The notes below the pieces were generated by a model. The model searched no databases, had not been told where the DNA came from, and saw only the letters and a list, made by a program, of their open reading frames with translations. Below are positions 1 to 64,000 of a stretch of DNA of 64,000 nucleotides, piece after piece (within the stretch, counting starts at the first letter, position 1; every line of letters begins with the position of its first letter). The DNA comes from Ostrea edulis (lineage: Eukaryota): NCBI RefSeq assembly GCF_947568905.1, contig NC_079172.1:43462001-43526000 (forward strand), given 5' to 3'. A program made the position numbers and the translations under genes.

Positions 1-214
1 GAATATTAGAACTTAGCTTATATATTCAGCACAGGAAATTTTTTCTAGATTTCATTGCCCTTGGAACTAGTGATACTTTTAACTAGTATTCAGGTGACTG
101 ATAAGGCCTGTGGGCCTCTTGTTACTGTTAAGCATGTTTCAGATCCTCTGTCCTTTAATTTGTTGATTACATTGATATACTGTACACAGGCAGACTTGAC
201 ATTTCCCATTGTAG

Positions 215-2502
215 GTACAACTTGGATCCTTTTGGTGAATATAACGATGCAGCATTGTGGTCAGCGATAGAAAAATGTCATATAAAAGAGACAGTGAGTA
301 TTCAGACATTGTCGGAAGGGGGGGGGGGTGGGGGCTTATTGTAGGGACATAAACATGATGAAATATTGTGTTTTCTAGACGGTGACCAATCTGAGAAATG
401 ACACCACTCATTACAGATACATGTATTGTTTACTTGTAATGATCTTCTTGAAGGAGTTTGTGGTGCAGATGAATATATTTAGATCATAGGAAGTTTACCT
501 GTTATACAGTATAAATTTCACAAGGGACGGTGAGACATCTAATATACATCTTTCCTATTTTTCTTGAATTTATAGATTACTTCCCTTGAACATCAGCTAG
601 ATTCCCAGGTTATAGAGAATGGAGAGAATTTCTCTGTAGGAGAGAGGCAGCTAATTTGTCTGGCCAGAGCTCTATTACGGCACAGTAAAGTATGTTTGTC
701 GTTTCTCTTACGGCTCAGTAAAGTATGTTTGTCATTTCTCTTACGACACAGTAAAGTATGTTTGTTGTTTGTTGTTTCTCTTACGACACAGTAAAATATG
801 TTTGTTGTTTCTCTTACGACACAGTAAAGTATGTTTGTCATTTCTCTTACGACACAGTAAAGTATGTTTGTTGTTTCTCTTACGGCTCAGTAAAATATGT
901 TTGTTGTTTCTCTTACGGCACAGTAAAGTATGTTTGTTGTTTCTATTACGACACAGTAAAGTATGTTTGTTGTTTGTTGTTTCTATTACGACTCTGTAAA
1001 GTATGTTTGTCGTTTCTCTTACGGCACAGTAAAGTATGTTTGTCGTTTCTCATACGGCTCAGTAAAATATGTTTGTTGTTTCTCTTACGGCACAGTAAAG
1101 TATGTTTGTCGTTTCTCTTACGGCACAGTAAAGTATGTTTGTTTCACTAATCCAGTGTAATCTGTTGTATCAGAAAATCTTTTGGAATTTTACATAAACA
1201 TTATATATACAGTTGAAATTCGATATCTCAAATTCCGTGGCTATGTTGAAGTGAGTTTTAAGTCCCAACTATATTTTCTTTATTGTATTTTAACCTTGGT
1301 ATCTCAAATTTTCTGATATCTCAAAGTTTTTTCTCGGTCCCCTCAGGTTCGAGATAATGCTTGACTGTGTTGGAATGAAATTGAGGGACATAAGTTACAC
1401 AAGCACATCTGTTATTTTGTTTCTTTCATGTTTCTCAATGATGACCTTGTTTCATGATTTCAGATTTTGATGCTGGATGAAGCTACTGCTGCCATAGATA
1501 CAGAGACGGATGCTTTGGTGCAGACGACAATCAAGGAGGCTTTTTCTGACTGCACAATGCTGATCATAGCTCACAGACTGAATACTGTGTTATCCTGCAG
1601 TCGTATCCTCGTAATGGAGGAAGGAAAGGTTTGTAATGTTATAGAGAGGAGACTAGCTAACATCAGTACATGTATGTGCTATCTACATAAACACTAGCTA
1701 GCATCAATATTGACATCAATATGTGCTACATAAACACTAGCTAACATCAATATGTGCTATCTTCATAAACACTAGCTAACATCAATATGTGATATCTTCA
1801 TAAACACTAGCTAACATCAATATGTGCTACATAAACACTAGCTAACATCAGTATGTGCTATCTTCATAAACACTAGCTAACATCAATATGTGCTATCTTT
1901 ATAAACACACATTTGAGTTGCCCAGTCTGATTCCATCCCTGATTTTGACATGAATGTTGGCTTTGAAGTCCTTCAAGGCAGGCCTGCCCCGAACAAGAAT
2001 TATCGTGTTTGCCCGTCCAAACTGTCTTATTATTAGCAGGAAATGAAAGCCAGAAATTGTATATTCCTGCTTCGTGCTTATTGTTTCAGAGAACCGGTCT
2101 AATTCTTTAATACATGCATGTGACACCTATTGCAACAAGACATGTCAATTTTGAAAGTGATATTCAAATTAAAGACCCGTGACTTTCACATTTAAAGCTG
2201 ACCGTCTGGTGGTGGAACAGTTACTACCTGTTTTAATGACATACCAGATCCAGATAATGGGATTTTTCTTTTGTTACCCCGACTTGATCCGTGTTACTGG
2301 AAATAAAATGTGCTTTATCTTGGAAAATATAATGGTATAACACGTATTTTTGAAATATTAAAACATTGTATGTGTTACTTAAATGAAGGGCTTGGGATTC
2401 TCGTTACAGGTGGTTGAATTTGACACGCCTGGGAAACTGATGTCTAATTCTAAATCCAAGTTCAAGATGATGCTAGACGCCACAGAAAACCACAAATTAT
2501 GA
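215..2502 (+). CDS. ABCC5: ABCC5/MRP5-like ABC transporter, last four coding exons (NBD2 C-terminal half); 5' part lies outside the window
   Basis: Exons 215-293 ([26 protein letters not shown]), 576-689 ([28 protein letters not shown] signature), 1464-1628 ([16 protein letters not shown], Walker B; AHRL H-loop) and 2410-2502 (VVEFDTP...HKL*). All have AG/GT boundaries and consistent phase. The NFSVGERQL and DEATAAxDTETD wording fits the ABCC5/11/12 branch. Confidence 0.9.
672..1146 (+). repeat. 33-bp minisatellite (two 40-bp variants) made of the ABCC5 exon end plus splice donor
   Basis: 14 copies of ttacggcacagtaaa|gtatgtttg. Donor positions: 690 (real), 723, 756, 796*, 829, 862, 895*, 928, 961, 1001, 1034, 1067*, 1100, 1133 (* = GT changed to AT). 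Confidence 0.95.
1210..1367. mobile_element. Degenerate Tc1/mariner-like MITE
   Basis: ta|cagt...actg ends with an internal repeated tatctc(g/a)aa motif. The inverted repeats are imperfect. Confidence 0.35.
1652..1905 (+). repeat. ~30-35-bp minisatellite in the last ABCC5 intron
   Basis: Repeated ataaacactagctaacatcaatatgtgcta(tcttc), starting about 24 nt after the 1628 donor. Confidence 0.9.
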
Positions 2503-3257
2503 TCCAGAATGATTCTTAATTTACTGTGTATGCAATAGGCTTTGTTAACTGGGAAGTGTATACCTACATTTAATGTGAATTTAGTTTATTTTGATCTTGA
2601 CTTTATGCTGAGCAGGTGATTCTAATCAATTCAGAAAATTAATGAATTATGTATAAATATTGATGTAATTCATATAAAAGTACTATACTTTTGCTACTAA
2701 TGAGTAGGAATTTAAAGTAGATATAGTAATGATGCATTCAAGTACTTACACTGTATAAAGCTTTATTTTCACTGCAGTTTAATTTTCACTATCACTAGGT
2801 CAAACTATGAAAATCCGCAGTGAGTAGGAACTAGTCATAACATTTATATACATGTAGAATGGATTATAGAAACAGATTAGAATGGATTATAGAAACAGAT
2901 TAGAATGGATTATAGAAATAGATTAAGGCAAGAATTCTTAAATTTAACCAAATGAATGATTACACTTGTGATGTGAATTGAATTAGACAATGTATGAGTG
3001 TTTGTGTTTGGTGTGCAGTCAGTGGATTAGATTATTGTTTTTCTCTTTATGTATAGATGTATGTGTCTCTGTATGTACAGTGTATTTTAACCGTTTGTAG
3101 AATTTCTATAAATGGCTTTTGTTGTGAGCAAGAAAATATCTTTATATGCTTTCCATAATGGGTTTTGTTTTTGGACGTGAGGAACTTGCGTTTAGTGAAC
3201 TTGAAGAAACATTAAAATGCATGTATACTTTAAAGAAGTGAATGATAAATATTTATT

Positions 3258-3530
3258 ACTTGGCTATAAACAAGTTATTCTATGTAGATTTGAGATATCC
3301 CGCTGTTTGATGTTTATTTTGTGTACTTGGCTATAAACAAGTTATTCTATGTAGATTTGAGATATCCCGCTGTTTGATGTTTATTTTGTGTACTTGGCTA
3401 TAAACAAGTTATTCTATGTAGATTTGAGATATCCCGCTGTTTGATGTTTATTTTGTGTACTTGGCTATAAACAAGTTATTCTATGTAGATTTGAGATATC
3501 CTGCTGTTTGATGTTTATTTTGTGTACATT
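3258..3530 (+). repeat. 67-bp tandem repeat x4, probably in the ABCC5 3' UTR
   Basis: acttggctataaacaagtt...gtgt recurs at 3258, 3325, 3392 and 3459 and is nearly identical. Confidence 0.9.
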
Positions 3531-4051
3531 CAGGATATCCTGCTCTTTGATGGTTATTGGGTAACCCACGTACACTAATTTGACTGCAACTCCACTGTTA
3601 ACATTTTGAACCAATTTGTATGCTTTATCGGCAATGATTGAAAGAGTATATTTTATACATGACAGAATTGTATTTAAGACGAGACCAAACATACTTATTT
3701 CTTTGAAGTGTTTTATATTATGTATATTTTTAAAGATTTTTTTAAAAAAATGTCCTCAAAGTATATGTACATGTATCAAGAATGAAATTTATTTTCATCT
3801 ACTTACTTTTTGGTTGAATATGAGATTGCTTGTGATATGAATTTTTCATTTCCTGGAATAAACATCTCAACCTTAAGCACCCTTCCCACCCTGTGTGCTC
3901 CATTCTACCAGTACTTGTTGAAAACTATCAAAAGTTCCGTGTTTTTTAAATGACTTGATATTCTTATAGAACATGACTCTGACTTTGTCTTTAGAGCAAT
4001 TAACATGATGTTTTCCTTTTTTTATATATTACAAGACATTTTAATATCTAA

Positions 4052-4054
<3 letters not shown>

Positions 4055-4098
<44 letters not shown>

Positions 4099-4135
4099 CA
4101 TCTCTCACTCACTCTGTCTGTCTCTCTCCCTCTTA
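4055..4135. repeat. (TC)n microsatellite
   Basis: Visible directly in the sequence. Confidence 0.95.
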
Positions 4136-6600
4136 TATTAAGCATTATATTTTCATTCTATACACAGAAACAAATCTAATGAATATGAAATCCATGACCA
4201 ATAACCAGTATTTGACAGACTGTCGACATACATTGTGTCTTATTGTTAGTTTCATATGATCGACTAGAATTACATGGTAAACTTTTTTCTTTCTTTTAAT
4301 TTAGAAGCACTTAGTAAAATTAAGACTCTAAACTAAATTGTGTTTTCTGTTTTATACTATACAATTACAGAGGACTTGCTTTTAAATCCCCCCCCCCCTC
4401 CCCGGTTATCCATATTCTATTATTAACATATCCTCATGCCAGTTCAATTGAATGTGATGTACGCAGGTATGAAATTCAAGTGGTCAGTTATCTTTAGAGA
4501 TAGCATTGTACAAATTACACTTCTTTGTACTATGAAAGATTTACTTGAAGTGAGAAAAAACTCATGGAAATCATGTCAATTGTAAAAATGTTTTATATAT
4601 ATATTTATATATATACATATCGTGTATTGGCAATAAGTGAATGCATATTCAATGGTAGATGTTTTAAATGAATTTGTTTTGTTCAAAATGATGATTATTT
4701 GATGAATATTATATATGTAGTTCATCAGCCAAATCAGTTATGATCTTTACATTTCACAATAATGTTTTCAATATCATTTCATTAAGATAAAAAATTCTTG
4801 CAAGCATTTTTCATGCAAATGTGTAGATTGATATATTTATGAACATATTTGTTAATGATAATCACGTTACAGAACCTGCAATAACTACGCGTCATTGTAC
4901 CATAAATTTTGTGCCATAAGGCGCATCGTGAATCTGTGCACTTATGAATTACTGTGTACCAGGAAAATTAACGGGAATCCTTTGTGGTCAAAGTTAAACT
5001 TGGCCTATTTAAGAAATTGGCATAATTCAAAAGTACATGGAGCAAGATAGTTCAAAATGGGGTCAATCATTTTTACATGTTAGAGTGAAATTCAATTGAA
5101 ATATTTTTGTTTAAATTCTTGTATACATTATGAATTTGTTAATGCTGACTGTCACAAAATCAAATTGTTGTGTAGTTAAATTATTAATGTTCTTCCTTGA
5201 ATTAGAATATTATATTTATTATTTGTTGATTATTTAGTTGATGTAAAATTATCATTGTAAATGGAGAATTTAATTATCATAATTATTATCTGTTGATTTC
5301 TTAGTTGATATAGAATTATCATTGTAAATGTACCATTACTTGTACAGTATTTGTCATTGGAAATTTCTCTTCACCTTAAATCATGAATATGACTTAGAAT
5401 GATTTGTACCAATTTTTTGTATACCAACCATATCTTAATTTGTAGATGCAACAGAAATATTAATGCATCAATATACATATTAAAGGGACTGATTCACGAT
5501 TTTCCCCAAAATTTTGTTTTTCACTTTAATGACCAAAGATTTTGCATAAAAATTAAGGTTATACATGATCTCAGAAGCTCATTATAGAGAGTTTGTTATT
5601 TGTTTTATAAACAAAGATTGCCGTATGTTATTGTTTACGAAATTTTAAAAAGAAATGGATATCGATCTAATTTTATTATATCTTTCACATTTCAAGCATT
5701 CTTTGGGTAGACTGTATCATCTAAAAGTTAAAATTTGTGACTGCGAAATTAAGATGCTTTATATTACAAAATTAATATTTCACTGGTTTGTTTGTATACA
5801 TAAAAAGACTCAAGTCTTTGTTTACATAACACAGACTTAAGGCTATAATAATGCTATTATTCTTGCTTTCAGAAGGTCAAAAGTTTGGCTGTCAACATTA
5901 AATGAATTATGTTTAACATCAAAAATGCAAATATTTTTTTCAAAAATCGTGAACCAGTCCCTTTAGTGTGGACCTATGCAATAATTAATCTAATATTGAT
6001 TGGAAGTAGAGTGGGTCCATATAGAAATCCTAGTACATTTAAACTATATGTAACAGCTTCAGTCAAACACAATTTTCTATGCACTATTTATTCTGTTGAA
6101 ATTGAAATGTATTTTCCTTTTTTTAAAAAGATGCCATGGCAATCATTATTTTGTCATTTCACAACCATTGGTGCTTTCCCGTCAATCCTATACATTATAT
6201 ATATTTTTGCAATGAAGCAATTTGAGAAATGTTATCTGGGAAGAGTGTGGTAATGGTGTGTTGTGCGAGATCTTCGTTATTATGATCATTCATATTTCTT
6301 GTTGATTATTTGATGTATAGAGTCGGTAATTAATTAATTATTTTTAATAAACTTAATTCTTAGAGATCCATTATTTGTATTTCACTGCCTGTTAAGATTC
6401 CAAATCATGGAAAGATGATTTTTAACTGAGGCCCTGTCTATAGGGGGAGCTCTATAGTGCAAGTATATGCACATCCATCCATCGAGTTTTCCCCGACTTC
6501 TTTTTGGCTATCCCTGCAGCTATTGAATTGAAAATTTAGATACGAACCTATATAAATAGGTCGTTACAGATCAAGTTTGAATTTGGGCTTTCTTGATTTA

Positions 6601-7492
6601 TTTTTTATACACCCATCTTTAGACTGAATGTATTGCAGTACATTTACGTCTGTACTTCCTTCTGTCCATTTGGGGTTTTCCGTTTCTATTTTCGTTTCTT
6701 TGTCATATCAAGCTGAAACTTGCTGTGTACATGTAGCTTCTTTGTGGGTCATTTTAGATTGTGTAATTGTAATCCATTTTGACCTCTCGCTGGAGTTTTG
6801 CCCCTTTATTTAAAATTTAGTGTTGCATGAAAAGTACATGATTTGCGTTTCTAACTCCTCCCACAGTTTTCAAGTCGGGATCTTCTAATTTTACTGTGTT
6901 TGTATGGGTATTGAAGATGTGCAGGTGGGAAGAATTTGGATTTTCTTCAATTTTTATACGCCAGTCTTTAGATGGGACGTATTATGGTACTGATGTCTGT
7001 CCGTCCGTCTGTCCATTCGGGGTTTTTTGTTTCTAATTTCATTTGTCTGTCACATATCAATCAAGCTGAAATTTGCTATGTAGCTTCTCTACATGTAGAT
7101 CTTGTTGCTATTTTGATCCATTTGACCTCTCTTGCAGAAGTTTTGTCCCTTTATTTGAAAATTATTAATTATATGGAGGGGTACATAATTTGTCCAGCGA
7201 ACTCCTCCCACGATTTTCAACCAAGGACCATCTTGTTAAACAGTGTTTGTATGGATATTGAAGATGTGCATGTGGCAAGGATTTTGATTTAAAATTTCTT
7301 TAATTTTTAAGAAAATTACAGGTTGTTGAACTTAGTCCTTTTTTAGGAAATATTCATATTATGCGAAGAAAGTATGTCACAGCCCGATGATGGCTGATAC
7401 TACCTAAGCAAAGTTCTACAATTTACGGATTAAGAAAAAACACCCTATCATTTTCAGGGGCGTGTTATGTACCGTTTGCGGTATTCTTTGTT
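6601..7492 (+). mobile_element. Two adjacent or nested non-autonomous Helentron-like (HINE-type) elements
   Basis: Two T-rich starts (tttttatacaccc at 6601, tttttatacgccc at 6951) are each followed by a short inverted repeat and a gtcc/gtct microsatellite. The two share a degenerate internal unit. The 3' end reads ggggcgtgttat...gtattctttgtt. Confidence 0.55.
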
Positions 7493-8270
7493 GAGAAAAT
7501 AATAGGTTGAACTTAATTGAACAGTTTTGAGGAAGTATTACAAAGTGAGAACATGATTTGTTTATCTCCTCTCACGGTTTAGAAGCTATGGCATTTGTAA
7601 ACAACTTGTTAATGAAGATGTGCATCTTGCAAGGATTTAAATGATTCCCAACAATTTCTAATTTTCATTGATGTTGAAAAAATCACAAGTTGTTGAAGTT
7701 AATCTATCATGGGGAGAACTATTTAAACACAGAGCTCTTGGTTTGTCTTTACCTCTTATTTAAGTTTTTAGTTACTTCACACAATGCAAAATAGAGCATG
7801 TCACAGCTTGGTGATTGTTGATAACTATTTCAAAGAAAGTTCTACACCACTTAATTAAGAAAAACACCCTAGAACTTGATGCATGGTTTAAAATAGTATC
7901 AGCCATCATCAAGCTGTGACTTGTTTTATTTGGTATTGCATCAAAGCTTGGACAGAAGTCAACGTCAAATACTCCTACAACCTATTCCCCACCCACTTCC
8001 CGAACTCTACAATTTGATGAAGTGCATATTTTAAAAAGTTTCTTCACAAAATCAAAGAAATGCTTCCTTGTTTTTGTCATAAATATAATACAACCTGTTA
8101 AAACTCAGCATAATAAAGAATTTTGAAATGTAAGCTTTACATAAGTGATGATTTGTAAGAAATATGTAATATAAGTGCACCTCTATTAAATTTCTAGATA
8201 ACACAACAATGCGAGTTACTGGAGGTCAGTTTATTGAAACTGATACAGCAAACCAAAAGTAAATATTATT

Positions 8271-9931
8271 TAAAGAGCCTAATGGGACACAATGCTCACC
8301 CGAGTCACATTGCACGAGTAGGTGTGTAACACTGACCTTGTAGACACTCACATTGCATGAGTAGGTGTGTGACAATGACCTTGTAGACACTCACATTGCA
8401 CGAGTAGGTGTGTAACAATGACCTTGTAGACACTCACATTGCACAAGTAGGTGTGTGACAATGACCTTGTAGACACTCACATTGCACAAGTAGGTGTGTA
8501 ACAATGACCTTGTAGACACTCACATTGCACGAGTAGGTGTGTAACAATGACCTTGTAGACACTCACATTGAATGAGTAGGTGTGTAACACTGACCTTGTA
8601 AACACTCACATTCCACGAGTACAACACTGACCTTGTACACACTCACATTGCACGAGTAGGTGTGTAACAATGACCTTGTAGACACTCACATTGGATGAGT
8701 AGGTGTGTAACACTGACCTTGTAGACACTCTACAGGCCACGTCTTGTGCTCAATCAATTTTACATGATGCTTGGTTTTCAAGAAAGGGGAACCCTTTGAG
8801 TAGCAAAAGATCAAGGTCACTACTAAACATAGTGTAGTGGACACGGCAGGCAAAATGTTTTGCTCGATTGATCAGATACTTCAGATAACTTTGTTATCAA
8901 GAGGAAGAACCCTATTGATTTTGGGGTCAAAAGGTGAATGGTCAAGGCACTATGGAATGTTGTAGAAAAAGTTTGTAGACACTCTATGGGTCGCATTTTT
9001 GCTGGATTGATTTTAAACGTTACATGAAGCTTTGTTTTGAAATGAAGAACCCTATTGGTTTTGGTGCCAAGATCACTACAGGACTTCATAGAACAGGCTT
9101 GTAGAAACTCATTGCGAGGGAACATGCCCCACATTGTGACACTTTTGTTAGTTTGTTGCTTGAAAAAAAAAAGTTTCTCAAATGTACATTTCAATCTCAA
9201 CTAAAGGCTCTCTAGCCCAGGGGCTCACAATTTCTATAAATCTGCACCCATGCTCCTAGACACAACAGAATTTAATGTAAAAATCTGAAGCCCTACAATG
9301 GCGGATAGTTCCAGCAGACCACAGTTTGAATCCATACTACTTAAGGACACCCATGTATTACTTTAACATGTTGTTGTCATGCTGATTTCGAGAAATTTTA
9401 ATATTCCAACATCCTGAAGATCAGAGGCCATGTTGTTTTTGGTTCATCTGTCTCTTTGTCAAATTCACCAAAGCTGAATTTGGCCATATAGTATATATAT
9501 TGGGCGAAGTTTTTTCAAGATCTACTTGGCTGCAGTGTCTCAGTGATATGCAATAAAATCCATGTTATATTCAGATTACAACATTGGGCCCTAATAAGGG
9601 TTTGGAATGAATATGAACATGCTGTGCTTGTAAAACAATATACCCCAATATATGACCAAATGTGACCCTACCCTGCCCAGGGAAGGGATCATGGTTTAAA
9701 CAAATTGAATTGACAGTGTATGAGCCTTATGGTTTAAAATTTAAATTCCTTATTATCTCCCCTTGGAAGAGGGCACGACTCATCATTTGAATAAACTTGA
9801 TTACCCCTCAGCTAAAGATGCTGCGCATAATTTTGTTAAACTTGGCTGAGTGGTTCTCGAGGAGCAATCAATGAGAATAATGACAATGGACAAAGTCTGA
9901 TCAGAGTCCCCATATCAGGTGAGCTAAAAAG
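8271..9931 (-). mobile_element. HINE-type non-autonomous Helentron carrying a 43-bp tandem array (8303-8730), with a probable nested fragment
   Basis: Ends aagagcctaatggg...gctcacccgag (8271-8304) and tcaggtgagctaaaaa (9916-9931) match the ends of the element at 54675-56476. The 43-bp unit is cacattgcacgagtaggtgtgtaacaatgaccttgtagacact, about 10 copies. Confidence 0.6.
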
Positions 9932-11215
9932 CATGCTCAATCTCAATGATTTTTGCTAATCACTGAAACTGTAAGTGAATTATCTTAAACACTTTCACAT
10001 GGCAATTTATTCCTTTTTAAAAGAAATCAATTTTAGCAACAGAAGCACATGTAAAAGACAAAATAAACTATGAGATTCAAGCTTGGACTACGATAGAAAT
10101 AAAATTCAAATGCACCAGAAATAAAGACTGGCAATAAAACAACACAAGAGGGACAAGCAATTACAAAGTCCTGAATCGCACAGCAAGGAAAGCCTGCAAA
10201 CATTCATCCTGATCTAAAATATTATGCATAAATATTATAGATATATTTATTTTAATCTTTCACATACATGCTGCTCATTGAAAAGAAAAATATTATTGAC
10301 AGAAAAGTTTGCACACTTTTTATGTGTATCTTAGTGTATTATACAGAATTATCTAATTAATATTTGACAAAAAAGTTTCCACACTTTTTTATGTATCTTA
10401 CAGTAAAACACAGCATTATCTGCCTTTTGTGTTTTAACACTGCATTTATCTTTCATTAAAAAAGAACAAATAACAAAATGTCTGGTAAATATGTACGTGC
10501 TACTCAAACATTCAGGGATATCAAAATAAATATAAATGTATGTAACCTTTCATCCATAACTCACCCTACACTTAATCAGTGCTTGGACTACTGTTCAAAT
10601 ATTACATTTTTATATGTAAAATCAGCACATTCATAAACCGAGTTCACTCACTGCAGAACTCAACTGCAATATCTCTTAAATTGATAATTACATTAACAAG
10701 TAATTGTGGCTGCGTACATTTCAAATGACTAACCTAAAAGGTCGAACTTCACACGATCAAGCAGGTTACCATGATTTTTTTGTAACTACTGAGTATAAAA
10801 TATTAGCTAAACAAAAGCACCAGTTTTAGAAATAAATTCATTGACACAAAACTGAACAGGAGCTCGGCTATTCAGGTTGGATGAAGAAGAGCTCCATAAT
10901 AATGAGTGAGTGATCCTCGCATAATATAAATAATAATCTTAGTGTCGTGGAATGATATCTTCACATGGAGAATGATATATGTATCTGTATGTCTGATTTT
11001 GTGGCAAAAATATGACATAGAGAAAAAGGAGCTTTAAGCAATCTTGAAATCCATATAAAAATAATGACAGAGAAAAAAACCTGTAGTGAACACAAGTGAC
11101 ATCAATTTTTATAAATATAAAATAAATAGCTATAAGTTCTAGATCTAACAAACATGGGACTATCTACATGTACAAATGAGGAGTCTGATATGATGAATAA
11201 CGGCGAGTGCTGAAT

Positions 11216-14200
11216 CTAAGTTGAGGTTCTCTTAAGGACGAGAGCTGGTTGTGACATCTCGCCCGTTAACTCTGATGGAAAGCCGTTGATTGTGTTGACT
11301 ATGCCGCTAGTTAAATTGAGAAACCTACAAAAATAAAACAAAGACCAACATACTAGAAAGGACTTAAAATATATGTATTTTGCACAAACATTCATGATCT
11401 TGCCTTGCAAGTTTTATTAGTGAGACCAAGCGAGGATTTTTAGTTTGTTTATTACTGCTTATACACTGATACATATTAATCATAAAATTTTATCTGTATC
11501 AGAAATCTTCCATCATGTGAATACACTTGTACATATTAATCAGAAAATATTTGTGTGTCAGGGATCTTCAATCAGTATATAGAATTGATGAAGGGCATAA
11601 AAACAGCCCTGAAAATGTCATACTGAAAATGGGTAAAGGATCCATAAATCATCAATATGCTTCACGTTGACTTGGTGTCTCTCATGACAAATTATTTTCT
11701 CATGGAGTTAAAAGAATAGTTTTGGATGATTGATATTATATTAAAAACATTTTGGATCATTGTAGCTGGGGTGATATAAATATCCATATATATGTTTATT
11801 TTGAAGTCACAAACTTTAAAAAGTACAGATGCCATTTACTCCCATAAATTAACTCAATGATTTAAATATTTGTTTAAAAAAAGTTAAATAATTAAATCTT
11901 GTGAATAAATGAAATTGGTATTAATTAGAAGATAAATGTAGAATGTAAATTAGAAGTGTAGAAACATTAAAATGCAATTGTTTCATTATTTTGTCTCAAG
12001 GAAATAGAAAGTATTTTATTCTAGGATGCCCATTTTGTCCACTGTTTTTTAAATTAGCATTGATATTTAGTCCAGAAAAGTGTTGATATCTAGTACAGAA
12101 TAGTGTTGATATCTAGTACAGAAAAGTGTTGATATCTAGTACGGAATAGTGTTAATATTTAGCACAGAATAGTGTTGATATTTAGTACAGAATAGTGTTG
12201 ATATTTAGTACAGAATACCGTTGATATTCAGTACAAAATAGCGTTGATATTTAGTACAGAATAGCATTGATATTTAGTACAGAATAGCGTTGATATTTAG
12301 TACAGGTACTGACCATTCCTTTTGTTCAGGGTACAGCTGTTTCACGCCCGGTTCTCTCTCTTGACTGAGTGCCGATTTAATGGACTTAAAGTTTTCCTCT
12401 ATGCTTTGTTTGTAGGGATCTAACAAAGCATGTCCAACATTGGTTAAAGATTGCTGTAAGAAAACAAAGTACAGAATAAGGTACCGTGAAGTTCCTAAAA
12501 TGAATATTGTAATTCTAGAATTTACAGATTCTTTAACAATGAAAACAATTAAATGTTAAGATGCACATTAAATTTTTTTTTCAAACTTTACAAACAAACT
12601 TTGTTTCCATAGTATGGATATAAAACACATTTAATAAAGACTAAAAGAGAATATACAACATTCACAATAACAAGAGGCCTATGGACCTTAACAGTCACCC
12701 GAGTATGCATATTTTTTGGTCTTTAGAAATCACTGTATTATCTGTGTGCCCTTTATACTTCTCCATTTTTATACTCTGTACTAGATATATATTAGTATGA
12801 TCATCATACACAATTGATAATTTAGAATTCTTTTATCGGAGAGCAAGTTTTATCACATCATAGCAAAAGAAGATTTTCTTTTTGAGTTCTACAAGGGCAA
12901 ATTAATTTTTACTGTTTTCAAAAAGGGCTCATATATGATCAACTATTAAAGCCCCATCCTGGGACCTAAACCCAGGGGATATAAATTTTACATTGCTTAT
13001 TATAATTATACAGTTTTTCTACTTGATGTCTAGACATTTTTCTATTGCATTTTCTAAACATTATGCATATGACCAATCTAGCACCACCCTGGTTCCTGAA
13101 CCCTGAGGTCATGAATTTTACAATTCTGGTATAGGACTCCATGCCATTATAAACATGCAAACATTTGCCTTCTTGACGTCCAGAGGTAAAGAAAAAGATT
13201 TTCTAAGATACAATGCATTTTCACTATATGACCAACTTAGCCCCACCCTGGGGCCTGAACCCAGGGGTACAGTTTTGGTAAAGGTCTCATTGTTAATTAT
13301 AATCATGTTAATATTTTGTCTACTTGATGTCCAGGAGTAAAGAAAAAGATTTTTGAAGATTACATTAATTTTGATGGTTTTAACTACACCCCTCAGGCAC
13401 TGAGGAGGCAGATTCCACAAAATTCACAATTTTTGTTCCCCTCGACCCATAGATGTTACGAAATTGGTTGAAATGGTTCAGAAGCTGTAATTGTCCAAAG
13501 GTGTATGACCAACGCACAACAAACCATAACAGACAGAAACAGATAACAATAGGTCCCCCGAATGACTGCTTATCTTGCAACATTTGGCCAAAATATTGGT
13601 GACTTAAATAAAACTGACCAATAATGTTTTATCTGTACTAAACGATTGGCCGTCTGTGTTAACAGATTACTTACATACAATCTCTGTGTGTTTTATCAGT
13701 ACTAAATGATTGGCCGTCTCTGTTAACAGATTACTTAGATACAATCTCTGTGTGTTTTATCCGTACTAAACGATTGGCCGTCTCTGTTAACAGATTACTT
13801 ACAAACAATCTCTGTGTGTTTTATCCGTACTAAATGATTGGCCGTCTGTGTTAACAGATTACTTACATACAGTATTGCCATTTGATGAGCTATGTATTTG
13901 TGGTCGGACAAATTACACAAATCTGAGTTGATCTGACGAGACAAGGCCGAGAGATTCTGGAGACTGGAGAGATCAGCATAATAATTGTCCAATCCTTCTG
14001 TACGTTGATTTAGGTTAAAGTGACCTGGATTTTCTAAATATGCTGCTGCCCGAGGAAAAAGCAAGTCAAATTTCCTCATCACAATATATTGCTGCAAAAG
14101 ATAAATAAATATATAAAAAAAAGAACACAATCAAAACTGAGTACCTAAAATGAAATTTTTGATAAGTTTCCAGTGTAACTTCACTGGTGATATGCTTTAA

Positions 14201-17200
14201 CTATTACGAATGAAACTTATATTTTCAGTACATGTAAATCTTATATTCCTGTCCTGTATCTATTTACATGCATGCTGTATCATTATCATGCACGAGTATA
14301 CGTACAAGTAATGCAAACATAATTTACATTGTATCAGACTTTTTTAAAAATTTCATTCCGAGTCTTAATTAAAGTTACAGACTTTGAGTCATTTGTTCAG
14401 TTTTGTAATCTTGTGTTTAGTTGGCTGGATCTCAGCATTAGAGCCATTTGTTCAGTTTTGTAATCTTGTGTTTGGTTGGCTGGATCTCAGCATTAGAGCC
14501 ATTTGTTCAGTTTTGTAATCTTGTGTTTGGTTTTCTGGATCTCAGCATTAGAGTCATTTGTTCAGTTTTGTAATCTTGTGTTTGGTTGGCTGGATCTCAG
14601 CATTAGAATCATTTGTCCAGTTTTGTGAGTCCTACCTGTAAACTTGTGTTTGGTTGACTGGATCTCAGCATTAGCTGTTGCATTCTGTCACATACCATGG
14701 AGGCTGAAACACAGAAACACAATATAAAAGACTGTGTCCTTCATTAGAATTTATACAAATGCATCTATCATAATAAACATCGTTGGTAACACACTAGGTC
14801 TTGCTATCTCTAAGAGACGGAGAGACTGTGGACTACTGATGATGCACAATAAGATATAATGAACAAGCATTCTGAGAGTATTGCATGGCAATACATAGTC
14901 CCCCTACTGGTTGCAAAAATCACTGTACCACAACAATATTCAAAGTTCATTATGTAGGTTATGGTAAAAGGGAAAATTGGGGAACCAGGATAGGAATGGT
15001 TGGAAATCAACTACTATTTGAGTAGAGGCTAAACCAGAAAAAAAGACAAATCTATAATTAGGTTTAGGTCTTTAACCAAGTCAATAAACTGTGACATGTA
15101 GATGATCATGAATAATTTAACTATATTGTAGTATTACTATGCTAGAAGTTTTAATGAGTGTAGTATTCTTAATTCTTATCTACAGAGATAAGAAACTTGG
15201 ATGTAAACTAACAATTCATGCTATTTTTCTACGTCCAAGGGCCATAACTTAATGGAAAATCAACGGACCAAGATGAAATTCAAACTTGATCTGTAACTTG
15301 TGATGGCAAAGCAAAGTACCAAATATCAAATGAATATCTGTAAGCACAACCAAAAAAAGTCCGGAAAACTGATAATTCATGCTATTTTTCTAAGTCCAAG
15401 GGCCAAAACGAAGAGAAAAATCAACGGATCGAGACGAAGTTCGAACTTGATCTGTAAATTGTTATCGCAAAACGACATACCAAATATAAGATAAATATCT
15501 GCAAGAACAGAGAAAAAAGTGCGGAAAACTGGACTGACGGACAGATGGACGAAGCGTAAACCTAAAGTCCCTCGACTTCATTGGCTATAAACAAAAACAT
15601 ACACTTTCCAAAAGCACTCAGCCTATCTATAACAAGTACTGCTAGAAAGTCCCGTCTATCACAAGTACTGCTAGAAAGTCCTGTCTATAACAAGTACTAC
15701 TAGAAAGTCCTGTCTATCACAAGTACTACTAAAAAGTCCTGTCTATCACAAGCACTGCTAGAAAGTCCTGTCTATCACAAGTACTACTAGAAAGTCCTGT
15801 CTATCACAAGTACTACTAGAAAGTCCTGTCTATCACCAAGTACTACTAGAAAGTCCTGTCTATCACAAGTACTACTATAAAATCCTGTCTATCACCAAGT
15901 ACTACTAGAAAGTCCTGTCTATCACAAGTACTACTATAAAATCCTGTCTATCACCAAGTACTACTAGAAAGTCCCGTCTATCACAAGTACTACTAGAAAG
16001 TCCCGTCACAATGATAATACCAACTAAAGAGTATAACCCTCTCTATTATTGCTCAAATGTCATAAGTTTAGGAGGTTCAAGGTCAATGTCAAATTCTCAA
16101 GGTCATCACATTTGAAAGCCATGAAAAGGCCATGTAACAAAGATTATGCTCCTTACATATCAATGCCCTCTTGCTAATATTCACCATAGCTAGGTGTACC
16201 ATTTTTCTGTGTGAAAACTGCCACTCTATTTGCATATGAGCATAAAAAGTCTGGGGATTTCATCTCAGCTAACTTCAATTTAAAGAAGAAATAAAATTGC
16301 CCAATAATTCCCAGAGTTTTATATCCATGGACTTGACTGAAAAAGTGAATCTGTAGATTTTAAATCCCGAGGATAAAAGAAAATTTACAGCATATTAAAT
16401 AGTTAACCAATGTCAATGCCCCCAACAGATAGGTGGAAACAATTATGGTACGCTCACTCCATCTTTGATTTAAGTGCTTAAAATAAACATCAAGTGCATA
16501 TTTCTAAACAAAAAAAAAACAAAAAAAAAACACCTTAATTTATGAATACATGTATTAATTTCCCAGTTTTAGTTTATTCAAGCAGTGAATGACAGAATGT
16601 AGGAATGTCCATACTTCACTGAGTTTTTGCCTCTAGCTAACACACCTTTATTTGTAAAATCGCTGCTTACTCTGCCGTGTTCTATCTTCTCTAGCTTGTG
16701 CTGAAAATTGAGAGAAATAAACATTGATGAACAAAATCTGAATACATATAAAATCAGTGTTATCAACCATAAATAGGTTTAGTCACTATTATCAACAATA
16801 CATAGATTTAAGGCAGTGGTATCATCAAATACATAGGTTTAGGACAATGTTATCAACAATACATAGGTTTAGGGCAGTGTTATCAACAATACATAGGTTT
16901 AGGGCAGTGTTATCAACAATACATAGGTTTAGTCACTATTATCAACAATACATAAGTTTATGCACTATTATCAACAATATATAGGTTTATGCACTATTAT
17001 CAACAATATATAGGTTTATGCACTATTATCAACAATATATAGGTTTATGCACTATTATCAACAATATATAGATTTATGCACTATTATCAACAATATATAG
17101 GTTTATGCACTATTATCAACAATATATAGATTTATGCACTATTATCAACAATATATAGGTTTATGCACTATTATCAACAATATATAGATTTGGGACACTG

Positions 17201-19031
17201 TTATCAACAATACACAGGTTTAGGGTAGTGTTATCAACAATATATAGGTTTAGGGCACTGTTATCCACAATGCATAGGTTTAGTCGGTTAAAAAGCTCTA
17301 CAGAGCTTGTGTTTGACATGTTGAATGTATATAGTGCCGACTTTAAATAAAATTTACTTTACTTTACTTTAGTCACTGTTATCAACAATACATAGATTTG
17401 AGGCAGTGGTATCATTAAATACATAGGTTTAGGACAGTGTTATCAACAATACATATGTTTAAGGCACTGTTATCAACAATACATAGATTTATGGTAGTGC
17501 TATCAAGATTACATAGGTTTAGTCACTGTTATCAACAATATATAGGTTTAGGGTAGTGTTATCAACAATGTATACTAGGTTTAAGGGTAGTATTATCAAC
17601 AATACATAAGATTAGGGTAGTGTTATCAACAATACATAGGTTTAGGGTAGTGTTATCAACAATACATAGGTTTAGGTAATGTTATCAACAATGTATAGGT
17701 TTAAGGGTAGTATTATCAACAATACATAGGATTAGGGTAGTGTTATCAACAATACATAGGTTTAGGGCAGCGTTATCAACAATGCATAGGTTTTGATTTT
17801 CATACTTGTGTACCTCACATGTGCATTAATGAACTAAATTGTACACATCTAGTCTCATATTTGTTCTGCTTCAATGATTATGCAAATTACCACATGCTTC
17901 CAAGATCAGGGTTTGACACTAAGGCACGTCCGACCGACTGAGTCTACTAAATGATAGGTCCGGTCGGGTAAAATGTCGATTTACTAGTCCGACTGGTCGT
18001 GTTGAAAAAATAACAAGAAACTTTACTTTAAACCATAAGATATTTTATTCTTAACTAAAAAGAATAACTGTAGAGTTTGCGAGCAATTTTGAACCGCATG
18101 ATGACACAATCTCTATTTTTAGTTCTAATAATTAAGTCGCGGTCGGAAGTGGTGTTTTACGACATCTACTCGATGTTAATGTGTGTAAAGTTATGTTTTA
18201 GATGAATTTATTTTCATTTTTTTTAAAAACCTAGTTTATTTGAATCAAATATAAGAAAGTATTTATCAAATTAATTGTAAAATGCCATTTTTTGGTGTTG
18301 ACATATGTGCGGGAATGTCTCTATATTCAAATACGACTTCTCATCCTCAAGGAAAGATGTCCCAAGAGAAAAAAGTAAAAGGTTGGGAAGAAACCAAGCA
18401 AGACTTATGAAATAGAGATAAAAAACGGTTGAGGCCATTTTATTTTCAATTGACTAGAGAATTTCCATGCCGAGTAGAATTTAAAGAAACAGAAAATGTG
18501 TTTGAAAATGAAAGCGTTAAATTGAATGACGAGACTAAAGCTCTATTTTGAGACAATTAAGTATGTTTTAGTTTATGCAAACTCAATGTTTGTCATTTGA
18601 ATTAAGTACATTTAAATATGGAGAAACTATTAGTTTCTGGAAAGTTGGTCGGGGCAAGTGGATGTAAGGTCAGGTCTAGCAAAAATCATTTGAAGTAGCC
18701 CGACTGGTCTAGTGCTAAAAAAAGTAAATATCAAACCCTGAAGATGTTTGCATCCTCCCCAATTCAAACAGGGTAGATATTTATTTTTCATATCTATATT
18801 TTAAAATCTAACTTATAAGATAAGGTTTCTTTGAAAAGTAATTTTTGTGTGTCACAGGTTTTTTTTGGGTTTTTTTTTTGCATGTGTTATTTTTTATTGA
18901 CCATGAAAGAGAACAGGTAAATGTTTACATACAATTTCTTAAGTTGCATCTAGCATCAATTCCTAAATCTTGCGATTACTTTAAATGACCTTATTGAATT
19001 CATGTTTATTTCACACAGAGAGAGAGCAAGT

Positions 19032-19068
<37 letters not shown>

Positions 19069-21799
19069 GTTATTGACCCTTCACCTTACCTGTGATAGCT
19101 CCTTCTGACATATTATGTCTAACTGTGAACACAGCGACATCAGCTCTACATCAATGTCCAGGGTCTGAGTGGTGCTGCCCAGCAGTGGCTCATGAAGTCG
19201 GACATCAACTGAAACAAACAAGCAGTAACCCGTGAAGGACAATCTGATTAAAATAAGATCCTATGACATGCTCACAATCGTTACACTAGAATCAATCCTA
19301 GAGTAGCGATCTACATGAGCGGATCATAGGATCTGATTTTAATCAGATTGCCATGAAGGCGGACATCAACTGAAACAAACAAGCAGTGACCCGTGAAGTC
19401 AGACATCAACTGAAACAAACAAGTGGTGACCCGTGAAGTCAGACATCAACTGAAACAAAAACTTCATGACCAAGATCATAATTTTGTACGAAATTTGTAG
19501 TTTTCACTCCCAATTACCTCATAAATGTTGCTCAACAAATCTGGTAAAAATTAACTTGATAGAGTACATGTCTAAGAAAATAAATTTAATAACAACAATT
19601 GATGATAGACCAGTGAAAGCGAAATGTCGTCGGACCGACAGACATGTCCGGTAATTTGACTCTCGGTCCGCTAAACTTCGTTGTATTTCCAGTCTGAATG
19701 TCCGGTGACTTTCCGGCAACGGTTTCGGAAACTATGTTTCGACTTCCAGTTTCGTTTATATATTAAAAATAATACTACTTTTTTCGGTCTGGTAAAATGT
19801 GATTCGGTCCGGTAATGTTCCTGTGTTTATCAGACCGAATGTCCTGTAAAAGATTTCAACATTTCGCGATCACTGATAGACAAAAAAAAATTTAGTAGAG
19901 GTCACTCAGATAATGCAATCATTATGCAGGTAACCTAAAATATTTAGGGAAACACCAAAAATAAAGACTGCATTCATCTAACATTTATGTTTTGATTGAA
20001 GTAAAATAGCATTATGTGAAGATAAGTTGAAGATTGTAAGTTGTCTTCAATACGCAAGTTCCGAGTTAAACAAAAATTATTTCCCTTTGTCGAACTCTTT
20101 CGCATTTTATGACGTATGGTGGGTACACAATGTATACATTATATCGTAGACTGGCATTGTACATAACGATTACATACGATTAATGTAATAAAAGCGTAAC
20201 TTTTGTTTATATCAATCACTGGTATGTATATTCTGGCCATATCAAGCATAATCTGTTTGAATAAGATCATCAAATTGTCTATTAAATCATTATTCGTTTC
20301 CTCTTCTACATGAGTGACGCTTTTATCAAAGAAAGATGGCAATTAACAGTATTTGTTTGAGCCATTTTGTTATCCAATACTCATAAACTCACTTTCCCCT
20401 GAGATAGGATGGTCTCAGAAACTCTGGATATCATCTTTTAAGAAATAATACAACGATAGTAATTAGCAAATGTACCCACTTTCATCATATTTTACGTCAT
20501 AATTTACGGAAGAGTTCGACAAAGGGAAATAACTCTTGGGGAACTCGGAACTTCCGTATTGAGGATGAGTTTTTCCCCTATATATTTTGCTTTACAATTT
20601 TACTAAAACAAAAGTTAATTGCATTTCACCTATTTACTCGTGTCCTTTGGCACCACTGCTAGTTTTTTCAGATTTGAAAATTGCATTTCAAAGTTTTCAT
20701 TGTGACATCATAATAGATTACGAATGACACAAAAACAAGCATAAATATTTTGTGCTGTATTTTACATCACAAACAAGGAAAAGTCACTGAAATAAGACTA
20801 AATCATGCAGAAAAATCTACTAGAATGGGAATAACTATATCATCGTTTGCTTCCATTAATGCTGACTTAACAGTCGCAAACATCAGTTTTACTGGCTTCG
20901 CTAATGTGTCGCTGGTAAAACTCAGTTTGCAAACATTACATATATAACAGGACGGGAGAAAATGTAATGGACCAGACCGGGATTCGAACCCAGGCCCCCT
21001 GAATCTCTGGTAAGGTGCTCTACCAACTGAGCTATCTGGCTAATGGTGATCTAACCTGGCTGACCACTACATTCCCCCTCTTTAAATTGTCTTCACACTT
21101 AATAGACATCAACCCAGGATCTTAATCCCCTGGCAGGTATTTTCACCTGTCAGTTCAAGAGCTGGTATACCACACCAAATGTAACAGGAAGGGAGAAAAT
21201 GCAACAGACCAGACCAGGATTCGAACCCGGGCCCCCTGAATTCACTAGTCAGGTAAGTGCTCTACCAAATGAGCTAACTGGCCATCACTACATCATCGGT
21301 CGATCTAATCTGGCTGACCGTTACACATATCTGCATTAACAGTCGTAAATATCAAATGATAAGATATACATTCCCTTAATATAAGATATATAGAACGTTG
21401 TGAAGTTTTTTTGCGAGATACAACCACGGGGCCTTGCTCTGCAACAGATTTGAAAATAACCAGATGATGTTTATTTATTTTTTACAACACTGGTGCATTA
21501 CACGCCGGATCCATGAGGCAAGGTCTGGTGTGCTGGACTTTGGAAAACAGGTGCTTGGTCATAACATATGAATACACATCTAACCTTACACATATGTTAT
21601 GAGCCAAGCACCTGTGCTTTGAAAAAGCAGCTAGCAGACGGCGTAATAGTTGCTTACACGAAAAGTACGTCAGTGACAGTGGTGTCACTCTGTCAATAAA
21701 CAGAAGTGGGTTTTAATTGTTATTCTGCTATATGTTACCTTTGAAAGACGGGTCATACAACAAAGGAATAACCAGAGGTTCTGTGGAAGCAACACTCAT
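11216..21799 (-). CDS. Uncharacterised 258-aa protein, 7 coding exons
   Basis: complement(join(11216-11324, 12314-12453, 13867-14091, 14636-14703, 16646-16700, 19090-19208, 21739-21799)) = 777 nt. All junctions are GT-AG with matching phases and no internal stop. Protein: MSVASTEPLVIPLLYDPSFKVDVRLHEPLLG...HKYIAHQMAILYQSLTNVGHALLDPYKQSIEENFKSIKSAL...KRTST*. The 16646 donor (AAG|GTGTGT) was chosen on phase and is the least certain. Confidence 0.75.
12061..12305. repeat. 23-bp minisatellite starting ~8 nt after the 12314 donor
   Basis: ttgatatttagtacagaatagtg, about 10 copies. Confidence 0.9.
12667..13580 (-). mobile_element. Degenerate HINE-type element
   Basis: Begins aacaagaggcctatggacc...gtcacccgag like the copies at 8271 and 54675. 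It has a degenerate internal ~165-bp unit and an acag microsatellite remnant near 13530. Confidence 0.5.
13628..13870 (-). repeat. 64-bp tandem repeat x~3.7 that includes the splice donor of the 13867-14091 exon
   Basis: On the minus strand, tgtat|gtaagtaatctgttaac recurs with the donor G at 13866 (real), 13802, 13738 (GT>CT) and 13674. Confidence 0.9.
14390..14675 (-). repeat. 55-bp tandem repeat derived from an exon end with the donor deleted
   Basis: ttttgtaatcttgtgtttggttggctggatctcagcattag at 14401, 14456, 14511 and 14566. The 14621 copy carries an extra 13 nt (gagtcctacctgt) that contains the real donor. Confidence 0.9.
15200..15580. mobile_element. Short non-autonomous Helentron-like element with two ~170-bp internal units
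   Basis: aattcatgctatttttct...ccaagggcc is duplicated at ~15213 and ~15376, followed by a gacggacag microsatellite remnant near 15535. Confidence 0.45.
15622..16010. repeat. 29-30-bp minisatellite
   Basis: tatcacaagtactactagaaagtcctgtc, about 13 copies. Confidence 0.9.
16757..17795. repeat. ~31-bp minisatellite, interrupted at ~17283-17370
   Basis: gttatcaacaatacataggtttagggcagt and variants, about 30 copies. Confidence 0.9.
17283..17370 (+). mobile_element. 3'-end fragment of a LINE/SINE inserted in the minisatellite
   Basis: A unique ~90-nt segment ends aataaaatttactttactttacttt, i.e. a polyA signal plus a short tandem tail typical of CR1/L2-group 3' ends. Confidence 0.5.
17907..18740. 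mobile_element. Non-autonomous hAT-like element, 834 bp, 5-bp TSD
   Basis: TIR cagggtttga / tcaaaccctg. Flanked by AAGAT at 17902-17906 and 18741-18745. Subterminal ggtc(c)g/ccgac motifs. Confidence 0.75.
19195..19458 (-). repeat. 40-bp repeat copying the splice acceptor of the 19090-19208 exon
   Basis: Minus-strand tttgtttcag|ttgatgtc occurs with exon starts at 19208 (real), 19369, 19409 and 19449. Confidence 0.85.
19240..19350. mobile_element. 111-bp foldback MITE
   Basis: caatctgattaaaat-aa-gatcctatga ... tcataggatc-tg-attttaatcagattg. Near-direct flanks ccgtgaagg / ccatgaagg. Confidence 0.7.
19611..19875. mobile_element. Non-autonomous hAT-like element, 265 bp, 6-bp TSD
   Basis: TIR cagtgaaagcgaaatgt / acatttcgcgatcactg (15/17 match). 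Flanked by ATAGAC at 19605-19610 and 19876-19881. Subterminal cggacc/ggtccg motifs. Confidence 0.75.
20044..20565. mobile_element. MITE with ~55-bp imperfect TIRs
   Basis: tcaatacgcaagttccgagtt...ttatttccctttgtcgaactctt versus aagagttcgacaaagggaaataa...aactcggaacttccgtattga. TSD not resolved. Confidence 0.65.
20943..21325 (-). mobile_element. Miniature LTR retrotransposon (TRIM) with tRNA-derived LTRs, older copy
   Basis: Two direct LTRs each contain A box TAGCTCA(G/T)TTGG and B box GGTTCGAATCC. The internal region has a decayed PBS (tttggtgtggta) and PPT aaagagggggaa. 4-bp TSD CATA at 20939-20942 and 21326-21329. Confidence 0.85.
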
Positions 21800-21860
21800 C
21801 GTGGAGAATCAATGAAAATGAATTTCCTGTTTTTCGATCCCGATTCAATTTGATTTGGTG

Positions 21861-22225
21861 TGTAGCGGTTAGCCGGGTTCGATCGCCGGTGGCCAGATAG
21901 CTCAGTTGGTATAGCACCTGACTAGAGATTCTGGGAGCCAGGTTCGAATCCCAGTCTGGTCCGTTCCATTTTCTCCCTTCCTGTTACATTTGGTGCCGTA
22001 GACCAGCCCCTGGAACCGACAGGTGAAAATGCCTGCCAGGGGATAAAGATCCTGGGTTGATGTCTTCAGGTGTGAAGACATTTAAGGAGGGAGGAATGTT
22101 GCGGTCAGCCGGGTTCGATCGCCGGTGGCCAGATAGCTCAGTTGGTAGAGCACCTGACTAGAGATTCAGGGGTCCCGGGTTCGAATCCCGGTCTGGTCCG
22201 TTGCATTTTCTCCCTTCCTGTTACA
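21861..22225 (+). mobile_element. Miniature LTR retrotransposon (TRIM) with tRNA-derived LTRs
   Basis: LTRs 21861-21988 and 22097-22225 (TGT...ACA). PBS tttggtgccgt follows the left LTR and PPT aaggagggaggaa precedes the right LTR. 4-bp TSD GGTG. The tRNA-like cassette spans 22127-22199. Confidence 0.9.
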
Positions 22226-22289
22226 GGTGATTTACTTTAGTTACATCTTCTACGGAGGACGGTGAACAAAAAGGATAAACAACTCAGTC

Positions 22290-24945
22290 TTCTGCAGAAG
22301 AGAGCTGATAAAATAAAGAGCTCTTCATCTTCTACAGAGGAGAACTAATAAAAATAAAGAGCTTTTCGTCTTCTACAGAGGAGAACTAATAAAAACAAAG
22401 AGCTCTTCATTTTCTATAGAGGAGAACTAATAAAAATAAAGAGCTCTTCATCTTCTACAGAGGAGAACTAATAAAAATAAAGAGCTTTTCGTCTTCTACA
22501 GAGGAGAACTAATAAAAACAAAGAGCTCTTCATTTTCTATAGAGGAGAACTAATAAAAATAAAGAGCTCTTCATCTTCTACAGAGGAGAACTAATAAAAA
22601 TAAAGAGCTCTTCGTCTTCTACAGAGAACTAATAAAAATAAAGAGCTCTTCGTCTTCTACAGAGGAGAACTAATAAAAATAAAGAGCTCTTCGTCTTCTA
22701 CAGAGGAGAACTAATAAAAATAAAGAGCTCTTCATCTTCTACAGAGGAGAACTAATAAAAACAAAGAGCTCTTCGTCTTCTATAGAGGAGAACTAATAAA
22801 AATAAAGAGCTGTTCGTCTTCAGAAGTTCTACAAGAATATTAAGCCCTTCATCTTCTACAGAGGAACCAATGAAAAAAGTCCTTCATCTTCATCAAAGGA
22901 GAACCAATAAAGATTTTTTTCATATCATATAAAGGAGGGCCATTAGAGATACAGAGCAATTTATCTTCTACAAAGAAGGATAATAGAAATCTTCTACAGG
23001 GGACACAGATCGAGATCGAAGGACCAATGGAAATAAAGAGCTCTTTAAATAAATTTTACAGATTTTACCAATTAAAATACATATTTCTTTATCTTCTACA
23101 AAGGATTGATGACCAATAAAAATAAAAGAGCTCTGTCTTTTACAGAAAGGGACCAATAAAGATAAAGTGCTTTCTATCTAAAATTAAAAGAGATTTATGA
23201 TAAAAACTTTTTATCAACTTCTATGGAGGACCAATAAAATAAGGAGCTCTTCATCTTCAAAAGAGACGGAGCAATAGAAATAAAGAGCTCTTCGTCTTCT
23301 AAAGAGACAGACCAACAAAATAATAATAAAGAGCACTTTATCTTCTAAAGAGACAGACCAATGAGAATAAAGAGTTCATCTTCAAAGGAGACCGACCAAT
23401 GAAACAAGTAGCTTTTCCATCTTCTACTTGTAAAGCAAAACCTATGAAAATAAAGAGTTCTTTTATGGAGGAATATGACCAATAAAAATAAATACAAACA
23501 CATTCCACTTTTTTCACATTTTAAAGAGGAAGGCCAACAAAGTAATGAGCTTTGCATTTTGTGAATAGAAGGACCAATAAAATTAAACCTCTTCATTCCA
23601 TACACTCAGAAAAGGACCGATAAAATTAAACATCTTCATTCTATATACAGAGAAGGACCAATAAAATTAAACCTCTTCATTCTATACACTCAGAGAAGGA
23701 CCGATAAAATTAAACCTCTTCATTCTATACAGAGAAAGACCAATAAAATTAAACCTCTTCATTCTATACAGAGAAGGACTATAAAATTAAACCTCTTCAT
23801 TCTATAAAGAGAAGGGCCAATAAAATTAAACCTCTTCATTCTATACAAAGAAGGACTATAAAAGTAAACCTCTTCATTCTATACAGAGAAGGACCAACAA
23901 AAAGATCGGTGGAGAAAGAAATGAAAGATAACAACTGGAGTTGGGGACAGGTCCAGAAATGGGCGAAAGACAGACCAACATGAAAGTCTCTGGTGACGGC
24001 CTTATGTGCTGACCAGCACGAAGAGGACTAAGTAAGCTAAGTCTTCATTCTATACAGAGAAGGACCAATAAAATTAAACCTCTTCATTCTATACAGAGAA
24101 AGACCAATAAAATTAATCCTCTTCATTCTATACAGAGAAGGACTATGAAAATAAACCTCTTCATTCTATACAGAAAAGGGCCAATAAAAATAAACCTCTT
24201 AATTCTATACAGAAAAGGACCAATAAAATTAAACCTCTTCATTCTATACAGAGAAGGGCCAATGAAAATAAACCTCTTCATTCTATACACTCAAAGAAGG
24301 ATCAATAAAATTAAATTTCTTCATTTTATACAGAGAAGGACCAATAAAATTAAACCTCTTCATTCTATACAGAGAAAGACCAATAAAATTAAACCTCTTC
24401 ATTCTATAAAGAGAAGGACCAATAGAATTAAACCTCTTCATTCTATACAGAGAACTACAATGAAAATAAACCTCTTAATTCTATACAGAAAAGGACCAAT
24501 AAAATTAAACCTCTTCATTCTATACAGAGAAGGGCCAATGAAAATAAACCTCTTCATTCTATACACTCAAAGAAGGATCAATAAAATTAAATTTCTTCAT
24601 TTTATACAGAGAAGGACCAATAAAATTAAACCTCTTCATTCTATACAGAGAAAGACCAATAAAATTAAACCTCTTCATTCTATACAGAGAAGGACTATGA
24701 AAATAAACCTCTCCATTCTATACAGAAAAGGGCCAATAAAAATAAACTTCTTCATTCTATGCAGAGCAGAACTATAAAAATAAACCTCTTCATTCTATGC
24801 AGAGAAGGATGAATAAAAATAAACCTTTTCATCCTATACAGAGGACTATGAAAATAAACCTCTTCATTCTATACAGAAAAGGGCCAATAAAAATAAACCT
24901 CTTCATTCTATAGAGAGAAGAACCAATAAAAATAAACCTCTTCAT
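22290..24945. repeat. 2.7-kb compound minisatellite with ~39-41-bp related monomers
   Basis: Type A (agagctcttcatcttctacagaggagaactaataaaaata) at 22290-22830, a degenerate zone to ~23570, then type B (aaacctcttcattctatacagagaaggaccaataaaatt) to 24945. Confidence 0.9.
23903..24042 (+). mobile_element. 5'-truncated RTE-type LINE 3' end inserted in the minisatellite
   Basis: Reads RSVEKEMKDNNWSWGQVQKWAKDRPT*KSLVTALCADQHEED* followed by a taagtaagctaag tail, resembling RTE ORF C-termini as recognised from memory. Confidence 0.65.
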
Positions 24946-26699
24946 CTTCTGATATCCACTCCACTCTTCATATTGCAAATAACATTTTTGTTTATACTCT
25001 GTAATTGAATATGTATTCTGCTGATGAACCGTAAGGCTTAAAGCCAACAAACATTACAATAATAGTATATAATAGTTTCCTTCACTTTTGTAAAAACGTA
25101 GATCTGCGTATACTGTGAAACGGTCCATGGTAAGCAAGAAGAACCAAGAGCACCATGTTGTAAGGCCTTATAATTATAAGACTGAATGAACTTAACAGAT
25201 AAACGAAGTTTTTAATTAAAAAGTGGTATAGGATTTAAAAAAAAAGAAGAAAAAAAAAAAAGTTAGGTATTTAAAAAGATTGGGGTTAAAGTACAGCGAT
25301 CAGAAAAGGGAAGAGAGATTGAAACCAATATTTAGAATATTATTATTATATATTATTTCAAGATATCTTGCACAGTGGTCGTAGTGATAATTTAAAATTG
25401 TAATTTAAAAGTTTAATTTATGCAACGTTTGAATGAAATGACTATAAAATTTAAAACATAAGATAATGATACGGAATACACGTATAGTAACAGTATCATT
25501 GTATCATATTTATCAAATCATTTATCAATAGTTTTGCAAACTTGTACAAAAAAGTAACATACTTTTTGACATAAAAATCTAAATGAAAATTTAGTATTGT
25601 TTCAATTCAAACCGAAATAAAACTAATTTGCAACTTTAATTCAAAATATGTCGCATTTTCTTTAACCATAAAGTTGTAAATAATAAAAAAAAAACCCAAA
25701 ACCCAAAAAACACTTCATGAATGGGACACCATTTGAGGGGTACGTGAAAGAGTTTTAATATTGTTATGAACTTAAATGTATATGAAATTGGCCATGGTCC
25801 ACTTAGCTCTAACTATGAGGTCGTATGATATGTAAATGCACATCGAAGTAATTTTTTTTAACCAAGTGTTAATGTTTGGAGAGTAATTAACTCCCCGACT
25901 TTCCGTGTATACATGAAGTTCACGTATATCTGCAGGAAAGAAAAACCTGCACTTTGCACGATTTCATTTCTTCCTCCAAACAGTAGCGACGGACAAACTC
26001 TGAACCTTGGCGAGCTCATTGTCTTGTCTCAACAGTAGCGACAGATACAGACGAACAGACTGCATGAACTTGACGAGCTCATGCGACGGTACAGATTAAT
26101 ACAAGCTTGACATAGAAGGGACACTCGAAAAATAAAATAATTAAACGACCACCTTAAAACAATTTGACCATATTGTAAGTTTAATTGATGTTTAAATAAT
26201 TAAATCAACATATTAGAAGTGTGGCTCTGTTTATCGATTTGCTGAATTATCAGGGCATTGTCGTGATGCAATGAAGTGTGCGGGAAGCATTTAAATCGAT
26301 ACCTTGTTAATATCCGTGTATACCTGTGGGATACGATCAATGCAAATTGTGGAGAGAAAAAACATGTCTATACTCATTTAATCGATCTATAGACGTTCGT
26401 GCGCATGGTTAGAGGAAGTCCATCTGAAAACAAAACAAAATGGCTATTTTCTGTGCTGAGACAGGGGAAATCTACACTAGTATTATGTAGCACCACCGTG
26501 TGCATGCTGACTAACATTGATTTACGGACTTATATTGCCGCCACACTGGAACCTGTAGACACCAACTTTTTGGATTGCTTATTTCTGGTGAATTTAAAAT
26601 GAATATATACCCCTCCAGACCGTTTGTGTGTTTCTGAACACTGCGACAAAGTGGGGAATATTTTTTAAAAGAGTATTACTGTGCTAGGAGTTCATTAAA

Positions 26700-27458
26700 A
26701 TGGAACATTCCTTTCAAAATCTCTCCCTCAATTCGCCGAGGAAAACCCGCGATCCAGGGGGAGGGGTTCCTCATATAAACCCCGGGGGGAGGGCACGATA
26801 TGACACTGTGGTCGATTCTATACCACACAGGGAAGATATATCGGGATATTATCACTCCAAACGGGAGTCCAAGGAAGAAAAAACGCCAAAGTACACATAC
26901 TACCCTATAACAAATGTGTGGCAAAAAGAGAAGTCCAGATTGTTGGATATTCCGCTAGAAAAATATATAAACTGTGCCGATATGAAACAATTTAGTCAAA
27001 CTTCCCCGCCAAAACAAACTCTCACGGTCCGCGGGGATGGCAACTGCTTTTTTCGCGCCATCAGTGCAGTGGTGTCTGGTTCGGAAGCGGAACATATGAC
27101 GGTTCGGACGGCGGTCACCAAACATGTTAGCGACCACCCGGATATGTATAGAACATTTCTCCTGAGTAGAGGTGGAATGACTAAATACATTTCAAGTATG
27201 AAAAGGTCACGAGAGTGGGCGACAGACACGGAGATCATGGCAACGGCTACTCTGCTGAGGACCGTTATAATGGTGTACTCTCCCATTCAATTTGGCGGGA
27301 AAACAGAATATCATTGGCAGACGTTTAAACCCTTAGACAACACAGAAATGACGCACCCTGTGATATATCTATCAAATAAAAACGAACATTTTGACCCAGT
27401 ATTAGATGTAGAAACAGAGGACACATTACACACCAAACCGAAATCGCTGCAGTACTGA
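26700..27458 (+). CDS. Intronless OTU-family cysteine protease (deubiquitinase-like), 252 aa, possibly transposon-derived
   Basis: VRGDGNCFFRAIS (Asp/Cys box), WATDTEI and IYLSNKNEHFDPV (His box). The catalytic residues are intact. An in-frame stop at 26685-26687 bounds the ORF upstream. Confidence 0.75.
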   Translation: MEHSFQNLSLNSPRKTRDPGGGVPHINPGGRARYDTVVDSIPHREDISGYYHSKRESKEEKTPKYTYYPITNVWQKEKSRLLDIPLEKYINCADMKQFSQTSPPKQTLTVRGDGNCFFRAISAVVSGSEAEHMTVRTAVTKHVSDHPDMYRTFLLSRGGMTKYISSMKRSREWATDTEIMATATLLRTVIMVYSPIQFGGKTEYHWQTFKPLDNTEMTHPVIYLSNKNEHFDPVLDVETEDTLHTKPKSLQY

Positions 27459-28709
27459 GACGACGATGATGGGCAGTTTTCTGTGATACCAAAAATTGTG
27501 ATTAGCTGATCTTCCTGCTCGTTTTCAATTTGCTTTAGCTTGTGATGACTCTATGGGGTGCAGTTTTACAATTCACACTGAGTTCTGAAGTCAATGCATT
27601 ATCAAATACAACGTCTAGTAGGCAATACTGGGAAGTTTAGGTAATACTGGCCAGTTGGAGTTTGTTGAAGGTACATGTATATACGGCTGTATTCATTTGC
27701 TTGTCAAAAAAGAAAGAAAGATGAAAATTTCCAGGGGGAGGGGGGGAGGCAAGTTCAACAATGGTCTAGCCAAAATCATATACAGCTGTATTCATTTGCA
27801 TGTCAAAATAAAGAATGATCAACATTGTTCAAAAAAGGGTATCGAGGCCTCATGGTTCTACGTGCCCGTGCATGGAAATATATTGAATTAAATTATAAAA
27901 TTTTAAAACTATACTAGTACTTTTATCACAGATATTTTGGTCATGTTACAAAGCACATACTCAAGGCTGATAGTTTCAAAAACTACGCATTATTCAAGAT
28001 GCAAATTAGCAATATTACATCACACTGCACCTTACCAATTATCACATTCTTGTTAGTGGACACATTTCTGATAACGGCATACAAAAATTGTAAAATAAAA
28101 TTGACTGATTTAGAGGTTAAAAATCAGTGCTTCAAAATTTGACCCTTAAAAGTTGACTTCAAACATAATATGTGTCATTGTGCAAATTCCTGATTGTTTT
28201 GCATGTGCTGGTGAACTTGATTTTGACATGTAAGGTATAAACATATTATATAATAAGCTGAACTGTAGCCCTAGAAAAAATATGCATGCCATAGACATTA
28301 GAGATTTTGTTCATTAATGGTTGTCACTTCACCAACACATCAATTAATGATTGAAAATTGTTTATTTAAAAAAAAAACCCAATGTGGTATAGACTTCTGG
28401 TCATCACCTTCAGTTTAATCTTACCTTGCTGGTCTTTATGATCAGCAGTGATTATCGAGAAATTACATGTAAATAATTAATTTTTTTTTTATCACATTAG
28501 TTATAGTAGAAAAGTTGTTACAACAGTTTAAATAAGCTTTATAATGGACTATTTCACATGTGATAATGATGTGCTGGATATTTTTGTGGCTGCATCAAGT
28601 CTGCTTCTGTTGTTGAAAATGAATAAAATATGTTTTCTTTGAATGCAATCTTTCAATTTTCTTTGTTGAATGATTCTTGGTCATTTTCACTTGGCTGTAC
28701 ATGTACCAG

Positions 28710-29090
28710 AGTTCACCAACTAAGAGACAGAGCTCACTGAGTAAGAGACAGAGCTCACTGAGTAAGAGACAGAGCTCACCGAGTAAAAGACAGAGCTCAC
28801 CGAGTAAGAGCTCACCAAGTAAGAGACAAAGCTCACCGAGTAAGAGACAGAACTCACCAAGTAAGAGACAGCTCACTGAGTAAGAGACAAAGCTCAGTGA
28901 GTATGAGACAGGGCTCAGCGAGTAAGAGACCAAGCTCATCGAGTAAGAGACAGCTCACTGAGTAAGAGACGGCTCACTGAGTAAGAGACAAAGCTCACTG
29001 AGTAAGAGACAGGGCTCAATAAGTAAGAGACGGCTCTCTGAGTAAGAAAGAGCAGACATTTCTGACTGAGTAAGAGACAGCAGATATTTC
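28710..29090. repeat. ~19-21-bp minisatellite downstream of PUDP
   Basis: gagacagagctcactgagtaa and variants, about 18 copies. Confidence 0.9.
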
Positions 29091-29520
29091 TGAAATTTAT
29101 CTCTGTAACAGTTACAGTTGATTGTTAACGAATGGTATAAATTCTAATACACCTGAAAGAGACTCTTTTCACAAGTGTAAAGGATCCCATCTCAGTAATA
29201 TTTGAAAGATTAAAATACAAAATGAAATTAAAAAAAATACATAAACCCAAATATCCATACATTGTAAATATATATTCTCAGTAATAAACAATCACGTAAC
29301 ATAAACAATTAACAAAATAACTAATTAGTCTTGAGATCACGTATACACTGTATCACCATTCTCATGCAATATTTTCAAAATCAAAATAAGTACAAAAGGC
29401 AAATGATTGGTTCCACTACTACCCTAAAAATCATCAATAAACTGATACAAAATATTAACCTTCATCATATATAGTCATCTAATGGTCCAATAAAAATACT
29501 ATATTCATAGAAATATGAAA

Positions 29521-32500
29521 TCAATTATCAAATGGCGGCAGTCCGAACATCTCCGGCTTGAACTCCTCCAGAGAGTCGAGCACTAATGTGGCCATATGTT
29601 GGTGCGTCTGTTTGTTGATTTCTTTGAGGGGTATCCACACACACTGCATGCCTGCTGCATGGGCAGCCTCCACTCCATTTGGAGCATCCTCAAACACCAG
29701 CACCTGGTACAAAGATACCAAAGACAAACAGAGACTTATATATTTGTTTTACTTTATCTTTAATTTTCTGATTATGCTACATACAGCTCTAAAATATTCA
29801 AGGTTTGAAGAATCAAAATCTACTGTTAAATCAATTATCTTATATCACATGCTCTCATTCAATTTTAGACCACTCTTTTAATGACTTATTCTGACATCTT
29901 TCCATGAAGTGTGTTGGCTAAATGAATGAACAGATTCAAACCATTCCTAACCCTGGTTTTGTGCTTGCTGCAAGTGATGCAGGTAAAGAAATCACACATT
30001 TTAGTAAGTAAATCTGTTTCTATGGATTTCACATAAAGGGCTGAATTACTGATGTGAAATTACTACTTCCTCTAACCTTGCTGGGGTGGGGGTTGTCGGG
30101 GAACCTTTGAGCAGCCAGTAGGAAGCAGTCGGGAGCTGGTTTGCCATGTTTACATTCAGGATCATCTCCACTGAGAACACTGTGATGGAACAAGGAAAAC
30201 AAGTCCTTGTGGCTGGACGTCTTTAACTGGAAACTCTGTGTATGGGAGCCGGTGGCTGTGGCAATAGGGATACCATGGTTACGTAAATGTTTGACTAAAC
30301 GCTCTGCTCCTGTGCACAAATACAGAAGTTGTACATGTACATGTATGTATATTTGTGCTTTACTGAGCAGTTTAGAAGATGTTCTAAAAATGCCAAAACT
30401 TGAAAACTCTCAAGACAGATTCACACATTTCCCCCCAGTTATATCACTTCTACATGAATATATAAGGGAAGAAATTATCTACTGAAGATCATACATGTAA
30501 TATTCTAATCTATCCTTCCGACCCATTCACATTTTACATATACTACTCAAAATTTGATAAGGATCATAGATATTTTTCTGTTTAAAAAATTAATAACTGC
30601 ATAACTGGCAATATTGTGTCCAAGTGAAATAAAAAACATCTTCAACAAACTTGCACGTGCATTTCATGCCATGGGAAATGCGTTTCTCATCACAGTTTAT
30701 GGTTTTGCTACCATTGCACGATTTTCACTCAGGCATCGGTGTCTGATTCTTTCTAAAATTTCAAACTCACTTGAGTGTTTACACTACGTTTATCAACACA
30801 ATGCCCCCTCAACGTGTAAGGCGTCGCCTGACGACAGAACAACTGGGCAGATGTATTGGAATGCTTGACGCTGGCTATTCACAACGTGGCGTTGCAAATG
30901 CACTAAACGTCAGCCAGAGCGTTGCAAATGGCCTGGAACAGACAGCAAACTTTTAGTACAGCAGCACACCGACATGGGGGTGGTCGTCAAGGGTCGACAA
31001 CCCAACGCCAAGACCATTTTTTGGCTCTTCAGGCACGACGCCATCCCTTCTGGACAGCAACCAGCCTAGGTAACGACCTCCTGAACGCCTCGGGGGTGAA
31101 TGTGTCCACTCAGACGATACGGAATCGGCTGCACAATGCAGGTCTCAACTCCAGAAGGGCATGTGTTCGAGTCCCTCTGACTGTTCGACACCGGCGAGAG
31201 TGATTGGACTGGGCTGAAGATCATGTCACTTGGACACAGAACGATTGGGTTCAAGTTCTGTTCACCGATGAGTCCAGGTATTGTTTGGACTTTACAGACA
31301 GGAGGCATCGAGTGTGGCGACGACAACGTGAACGTTTCCATGATGCAAACATCAGTGAACATGACCGTTATGGTGGTGGTTCCATCATGGTCTGGGGTGG
31401 AATCAGCAGGGATGGAAGAACAGATCTTCATGTCCTGGAGAGAGGAACAATGATGGGGGTGTGGTACCGGGATGAGATCCTCGATGTTTACGTCAGACCC
31501 TACGCTGGTGCTGTTGGCCCCGAGTTCATCCTGATGGATGATAACGCCCGTCCTCATCGCGCCAGGGTGGTGGAGCAGTACCTTCAGCAGGAGACAATTG
31601 TCCGTATGGACTGGCCAGCGCGCTCGACGGACTTGAACCCGATTGAGCATGTATGGAACATGCTGCAGGTTGCCCTTTCACGCCATAGAGCACAACCCAC
31701 GACTTTGGCAGAGCTCGGAAACGCCCTCGTGGAAGAGTGGAACAACCTTCCCATTGGAAACATCCGGGTGCTTATTGACAGCATGGCTCGACGTTGTCAA
31801 GCCGTCATTGATGCAAGGGGAGGCCATACCCGGTATTGACACTTCATCGAATAAGTGTAATGATGGACTATCCCCCAAAACTGTGTAATTCTTTCTCTGG
31901 TTTGCTGTTAACTTTTTGTAATGAAATGCCTTTTGGTGTTGTTATCAGATTTCAAGCATTCCGTATTGATAAAAGTTCATGCCGTTCATGAATTTTCATT
32001 CATAACCTGAGTAAACACTTTTCTGAGTCAAATTTATGTCTTTTGTTATGTTAGTGGTAAATTACACACATATAACCTAGTGATCCTTATCAAATTTTGA
32101 GTAGTATATTTTGGACAGAGATTGACAAAGTGTCTAATCTGATAACAGATTGATAGTGGTGACAGTGAGTAGAGATTGAGTTGTTACAGACAGTGGAGAC
32201 AATGTGTAGAGATTGAGTTGTTACAGACTGACAGTGGTGACAGTGTGTAGAGATTGAGTTGTTACAGATTGGTAGTGGAGACAATGTGTAGAGATTGAGT
32301 TGTTACAGATTGACAGTGGAGACAATGTGTAGAGATTGAGTTGTTACAGATTGACAGTGGTGACAATGTGTAGAAATTGAGTTGTTACAGATTGACAGTG
32401 GTGATAATGTGTAGAGATTGAGTTGTTACAGATTGACAGTGGAGACAATGTGTAGAGATTGAGTTGTTACAGATTGACAGTGGTGACAGTGTGTAGAGAT

Positions 32501-34204
32501 TGAGTTGTTACAGATTGACAGTGGTGACAATGTGTAGAGATTGAGTTGTTACAGATTGACAGTGGTGACAATGTGTAGAGATTGAGTTGTTTTAGATTGA
32601 CAGTGGTGACAATGTGTAGAGATTGAGTTGTTACAGATTGACAGTGGAGACAATGTGTAGAGATTGAGTTGTTACAGACTGACAGTGGTGACAGTGTGTA
32701 GAGATTGAGTTGTTACAGATTGACAGTGGAGACAGTGTGTAGATATTGAGTTGTTACAGATTGACAGTGGTGATAATGTGTAGAGATTGAGTTGTTACAG
32801 ATTGACAGTGGAGACAATGTGTAGAGATTGAGTTGTTACAGATTGACAGTGGTGACAGTGTGTAGAGATTGAGTTGTTACAGATTGACAGTGGAGACAAT
32901 GTGTAGAGATTGAGTTGTTACAGATTGGTAGTGGAGACAATGTGTAGAGATTGAGTTGTTACAGATTGACAGTGGAGACAGTGTGTAGAGATTGAGTTGT
33001 TACAGATTGACAGTGGTGATAATGTGTAGAGATTGTGTTGTTACAGATTGACAGTGGAGATAATGTGTAGAGATTGAGTTGTTACAGACTGATAGTGGTG
33101 ACAATGTATAGAGATTGTGTTGTTACAGATTGACAGTGGAGACAATGTGTAGAGATTGTGTTGTTACAGATTGACAGTGGAGACAGTGTGTAGAGATTGA
33201 GTTGTTACAGATTGACAGTGGTGACAGTGTGTAGAGGTCGAGTTGTTACAGACTGACAGTGGAGACAATGTATAGAGGTTGAGTTGTTTCATTACCTGGC
33301 AATAAATTGACAGTGGGGAACAATTTCTCCTGTTGCTCATGAGCCATTTGTAGATACTGGTCAACAGTCAATGGTAAATCTAAGGTGTCTGTAATACAAA
33401 TTTTTTGCTAGTTAAAAGAATTATTTGTTTCTCTTTACAATGAATTCCTTGATTGAAACTAATATTTTCATGGTAAGTACTAAATTTAACATTTGTTACT
33501 AAATTTCATGGGGACTCAATATTCATGGACTTTGAGGGTATCCCAGGAATTTCAACAACAATAAAATACACTATTCATATACAGTATATAATGTTTCAAC
33601 AGACAGAATTAACCATGTCCACGAAATCCCAAAGGAACTGTAAAATCTGGAGAATCCATGAAAATTGGCCCCCATGAATTCTAATGAATTATCAGCACGA
33701 TCTTCTAGAAGTCTGGAAACTCGTCATTTTCTACTATCGGTAATTTTATCCTGTTAGTATACTGATAATCATTCAATAAAAAAAATAGATATAGACTCTC
33801 GGAATCAGCTTTAGTCACGCACCGATAACAATTTTTGCTGCTTCTGGTTCTTTCCTGCCCATCTGTTTGACTTTGATGTCCATTGTAAACGTCTTCCCAT
33901 ACTGCCCCACAATATTTTGTACAATGACGGTGTACATACGTTCTGTGTCTGTTAAAGAGAAACTCTCAAATAAAATGATCAGTCAGTTTGATAGAAACAA
34001 GATGTACTGTGAGCAATGCTCACTAAGAATACCCCCCGCTTACCCCAATCTCCCAAAGGGTGTTGTTAATAGGTATAAATTTTTTTTTTTTTTTTTTTTT
34101 GTTTTTTTATTTCACTCAATCGACATACATTTGCACAAAAGTAGATACAAAAGAATATGAATATATTTAAGCGTACATATATATATTATAATGTTCATTT
34201 TCTT

Positions 34205-34253
<49 letters not shown>

Positions 34254-37200
34254 GGAGTCAATTGACTAATGGAGACCATTTTTCCCAGTTATAACTATCC
34301 AGGTTGATTTGATACAATTGTTTCCAATCATTTATAAGGGCTTTAAGTGTTAGCTGATTTTTTTGACATCTATTCCTATATATATATTTTTTTATTATTA
34401 TAAGTAATGCATTGTATGACCTTAAATGTTTTTGTTTTGTATCACCAAATATAAAAGTTTTGACATCAAATTCTATTTTAATCTCCTTTGAATTGCAATA
34501 TCTGATAAATTCTGATAATAATTGTTGTACTTTTGGACAATCCCAAAGTAAATGGTAAATTGTTTCGTCTTCCCTATCACAAAAGGTACATAGTTTAGAA
34601 TCTACTCTACCTAATTTGTACATATAGCTATTAGTAGTTAAAATGTGGTGGTTAACTCTGTATTGAAACCATAATAATTTAGAATCCAATGTAGTCAAGA
34701 ATGGCAGGTAAAAGATTGCCTTCCATTGGTTATCAGAGGTAATGAAATATCTACTCCATTTCTTTTTTCCTGTGGGTATAGCATCTGATTTATTGAGAGT
34801 ATCATGCATAGGTTTCGACCCTTTCTTTGTTAAAACAAATAGTTTGATATTCAAGGGAATAAGGGGTTTTTGCACAGATGCTTTATTTGTAAAGTTATAC
34901 TTTTTCATATCTGTGGCTACTACTTGTGTTATACCCATATATGTTAAAAAATTCATTTGTAAGTTAAATCTGTCTTTAAATATTTTAAAATTTATAATTT
35001 CTCCTTTTTCGTCAAGTAGATCATGTACATTTTTTATTCCTTTATCATACCATGTTTTATAGAAGATGGACTGACTTTCTATCTTGAACTTATGATTATT
35101 CCATAAAGGTTGGCTCATATAGTCCTCCCAAGATTTAATGACAACTTTTTCTTGAATTTCCTTAAAAGCCACCATGACATCTTTCCAAAAGTCATTTTTT
35201 ACATTTTCAACTATCTGTAAGATATAGTCTGAACCTGTATTTATTAATTTGTCCAAGTTTACATTATTTCTAAGGAGACTTTTCCATTTTGAGTTGTCCT
35301 CCATAACCAATCTCCTTATCCAAGTCGACTTTAGTCCTTTGATATAACAATCTAGATCAACCATTTTTAGTCCCCCATATGCATACTTTTGTGTGGCAAC
35401 TTTTCTTTTAATTTTATCAGATTTTGAATTCCAGACAAATTCAAATAAAATAGTATTAAGTTCTTTTATGAAAGCATTCTTTGGGTTTGGTAAGGCAATA
35501 AATAAATGATTTAGTTGTGAAATTAGGAGTGATTTCACTAGAGTTATTTTCCCAATTGGAGTCAACTTTCGTTTACTCCACTGGTCAATAATTGACTTAA
35601 TCTTCACAAGTTTTTTGTCATAGTTCAATTTCAAAATTTTATTTAAATCCACATCATAATGGATTCCTAGTAGTTTAAATCGAGTTGTCCATTTGAAATT
35701 CATATCAGAACATAATCTTTCATCTGAATATTTTTTACTTCCTATCCAAACAATCTGAGTTTTATCTCGGTTTATTTTGAGACCAGATAATTTATAAAAT
35801 TCATCAAGTTCTTTCAAGGTTTCTCTCAATGAAACCTCCGATCCGTCAAGGAAAATGGATGTATCATCTGCGTACTGTGACATTAGATATTCTGTGTTAT
35901 TGATTAGAATTCCCTTTATACTTCTGTTATTTTTAATTTTTATAGCCAAAATTTCAGCGCATAATAAGAATATGTAAGGTGATAGTGGGTCCCCTTGCCT
36001 ACAACCACGTCCTAGTTTAAAGAAATTAGATAAAAAGCCTGCTTGTGTCACACATGAAACCGCATTATAGTGAAATGTTGTAATCCAACTACAGAAATAA
36101 GGTCCAAAATTAAAGTATTGCAAAGTATCATTTATAAATTTCCAAGAAACAGAATCAAAGGCTTTTTCAAAATCTATCATAACTAACACTCCAGGAATAT
36201 GATTTGTTTCTGTATGATTCATTAGATCATATATTAATCTACTGTTTTCTCCTATGTACCTTCCAGGTATGAAACCTGTTTGATCATTACTAATAATTTT
36301 ACTAAGCACAGTTTTTATTCTTCTTGCTATACAGCCTGACCCAATTTTATATGTAACATTGAGAAGAGAAATTGGTCTCCAGTTGTTTAGAGAGAATTTT
36401 GATTTTCCCTCTTTGGGTATGCAAGTTATAATTCCTTGTTTTTGTGTTGATGATAATTCTCCTTGGTCAAATCCATAATTTAATGATCGCACGACAAAAA
36501 ATCCAATTTTTTTCCAGAAAATTTTAAAGAATTCAGCTGTGAAGCCATCACTACCAGGGCTTTTGTTATTTGACATATCCTTTAAGATTATAGATGCTTC
36601 TTTGTGAGTAATATATCCTTCTATTGATTTTTTCTCTCCATCAGATAGCTTAGGAACACTAAAATCCTTTAATATTTCAGATATTTTACCATCTGCTTTT
36701 TCATTTATATTTCTATTACTCGAATATAAGTTTCTATAAAAATTTTCCACCTCCATCAAAATGTCTTCTTGTTTGATTATTTCTCTTTGTACATCATTTT
36801 CTACAATTATTACTTTTGGAATGATTTTATTTGTAAAATGGCGATTCTCTAGGTTGAGAAAATAATTAGATGGCTTTTCTCCTTCATTTATCCACTTAGC
36901 CCGGGAACGTACCATACAACCATTGACCTTATGATTTCGTATATTTTCAAGATCTTTTTTCTTTTCATTTATAGTTTCAATATTTCATTCAAAATCCCTT
37001 TCCAATTCTTCTAGTTGATCTTGTAAATCCTTTTCTTTTTTTGATCTTTGCTTTTTGATGTGACTTGCATATGAAATTGTTTTTGATCTGATTTCCATCA
37101 ATAGGGTCTCTAAAAATAGTTGTTCATTAATTATAAACTGTATGTCTGCTGCAGGAATGTCTAAAACTGACTCTCTTTCATATACGGGAACTGCGTATTG

Positions 37201-40200
37201 TTGTTTTATTTGATCAATATGATTATTAATACATTTAATATACTCAATGTCTTTTAAAAGTGAGTTATTAAACTTCCATAGTCCCTTCCCATGTTTGAAA
37301 TTATTTAATTTAAGTGATACATACACTGGAGAATGATCTGATCTATAGCTTGTCATAATGTCACTGCTTTTAACTTCCTTTAGGAGGGAAGCAGATATAA
37401 GAAAGAAATCTAGGCGAGCTTGTTTCATAGGATTAGGTTTTCTCCAAGTGAACCTATTTACATTTGGATGGAATTCTCTATATATATCAACTAAATTTAA
37501 AGATAGCATTTGTTCTAGAACAGCTTCCCTTGCCTTGGGGTTATTAACATGTAAATAATTGAAATAATCTTTGGTAGTATCTAGTACCAGATTAAAATCC
37601 CCAACAATAATAATTTCCTCGTTGTTTAATTTTGTAATAGTATCTCCTAATTTCTGATAGAAGTCAGGAGAGTCATCATTTGGTCCATATATACATATCA
37701 AACTTATTTTCTTATTTTCTAATGAAATGCTAAGTGCAAGTAAATTACCAGTATTATCTGAAATAGGCTGTTCATGAATTTGGTACTCAAAATTATTATT
37801 AAATAGAATGGCAACCCCTCTTGAGTTTGAAGTAAAAGAATTGAATCGAGCTTCATAGCCCCACTCATTTCTTATTTCTTGTTCCATTTCAATTGTAAAA
37901 TGTGTGTCTATTAAACATAAAATGCTGCAATGCTGTTGGCGATAGTATTGGAAAATGTCTTTCCGTTTCTTATGGTCATTTAATCCTTGACAGTTCACAG
38001 AGATAATTTTAATTTCAGCCATGTATCTGTTTGTTTGTTATATAGATTTCAGCAAAACACGGACTGACAAAATACTGGCCCCCATTGAAAAGTTTGAAAC
38101 GTAAAGGAAAGGAGAAAGAGAGAGAGAGAGAAATGAGAAGAAAATAATAATCATGTATGAAAAGAGTTGAAGATGTTGATTCATTATATTATAACCGAGT
38201 AATTTAGTCGGAAAGAGTGCTATTGTCCAAACCTAGTACATATAATATATATACATTTGTCGTCGTCGTCTTGTATACCGGAAGTTGTAATATTGAAGGA
38301 AATTATCAAAACCAAAATTGACACAATTACAAATTCCGGAAAACAATATTAGAATAGGATGATCGCGATACAAAGCTATATAGACCCATCATATGCAGAT
38401 TAATATAGACATACTATAGCATAACTATACACACCACTTGCAAATAGTACCTTGATAATAGTAATTAGTAATATTGAGTTTTTATAATTCACATTTCTAA
38501 ATATAACTTGCAAGTAATGTACACTGATATAATACAATATATATACATATATAACCCGCAGTAGCCACTCCTAGAGTACAGTGTTGGCCACTTCACACAC
38601 ATGGTCCTCCATGATTCGGAAGCGGTCCGGACCAATATGATTTGGGCCACACCAGCGCGTTATAACTACACCCAGATTTTCAATTTTGTTTGTTTTCATA
38701 TATGTCATAAGGCGCCTCCCTGCTCCATGCTCGCCATCATCCCAGTAACTTTCGTGAATTTTCCCTGAAGAATCTACAAACCTGTAGATTAGGATTCGAT
38801 GATCGGCTGCGGCTGAGTAGGGGTCTACACAAACTTTTTTGTATAAGTTTTGAACTTCTATTATTGAAGCAACCTTCGCTCCGGTGGCGAATATTTCAGA
38901 ACCCTTAAGTTTGGTTGGTTCAGTTGTAGTGTCTGAGATATCCAGGTTTTCTATTTCATCGGGTGTAATTTGTAGAGTATCCGATGTTTCTATCTTTTGT
39001 ACTGGATCAATATATGCGTCTCCGTTTGGCAAAGTTACTCGCCCCCGTTCCACTCTCGCCTTGATTTTATTTTCGCGCAGAGAGTCAGAAATATCATACA
39101 GTCTTTTACGTTCTTCCCGAATTGCAGGGGGGTCTTGCGATGTTATATAGAAAGGAAGCCTGATTTTTTCTAGCTTTTTCGCTTTTTGCGCTTTCAGTAT
39201 TTCATCTTTTTTGCTTCGATCCACCAATTTTGCTGTTATTGTGACGGGTCTAGAATTGTAAGTACCCTTGGCGCTATTTCTGTGAATGCGAACAAAGGAA
39301 ACTTGTACCCCTAAAGATTCCTTTATCAGTTTGGGAATAGCATCTGATAGGAGTTCACCAGGTGTATATTCAAAGTTGTGGATCAGAATATTATCTCGCA
39401 TTGAACGGGAACGTAATTCATTAAGTTCCTTGTCTTGGTGTGCAATTTTTCTATCCAGTTTAATCACTGAGGCCCTTAATAAATCGACTTCGCTTCGAAG
39501 TTGGGCATTCTCCTGACGTATAAAATATATATCGTCGTAATTGCTCTCCGATTGTTCTGCCACGTATTTGAGTGATTTCACAAATCCCGATTCCTCATCA
39601 TGGATTAAAGATTTCATTTGGGCAATGTCATTTGATAACGAATCGTAGTTGGATAGTTTGTTCCTTAAACTATCAATGGTGTTTTGTAATTCTTGAATTC
39701 TACAGTTCATATCTTTGTTAACACTAACCTGATTTGCGGAACACTGCTCAGTCTTTCTAAAACTTGTCTGACCACTCTTTTGTTGTTGATTCAACGGCAT
39801 TTTTACTGCATCAAACACATTCAAAAATCTTCAAAAAAACACTATCCAAGTTCGTGAATTATATGGGTTGCAGAGAAGCAGCAATCACCTATTAAAAAGC
39901 TTCAAAAATAGCTCTTTCCGACCAAATTTTCGGGAGTCGAGTTTTACGTGGTCATTCCTCAGGTAGGTCACGCGATTTATAATAGGTATAAATTACCTCT
40001 TTCCGGAGTGTAAAAATATGGTATGCATTTGTAGAAGAAAATGGAAGATATAGTCCGAACACAAATCCATGGCATAAACCTATAATTTTGACCTTGAGAT
40101 CAAAGGTCAAGGTCATAAAGAGGTCATGAATGTACATGACACATAGTCTCATGGTGACACACCCATGTCTTATGGTATGACTATGTCAAAACCCTATAAT

Positions 40201-43200
40201 CAATTTTGACCTTGAGGTCAAAGTTCAAGGTCATATACAGGCCATGAAGGTACTCGACACATCGTCTCATGGTGATACACTCATGTGTCAAATATGATAT
40301 GCCTATGTCAAAGAACAAAGAAGTCATGGCCCGGACATGAATCCATTGTAAAAACCTTTAATTTTGACCTTGAGGTCAAGGTCATATGGGGGTCATGAAG
40401 GTACATGACACATCGTCTCCTGGTGATACACTCATGTGTCAATTATGTTATGCCTATGTCAAAGAACAAAGAAGTTATGACCCAGACACGAATCCTATGT
40501 AAAAAACCTTTAATTTTGACCTTGAGGTCAAGGGTCAAGGTCATATGGAGGTCATGAAGGTACATGACACATCGTCTCATGGTGATACACTCATGTGTCA
40601 AATATGGTATGCCTATGTCAAAGAACAAAGAAGTTATGGCCCGGACACGAATCCATTGTAAAAAACCTTTAATTTTGACCTTGAGGTCAAGGTCATATAG
40701 AGGTCATGAAGGTACTTGTCACATCGTCTCATGGTGATCTACCTGTGTGCCAAATATGGTATGCCTAAGTCAAAGAACAAAGAAGTTATGGCCCGGACAT
40801 GAATCTGCACGGACAGACAGAGTGATTCCTATATACCCCCCAGAACTTCGTTCGGGGGGTATAATAATTTACCAGACAGAAGTTTTCTACCTTTGAGTGT
40901 TTTACTTTGTAGTATGCTGTAATGTTTCAAATATTAATGATAATACCCAGTTCCATAAATCACTTCACCAAGGATAGGCCCACAAGTCTCATCCGTCACC
41001 CAAGTATTAGTTAATAGTATCACTAGCCTGCAAGTCAAACTCGTCACCTCAGTATTAGTTAAAAGTATTACTAGCCCCAACATGCCCAAGAGCTACAACA
41101 TATTAATAACATTCCTATTTTGCATATCTGAACGGAATTCTAATATTCAGCAGCAGTATAAATCAAGATGTGTTCTTAAAATACAAATGCCCCTGAAAGT
41201 GCCCATACCGTCTGGTAAAATATTTTTCATAATATCAAAATCAACTAGTAAGTCTTTCAAATGATAAAGACAATAATCACTATAAGTTTATTCCAACCTG
41301 GAATCAAACCCCTACCCCTGGGATCATGAACATTAACATTTTTTGTAAAAGGCTACTTGCTCCTTCTAAAAATCCATAATTTCAATTAATAGGGCTGAAA
41401 TGATACGCCCCCTTCGCGATAAGATACGTATTGCAATACTTATGCATGTAACGATTTAATATTTTTGATAGGATACATTCTTAATTAGAAGAAATCAATA
41501 AATCAATAATTCTCAACAATTTTTTTTTTTTTACCAAGATTCACATTCACAATTTTAAAAGTAAAATACTTCCAACAGCCGAATGGTATAAAGGTGTCTG
41601 TTGGCATGGTAGTTTAAACTGATTAAGATTGTACAAACTCGAGGCTAACGTTATCGAATGCCATTGTCCCTTGTGCAATTGTATTCAACCGAAGATCGAG
41701 GCAGTGAATTGAACTTTGAAATGAGCTTTTATATCAAACAGTATCTATATTTTGATGAATTGTGAAGCATGTAAATCTTATTTCCTTAATCAAACATGTA
41801 ATCACTCCTCGATTAACGAGATTGTACCCAATCGTAACTACTCGGCTATTTCCGTAACTGCAAATGAACCTTGTATGTGGATCGACGCCATCAGAGGATA
41901 TTGCCATGTGTACACAAATGTAACTATGACGTCACAGTCGTACGTTACAATATGAAACATAAGCTTTCAAATGCATATCATATATATCTAAGGTATTCTA
42001 CCACTTTCAATTTCCACTGATAGCGAGCGAAGCTCACATCGCGACAACCTCGCTCCAATGATTACACATATGAATCACATGATTTGCTCTTCATCACCTG
42101 AAAAAAGATCTCGAGTATTACCCATAATGCTTCTGGAAAAATGTCGCCGTCACTGCAGTATACTTCATTGACAAGTCCGTAATTAAAATAATTAGATTGT
42201 TTAGATAGTACTATAAACGTTTTTGAATTCCAGACAAGGTTTCTCATAGCTTCAAACGTTTTGTTTTTGCTTGATTCGAGAGAAGAAGAAAAACATTGCA
42301 GCTAATATGACGTCACAATGTAACTGTTTACATCCACCGCATTATATTCCCCGCGTTAAATGAAGAGACGGATAAAATGCCTGTAAGTCGTGTGGTAAGA
42401 TGTTAATGGGCTTCGTTCGTCTCAACGGTCACACCGTACAAAATATTATGTTTATGTATTAGCCTGAATAAGACGTTAATGATACCGAAACTGAATCTGT
42501 GGTGAAAATCTAAACACTACATTACACAAGGATTCAGTTCTGGCCTTCTAACCTCATCCACAGGCGTGCTTCCAGCGAAGAAATGCATCGATTTGATGCA
42601 ATTCTTGCGCCGATCCACATCCGAGTCTCCTTACCAGTTACGGAAAAGGACGACCAGTCGACGTGATTCGATTGGATTGTACCATGTGTCCCATGTTTGT
42701 AAATTTGCTCAACATTGACATTGAATATAACATCACAATTTACTGTTTGTATCAATTGCATCATATTTCCTGCATTCAACAAATAGGCGGCCGGATCAAC
42801 TTCAGGATATTTTTGTCTTGTTATGGACACAGGCACCTGTGATCGGTGGGGAAATAATATATTTTGGATAAATTATTGGTTCTCTGTATAAAAATAATTT
42901 CTTTCTAGAAGGGGTAATGGTATGTACATAAGATTATTGAAGCTATCCACACTTCAGGTGCCTATGGTTGTGGATATAGATAGTATTAATGTCAATACTC
43001 TTGCTTCGCCCTCAATCACGGTCACTCCGTAAGACATATCATAGAGGGCGAAGGACTGTGAGCTCCCTCCCTATAGGTAACACGTATATACATGTTTAAA
43101 AGGAAAATATAGAAAACTAGTGAAAAATTAAACCATACTTATGGAACTTGAAAATTTTGGTCCCAAATGGCGTCGATTCGAATATTAGCACGTGGACATG

Positions 43201-45069
43201 TATTTCTTCATTTTGAATCTCTTATACCCATGTTCACGTCATTCTGAGATGTTACATAAAATCCGTAAAAGCATGTAAATCTTATTTTCTTAATCATATA
43301 TAATCACTATACTTGATTAACGCGAATTGTACAACGTTTCCTGTTTGTGTAATTGCTGACGCGGAATATGATGTCACAATGTACTGTTTACATCAGTTGC
43401 ATAGCGTTTCCCGCGTTCAATGAATAGGCGGATCGAAAATGTCTAACGTTAGAATACTTTGATTGAGCATTGTCCTCGTTAGGTGCTAATATTTCGGGAT
43501 ATTTTTTTTTTTTTGTCCTGTTATGCAGAGTTCCCGAAACTAGTAAAAAATCTGTAGGACAATTGTCCGGTAAATATTCAAAATTTACCGGACAATTGTG
43601 AAATTTACCGGACATTGTTGTTTTAAATAAAAAGAGATAAAATTAACATAGATCGGACTAATAATTTATTTCTATTTCCATTTCATGCACAGTTTGTTCA
43701 ATTGCTCTGTCATTAAAGTCTTCTGTCTGTTCGTTGTCAGAGTCACAGTCCGTCTCGTAGTCACAGTCATCTGCAGTCTCAGGGTCCGATTCAGCAACTG
43801 TTGTATTCCTAGGTTCCTCATCCTGTGTCACTTCCTGAATCATAATGTCTTCGTCTTGTTGTTCGCTGTTCTTGTTGCAAGTAGATCTAGCGTAGGTCAA
43901 TCTTCTTGGCTGCTTACTTGATGTCTACAAAATATGTTCATTATCATATATATATACGTGATTAAAATCCAAACTACCGAATAAAACAAAAATTAAACTA
44001 TTACAATACATGTTATAATTACCATCCATTTATTAATTGCTTCTGTTGGATCAAAGTTCAAAATATCAGTCGACTCCAGCTGAATAACCATGCAATCATC
44101 AAGGTGCTTGTTACTCAAACGCTGTCTCCTGTTTGTCTTGGTCATTTTCATCTGGTTGAAGGAGGCCTCATTGACAACAGAAGTGGCAGGGAGTGTACGC
44201 AGTAAGTCCATAACAGTTAGAATGTCCTGGATGCCCATGTCAGAAAAGCAATTCCAAACATGTGTCCACTTAACAGTGTTCAGCTTATTTCCATATCTTA
44301 AAACCAGACAGAAAGCAATTTCCACAGAAATAATAAACTTTTGGCATTGTTATATACAAAGTTTAAAATATAAATGTTGTTACTTGTGTTGTAATATAGG
44401 TATTGTGTAATACGTACTTTTTTTGCAAAACATCATATATCCATCATAGACCAGCCATTTCCAATCATCTAGCCATTTCTTGTGGAATTTTCTTTCCCTC
44501 TTACTTCCTTTATCCCCATCATTGTCTTTCTGACCGTCTTTTTCTTTTCTTTTAGTACATGTGGCACCCGAATTCCACTTTATCGGCCACATGCCCAATG
44601 TTGGTCAACTCCAATAGGAAATTGTGGTACGTGTGTAAAAAAAGAACCCGCGAATTTATCCGGATTAAAAAAATAAAACTACGCGTTTGTTTGGCTTTTC
44701 CCTCCACTTTTAATTAATAGTTATTTTTTGTAACTAATAAAATGACTATTACATTTAGTTATATTTGTTCAGATGTTTTTAAATTTCAAAATAGTCCATA
44801 AAATCTGCCGGACATTTTGACCGATAAAATTTGGATTTTGCCGGCCCCATTCAAAATTTATCGGGGATGCCCGATGGACCGGCGCGTTTCGGGAACTCTG
44901 TGTTATGGATCTAGATACTAATGCCAATATTTTTTGCTTCGCCCTCAAACACGGTCACGTCATAAGACATATTACATCGCAAACAGTGCAAGATCAACAT
45001 AGCCATACCTATTAAAACTCCATCGACGTCAAAAACGACGTGTGTGACCGGTGTAATGGGCGCAGACAT
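29521..45069 (-). CDS. PUDP: Pseudouridine-5'-phosphatase (PUDP/HDHD1), HAD family, 231 aa, 5 coding exons
   Basis: complement(join(29521-29703, 30077-30309, 33296-33388, 33823-33948, 45009-45069)) = 696 nt. HAD motif I FDVDGVLIDTE, motif III GKPAPD and motif IV VFEDAPNGVEAA are present. The C-terminus FKPEMFGLPPF resembles human PUDP. All GT-AG phases are consistent. Confidence 0.95.
30541..32106 (+). mobile_element. Full-length Tc1-family DNA transposon (1566 bp) in PUDP intron 3, antisense to host
   Basis: Perfect 26-bp TIR tactactcaaaatttgataaggatca at 30541-30566 and 32081-32106. TA flanks on both sides. Confidence 0.92.
30801..31839 (+). pseudogene. Tc1 DD34E transposase with one frameshift and one nonsense codon
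   Basis: MPPQRVRRRL...HTH region, a frameshift near 30925, TGA at 31201-31203, then LFTDES / MDDNARPH / DLNPIEHVW. There are 34 residues between the second D and the E. Confidence 0.9.
32125..33330. repeat. 41-bp satellite x~28 derived from the PUDP exon-3 end
   Basis: agattgacagtggagacaatgtgtagagattgagttgttac. The terminal copy aligns across the exon-3 donor (gagttgtttca[ttacctggcaata]aattgacagtggggaacaat). Confidence 0.92.
34258..38022 (-). pseudogene. L1/Tx1 ORF2 (APE endonuclease + reverse transcriptase + Cys/His C-terminal domain), 1254 codons with one in-frame TGA
   Basis: EN motifs: NCQGL, IVGDFN, SDHSPV. RT motifs: WRPISLLN, RQGDPLSP, QYADD. C-terminal CTFCDREDETIYHLLWDC. The 345-aa and 885-aa ORFs share a frame and are joined by TGA (36985-36987) plus 23 sense codons. 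Confidence 0.92.
38571..39800 (-). CDS. L1/Tx1 ORF1p (coiled coil + RRM/CTD) fused to a C-terminal IMPACT/YigZ (UPF0029) domain, 409 aa
   Basis: ATG at 39800. Heptad-rich region, then RSRSMRDNILIHNF, FVRIHR, RPVTITAKL and DPPAIREERKRL (L1-type ORF1 hallmarks). The C-terminal ~115 aa read AAADHRILIYRF...DDGEHGAGRRLM...NLGVVITRWCGPNHIGPDRF. Confidence 0.88.
   Translation of the reverse strand: MPLNQQQKSGQTSFRKTEQCSANQVSVNKDMNCRIQELQNTIDSLRNKLSNYDSLSNDIAQMKSLIHDEESGFVKSLKYVAEQSESNYDDIYFIRQENAQLRSEVDLLRASVIKLDRKIAHQDKELNELRSRSMRDNILIHNFEYTPGELLSDAIPKLIKESLGVQVSFVRIHRNSAKGTYNSRPVTITAKLVDRSKKDEILKAQKAKKLEKIRLPFYITSQDPPAIREERKRLYDISDSLRENKIKARVERGRVTLPNGDAYIDPVQKIETSDTLQITPDEIENLDISDTTTEPTKLKGSEIFATGAKVASIIEVQNLYKKVCVDPYSAAADHRILIYRFVDSSGKIHESYWDDGEHGAGRRLMTYMKTNKIENLGVVITRWCGPNHIGPDRFRIMEDHVCEVANTVL
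41390..41700. repeat. Dispersed repeat, second copy at ~59955-60300
   Basis: Shared motifs ctgaaa(t/c)gatacgcccc...gtattgcaata and cctgttgg...taaactgattaag occur at both sites. Confidence 0.6.
43526..44900 (-). mobile_element. Internally deleted hAT transposon (ZNF862-like transposase remnants), 1375 bp, 7-bp TSD
   Basis: Perfect 15-bp TIR cagagttcccgaaac. TGTTATG at 43519-43525 and 44901-44907. Remnants RKFHKKWLDDWKWLVYDGYMMFCKK (N-terminal zinc-finger start) and LPATSVVNEASFNQMKMTKTNRRQRL...FDPTEAINKW (hAT dimerisation domain), plus an acidic tail. Confidence 0.85.
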
Positions 45070-45298
45070 TTTCGAAGACTGGGATGTCGATCCCGAGGTA
45101 ATTATTTGATAATTATTCTTTTCTTTTTTTTCTTGCATTTTTACATAACTGCAATGAAAAAATATTTTTTTGTATAAAGGTTGACTTTACAGAATTCATC
45201 TAATATATACACTTTTTAATATGTTTGGATTAAACGAGACATAATTTAAAAAAATCGGGTTCGGCATCCATCTCTTCTACTTTCATTTTGTCATTAAG
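45070..45298. promoter_or_regulatory. Probable bidirectional promoter for PUDP (-) and ANKRD39 (+)
   Basis: The start codons at 45069 (-) and 45299 (+) are 229 nt apart and divergent. Promoter activity is inferred from geometry only. Confidence 0.7.
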
Positions 45299-47494
45299 AT
45301 GAACAATTTCTCTCACGGTCATGCACATGACTGCAGTGCCCACTCTTCTGGTGCTCCATCAGTCCATCAAACCATGGATGAGATGGAATTTGAGAGAGGT
45401 ATATGGTCATACGCCTTGTCTGGAGATTATGCGGAAGTACGTAAACGATTAGATAAAGGGGAGAACGTAAACATAAAGGACAGCTCTGGATACACCGCAC
45501 TGGTAAATACGCTGTTTGACATTTCTGGTGTTCATTTTGCTTTGACACTCTCCTTATCCGTTATTCTTACCAGGTGTCATATGGATCTTTTTAAGTGCAG
45601 AACTGTAGCTCTTTGGGGGGGGGGGGGGGGGGGGATGAGATCGATTAATAAGAAAACCTATGACTTACTGTACAAATTTCCCTGTACTTTGACATAGCCT
45701 CAAAATTTTATTTCAAAAAAATTATTTTCCGCCTACACCTGTGATTGTAGTAGTTAGCCGGGTTCAATCGCCATTGGCCAGATAGCTCAGTTGGTAGAAA
45801 ACCTTCAACAGGTTGGGAACACTTCCCCTATAGCGAGATATTCTCGCTAAAACGCGATTATCCCTCTCTAGCGAGAATAAATATATCGCGTACAACAGAG
45901 AAAAACACCCGCGGAGTACATCTTTTTGTGATTCGATTCACGTGAAAAGAAGAAAAATTGCTAAAATGTTTGATACTTCTGCAAATATACGAATCAAAAC
46001 AAAAACACTCATGATGTGTATTGGATTTTAGACTGCTTCCCTAGTCTTACCCAGCAACTTTGATATGCAATTTCATTACTATGTTGTCAATTTCATAGAA
46101 ACAATTCGCATCATGTTGAGTGCGTATCGCACTTATTCAGCGTTGCACGGGATTTGCCATTATTGTCAATAAAGACGCCAAAACTCCTGTTTATGGTAAT
46201 GTTTATTTCTCGCTAAAGAGGGATAATCGCGTTTTAGCGAGAATATCTCGCTATAGGGGAAGTGTTCCCAACCTGTTCCAAGATTTAGATCGAGGGCCAG
46301 GGTTCAAATCCCTGGAGTCTGGTCCATTGCATTTTCTCCCTTTCCGGTTACTTGACAAAACATCTGCAAACATTTATCAATGCAGTAATGCTCCATTGGA
46401 AGTTATCTAAGAAAATTCATGGCTTCAATAAAGTTCTACTGGTTAATTGGCTGAGTGACTAAACTTTTTTATTCTTGTACTCTGTGTAAGCATGTAGTTT
46501 TATTATAAATACAGGTACTTTTTAGTGTATGCTCATTGCTACCATGTGTATATTTCTATACTATCAGATTAAAATACAGATCTGAGTGCGGTATTTGAGA
46601 GATCTGTATTTTAATCCGATTGATTTATATTTGATAACTCAGGTATCTTGTGCATGTTTATATGCATTGTTGCAAACCATGGGGTATTGTTTCATTCTAT
46701 TTCACAATTGTGAAATAGAATGAAACAATAACCTGTGGTTTGCGACGATGGTTTATATGGTGGTTTTAATCGTCATGTATTTTAATTTCCAAAAGGGGCT
46801 ATAACTCTGATATCATTATGTCTATATAAAGCTACTTGTATGTTGTCTGTGTGATGTGTGGTCAGTTTTTGATTTCAGCATTATGCCAGTAGAAATAATC
46901 ACCTAAGTATCTGTGAACTGCTACTAAAATCTGGGGCAGATGTGAATTGTGTTACCAAATCAGGAGTTACTCCCCTTCATAGAGCTGCATATAGGGGAAA
47001 CACAGAGATTGTACAATTATTATTACGGGGAGGGGCAAGTCCATCTGCACAGGATTGTGACGGAAAAACTGCACTTCATAAGGTACTCCATGTTTTATCT
47101 GTGAAGTTTTTGTATTATAACTTTTATGGTGTTCATAATTCTAAGACCATTTAAAATCAGTTCCATAGTCAAACCACAAGAATAGCTTTTATTCGAAATA
47201 TAGATTTAAATAACAAAATTCACTACACACTTAGGTATAAGTTTATATAGTCCATTTCTAGTTTGATGATCAAGAGAATGGTCCACCTTAAAACTTTAAT
47301 TTTCTGAAACCAATATATTCATTTTTTTTTTACAGGCAGTGGAAATGGAGAGAAGTGACATAATAGATCTGCTTGTTGAAAAGGTTCCAGAGTGTTTACT
47401 CATAAAAGACAACAAAGGACAGTGTCCCGTGTCATATGTGAAGGACCAGAATAGTCAAATGTACAACAGACTAAAGCCCCAGAATCCCTTTTGA
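45299..47494 (+). CDS. ANKRD39: Ankyrin repeat domain-containing protein 39, 188 aa, 3 exons
   Basis: join(45299-45502, 46879-47082, 47336-47494). N-terminal HDCSAH...SVHQTMDEMEFERGIWSYAL is typical of ANKRD39. Ankyrin repeats: GYTALHYASRNNH, GVTPLHRAAYRG, GKTALHKA. Confidence 0.92.
45746..46352 (+). mobile_element. Solo tRNA-containing LTR of the TRIM family, split by a MITE
   Basis: tgtagtagttagccgggttcaatcgccattggccagatagctcagttggtaga | MITE | gggttcaaatccc...tctggtccattgcattttctcccttt. Near-match 4-bp flanks tgat/tgac. Confidence 0.75.
45807..46277. mobile_element. 471-bp MITE with ~75-bp TIRs (first 61 bp perfect)
   Basis: aacaggttgggaacacttcccctatagcgagatattctcgctaaaacgcgattatccctct and its exact reverse complement. 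TSD unresolved. Confidence 0.9.
46685..46730. repeat. Perfect 46-bp spacerless palindrome
   Basis: tattgtttcattctatttcacaa|ttgtgaaatagaatgaaacaata, with imperfect extension to ~46669-46746. Confidence 0.95.
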
Positions 47495-48709
47495 AATCGA
47501 CCACCTTCCCAAGTGCAACAAACTATTAAAGGTCCAAGAATCATTTCCCCTTCTACAACAGACCAAGGCCTCAGAATCCCAGTTGAAATTGACCATCTTC
47601 CCTCGCAACAGACCAAAGTTTCAGGCTCTCAGCATACCTGTTGAAATCTACCATTTCCTCTGTACAACAGACTAAGGTCCACGAGTCCCTACTGAAATTG
47701 ACCATTTCCACATTTCAATAGAACACAACATCATGTTAGTTAAGATCTCAACAAAATGTAGAACAAGTTCTAGAGGGAGTAATAACATTTACACACCAGA
47801 AGCAAAATAAGTGAGATCAAAAGATCGACCTTAATTGTAATTCAATAGATGCCCGGGTACATGCTTGTTACAGTGTGGTTTAGTGGACATATCATTATGA
47901 AACAATGAACTTTGTTTTAAATACGAAATTTCCTATTAAAATCTTAATACGGTAGAAAATTATACAGAAATAAAACAATGCATTGGTCCATTTATAAAAC
48001 CAGGTTAACGCGGTTTATGCATGTATAAAAACAATAACAAAAAAAGACAACTTTTGTCTGCTTTTTATTGAAAAAGGAAAGACTCATACAAAATAAAACT
48101 GTCTTAAGGTATATCGATCCTCATGTGATGTCATAAGTTAATTTTATTCACAGGATAAAATAAAAAATCAGATATAAAACTATTGATAATGAAAAAGTTA
48201 ATATTTTCCATTATTTATGAAAAAAAAATGTCAAGGGCAATAACTACTATGCTGGTATTTCCTCTACTGTATGTCTAATATGCTATGGTTTTCCTAATAT
48301 TCACAATTGATTTGTACATATTTATAAATTACAATATTGCAGGTTTTTTTTACTGTTGACATTAAAAACATGTCATGCAAACAAGTTTTTATCTATTTTT
48401 ATTCTGTTTTACAAAACTGTGTTATTTTCTGATGTTGACTTATACTTCTGTTTTTGTTGGTCTACCATCTTAAAAACGGTGGCAACATACACATTTTCTT
48501 CGGTCATTAATTAAATTATACTATATTGAGTGGAAATTAATAGTTTTTCCACTTTCAACCATTAATATTTTTAAGTCACATGAAGATGGAGCTACCTTAA
48601 TATCTGTACAGAATTCAACACAATTATTGCATTGCGTAAAATGATATGTATGCATGTAAAATATATAGAACATTACGACACAACCTCGCACTTGCTAAAA
48701 GTATGCTTA

Positions 48710-48784
48710 CAGTGCTCCCTCCATATATTGCCCCTGTTATAATGCCACCCCTGCTCAAGTCTGCATTATATAGAGGGAGCACTG
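48710..48784. mobile_element. 75-bp Tc1/mariner-like mini-MITE
   Basis: ta|cagtgctccctc ... gagggagcactg|ta. Confidence 0.7.
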
Positions 48785-50479
48785 TACATTCATTATTGTG
48801 TATAATATAATAATAATGGTATCCTTCATCTTAAAAAAACAACATTACATTGATACATCAAAGTGTAATAATAATATAAAAAGATACAGCCCAGAGGTCC
48901 AAGATTTAAACTGTCAAAGAGAAAAATTACATACTGTACTCCTGTTTTTCTGAATTTTAATTTATAGGGAAAAAAAAATTAATTTCAGTATACTGGACAT
49001 AGAAATAATATATATATTCATGCACTACAGGATAAGTGTTTTGATTTCTATGAAAAGGAATTTTAATGTTCAATGGGAGAGTATTTTAGGTAACCAACAA
49101 AAAAAAAAAAATAATACTTAGTTTCAAAAGCTTTCTGCAATTTATATATACATATCAGTGCCCTAATTAGAAGTAAGAATCAGCAAATAAATAATTCTAA
49201 GAATCTATTCTTGCACTGTGAAACGCATCATCAGAACCCACAAGGTTTCTCTCCATTCCACTTGCATTAACGGAGAGAAAACCCGTGGACTCCAGCGATA
49301 TGTGAAACACGGACTCCTACGATATGTGAAACACATTTTTACTGGGACTGTACTTTATTAGGGTAGATATTATAGAATAGACTTGTTATTGAGGATTAAT
49401 GGTATTGCAATAAATCATATTACATCAATGAGTGTATACCAGAGAAAGGTCAAGTGCAAAAAAAAAAAAGAATCTTTCAAAGACATGATAAAAAAATCTT
49501 GATTATACATGTAAATGTACACAGATTTACATAAAAGACGAAGTACATACCCACTGATAATAAATTAGTAAGAAATGGTTTTTATGTTATTATAAAAGGT
49601 CTATGATATTATAAAGAATGTAACAAATTTACTGTTTACAGATGAATATATGGTTCAAGTGTTAAAAAACATATTGAGAGTAGTTGTATGGTCACAAAAT
49701 TAATCTAGTTTGTGGTAAATGCATGTAAACATTCAAAGTTTGAAAAAATCCATATCCTATTCATATACAAATTATCAGAACCTATTTTAGAGATAAAGGA
49801 CGGTTATTGATGAGTTTCTTTAATTAATAAAATATACAGAATATATATGCTACTTGAAAACACAACAAACAAGGTTTTTAACATGTTAAGATGCTGCAAT
49901 TGAATTTTGGATGGAAATGAAGCTAGATTTGATTTTAAATTAAAAATGGAGGGATTCAGACATCTGCTAGGATCATCAGCTCAAACTGAAATCATCTCGG
50001 TTCTGCAGAAACGTTTTAACAGAATGTACAGCAGCATGAAAAGGGTGAAGTCTTTTCGGTCATTGATGGAAAATTCATCATGCACCAGTATTATCCAAGT
50101 ATGAATATTACAGACAATGCTAATATACTACACAACCAGTCAAAATACTGGTACTCAATCTCAGAAACCAACAAGTCCAAATATTGTATTGAACCATCAC
50201 AAATGTGCCAAAAAAGTGATATGATTAATGATTGCCCAAAACTTAAGAAACATTACATGTTCATATGTTTTGAATCTTGCGCAAAATTTGCAACAGATTA
50301 AATCACGGAATGTATCTTGTGTTAATAATCACAAGCAACATATTGTACATCAGCATCACAACACAATGATTATCAAATAAAATGATTATGTATATGATAT
50401 GTTTTGTAGATCAAATGGCACATTTCACACCAATAAAAAAACAAATGAAACCGTACCGAAGAAACCCGACAAGAAGAGT

Positions 50480-50820
50480 TTACCTTAAAAATAATTATGC
50501 ACTCTTACAAACATAACAAAAGTTAACCTTACAAATAATTATACTCTTACAAACCTAACAAAAGTTAACCTTTATACAAATAATTATACTTTTACAAACC
50601 TAACAAAAGTTAACCTTTATACAAATAATTATACTTTTACAAACCTAACAAAAGTTAACCTTACAAATAATTATACACTCTTACAAACCTTACAAAAGTT
50701 AACCTTACAAATAATTATACACTCTTACAAACATAACAAAAGTTAACCATACAAATAATGCACTCCAAATCCAACAAAAATTAACCTTACAAATAATTAT
50801 GCACTCTTACAAACATATCA
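50480..50820. repeat. ~40-bp minisatellite
   Basis: aaataattatactcttacaaacctaacaaaagttaaccttac variants, about 8 copies. Confidence 0.85.
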
Positions 50821-51044
50821 AGGTATACCTCACAACTGGCATTCATAGAAGTTGAATTACTGTATAACAGGTATTTTCTGTGGCTAGAAATTTGTGCGAT
50901 CTGATCCCTAAAAGGTAACAAAATCTATTGTGTTTCCAATTTCTGCAGTAGATTATAATGTCTATCTATACCTATTTGTATCGATATATGTAATTTTTGC
51001 GGAATTTTTATTGTCTGAAAACACTGGACAACCACAGAAATGCC

Positions 51045-51250
51045 TGTTACACGGACGTTCTGACTTTAATAAGGTACAGTAAATCCTTTATACGGACGTT
51101 CTGACTTTAATAAGGTACAGTAAATCCTTTATACGGACGTTCTGACTCGAATAAGGTACAGTAAATCCCTGTTATACGCACGTTCCGACTTTAATAAGGT
51201 ACAGAAAATTCCTGTTATAAGGTAGTTCTGACTTTAATAAGGTACAGTAA
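51045..51250. repeat. ~42-bp minisatellite
   Basis: acggacgttctgactttaataaggtacagtaaatcc variants, about 5 copies. Confidence 0.85.
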
Positions 51251-51613
51251 AATCTGTTTAATCCTCCACCTGTGTACTCCATTTCACTATGAATTCCGAC
51301 CCTGCTGTCATTCCCAATTCTCTTTCTCCCTCATGTTCTTTACACTATGTAATCCGACATTCTGTGTAATCCGACCTCCTGTCCAATCCAATATCAAAAG
51401 AATCTTCCAGAGCATGTCGGATTAGAAAGGGTTCACCCACATCCGGAAGTTTATTGAAAGTTGACACAAGGTGTAAATTTATAAGCATAGAAGTTTCTTT
51501 CAAAACACAATGTTTTCTAATAAGTTACACAGCAAATCACATCATGTGATTTAGTTCACAAATATTTCACATCAGTGGGAAAAATCAGATGCAAGAATAT
51601 GTTGTAAATGTGC

Positions 51614-54600
51614 TTACATATGCACATTACCCTCTTTGACATTAAACTTGGGTGCTGAATTTTTGAAATTTTTGTAGTTGGCTGCTACATGTCGTATATA
51701 ACCTTTCCGCACTCCCCAAACAACTAGTCCCACAAAAATGCCTATCCCAATGATAACGAGTAACGCGGACAGTCCAACGGTGAGCCCAATCTGTAGGGAC
51801 TGGTCCTTCTCTTTAGTTAGAGGGGGGGATACTGCAATATATAAAATATACATTCTGATTATAATAATTTTGATGTATTTTTACAGTCAGGCTTCATTTA
51901 CCTCCTATTGTATGCAAACATTTCTAGACACTTCAGCTACTGGATATTTCCTGGTACCCTATACTTTGCATATTCATTTCTTGCGCGCTCTTCTACATCA
52001 GGACATTTCATTTGCCTTGAACTAATGTATCCAGATTGAAGCATTTTAATGTGTGAAATGTCAATCTTTGTTAGATTCTGTAATCCCATTTGCCGCTAGT
52101 TTATGAGTATGATGTACATGTATATACACACAGCCAGACTTATATACAAACAAATGATATCAGGTGATACACTGTGTATCCATGGAAAGGTTAGAAATTT
52201 GTTTTTGAATTTTTTCCCCAAATGCTCCAATAATACACGATCATTTTGACTTTAGTTTGGCCCTGGCATTTGTGAAATAATATTTCTACAATGTTTATTA
52301 CAAGCCCATGTAGAGAGCAGAGAACTCATTAGAAACTTTCTTTTCAATGATATTCATTGAGAAAGCCAAAGGGAGATTCAACAGGGTGTGTGTATAGGCA
52401 TATTATGTTATAATACATCATACAAAGAAATATGAAAACAAATAGAGTACATCACTAGGGTACCTGTATGTAAAATGTCTGTCTGATTACATCACTAGGG
52501 TACCTGTATGTAATATGTCTGAGTACATCACTAGGGTACCTGTATGTAATATGTCTGTCTGAGTACATCACTAGGGTACCTGTATGTAATATGTCTGAGT
52601 ACATCACTAGGGTACCTGTATGTAATATGTCTGAGTACATCACTAGGGTACCTGTATGTAATATATCTGTCTGAGTACATCACTAGGGTACCTGTATGTA
52701 ATATGTCTGTCTGATTACATCACTAGGGTACCTGTATGTAATATGTCTAAGTACATCACTAGGGTACCTGTATGTAATATGTCTAAGTACATCACTAGGG
52801 TACCTGTATGTAATATGTCTGTCTGATTACATCACTAGGGTACCTGTATGTAATATGTCTGTCTGATTACATCACTAGGGTACCTGTATGTAATATGTCT
52901 GTCTGATTACATCACTAGGGTACCTGTATGTAATATGTCTGTCTGAGTACATCACTAGGGTACCTGTATGTAATATGTCTGTCTGAGTACATCACTAGGG
53001 TACCTATATGTAATATGTCTGATTACATCACTAGGGTACCTGTATGTAATATATCTGTCTGAGTACATCACTAGGGTACCTGTATGTAATATGTCTGTCT
53101 GAGTACATCACTAGGGTACCTGTATGTAATATATCTGTCTGAGTACATCACTAGGGTACCTGTATGTAATATATCTGTTTGATTACATCACTAGGGTACC
53201 TGTATGTAATATGTCTGTCTGAGTACATCACTAGGGTACCTGTATGTAATATGTCTGTCTGAGTACATCACTAGGGTACCTGTATGTAATATGTCTGTCT
53301 GAGTACATCACTAGGGTACCTGTATGTAATATGTCTGTCTGAGTACATCACTAGGGTACCTGTATGTAATATGTCTGATTACATCACTAGGGTACCTGTA
53401 TGTAATATGTCTGTCTGAGTACATCACTAGGGTACCTGTATGTAATATGTCTGTCTGAGTACATCACTAGGGTACCTGTATGTAATATGTCTGTCTGAGT
53501 ACATCACTAGGGTACCTGTATGTAATATATCTGTCTGAGTACATCACTAGGGTACCTGTATGTAATATATCTGTCTGATTACATCACTAGGGTACCTGTA
53601 TGTTATATATCTGTCTGAGTACATCACTAGGGTACCTATATGTAATATGTCTGATTACATCACTAGGGTATCTGTATGTAATATGCCTGTCTGGAACTAA
53701 ATGAGCATGATGCATATCTATGTTTCAATGCTTGAACAGAAGCAGTAACACGTAAATTGCAATTCAAAACCTTCTGTACTTCTAAGTCGTGACACAACTC
53801 CCCTCAATATGCATAATCTGCAAGGTCAAGTTTGATGATCCTCTAAGCTTCACAATGTGAAAGATATGATCCAGACGCAATTTGTATATGTTTTACCATA
53901 GAATTCCAAAAAGTTTGCAACAAACCTTTCCTCCTAACATGCATTAACTGACCAAGTTCGATGGCGCAAAGACATGATTTGAGTAATTCCAGAATGAGGC
54001 CATAGTGACTTGCCGTAAATATGCATCAACTGACTAAGTTTGATAGTCCCAAGCCTCGCAGTGTGAGTTATGACCTGGACATGAGAAAGCTTTACAGACA
54101 AGTGGATGTAAATGGGAAAGGTTATACATGTATCATGACATGGCCAATCAAAAGACAAGACACTTTGTGATAGCTTATACATATATCATGACATGGCCAA
54201 TCAATAGACAAGACACTTTGTGATGGCTTATACATGTACCGTGACACAGCCAATCAAAAGACAAGACACTTTGTGATGGCATATACATGTATCATGACAC
54301 CGTCAATCAAAAGACAAGACACTTTGTGATAGCTTATACATGTATCATGACACCGCCAATCAAAAGACAAGACACTTTGTGATAGCTTATACATGTATCA
54401 TGACATGGCCAATCAAAAGACAAGACACTTTGTGATAGTTTATACATGTATCATGGCATGGTCAATCAAAAGACAAGACACTTTGTGATAGCTTATCCAT
54501 GTACCATGATGGCTTATACATGTACCATGACATGGCCAATCAAAAGACAAGACACTTTGTGATAGCTTATACATGTACCGTGACATGGCCAATCAAAAGA

Positions 54601-56428
54601 CAAGACACTTTGTGATAGCTTATACATGTACCATGACATGGCCAATCAAAAGACAAGACACTCTGTTATAGTTTAACAAGAGGCCCATGGACCACATCGC
54701 TCACCTGAGTCACCTTAGTCCATATCAGAAGATTTTCCATATCTATTTGCATGTAAAACCGTAGTCCCTATTATGGCCCCAAACCTACCCCTGGAGGCCA
54801 TGGTTTTTGCAAACTTGAATCTACACTATGTCAGAAAGCTTTCATGTAAATGTGAACTTCTTTGGCCCAATGGTTCTTGAGAAGAAGATTTTTAAAGATT
54901 TTCCCTATATATTTGTATGTAAAACTTTGATCCCCTATTGTGGCCCCATCCTACTCCAGGGGGGCATGATTTTAACAAACCTGAATCTGCACTATATCAG
55001 AAAGCTTTCATATAAATCTCAGCTTTTCTGGCTTAGTGGTTCTGGGAAGAAGATTTTTAAAGATTTTTCCTATATATTTGTATGTAAAACTGTGATCCCC
55101 TATTGTGGCCCCATCCGACCCCAGGGGGCCATGATCTTAACAATTTATAATCTGCACTATATCAGGAAGCTTTCATATAAACCTCAGCTTTTCTGACTCA
55201 GTGGTTCTTGAGAAGAAGATTTTAAAAGATTTTTCCTATAAATTTGTATGTAAAACTTTGATGCCCCCCTTGAGGCCCCATCCAATCCCCGGGGTCCATG
55301 ATTTTAACAAACTTGAATCTGCACTATATCAAAAAAAAAAAAAACCCGAAAAAAAAAACCCAAACAACAAAAAAAAACAAACTTTGACCCCCTATTGTGG
55401 CCCCATCCGATCCCCGGGGGCCATGATTTTAACAATTTAGAATCTGTACTATATCAGGAAGCTTTCATATAAATCTCAGCTTTTCTGGCTCAGTGGTTCT
55501 TGGGAAGAAGATTTTTAAAGATTTTTCCTATATATTTGTATGTAAAACTTTGACCCCCCCTATTGTGGCCCCATCCGACCCCCGGGGGCCATGATTTTAA
55601 AAATTTAGAATCTGTACTATATCAGGAAGCTTTCATATAAATCTCAGCTTTTCTGGCTCAGTGGTTCTTGAGAAGAAGATTTTTAAAGATTTTCCCTATA
55701 TATTTGTATGTAAAACTTTGATCCCCTATTGTGGCCCCATCCGACCCCCGAAGGCCATGATTTTAACAATTTAGAATCTGCATTATATAAGGAAGCTTTC
55801 ATATAAATCTCAGCTTTTCTGGCTCAGTGGTTCTTTAGAAGAAGATTTTTAAAGATTTTCCCTATACATTTGTATGTAAAACTTTGATCCCCTATTGTGG
55901 CCCCATCCGACCCCTGGGGGCCATGATTTTAACAATTTAAAATCTGCATTATATAAGAAAGCTTTCATATAAATCTCAGCTTTTCTGGCTCAGTGGTTCT
56001 TGAGAAGAAGATTTTTAAAGATTTTCCCTATATATTTGTATGTAAAACTTTGATCCCCTATTGTGGCCCCATCTGACCCCGAGGGGCCATGATTTTAACA
56101 ATTTAGAATCTGCACTACCTAATAATTAAAGCTTATCTATAAATTTCATCTTTTCTGGCCCAGTGGTTCTTGAGAAGAAGATTTTTTAATGACCCTACCC
56201 TATTTTTACCTTTTCTTGATTATCTCCCCTTGGAAGATGGCCTGGCCCTTTATTTTAACAATTTAGAATTCCCTTTACCTAAGGATGTTTTGTGCCAACT
56301 TTGATTGAAATTGGCCCAGTGGTTGTTGAGAAGAAGTTGAAAATGTGAAAAGTTTACGGATGGACGGACAGACGGACGGACAGACGGACGGACAGATGGA
56401 CGGACGGACGGACGGACGCCGGAATATG

Positions 56429-56476
<48 letters not shown>

Positions 56477-58384
56477 TGTACCGTGACATGGCCAATCAAA
56501 AGACAAGACACTTTGTGATAGCTTATACATGTACCATGACATGGCCAATCAAAAGACAAGACACTTTGTGAGAGCTTATACGTGTACCATGATGACATGG
56601 CCAATCAAAAGACAAGACACTCTGTGATAGTTTAAAAATGTACCGTGACATGGCCAATCAAAAGACAAGACACTTTGTGATGGCATATACATGTATCATG
56701 ACACCGCCAATCAAAAGACAAGACACTTTGTGATAGCTTATACATGTACCATGACACGACCAATCAAAAGACAAGACACTTTGTGATAGCTTATACATGT
56801 ACCATGACATGGCCAATCAATAGACATGACAATTTGTGATAGCTTATACATGTATCATGACATGGCCAATCAAAAGACATGACACTTTGTGATAGCTTAT
56901 ACATGTATCATGACACAGCCAATCAAAAGACAAGACACTTTGTGATAGCTTATACATGTATCATGATACAGCCAATCAAAAGACAAGACACTTTGTGAGA
57001 GCTTATACATGTACCATGACATGGCCAATCAAAAGACAAGACACTTTGTGAGAGCTTATACATGTACCATGACATGGCCAATCAATAGACATGAGATATC
57101 AAAGGATTACTTCATGATAGAGAACCCTCAGAATGCATGATTTTACTTCTTATCTTAGAAAAAATTTCTGGAGGAGCACACCAGTATCGTGGATACAACC
57201 ATATACATGCCCAGTCATGGTGTACAACAAGCAAGCATATTACTACTATCTTTATGACTCGTACTAAAACATGTATACCTTCTAATGTTGTGAGAGTGAA
57301 ATTACTAAAATAAATTATTAATTGGTTTTGTAATATGGGCGTGATAATTCCAGAAACATGCCTACCTTCTAGTGTTGTGAGAGTGAAATTACTAAATAAG
57401 TTCTTGATTGGTTTCGTAATATGGGCGTGATAATTCCATCCGGTGGTCGATTGGACAAGTTTTCCGGTGATTTCGAATTCTCCGTTTGGTGGGATACGAT
57501 TACTAGTAGCCATGTAAACTGTAGCCTTGCTGAACTGAATGGTGAAATTTGGTGCATTCAGAAGATGTCCTCCTACAAAATCCAATGTACATATATATGA
57601 TTTAAATAAAATAAGCATGCATCCCTTACATCTGCAACTCTTATTCATACAGTGAAGCCCCAGTAAATATATAAGTCTGATTCCAACTGAATGGCAATTT
57701 GTTTTGTAAATACAAAATAATGGCCAAAAGTTTTATATCAGTAATTCAGAGAAATAACTGCCACATGGACACGATTTGAGGATGAAAATTTTCTATTTTC
57801 ATTTTACCATTTTTAATGTTTACAATGCTTAACTACAGGATTTCTATTGGTCACAACAGGCTTGTGGAAAACCACTTACCAATGTGAGTAATATTTGCTG
57901 TGGGCAATTAGATATTAAAAATCACCTCGTCCACATGGCGACAGAATTTTCTCCCTGAACATTTTAGGATGTGCTTTCCTTTTCAATAAAACATTATAAT
58001 AACTTAGATTATTTGTGTCATGTACCGAGCAGATGCTAAGCTAAGCACAGGTTACGTCAAGTATATATGACTTAGACTAGTTGCGTATAAACAATGTAGT
58101 CATTTATTGAAAGGATTTCAAAACCCAGAAGAGAAATACTAACAGAGACCATTACTTCCATGTTATTCTACATTATGCATTCATAAAGAACAGGTCTTTT
58201 CAACATGTTCAAGTGGGAATGGCACCCAAATGCAAGGTCTTCTAGACAGTACCATATAATCATGATGCTTTGTTGGGTATTTAATGTGAGTTATCAATTA
58301 TAAATCTGTGGAAGAATTTTCTATAATTTGACCTTGAAAAATGTGTGACACTGTGCTTTTACAAGATATACACATGTATATACA

Positions 58385-58425
<41 letters not shown>

Positions 58426-59815
58426 CTAACTCTATGCTTGTGTCGGGGTCTGTAAAGCCAGCATACACCGTCCCCAACCCTTCTTTCTCCACATGGTAAA
58501 TGCTCATGCTGCACTTATACTTCTGTGTGCCGTAGTAATAGTATCCGTGCCACCTTTGATTTTCCGCAAACACATCTTTCCAGGAGGATCCTAGATCAAC
58601 ACAAAATCATATCAAGGGGGAGTTGTACATGTATTTGTTTTTATTTCCTGTGAGTGAAACTGGAATGGGTTATAAGCTTCCTCTGTCAATCTTATCCTCA
58701 AGCTTGAAGCTTGTTTTATAATATACATTTTTAGTGAAATTTACAGATAAACTTTGACATTCTTAATGGCTGATCCACTTTTACCTTCTGCATAAGATTT
58801 GTTTTTCCAGAATTCTATGTGAGATATTCATATGCACCTGTGGAGCTGTCTATTGAAGAACACACATTTTCTTTATCATTTACTCACTATTGAAAGAGTA
58901 ATAAGAGTAATAACTCAATATTTCATTTCTTTCACAACTAGAAATCTGAATGACACATTCTGATCAACATTCAAGCCGACGTTTAATAACCTGCTGAAGT
59001 CAGGCATAAAATAAATGACATCACAATAGCTTTTTCCACAAACTGGCAGTAACTTTTACGAAAGCCGGAAAGGCATATTTCCCTAGGTATACAGTAATTT
59101 TGAAGAGATGTACAGCAGTTGTCTACTGTGGGACTCAGTGGAGGAGGGGGATTATCAGGGCATACTGAAGAGTTTTTGAAGGAAAAAACTCTTGAGTTGT
59201 TTAAAAAACAAATTCTGTAGACACAAATCACTTCCTGCAGTATCCAGTTTCACTTTCTTTGACAATTGATATAGGGCAACATTTCGAATCAAGAGAGGAA
59301 TTGAGCCAGGAGAAAAGTGACAAATATAAGCAATGAATTTTTACCCAAGGCCAATTAAAATTAGTAGATTATGATCCCTGCCTGTCCCTCAAAAAAGGGC
59401 CCACCCCGATTGTTTTAATTTTTGCAAATTTACAATTTCAAACAAACTTGCTTCCCATTGACATGAGTGAGTGATTAGAGTCACAGAAAGTTGGTTTTAT
59501 ATCTTCTACCAAGAATTCTTTGACTATCAACTTAATTAACACTTTGTGTGATGCCTTTGTCATTAATTTTTTTCTCTCGGGAAATGAAAATTAAAAAATA
59601 AAATCCTCCCACCCGCCCCATATTTTTTTGTGACCCCGGATGATAATCTACTAATTAAGTTGAATTGGCCTAATCCATGTGAATGATTAGGGGAAATCAA
59701 TTCCATAAAAATAATGTTGATTATTACAGCAGTAAAACATTGTCAAAACCAGCTTACCTTGGGCCTGTGGAAGAATGTTGATTAAACAGAGAAGTGCTGT
59801 CACAGTGCCCCACAT
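51614..59815 (-). CDS. Uncharacterised type I single-pass membrane protein, 216 aa, 4 coding exons
   Basis: complement(join(51614-51831, 57366-57572, 58423-58590, 59758-59815)) = 651 nt, with all introns in phase 1. Signal peptide MWGTVTALLCLINILPQAQG, a beta-rich ectodomain, TM helix IGLTVGLSALLVIIGIGIFVGLVVWGV, and a basic cytosolic tail. A possible non-coding exon donor lies at 61479. Confidence 0.8.
52445..53690. repeat. 36/40-bp minisatellite x~32
   Basis: tacatcactagggtacctgtatgtaatatgt(ctgt)ctgag. Confidence 0.95.
54120..57095. repeat. 53-bp minisatellite interrupted by a HINE
   Basis: catgacatggccaatcaaaagacaagacactttgtgatagcttatacatgtac occurs on both sides of 54675-56476. Confidence 0.92.
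54675..56476 (-). mobile_element. Non-autonomous Helentron (HINE) carrying ~8 monomers of a 166-bp HindIII satellite
   Basis: Subterminal inverted motifs gctcacctgag (~54699) and ctcaggtgagc (~56460), a (ggac)n microsatellite at 56355-56420, and a 166-bp period (55720 to 55886) with an aagctt site in most monomers. No TSD. Resembles the oyster Cg170-type satellite from memory; not verified. Confidence 0.85.
58386..58421. repeat. (TA)n microsatellite starting at a splice donor (GTATATATA...)
   Basis: Minus strand: GAAG|GTATATATAT... Confidence 0.95.
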
Positions 59816-62459
59816 CTTTCAGTGTCTAAATTTCTTTCAATGTTGTAATTACCAATTATTGACAGATATCAAATCTGAAAAACAGAGGAGGAAATTGTTA
59901 AATTCTGTCATCAATATACATATATTAAACAAACAAGCAGAGTTATGAAGTAATATAAGACTGAAACGATACGCCCCTTTCACGATACGATAGGTATTGC
60001 AATAATTATGCCACAATTCAATATTTTCATTACGATACATTTTATACAAGAAACCAATTATAACTTAGAAACTTTTTTGAAGAAAAATGAAATTATGAAG
60101 ATTCAGTCATAATTTTAAAACCAAAATGTCTCCAAACTGCCAAACAGTAAGATGCCTGTTGGTTCTGTAGATTAAACTGATTAAGTTAATTATTTTTTTC
60201 GTCAGACTTGAAGCTGACATAATCAGTCTGACCGTTATTGGATGCCATTATTAAATTGAACTGTGTTGCTATTTTGGTGAATCATTTCAGCCCGAAAGTA
60301 ACAGTCGAATTACTAGTTGTAATGAAAAGAAATGAATAAGACAAACTGCTATTCTATCTATCTCCCAAAATTGCAATTGACAGATGCACTTTGGTTTAAA
60401 AATTAAGGGCATTTTGTGCAAGAATCCCTATGCAACTGTTTCTAATTTCAATCTCACAATTATACAGCAGACCACTAACCCTAACAATTAAGGGTAAGGG
60501 TTAGTGTAAGCATATACATGTAGAAATGATTATACATGCACAATCCAGTCATGTTGTTTCCAACTTTGATTATTTTTTGTGATATAAGTTGGGAAATGGA
60601 TGAGGAAAAGTAAATATTTTGTAATTCATATTGAATAACTTTGACCACTATAACCCATACCATGAGGGATGCCTGGCATTGACTTATAATCTCTCTTTAT
60701 CAAATATACAATTCATGTATGTACATTATTCAATAATGGAAAGATTTTCTACTCAGTGCCAAAATTTTAACCGATATTTTAAAAATTCAAAATATATGGG
60801 AAATCAACTTAATTCAGAAAGCACAACTTACAAACACTCTTGACTTTTTATATTATTTAAAATAAAATAAAATTTTCAGTATTTTTTTTTCCAGGTGCAT
60901 ATTCTACAAGAGTTTCCAAATATATCAAATCACCTTTGTTTTGTTTCTTAATAATCTTTATTATTGCTCTTTTAAATTTAATTTTTCTCCTTTTAATGTG
61001 TAACTGGTTGTTATATCCAAACTGTTACTATGTGTGTTTGTTTATATATTCATTGATCTACATAAATTTTACTTAATGCTTCTCAATAATGGACATGGTG
61101 CTTCAAGACTCTCCCTTCATAATGCAAGTCTCTGAAATCACATAACACGGAAAAAGCGAAAATGCTTTGTAACTCACTCCAGAGATCTTGGGCCGTACGT
61201 ATTAAATTATCACCGTAAATATTTTTTGCATGAATCAAATTTGAAAACAATACAATGGTTGGATAACTTATAAACAGTTCTTTCATACATATATTTCTGA
61301 AAATTTAAATCAAACGGTTTTGAAAAATATGAACAAAAGAACCTTTAACACGACTCGTAATTGGCGACTTCACTGTACTGGGGAAATACTTTTAATACTA
61401 AGCAATGACCTTACAGGTGGTATGCAACTTGAACCCATGCATTGAATACAAGGAGGAATATATAAATATTTTTTCTTACCTCGCACTCTGTCCCTTAGTA
61501 TTAATTGCATTGTATAAGGCCCTATGATTGTCAATATCAATATACCTCATTATACTATATTATAACATGTATATATATTGTATTTAGGAAGAACCTCAAT
61601 TGTATTTAGTTTACATGAGACTACGCAATATTTTCACATTCCTGAATGACTTTGTGAAAATCATTAATTTATAAAAAAAAAAAAAAAAAAAAATGTATCT
61701 GACATTAAAATGAACCAGCATCACCAGATCAAATGATCCGACACCTGCGTTTGGTGTGGATGAGTGATGTCAGATGACTGTAAGTGCATCATCCTAATCT
61801 ACTAGAACAACTTTATTTCATTTACCATATGATATTATGCAATGGATACAAGGTCAATACGCTGCATCTTTCAACTGAAATAAAACTCTGCAAATCGTGG
61901 TCTCATCAACAGTTTTCGCCTGTTAACAACTGGTTAATATTCGGACAGGAAAGTGCGGAAGTAAACAATGCAATATGGCCTAAACAATATTCACCGCGTT
62001 CCTATAACTTTCTATAACTTGAAGAAAAAAATAATTCGTTAGGTTTATCATGCCTATATTCTTATTATTTTTGTGTTGATTCAGTTATATTTTGATGAAT
62101 AATTAATTTGATTTTAACTTCCTCCCTTATTTTTTTTTTTCTGCAGTGAATATCATGTGATGCAAGTATGTGTTGACAGTTTTGCGTCACTTTTGTTAGA
62201 CAGTTCTGTTTTCTTTCACTTGAAAACGTTTAGTCATGTCTAAGGCACCGACGAAAATGAAGAAAAAGGTAATTGTCTGTTTCTGTCTATACATCGATTC
62301 CTTAACGATATTGTAAATGTATCTGTGATTTGGTCGTAGATGGTCCGAATTATCTCTGGTGAAGTTCTGAAGATTTATACTCGTGCACATCTAATTTTAG
62401 ACGTAAAAATTGAACATTACATTTAGCAGTGAATACAATTGTGATAGCCAGTCTCTGTT

Positions 62460-62463
<4 letters not shown>

Positions 62464-62510
<47 letters not shown>
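62464..62510. repeat. (GA)n microsatellite
   Basis: Visible directly in the sequence. Confidence 0.95.
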
Positions 62511-64000
62511 TAATTTGTTTATTTAAAAATTGCTTAAGACTTTAACTTAATTATGATAGGAACTTGGGTTCAGGATTCCTCAAGTCAGATGTCCAGGACT
62601 TTTCACAAAATGCGCATCATTGTTTACTTGCATGTAGTTAGAATAATCTAACTGTGTCTCGGGACAGGCCCTTACCACAGTTAGAATGCCTCCCATATAC
62701 CCATAATGTAGCAGAAAATTAAAGAATTGCTCCAAACCGATTTTAAAATCACCAAAGAATATTAACGCATAAATATGAAGCTAAATTTGAATACAACTAA
62801 CCTCATTGATAATTCTGAAGTCCTTAACATTGTAAAAATATGTAAAATAATATTGTAAACTGAACACTCTGAAATGTCACTTCTCGATTCAAATTGATTG
62901 CCATTTTATTTGACACTATTATCGGAACACCCTACTGTTTTTCAAAACGAATGCTCAATGAAGAACCGCCCACTTCCATATATGGGAAACTGTGAAACTT
63001 ACCTTTTGCACAGAGCTTGAAGATAAAGAGTACAATGTGAAGTGGACACAGAAATACCATGAAAAAATGAATAGCGAACAGGCAGAAATAATTTCTGTAG
63101 TGCTAAAGGGAAAAGATATGTGTTTTCCAATGCAATCTGGTTAATTTTCTTCATTCGGGCCTAATGAAAGCAATTTTCATCAAAAGAAGAATATAAAACC
63201 TTCATATTAATTTGATCTGATGCTGCAATGTTGACTTATCTTAACTTTATATATTTATTAATTTCCAATGTTTATTGAAAGCTGTAAGTTAATTTCCCTG
63301 TAAAATAACGGCTTAGTAAAGACCGTAGTACATTTTTCATAAAAGGCCATATCTCCATATTTGGGAGCTGTTTGCTTACGCAATGACAAGTTCCGGTAAA
63401 ATGGAAGCTGTACACAGCAAAACTCTTAGGTTTTAGTTCTCTTTCTATGCTAATTAAAGTGGAATTAATGGCAAGTTAGTTGTGAAGGTAACATTTTTGG
63501 TTGTATATTAATGATATGTGACATGATTATACCGAAACATGCATTTAGTGCATTTTTTATTTTGCTACACTGCGGGTATATGGAACGCATTCTATCATTA
63601 AACCGAATCCGTAGGACATTATCACTTTATTGATAGAACACTCTATTTAACTTGCATGCACATGGATACAGGCCATCAGATTTGCTGAAGAGATTTAAAT
63701 CAATTGGTACATCACTCCACTTTTTCCGGGGAACAAACGTTTAGGCCTAGTGATATGTTCCAATTGTATGATGAGAGTGCAATTCCTCGCTTACAGTTGC
63801 TCCATTTTGTATTAGATGAGACTGTGCCAGTCACTCACACAAAGACATAGGTCTGAATAGGTCACTATATGTAATATACCAAATGATACAGTGTTCGAAA
63901 TTGGTTTAAAACTTGGTATAGACCACAGGTCTATGCCAAAACAAGATGACATAGAGGTCATAGACCTCGAATTGGCATAGACCGCAACATTGAAAAAAAT

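What the first reader, a model, noticed from the sequence alone, without database searches (positions are those of the whole stretch)
38571..38925. L1/Tx1 retrotransposon ORF1p fused to an IMPACT/YigZ (UPF0029) domain
Seen: after a normal L1-type coiled coil-RRM-CTD, ORF1 continues in frame for ~115 aa: GSEIFATGAKV...AAADHRILIYRF...WDDGEHGAGRRLMTYM...NLGVVITRWCGPNHIGPDRFRIM. Established: these match the signature motifs of the IMPACT 'ancient domain' and bacterial YigZ (human IMPACT from memory: ASATHNIYAYRI, DDGETAAGGRLL, NVMVVVSRWYGGILLGPDRF). IMPACT/Yih1 inhibits GCN2 through its RWD domain binding GCN1, and the ancient domain is implicated in ribosome or nucleic-acid binding. The RWD domain is absent here. 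Inference: this LINE lineage captured a translation-control module and would display it on the multimeric ORF1p RNP. It could recruit or hold ribosomes, dampen the integrated stress response, or add a nucleic-acid chaperone activity. I do not recall this architecture among described ORF1 types (RRM, CCHC, PHD, esterase), but novelty is unverified. It might also explain bivalve gene models annotated as IMPACT homologues.
Basis: partly seen in the sequence, partly recalled or inferred. Interest (0 to 1): 0.88.

Follow-up and report, generated by a model that had tools for sequence, protein, structure and literature searches.

The report
Oyster LINE ORF1 carrying IMPACT domain
A young jumping gene (an L1/Tx1-type LINE) in the flat oyster genome makes an RNA-binding ORF1 protein that ends in a domain taken from the cellular translation regulator IMPACT. 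This fusion is a conserved, selected feature of a large family of such elements in oysters, pearl oysters, ark clams and mussels, and I found no description of it in the literature.

Summary
The stretch 38574-38915 (minus strand) encodes a genuine UPF0029/IMPACT domain: Pfam 54 bits against a cut-off of 27, and fold Z 15-16 to YigZ/TT1547. It forms the in-frame C-terminus of a 409-aa L1-type ORF1p (coiled coil, RRM, CTD; fold Z 10-11 to human L1 ORF1p).

The ORF belongs to a full-length 5.9-kb LINE (34081-39979) with a 14-bp target-site duplication, a poly(A) tail and an EN-RT ORF2. ORF2 is broken here by one in-frame stop.

It is not a chance chimera:
- Ostrea edulis holds at least 78 domain copies in at least 7 divergent families, each followed by an ORF2.
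- The same architecture occurs in Crassostrea, Magallana, Saccostrea, Pinctada, Tegillarca and Mytilus.
- A profile search found 607 clusters at 50% identity with E<=1e-30.
- The domain is the best-conserved part of ORF1 and is under purifying selection (omega about 0.08).
- It is much closer to eukaryotic IMPACT/Yih1 (101 bits) than to bacterial YigZ (36-38 bits), and it has no RWD domain.

Many copies are annotated as "protein IMPACT homolog". I found no published description. The function is inferred, not shown. The scan noted the same architecture elsewhere in this genome (s1-311840).

The parts
39980..39993 (-). Target-site duplication, 5' copy (ATTTATACCTATTA read on the minus strand)
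   Evidence: Identical 14-mer at both ends of the element
34081..39979 (-). Full-length L1/Tx1-type LINE insertion, 5,899 bp
   Evidence: Ends defined by the TSD and by blastn to other genomic copies at 98.3-99.3% identity, which stop at 39972-39975 and 34080
39801..39979 (-). 5' UTR
   Evidence: Lies between the TSD and the ORF1 ATG. The RefSeq model P0001 starts at the same Met
38571..39800 (-). ORF1, 409 aa plus stop codon
   Evidence: Open frame. Intact in at least 6 near-identical copies
39402..39725 (-). ORF1p coiled coil (aa 26-133)
   Evidence: Two long helices in the AF2 model. Heptad-spaced trimer interface at residues 87-133 in the 3-copy model. The C-terminal part from about aa 89 aligns to the L1 ORF1p trimer
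39135..39401 (-). ORF1p RRM (aa 134-222)
   Evidence: VIA-align Z 10.6, rmsd 2.7 A to the human L1 ORF1p central domain 2w7a
38991..39134 (-). ORF1p CTD (aa 223-270)
   Evidence: Model residues up to 268 align to L1 ORF1p residues up to 302-306 in 2ykp, 2yko and 2ldy
38916..38990 (-). Linker between the CTD and the IMPACT domain (aa 271-295)
   Evidence: Variable in sequence but at the same position in all families
38574..38915 (-). IMPACT/UPF0029 domain (aa 296-409), the finding itself
   Evidence: Pfam PF01205 at 54.3 bits. Z 15.8 and 15.3 to TT1547 and YigZ, 11.2 to Yih1. The TE-domain profile scores Yih1 at 100.9 bits
38023..38570 (-). Spacer between ORF1 and ORF2 (548 nt)
   Evidence: ORF coordinates
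36988..38022 (-). ORF2, apurinic-type endonuclease part (345 aa)
   Evidence: Pfam Exo_endo_phos at 4e-10 and Exo_endo_phos_2 at 4e-7
36985..36987 (-). Single in-frame stop codon that interrupts ORF2 in this copy
   Evidence: Translation across the junction shows one stop in the same frame
34258..36984 (-). ORF2, reverse transcriptase and C-terminal zinc-knuckle part, with stop codon
   Evidence: Pfam RVT_1 at 7e-35; zf-RVT at 25.7 bits, just under its cut-off of 27.5
34109..34257 (-). 3' UTR, including a (CT)n microsatellite at 34210-34250
34081..34108 (-). Poly(A) tail
34067..34080 (-). Target-site duplication, 3' copy

Best explanation
The stretch encodes the C-terminal domain of ORF1p of a recently inserted, full-length L1-superfamily (L1/Tx1-type) LINE in Ostrea edulis. 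ORF1p is a standard type-II L1 ORF1 protein: a trimer-forming coiled coil, an RRM and a CTD. The 'ancient' UPF0029 domain of a eukaryotic IMPACT gene, without its RWD domain, was fused in frame to its C-terminus. The junction lies at the same position in all families and the whole ORF1 is homologous, so the capture most probably happened once, in an ancestor of a large LINE clade. That clade has since diversified in pteriomorph bivalves. Purifying selection as strong as on the RRM shows that the domain is needed for the element's propagation.

Inferred mechanism, not shown: each ORF1p trimer displays three IMPACT domains on the LINE ribonucleoprotein. There they add a contact to RNA, the ribosome or another conserved ligand that helps assembly of the RNP on its own mRNA or translation of ORF2. 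It cannot act as IMPACT does on GCN1/GCN2, because the RWD domain is absent.
For: Domain identity:
- Pfam PF01205 at 54.3 bits, cut-off 27.
- PDB sequence match to Yih1 at E=1e-9.
- AF2 model with pLDDT 84. Foldseek finds Yih1, L1 ORF1p, TT1547 and YigZ at probability 1.0. VIA-align gives Z 15.8, 15.3 and 11.2 for the domain and Z 10.4-11.4 for L1 ORF1p.

Element:
- 14-bp TSD and poly(A) tail.
- Other genomic copies are 98.3-99.3% identical.
- ORF2 has EN, RT and zf-RVT. An intact ORF2 from a related family matches human L1 ORF2p at E=5e-92 over residues 18-1185, against 1e-18 for R2.

Lineage feature:
- At least 78 domain matches in the genome, about 18 of them in open frames of 330-435 aa.
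- Seven families share 27-37% ORF1 identity and the same architecture.
- Where ORF2-like sequence was detected downstream (every family fetched except family C), it lies on the same strand. The same holds in Crassostrea virginica and Saccostrea cucullata.
- Three very divergent representatives sit upstream of open ORF2s: 1245 aa, 1268 aa, and 951 aa running to the contig end.
- The profile search found 607 clusters at E<=1e-30. Of 158 proteins examined, 142 carry both the ORF1 core and the IMPACT domain.
- 103 of 110 representatives hit PF01205 and none hits RWD.
- Named hosts are Ostrea, Saccostrea, Crassostrea, Magallana, Pinctada, Tegillarca and Mytilus.

Selection:
- dN/dS is 0.08 in the IMPACT domain, against 0.09 in RRM+CTD and 0.09 in the coiled coil.
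- Mean pairwise identity among 117 full-length representatives is 32.8% for IMPACT, 29.4% for RRM, 29.9% for CTD and 25.6% for the coiled coil.
- The family's signature residues (H, DDGE, G, G, R, G, R) are at least 90% conserved.

Origin:
- The TE-domain profile scores Yih1 at 100.9 bits, against 38.5 for TTHA1053 and 35.9 for YigZ. The TE domain shares the eukaryotic spacing of the DDGE-AG motif.

Trimer:
- The 3-copy model scores 0.78 against a best control of 0.00. Runs agree in at least 90% of contacts and partner pLDDT is at least 84. The mark was reached by 21 of 30 proteins solved as pairs of one chain and 0 of 23 solved as single chains. The tool warns that a pass may come from memory of L1 ORF1p and that its calibration used two copies.
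Against: - No experiment or RNA data here show expression or activity. Only one 245-nt RNA-Seq contig matched, inside ORF2.
- This copy's ORF2 carries a stop codon.
- The N-terminal part has no sequence-level match to Pfam Transposase_22 or to L1 ORF1p. Its L1 ORF1 identity rests on the predicted fold and on context.
- The biochemical function of the UPF0029 domain is unknown in any organism (PMC4503747). The proposed mechanism is therefore inference.
- The domain tree cannot test one capture against several, because only a fungal IMPACT and one unplaced tandem protein were available as host-type sequences.
- dS is close to saturation (1.39), so omega is approximate.
- The organisms behind most divergent representatives are unknown.
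Confidence: 0.85

Rival explanations
1. A chance chimera or assembly or annotation artefact present only in this copy, for example an L1 inserted into or beside an IMPACT exon and read through.
For: None found.
Against: Near-identical copies with the same open ORF1 lie on at least 6 chromosomes. Divergent families in this genome and in six other bivalve genera have the same junction. This copy has its own TSD around the whole element.
Confidence: 0.01
2. These are host genes, as RefSeq annotates them ('protein IMPACT homolog'): a domesticated ORF1-IMPACT fusion serving the oyster rather than a transposon protein.
For: RefSeq and UniProt name many of them IMPACT homolog or IMPACT-like. Purifying selection would also fit a host gene. 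A single domesticated copy among the many cannot be excluded.
Against: The family is multicopy and dispersed, with copies 98-99% identical. ORF1 sits upstream of an EN-RT ORF2 on the same strand in all but one of the families fetched. There is a TSD and a poly(A) tail. Hundreds of 50%-identity clusters exist. A separate intron-containing candidate for the true host IMPACT lies at C1:36.95 Mb.
Confidence: 0.04
3. The domain came from a bacterial YigZ gene by horizontal transfer, not from a eukaryotic IMPACT gene.
For: On fold, the Z-scores are highest for the bacterial structures (15.8 and 15.3, against 11.2 for the NMR model of Yih1). In the domain tree YigZ attaches inside the TE set, but on a branch of length 3.6 with weak support of 85/24.
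Against: The TE-domain profile scores Yih1 at 100.9 bits (E=4e-28), aligned to the end of the domain. The bacterial proteins score 36-38 bits. They also have a 2-residue insertion in the DDGE-AG motif that TE domains and Yih1 lack. The second YigZ domain is absent, since the ORF ends a few residues after the UPF0029 match.
Confidence: 0.05
4. The domain works as IMPACT does: it suppresses GCN2 and the integrated stress response so that LINE translation continues under stress.
For: The domain derives from IMPACT. LINE expression is known to meet stress responses.
Against: IMPACT/Yih1 inhibits GCN2 by competing for GCN1 through its N-terminal RWD domain (PMC4503747). No RWD is present in any of the 110 representatives scanned.
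Confidence: 0.1
5. The domain is a neutral passenger that hitch-hikes on ORF1 without contributing to retrotransposition.
For: No functional data exist. A young pair of copies (families E and G) shows omega 0.63 in the domain, as expected for decay after insertion.
Against: Between lineages omega is about 0.08, with synonymous sites near or at saturation. The domain is the most conserved ORF1 segment across 117 representatives. The signature residues are retained. The domain is kept in more than 100 divergent clusters.
Confidence: 0.03

Closest known systems
Mammalian LINE-1 ORF1p (type II ORF1: coiled coil, RRM, CTD; PDB 2ykp, 2yko, 2w7a)
   Same: Same order of coiled coil, RRM and CTD. Fold match Z 10.4-11.4 over 159-171 residues. 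A predicted parallel trimer through the coiled coil. Encoded upstream of an APE-RT ORF2 that matches human ORF2p at E=5e-92. The element has a TSD and a poly(A) tail.
   Different: It carries an extra 114-aa IMPACT/UPF0029 domain after the CTD. It has no sequence-level match to Pfam Transposase_22. The host is a bivalve. The literature places bivalve L1-like LINEs in the Tx1 clade (PMC10294476).
IMPACT / Yih1 (RWD plus 'ancient' UPF0029 domain; GCN1-binding inhibitor of GCN2; PDB 6bqi)
   Same: The C-terminal domain is homologous (100.9 bits with the TE-domain profile). It keeps the signature H, DDGE-AG and R..GG..LG..RF motifs and the eukaryotic motif spacing.
   Different: It has no RWD domain and no acidic linker. 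The domain is attached to a transposon RNA-binding protein, is multicopy and is mobile. The known GCN1-competition mechanism cannot apply.
Bacterial YigZ / TTHA1053 (UPF0029 plus a C-terminal domain; PDB 1vi7, 2cve)
   Same: Same fold for the N-domain (Z 15.3-15.8, rmsd 2.2-2.4 A).
   Different: Weak sequence relation (36-38 bits). A 2-residue insertion in the DDGE motif. The second YigZ domain is absent from the LINE protein.
LINE ORF1 proteins with accessory domains (esterase or PHD in CR1/L2-type ORF1, CCHC knuckles in Jockey/I-type ORF1).
   Same: They give precedent that ORF1 is modular and can acquire host-derived domains that are then kept by selection.
   Different: None of the described modules is UPF0029/IMPACT. 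Here the addition sits on an L1-type (type II) ORF1.

Membership tests
Pfam PF01205 UPF0029 / Impact_N domain | Score above the curated gathering threshold over the full profile | tested here: met
   54.3 bits against 27, profile positions 1-103 of 107. 103 of 110 related ORF1s also pass
Pfam PF01205 UPF0029 / Impact_N domain | YigZ N-domain fold | tested here: met
   Z 15.8 (2cve) and 15.3 (1vi7), rmsd 2.2-2.4 A over 112-117 residues
Pfam PF01205 UPF0029 / Impact_N domain | Signature residues (A.H, DDGE.GAG, R..GG..LG..RF) | tested here: met
   A41, H43, D63, D64, E66, G68, G70, R91, G99 and R102 are at least 90% conserved in 31 divergent TE domains and align to the same residues of Yih1
IMPACT/Yih1 protein family (GCN2 regulator) | N-terminal RWD domain that binds GCN1 | tested here: not met
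   No PF05773 hit in this ORF1 or in 110 relatives. RWD hits in the genome lie elsewhere
IMPACT/Yih1 protein family (GCN2 regulator) | C-terminal ancient domain of the eukaryotic type | tested here: met
   Yih1 scores 100.9 bits against 36-38 for the bacterial proteins
IMPACT/Yih1 protein family (GCN2 regulator) | Binding of GCN1, ribosome or actin, and inhibition of GCN2 | not testable with these tools
   Needs biochemistry
L1-superfamily LINE (L1/Tx1) | ORF2 with an N-terminal APE-type endonuclease, an RT and a C-terminal Cys-rich motif | tested here: met
   Exo_endo_phos, RVT_1 and zf-RVT at 25.7 bits, just under its cut-off. An intact ORF2 of a related family matches human L1 ORF2p at E=5e-92 over nearly its full length
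L1-superfamily LINE (L1/Tx1) | Type II ORF1 (coiled coil, RRM, CTD) | tested here: met
   Met at fold level. Not met at sequence level: no Transposase_22 hit and no PDB sequence hit. UniRef names one cluster member 'L1 transposable element RRM domain-containing protein'
L1-superfamily LINE (L1/Tx1) | Insertion by target-primed reverse transcription: TSD and 3' poly(A) | tested here: met
   14-bp TSD and a 28-nt A tail
L1-superfamily LINE (L1/Tx1) | Placement in the Tx1 or the L1 clade by RT phylogeny | not tested
   No reference RT set was available. PMC10294476 reports Tx1 as the L1-like clade of bivalves
Bacterial YigZ family | Second, C-terminal domain after UPF0029 | tested here: not met
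   The ORF ends 8 residues after the Pfam match. Where tails exist in relatives, they are acidic and disordered and have no Pfam hit

The most novel reading that the evidence does not exclude
The IMPACT 'ancient' domain has an autonomous activity linked to the ribosome or to RNA. A whole LINE clade uses this activity, without the RWD domain, to couple ORF1p trimers to their own translating mRNA, which would serve cis-preference or ORF2 translation. If so, these elements would be a natural separation-of-function experiment. They would reveal the core function of a universally conserved domain that is still uncharacterised.
Probability: 0.3. Interest if true: 0.85.

Novelty: new variant of a known kind. 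Interest (0 to 1): 0.64.

Why it matters
First, it adds a new module to the known repertoire of LINE ORF1 architectures. The module is kept by selection in hundreds of lineages, so it must matter for retrotransposition.

Second, the UPF0029/IMPACT domain is conserved from bacteria to humans, yet its molecular function is still called elusive (PMC4503747). Finding it detached from RWD and attached to an RNA-packaging trimer gives a strong context clue and a tractable assay system.

Third, it has a practical side. Many bivalve gene models named 'protein IMPACT homolog' or 'IMPACT-like' are LINE ORF1s. This can mislead gene-family counts, expression studies and scans for selected genes. For example, an 'IMPACT homolog' is listed as a salinity candidate in Crassostrea gigas (PMC5989259). 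I could not tell whether that model is a LINE ORF1.

Tried and rejected
- Sequence-level identification of the ORF1 N-terminal part failed. There was no Pfam Transposase_22 hit and no PDB hit below E=0.3. Only the predicted fold identified it.
- I could not fetch the true host IMPACT gene. Candidate exons lie at G000:C1:36952979-36953146 and 36956157-36956267, with 46-54% identity to a fungal IMPACT. A tree of host against TE domains with oyster IMPACT was therefore not possible.
- The domain tree used one fungal IMPACT, a tandem-IMPACT protein of unknown source and E. coli YigZ. It cannot settle the number of captures. YigZ sits on a very long branch.
- RNA evidence: only a 245-nt contig from one small RNA-Seq run matched, inside ORF2, and the other runs are of unrecorded type. 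Transcription is not shown.
- Naming the organisms behind the most divergent representatives failed. Cluster look-ups, a second profile search and a literature search for the accession numbers gave no names.
- Literature searches for UPF0029, PF01205, YigZ or Impact_N together with retrotransposon or ORF1 found nothing relevant. Repbase and Dfam could not be consulted.
- Rejected readings: chance chimera, neutral passenger, bacterial origin and host gene. See the rival explanations.
- A search with the RRM-CTD part found some open frames of 300-500 aa at about 30% identity with no IMPACT match nearby, for example C9:12606874 and C2:57508229. These may be sister lineages without IMPACT, but I could not read them.
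Full report
**What is in the window.**
On the minus strand, the ORF listing shows three ORFs in a row. The first is 39824/39800..38571. The second is 38022..36985 (345 aa). The third is 36915..34258 (885 aa).

- Pfam assigns the first a UPF0029 (PF01205) domain at E=1.6e-14 and 54.3 bits (cut-off 27), covering profile positions 1-103 of 107.
- Pfam assigns the second Exo_endo_phos.
- Pfam assigns the third RVT_1 plus a near-threshold zf-RVT.
- The second and third ORFs are one ORF2 of about 1,253 codons, interrupted by a single in-frame stop at 36985-36987.

**Element boundaries.**
Blastn against other genomic copies shows 98.3-99.3% identity from 39972-39975 down to 34080. The sequence at both ends shows a 14-bp direct repeat, ATTTATACCTATTA, at 39993-39980 and 34080-34067. 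It flanks an element that ends in a 28-nt poly(A) tail.

This is therefore a complete 5,899-bp LINE insertion made by target-primed reverse transcription. It is young, judging by how similar the copies are.

**What kind of LINE.**
An intact 1,186-aa ORF2 from a related family in the same genome (L032) matches human L1 ORF2p structures at E=5e-92, with coverage of residues 18-1185. R2 proteins reach only 1e-18.

The ORF1 N-terminal part has no sequence-level match to Pfam Transposase_22 or to the PDB. I therefore predicted the structure from a 14-sequence alignment, which gave mean pLDDT 84.

- Foldseek returns, at probability 1.0, Yih1 (6bqi), the human L1 ORF1p trimer (2yko, 2ykp, 2ykq; about 200 columns), TT1547 (2cve) and YigZ (1vi7).
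- VIA-align gives the ranges:
  - Residues 89-268 align to L1 ORF1p 110-304 (Z 10.4-11.4).
  - Residues 133-222 align to the L1 ORF1p RRM (Z 10.6, rmsd 2.7 A).
  - Residues 288-409 align to TT1547 (Z 15.8, rmsd 2.2 A), YigZ (Z 15.3) and Yih1 (Z 11.2).

So ORF1p is a coiled coil (aa 26-133), an RRM (134-222), a CTD (223-270), a linker, and an IMPACT domain (296-409).

A three-copy model of residues 80-409 scored 0.78 against a best control of 0.00. The runs agree in at least 90% of contacts, and partner pLDDT is at least 84. The mark was reached by 21 of 30 proteins solved as pairs of one chain and by 0 of 23 solved as single chains. The interface runs along residues 87-133 in heptad spacing. 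The tool warns that such a pass may reflect memory of the solved L1 ORF1p trimer and that its calibration used two copies. I take it only as consistent with an L1-like trimer that presents three IMPACT domains.

The Tx1 subclade was not tested here. A survey of bivalve LINEs reports Tx1 as their L1-like clade and did not analyse ORF1 domains (PMC10294476).

**Not a one-off.**
The genome is Ostrea edulis. A 99%-identical RefSeq protein sits on a contig whose length equals that of G000:C6.

- A six-frame search with the 118-aa domain gives at least 78 matches. Nine are 97-100% identical, most of them in open frames of 369-425 aa. A few are 80-84% identical. Many are 35-56% identical, several in open frames of 330-435 aa. 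Pfam-based scanning gives 68 matches.
- I fetched 9-kb loci for seven divergent families (A-G). All encode the same ORF1 architecture, with the junction at the same alignment position.
- In all but family C, EN-RT sequence was detected downstream on the same strand. Family B has a copy with both ORFs open (ORF1 435 aa, ORF2 1,217 aa).
- The same arrangement is seen in Crassostrea virginica (L051) and Saccostrea cucullata (L054).

**Breadth.**
- A full-length profile searched against 1.84 billion representatives found 13,554 proteins at E<=1e-3, 4,731 at E<=1e-10 and 607 at E<=1e-30. The top 150 all have E<1e-46 and mostly align end to end.
- Local HMMs for the two halves show that 142 of 158 proteins carry both the ORF1 core and the IMPACT domain.
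- Pfam finds PF01205 in 103 of 110 representatives and RWD in none.
- Named sources are Ostrea edulis, Saccostrea echinata and S. cucullata, Crassostrea virginica, Magallana gigas, Pinctada imbricata, Tegillarca granosa and Mytilus species. All are pteriomorph bivalves.
- The ESM Atlas clusters (242 and 57 members) are labelled as mostly Mollusca.
- Three very divergent representatives of unknown organism also sit directly upstream of open ORF2s. Two (1,245 and 1,268 aa) carry Pfam EN, RT and zf-RVT. The third (951 aa) runs to the contig end and has no Pfam record.
- One subgroup has an extra acidic, disordered tail of 90-158 aa after the domain.

**Selection.**
Nei-Gojobori estimates compared the window ORF1 with an 80%-identical relative (L052). 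They give dN/dS of 0.080 for the IMPACT domain, 0.091 for RRM+CTD and 0.091 for the coiled coil, at dS 1.4-1.8. In more distant pairs synonymous sites are saturated, while pN in the domain is 0.10-0.35, close to pN in RRM+CTD and below that of the coiled coil in all but two pairs.

Among 117 full-length representatives, mean pairwise identity is highest in the IMPACT domain: 32.8%, against 29.4% for RRM, 29.9% for CTD and 25.6% for the coiled coil. The signature residues of the family (A41, H43, D63, D64, E66, G68, G70, R91, G99, R102 in domain numbering) are at least 90% conserved across 31 divergent TE domains. The domain is therefore under constraint at least as strong as the RNA-binding core.

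**Origin.**
A profile of the TE domains scores yeast Yih1 at 100.9 bits (E=4e-28), aligned through the terminal GP.RF..I helix. It scores Thermus TTHA1053 at 38.5 bits and E. coli YigZ at 35.9 bits. The bacterial proteins carry a two-residue insertion in the DDGE-AG motif that both Yih1 and the TE domains lack. This points to capture from a eukaryotic IMPACT gene.

A candidate for the real host gene, with two exon-like hits 3 kb apart, lies at C1:36.95 Mb. The maximum-likelihood tree of 123 domains has too few host-type sequences to test one capture against several. The conserved junction and the homology of the whole ORF1 make a single capture the parsimonious reading.

**Mechanism.**
Shown:
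- the domain's identity;
- its position at the C-terminus of an L1-type ORF1p;
- the absence of RWD;
- constraint on the domain;
- its spread across a large LINE clade.

Inferred:
- ORF1p trimerises as L1 ORF1p does and coats the LINE RNA, so the IMPACT domains are displayed in threes on the RNP.
- IMPACT/Yih1 acts on GCN2 through RWD-GCN1 competition, and the ancient domain's own function and partners 'remain elusive' (PMC4503747). The classic IMPACT mechanism is therefore unlikely here.
- My preferred reading, at about 30%, is an added contact to RNA, the ribosome or another conserved ligand that aids co-translational RNP assembly or ORF2 translation.
- Other possibilities are a chaperone-like or a still unknown enzymatic role.

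**Novelty.**
Full-text searches of about 8.4 million papers and preprints combined UPF0029, PF01205, YigZ or Impact_N with retrotransposon or ORF1. They found no description of this architecture. Repbase and Dfam could not be checked. Automatic databases already tag the proteins as 'Impact N-terminal domain-containing'.

I class it as a new variant of a known kind: an L1/Tx1 LINE with a previously undescribed ORF1 accessory domain. The scan's first stage noted the same architecture on another piece of this genome (s1-311840).

Noticed in passing
window 32145-33288: A 41-bp minisatellite with 28 copies and 92% matches. It explains the strong GC skew of 0.585 in that kilobase.
   Followed up: partly
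window 40225-40805: A 159-bp tandem repeat with 3.8 copies and 88% matches, lying just beyond the 5' TSD of the LINE.
   Followed up: no
G000:C1:36952979-36953146 and 36956157-36956267: Two exon-like UPF0029 matches 3 kb apart, 46-54% identical to a fungal IMPACT. This is the likely true host IMPACT gene. No RWD match was reported next to it, and the DNA could not be fetched.
   Followed up: partly
L031 compared with L032 (family B copies): The spacer between ORF1 and ORF2 is about 2.3 kb in L031 and about 1.4 kb in L032. The EN start is displaced in L031, so one copy probably carries a secondary insertion.
   Followed up: no
P0128 (ENA contig of 16.7 kb, organism unknown): A 569-aa predicted protein with three tandem eukaryote-type IMPACT domains and no ORF1 core. 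It groups with a fungal IMPACT in the domain tree. It may be a host IMPACT gene model with duplicated exons.
   Followed up: partly
P0095, P0096, P0147, P0115, P0107 and others (L064 for P0095): A subgroup of ORF1-IMPACT proteins has an extra 90-158-aa acidic, Ser/Thr/Gln-rich tail after the domain, with no Pfam hit. Others (P0130, P0146, P0157) have N-terminal extensions of 200-300 aa.
   Followed up: partly
G000:C9:12606874, C2:57508229, C4:47453918, C3:86524129 and others: Open frames of 300-500 aa that match the RRM-CTD part at 30-41% identity with no IMPACT match nearby. They may be sister ORF1 lineages without IMPACT.
   Followed up: no
PMC5989259 (Crassostrea gigas salinity resequencing study): A 'protein IMPACT homolog' on scaffold1377 is listed among highly differentiated candidate genes. 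Many oyster models with that name are LINE ORF1s, so it deserves a check. I could not tell which kind it is.
   Followed up: no
window 34210-34250: A perfect (CT)20 microsatellite (read on the minus strand) lies in the LINE 3' UTR, a few bases after the ORF2 stop codon.
   Followed up: no
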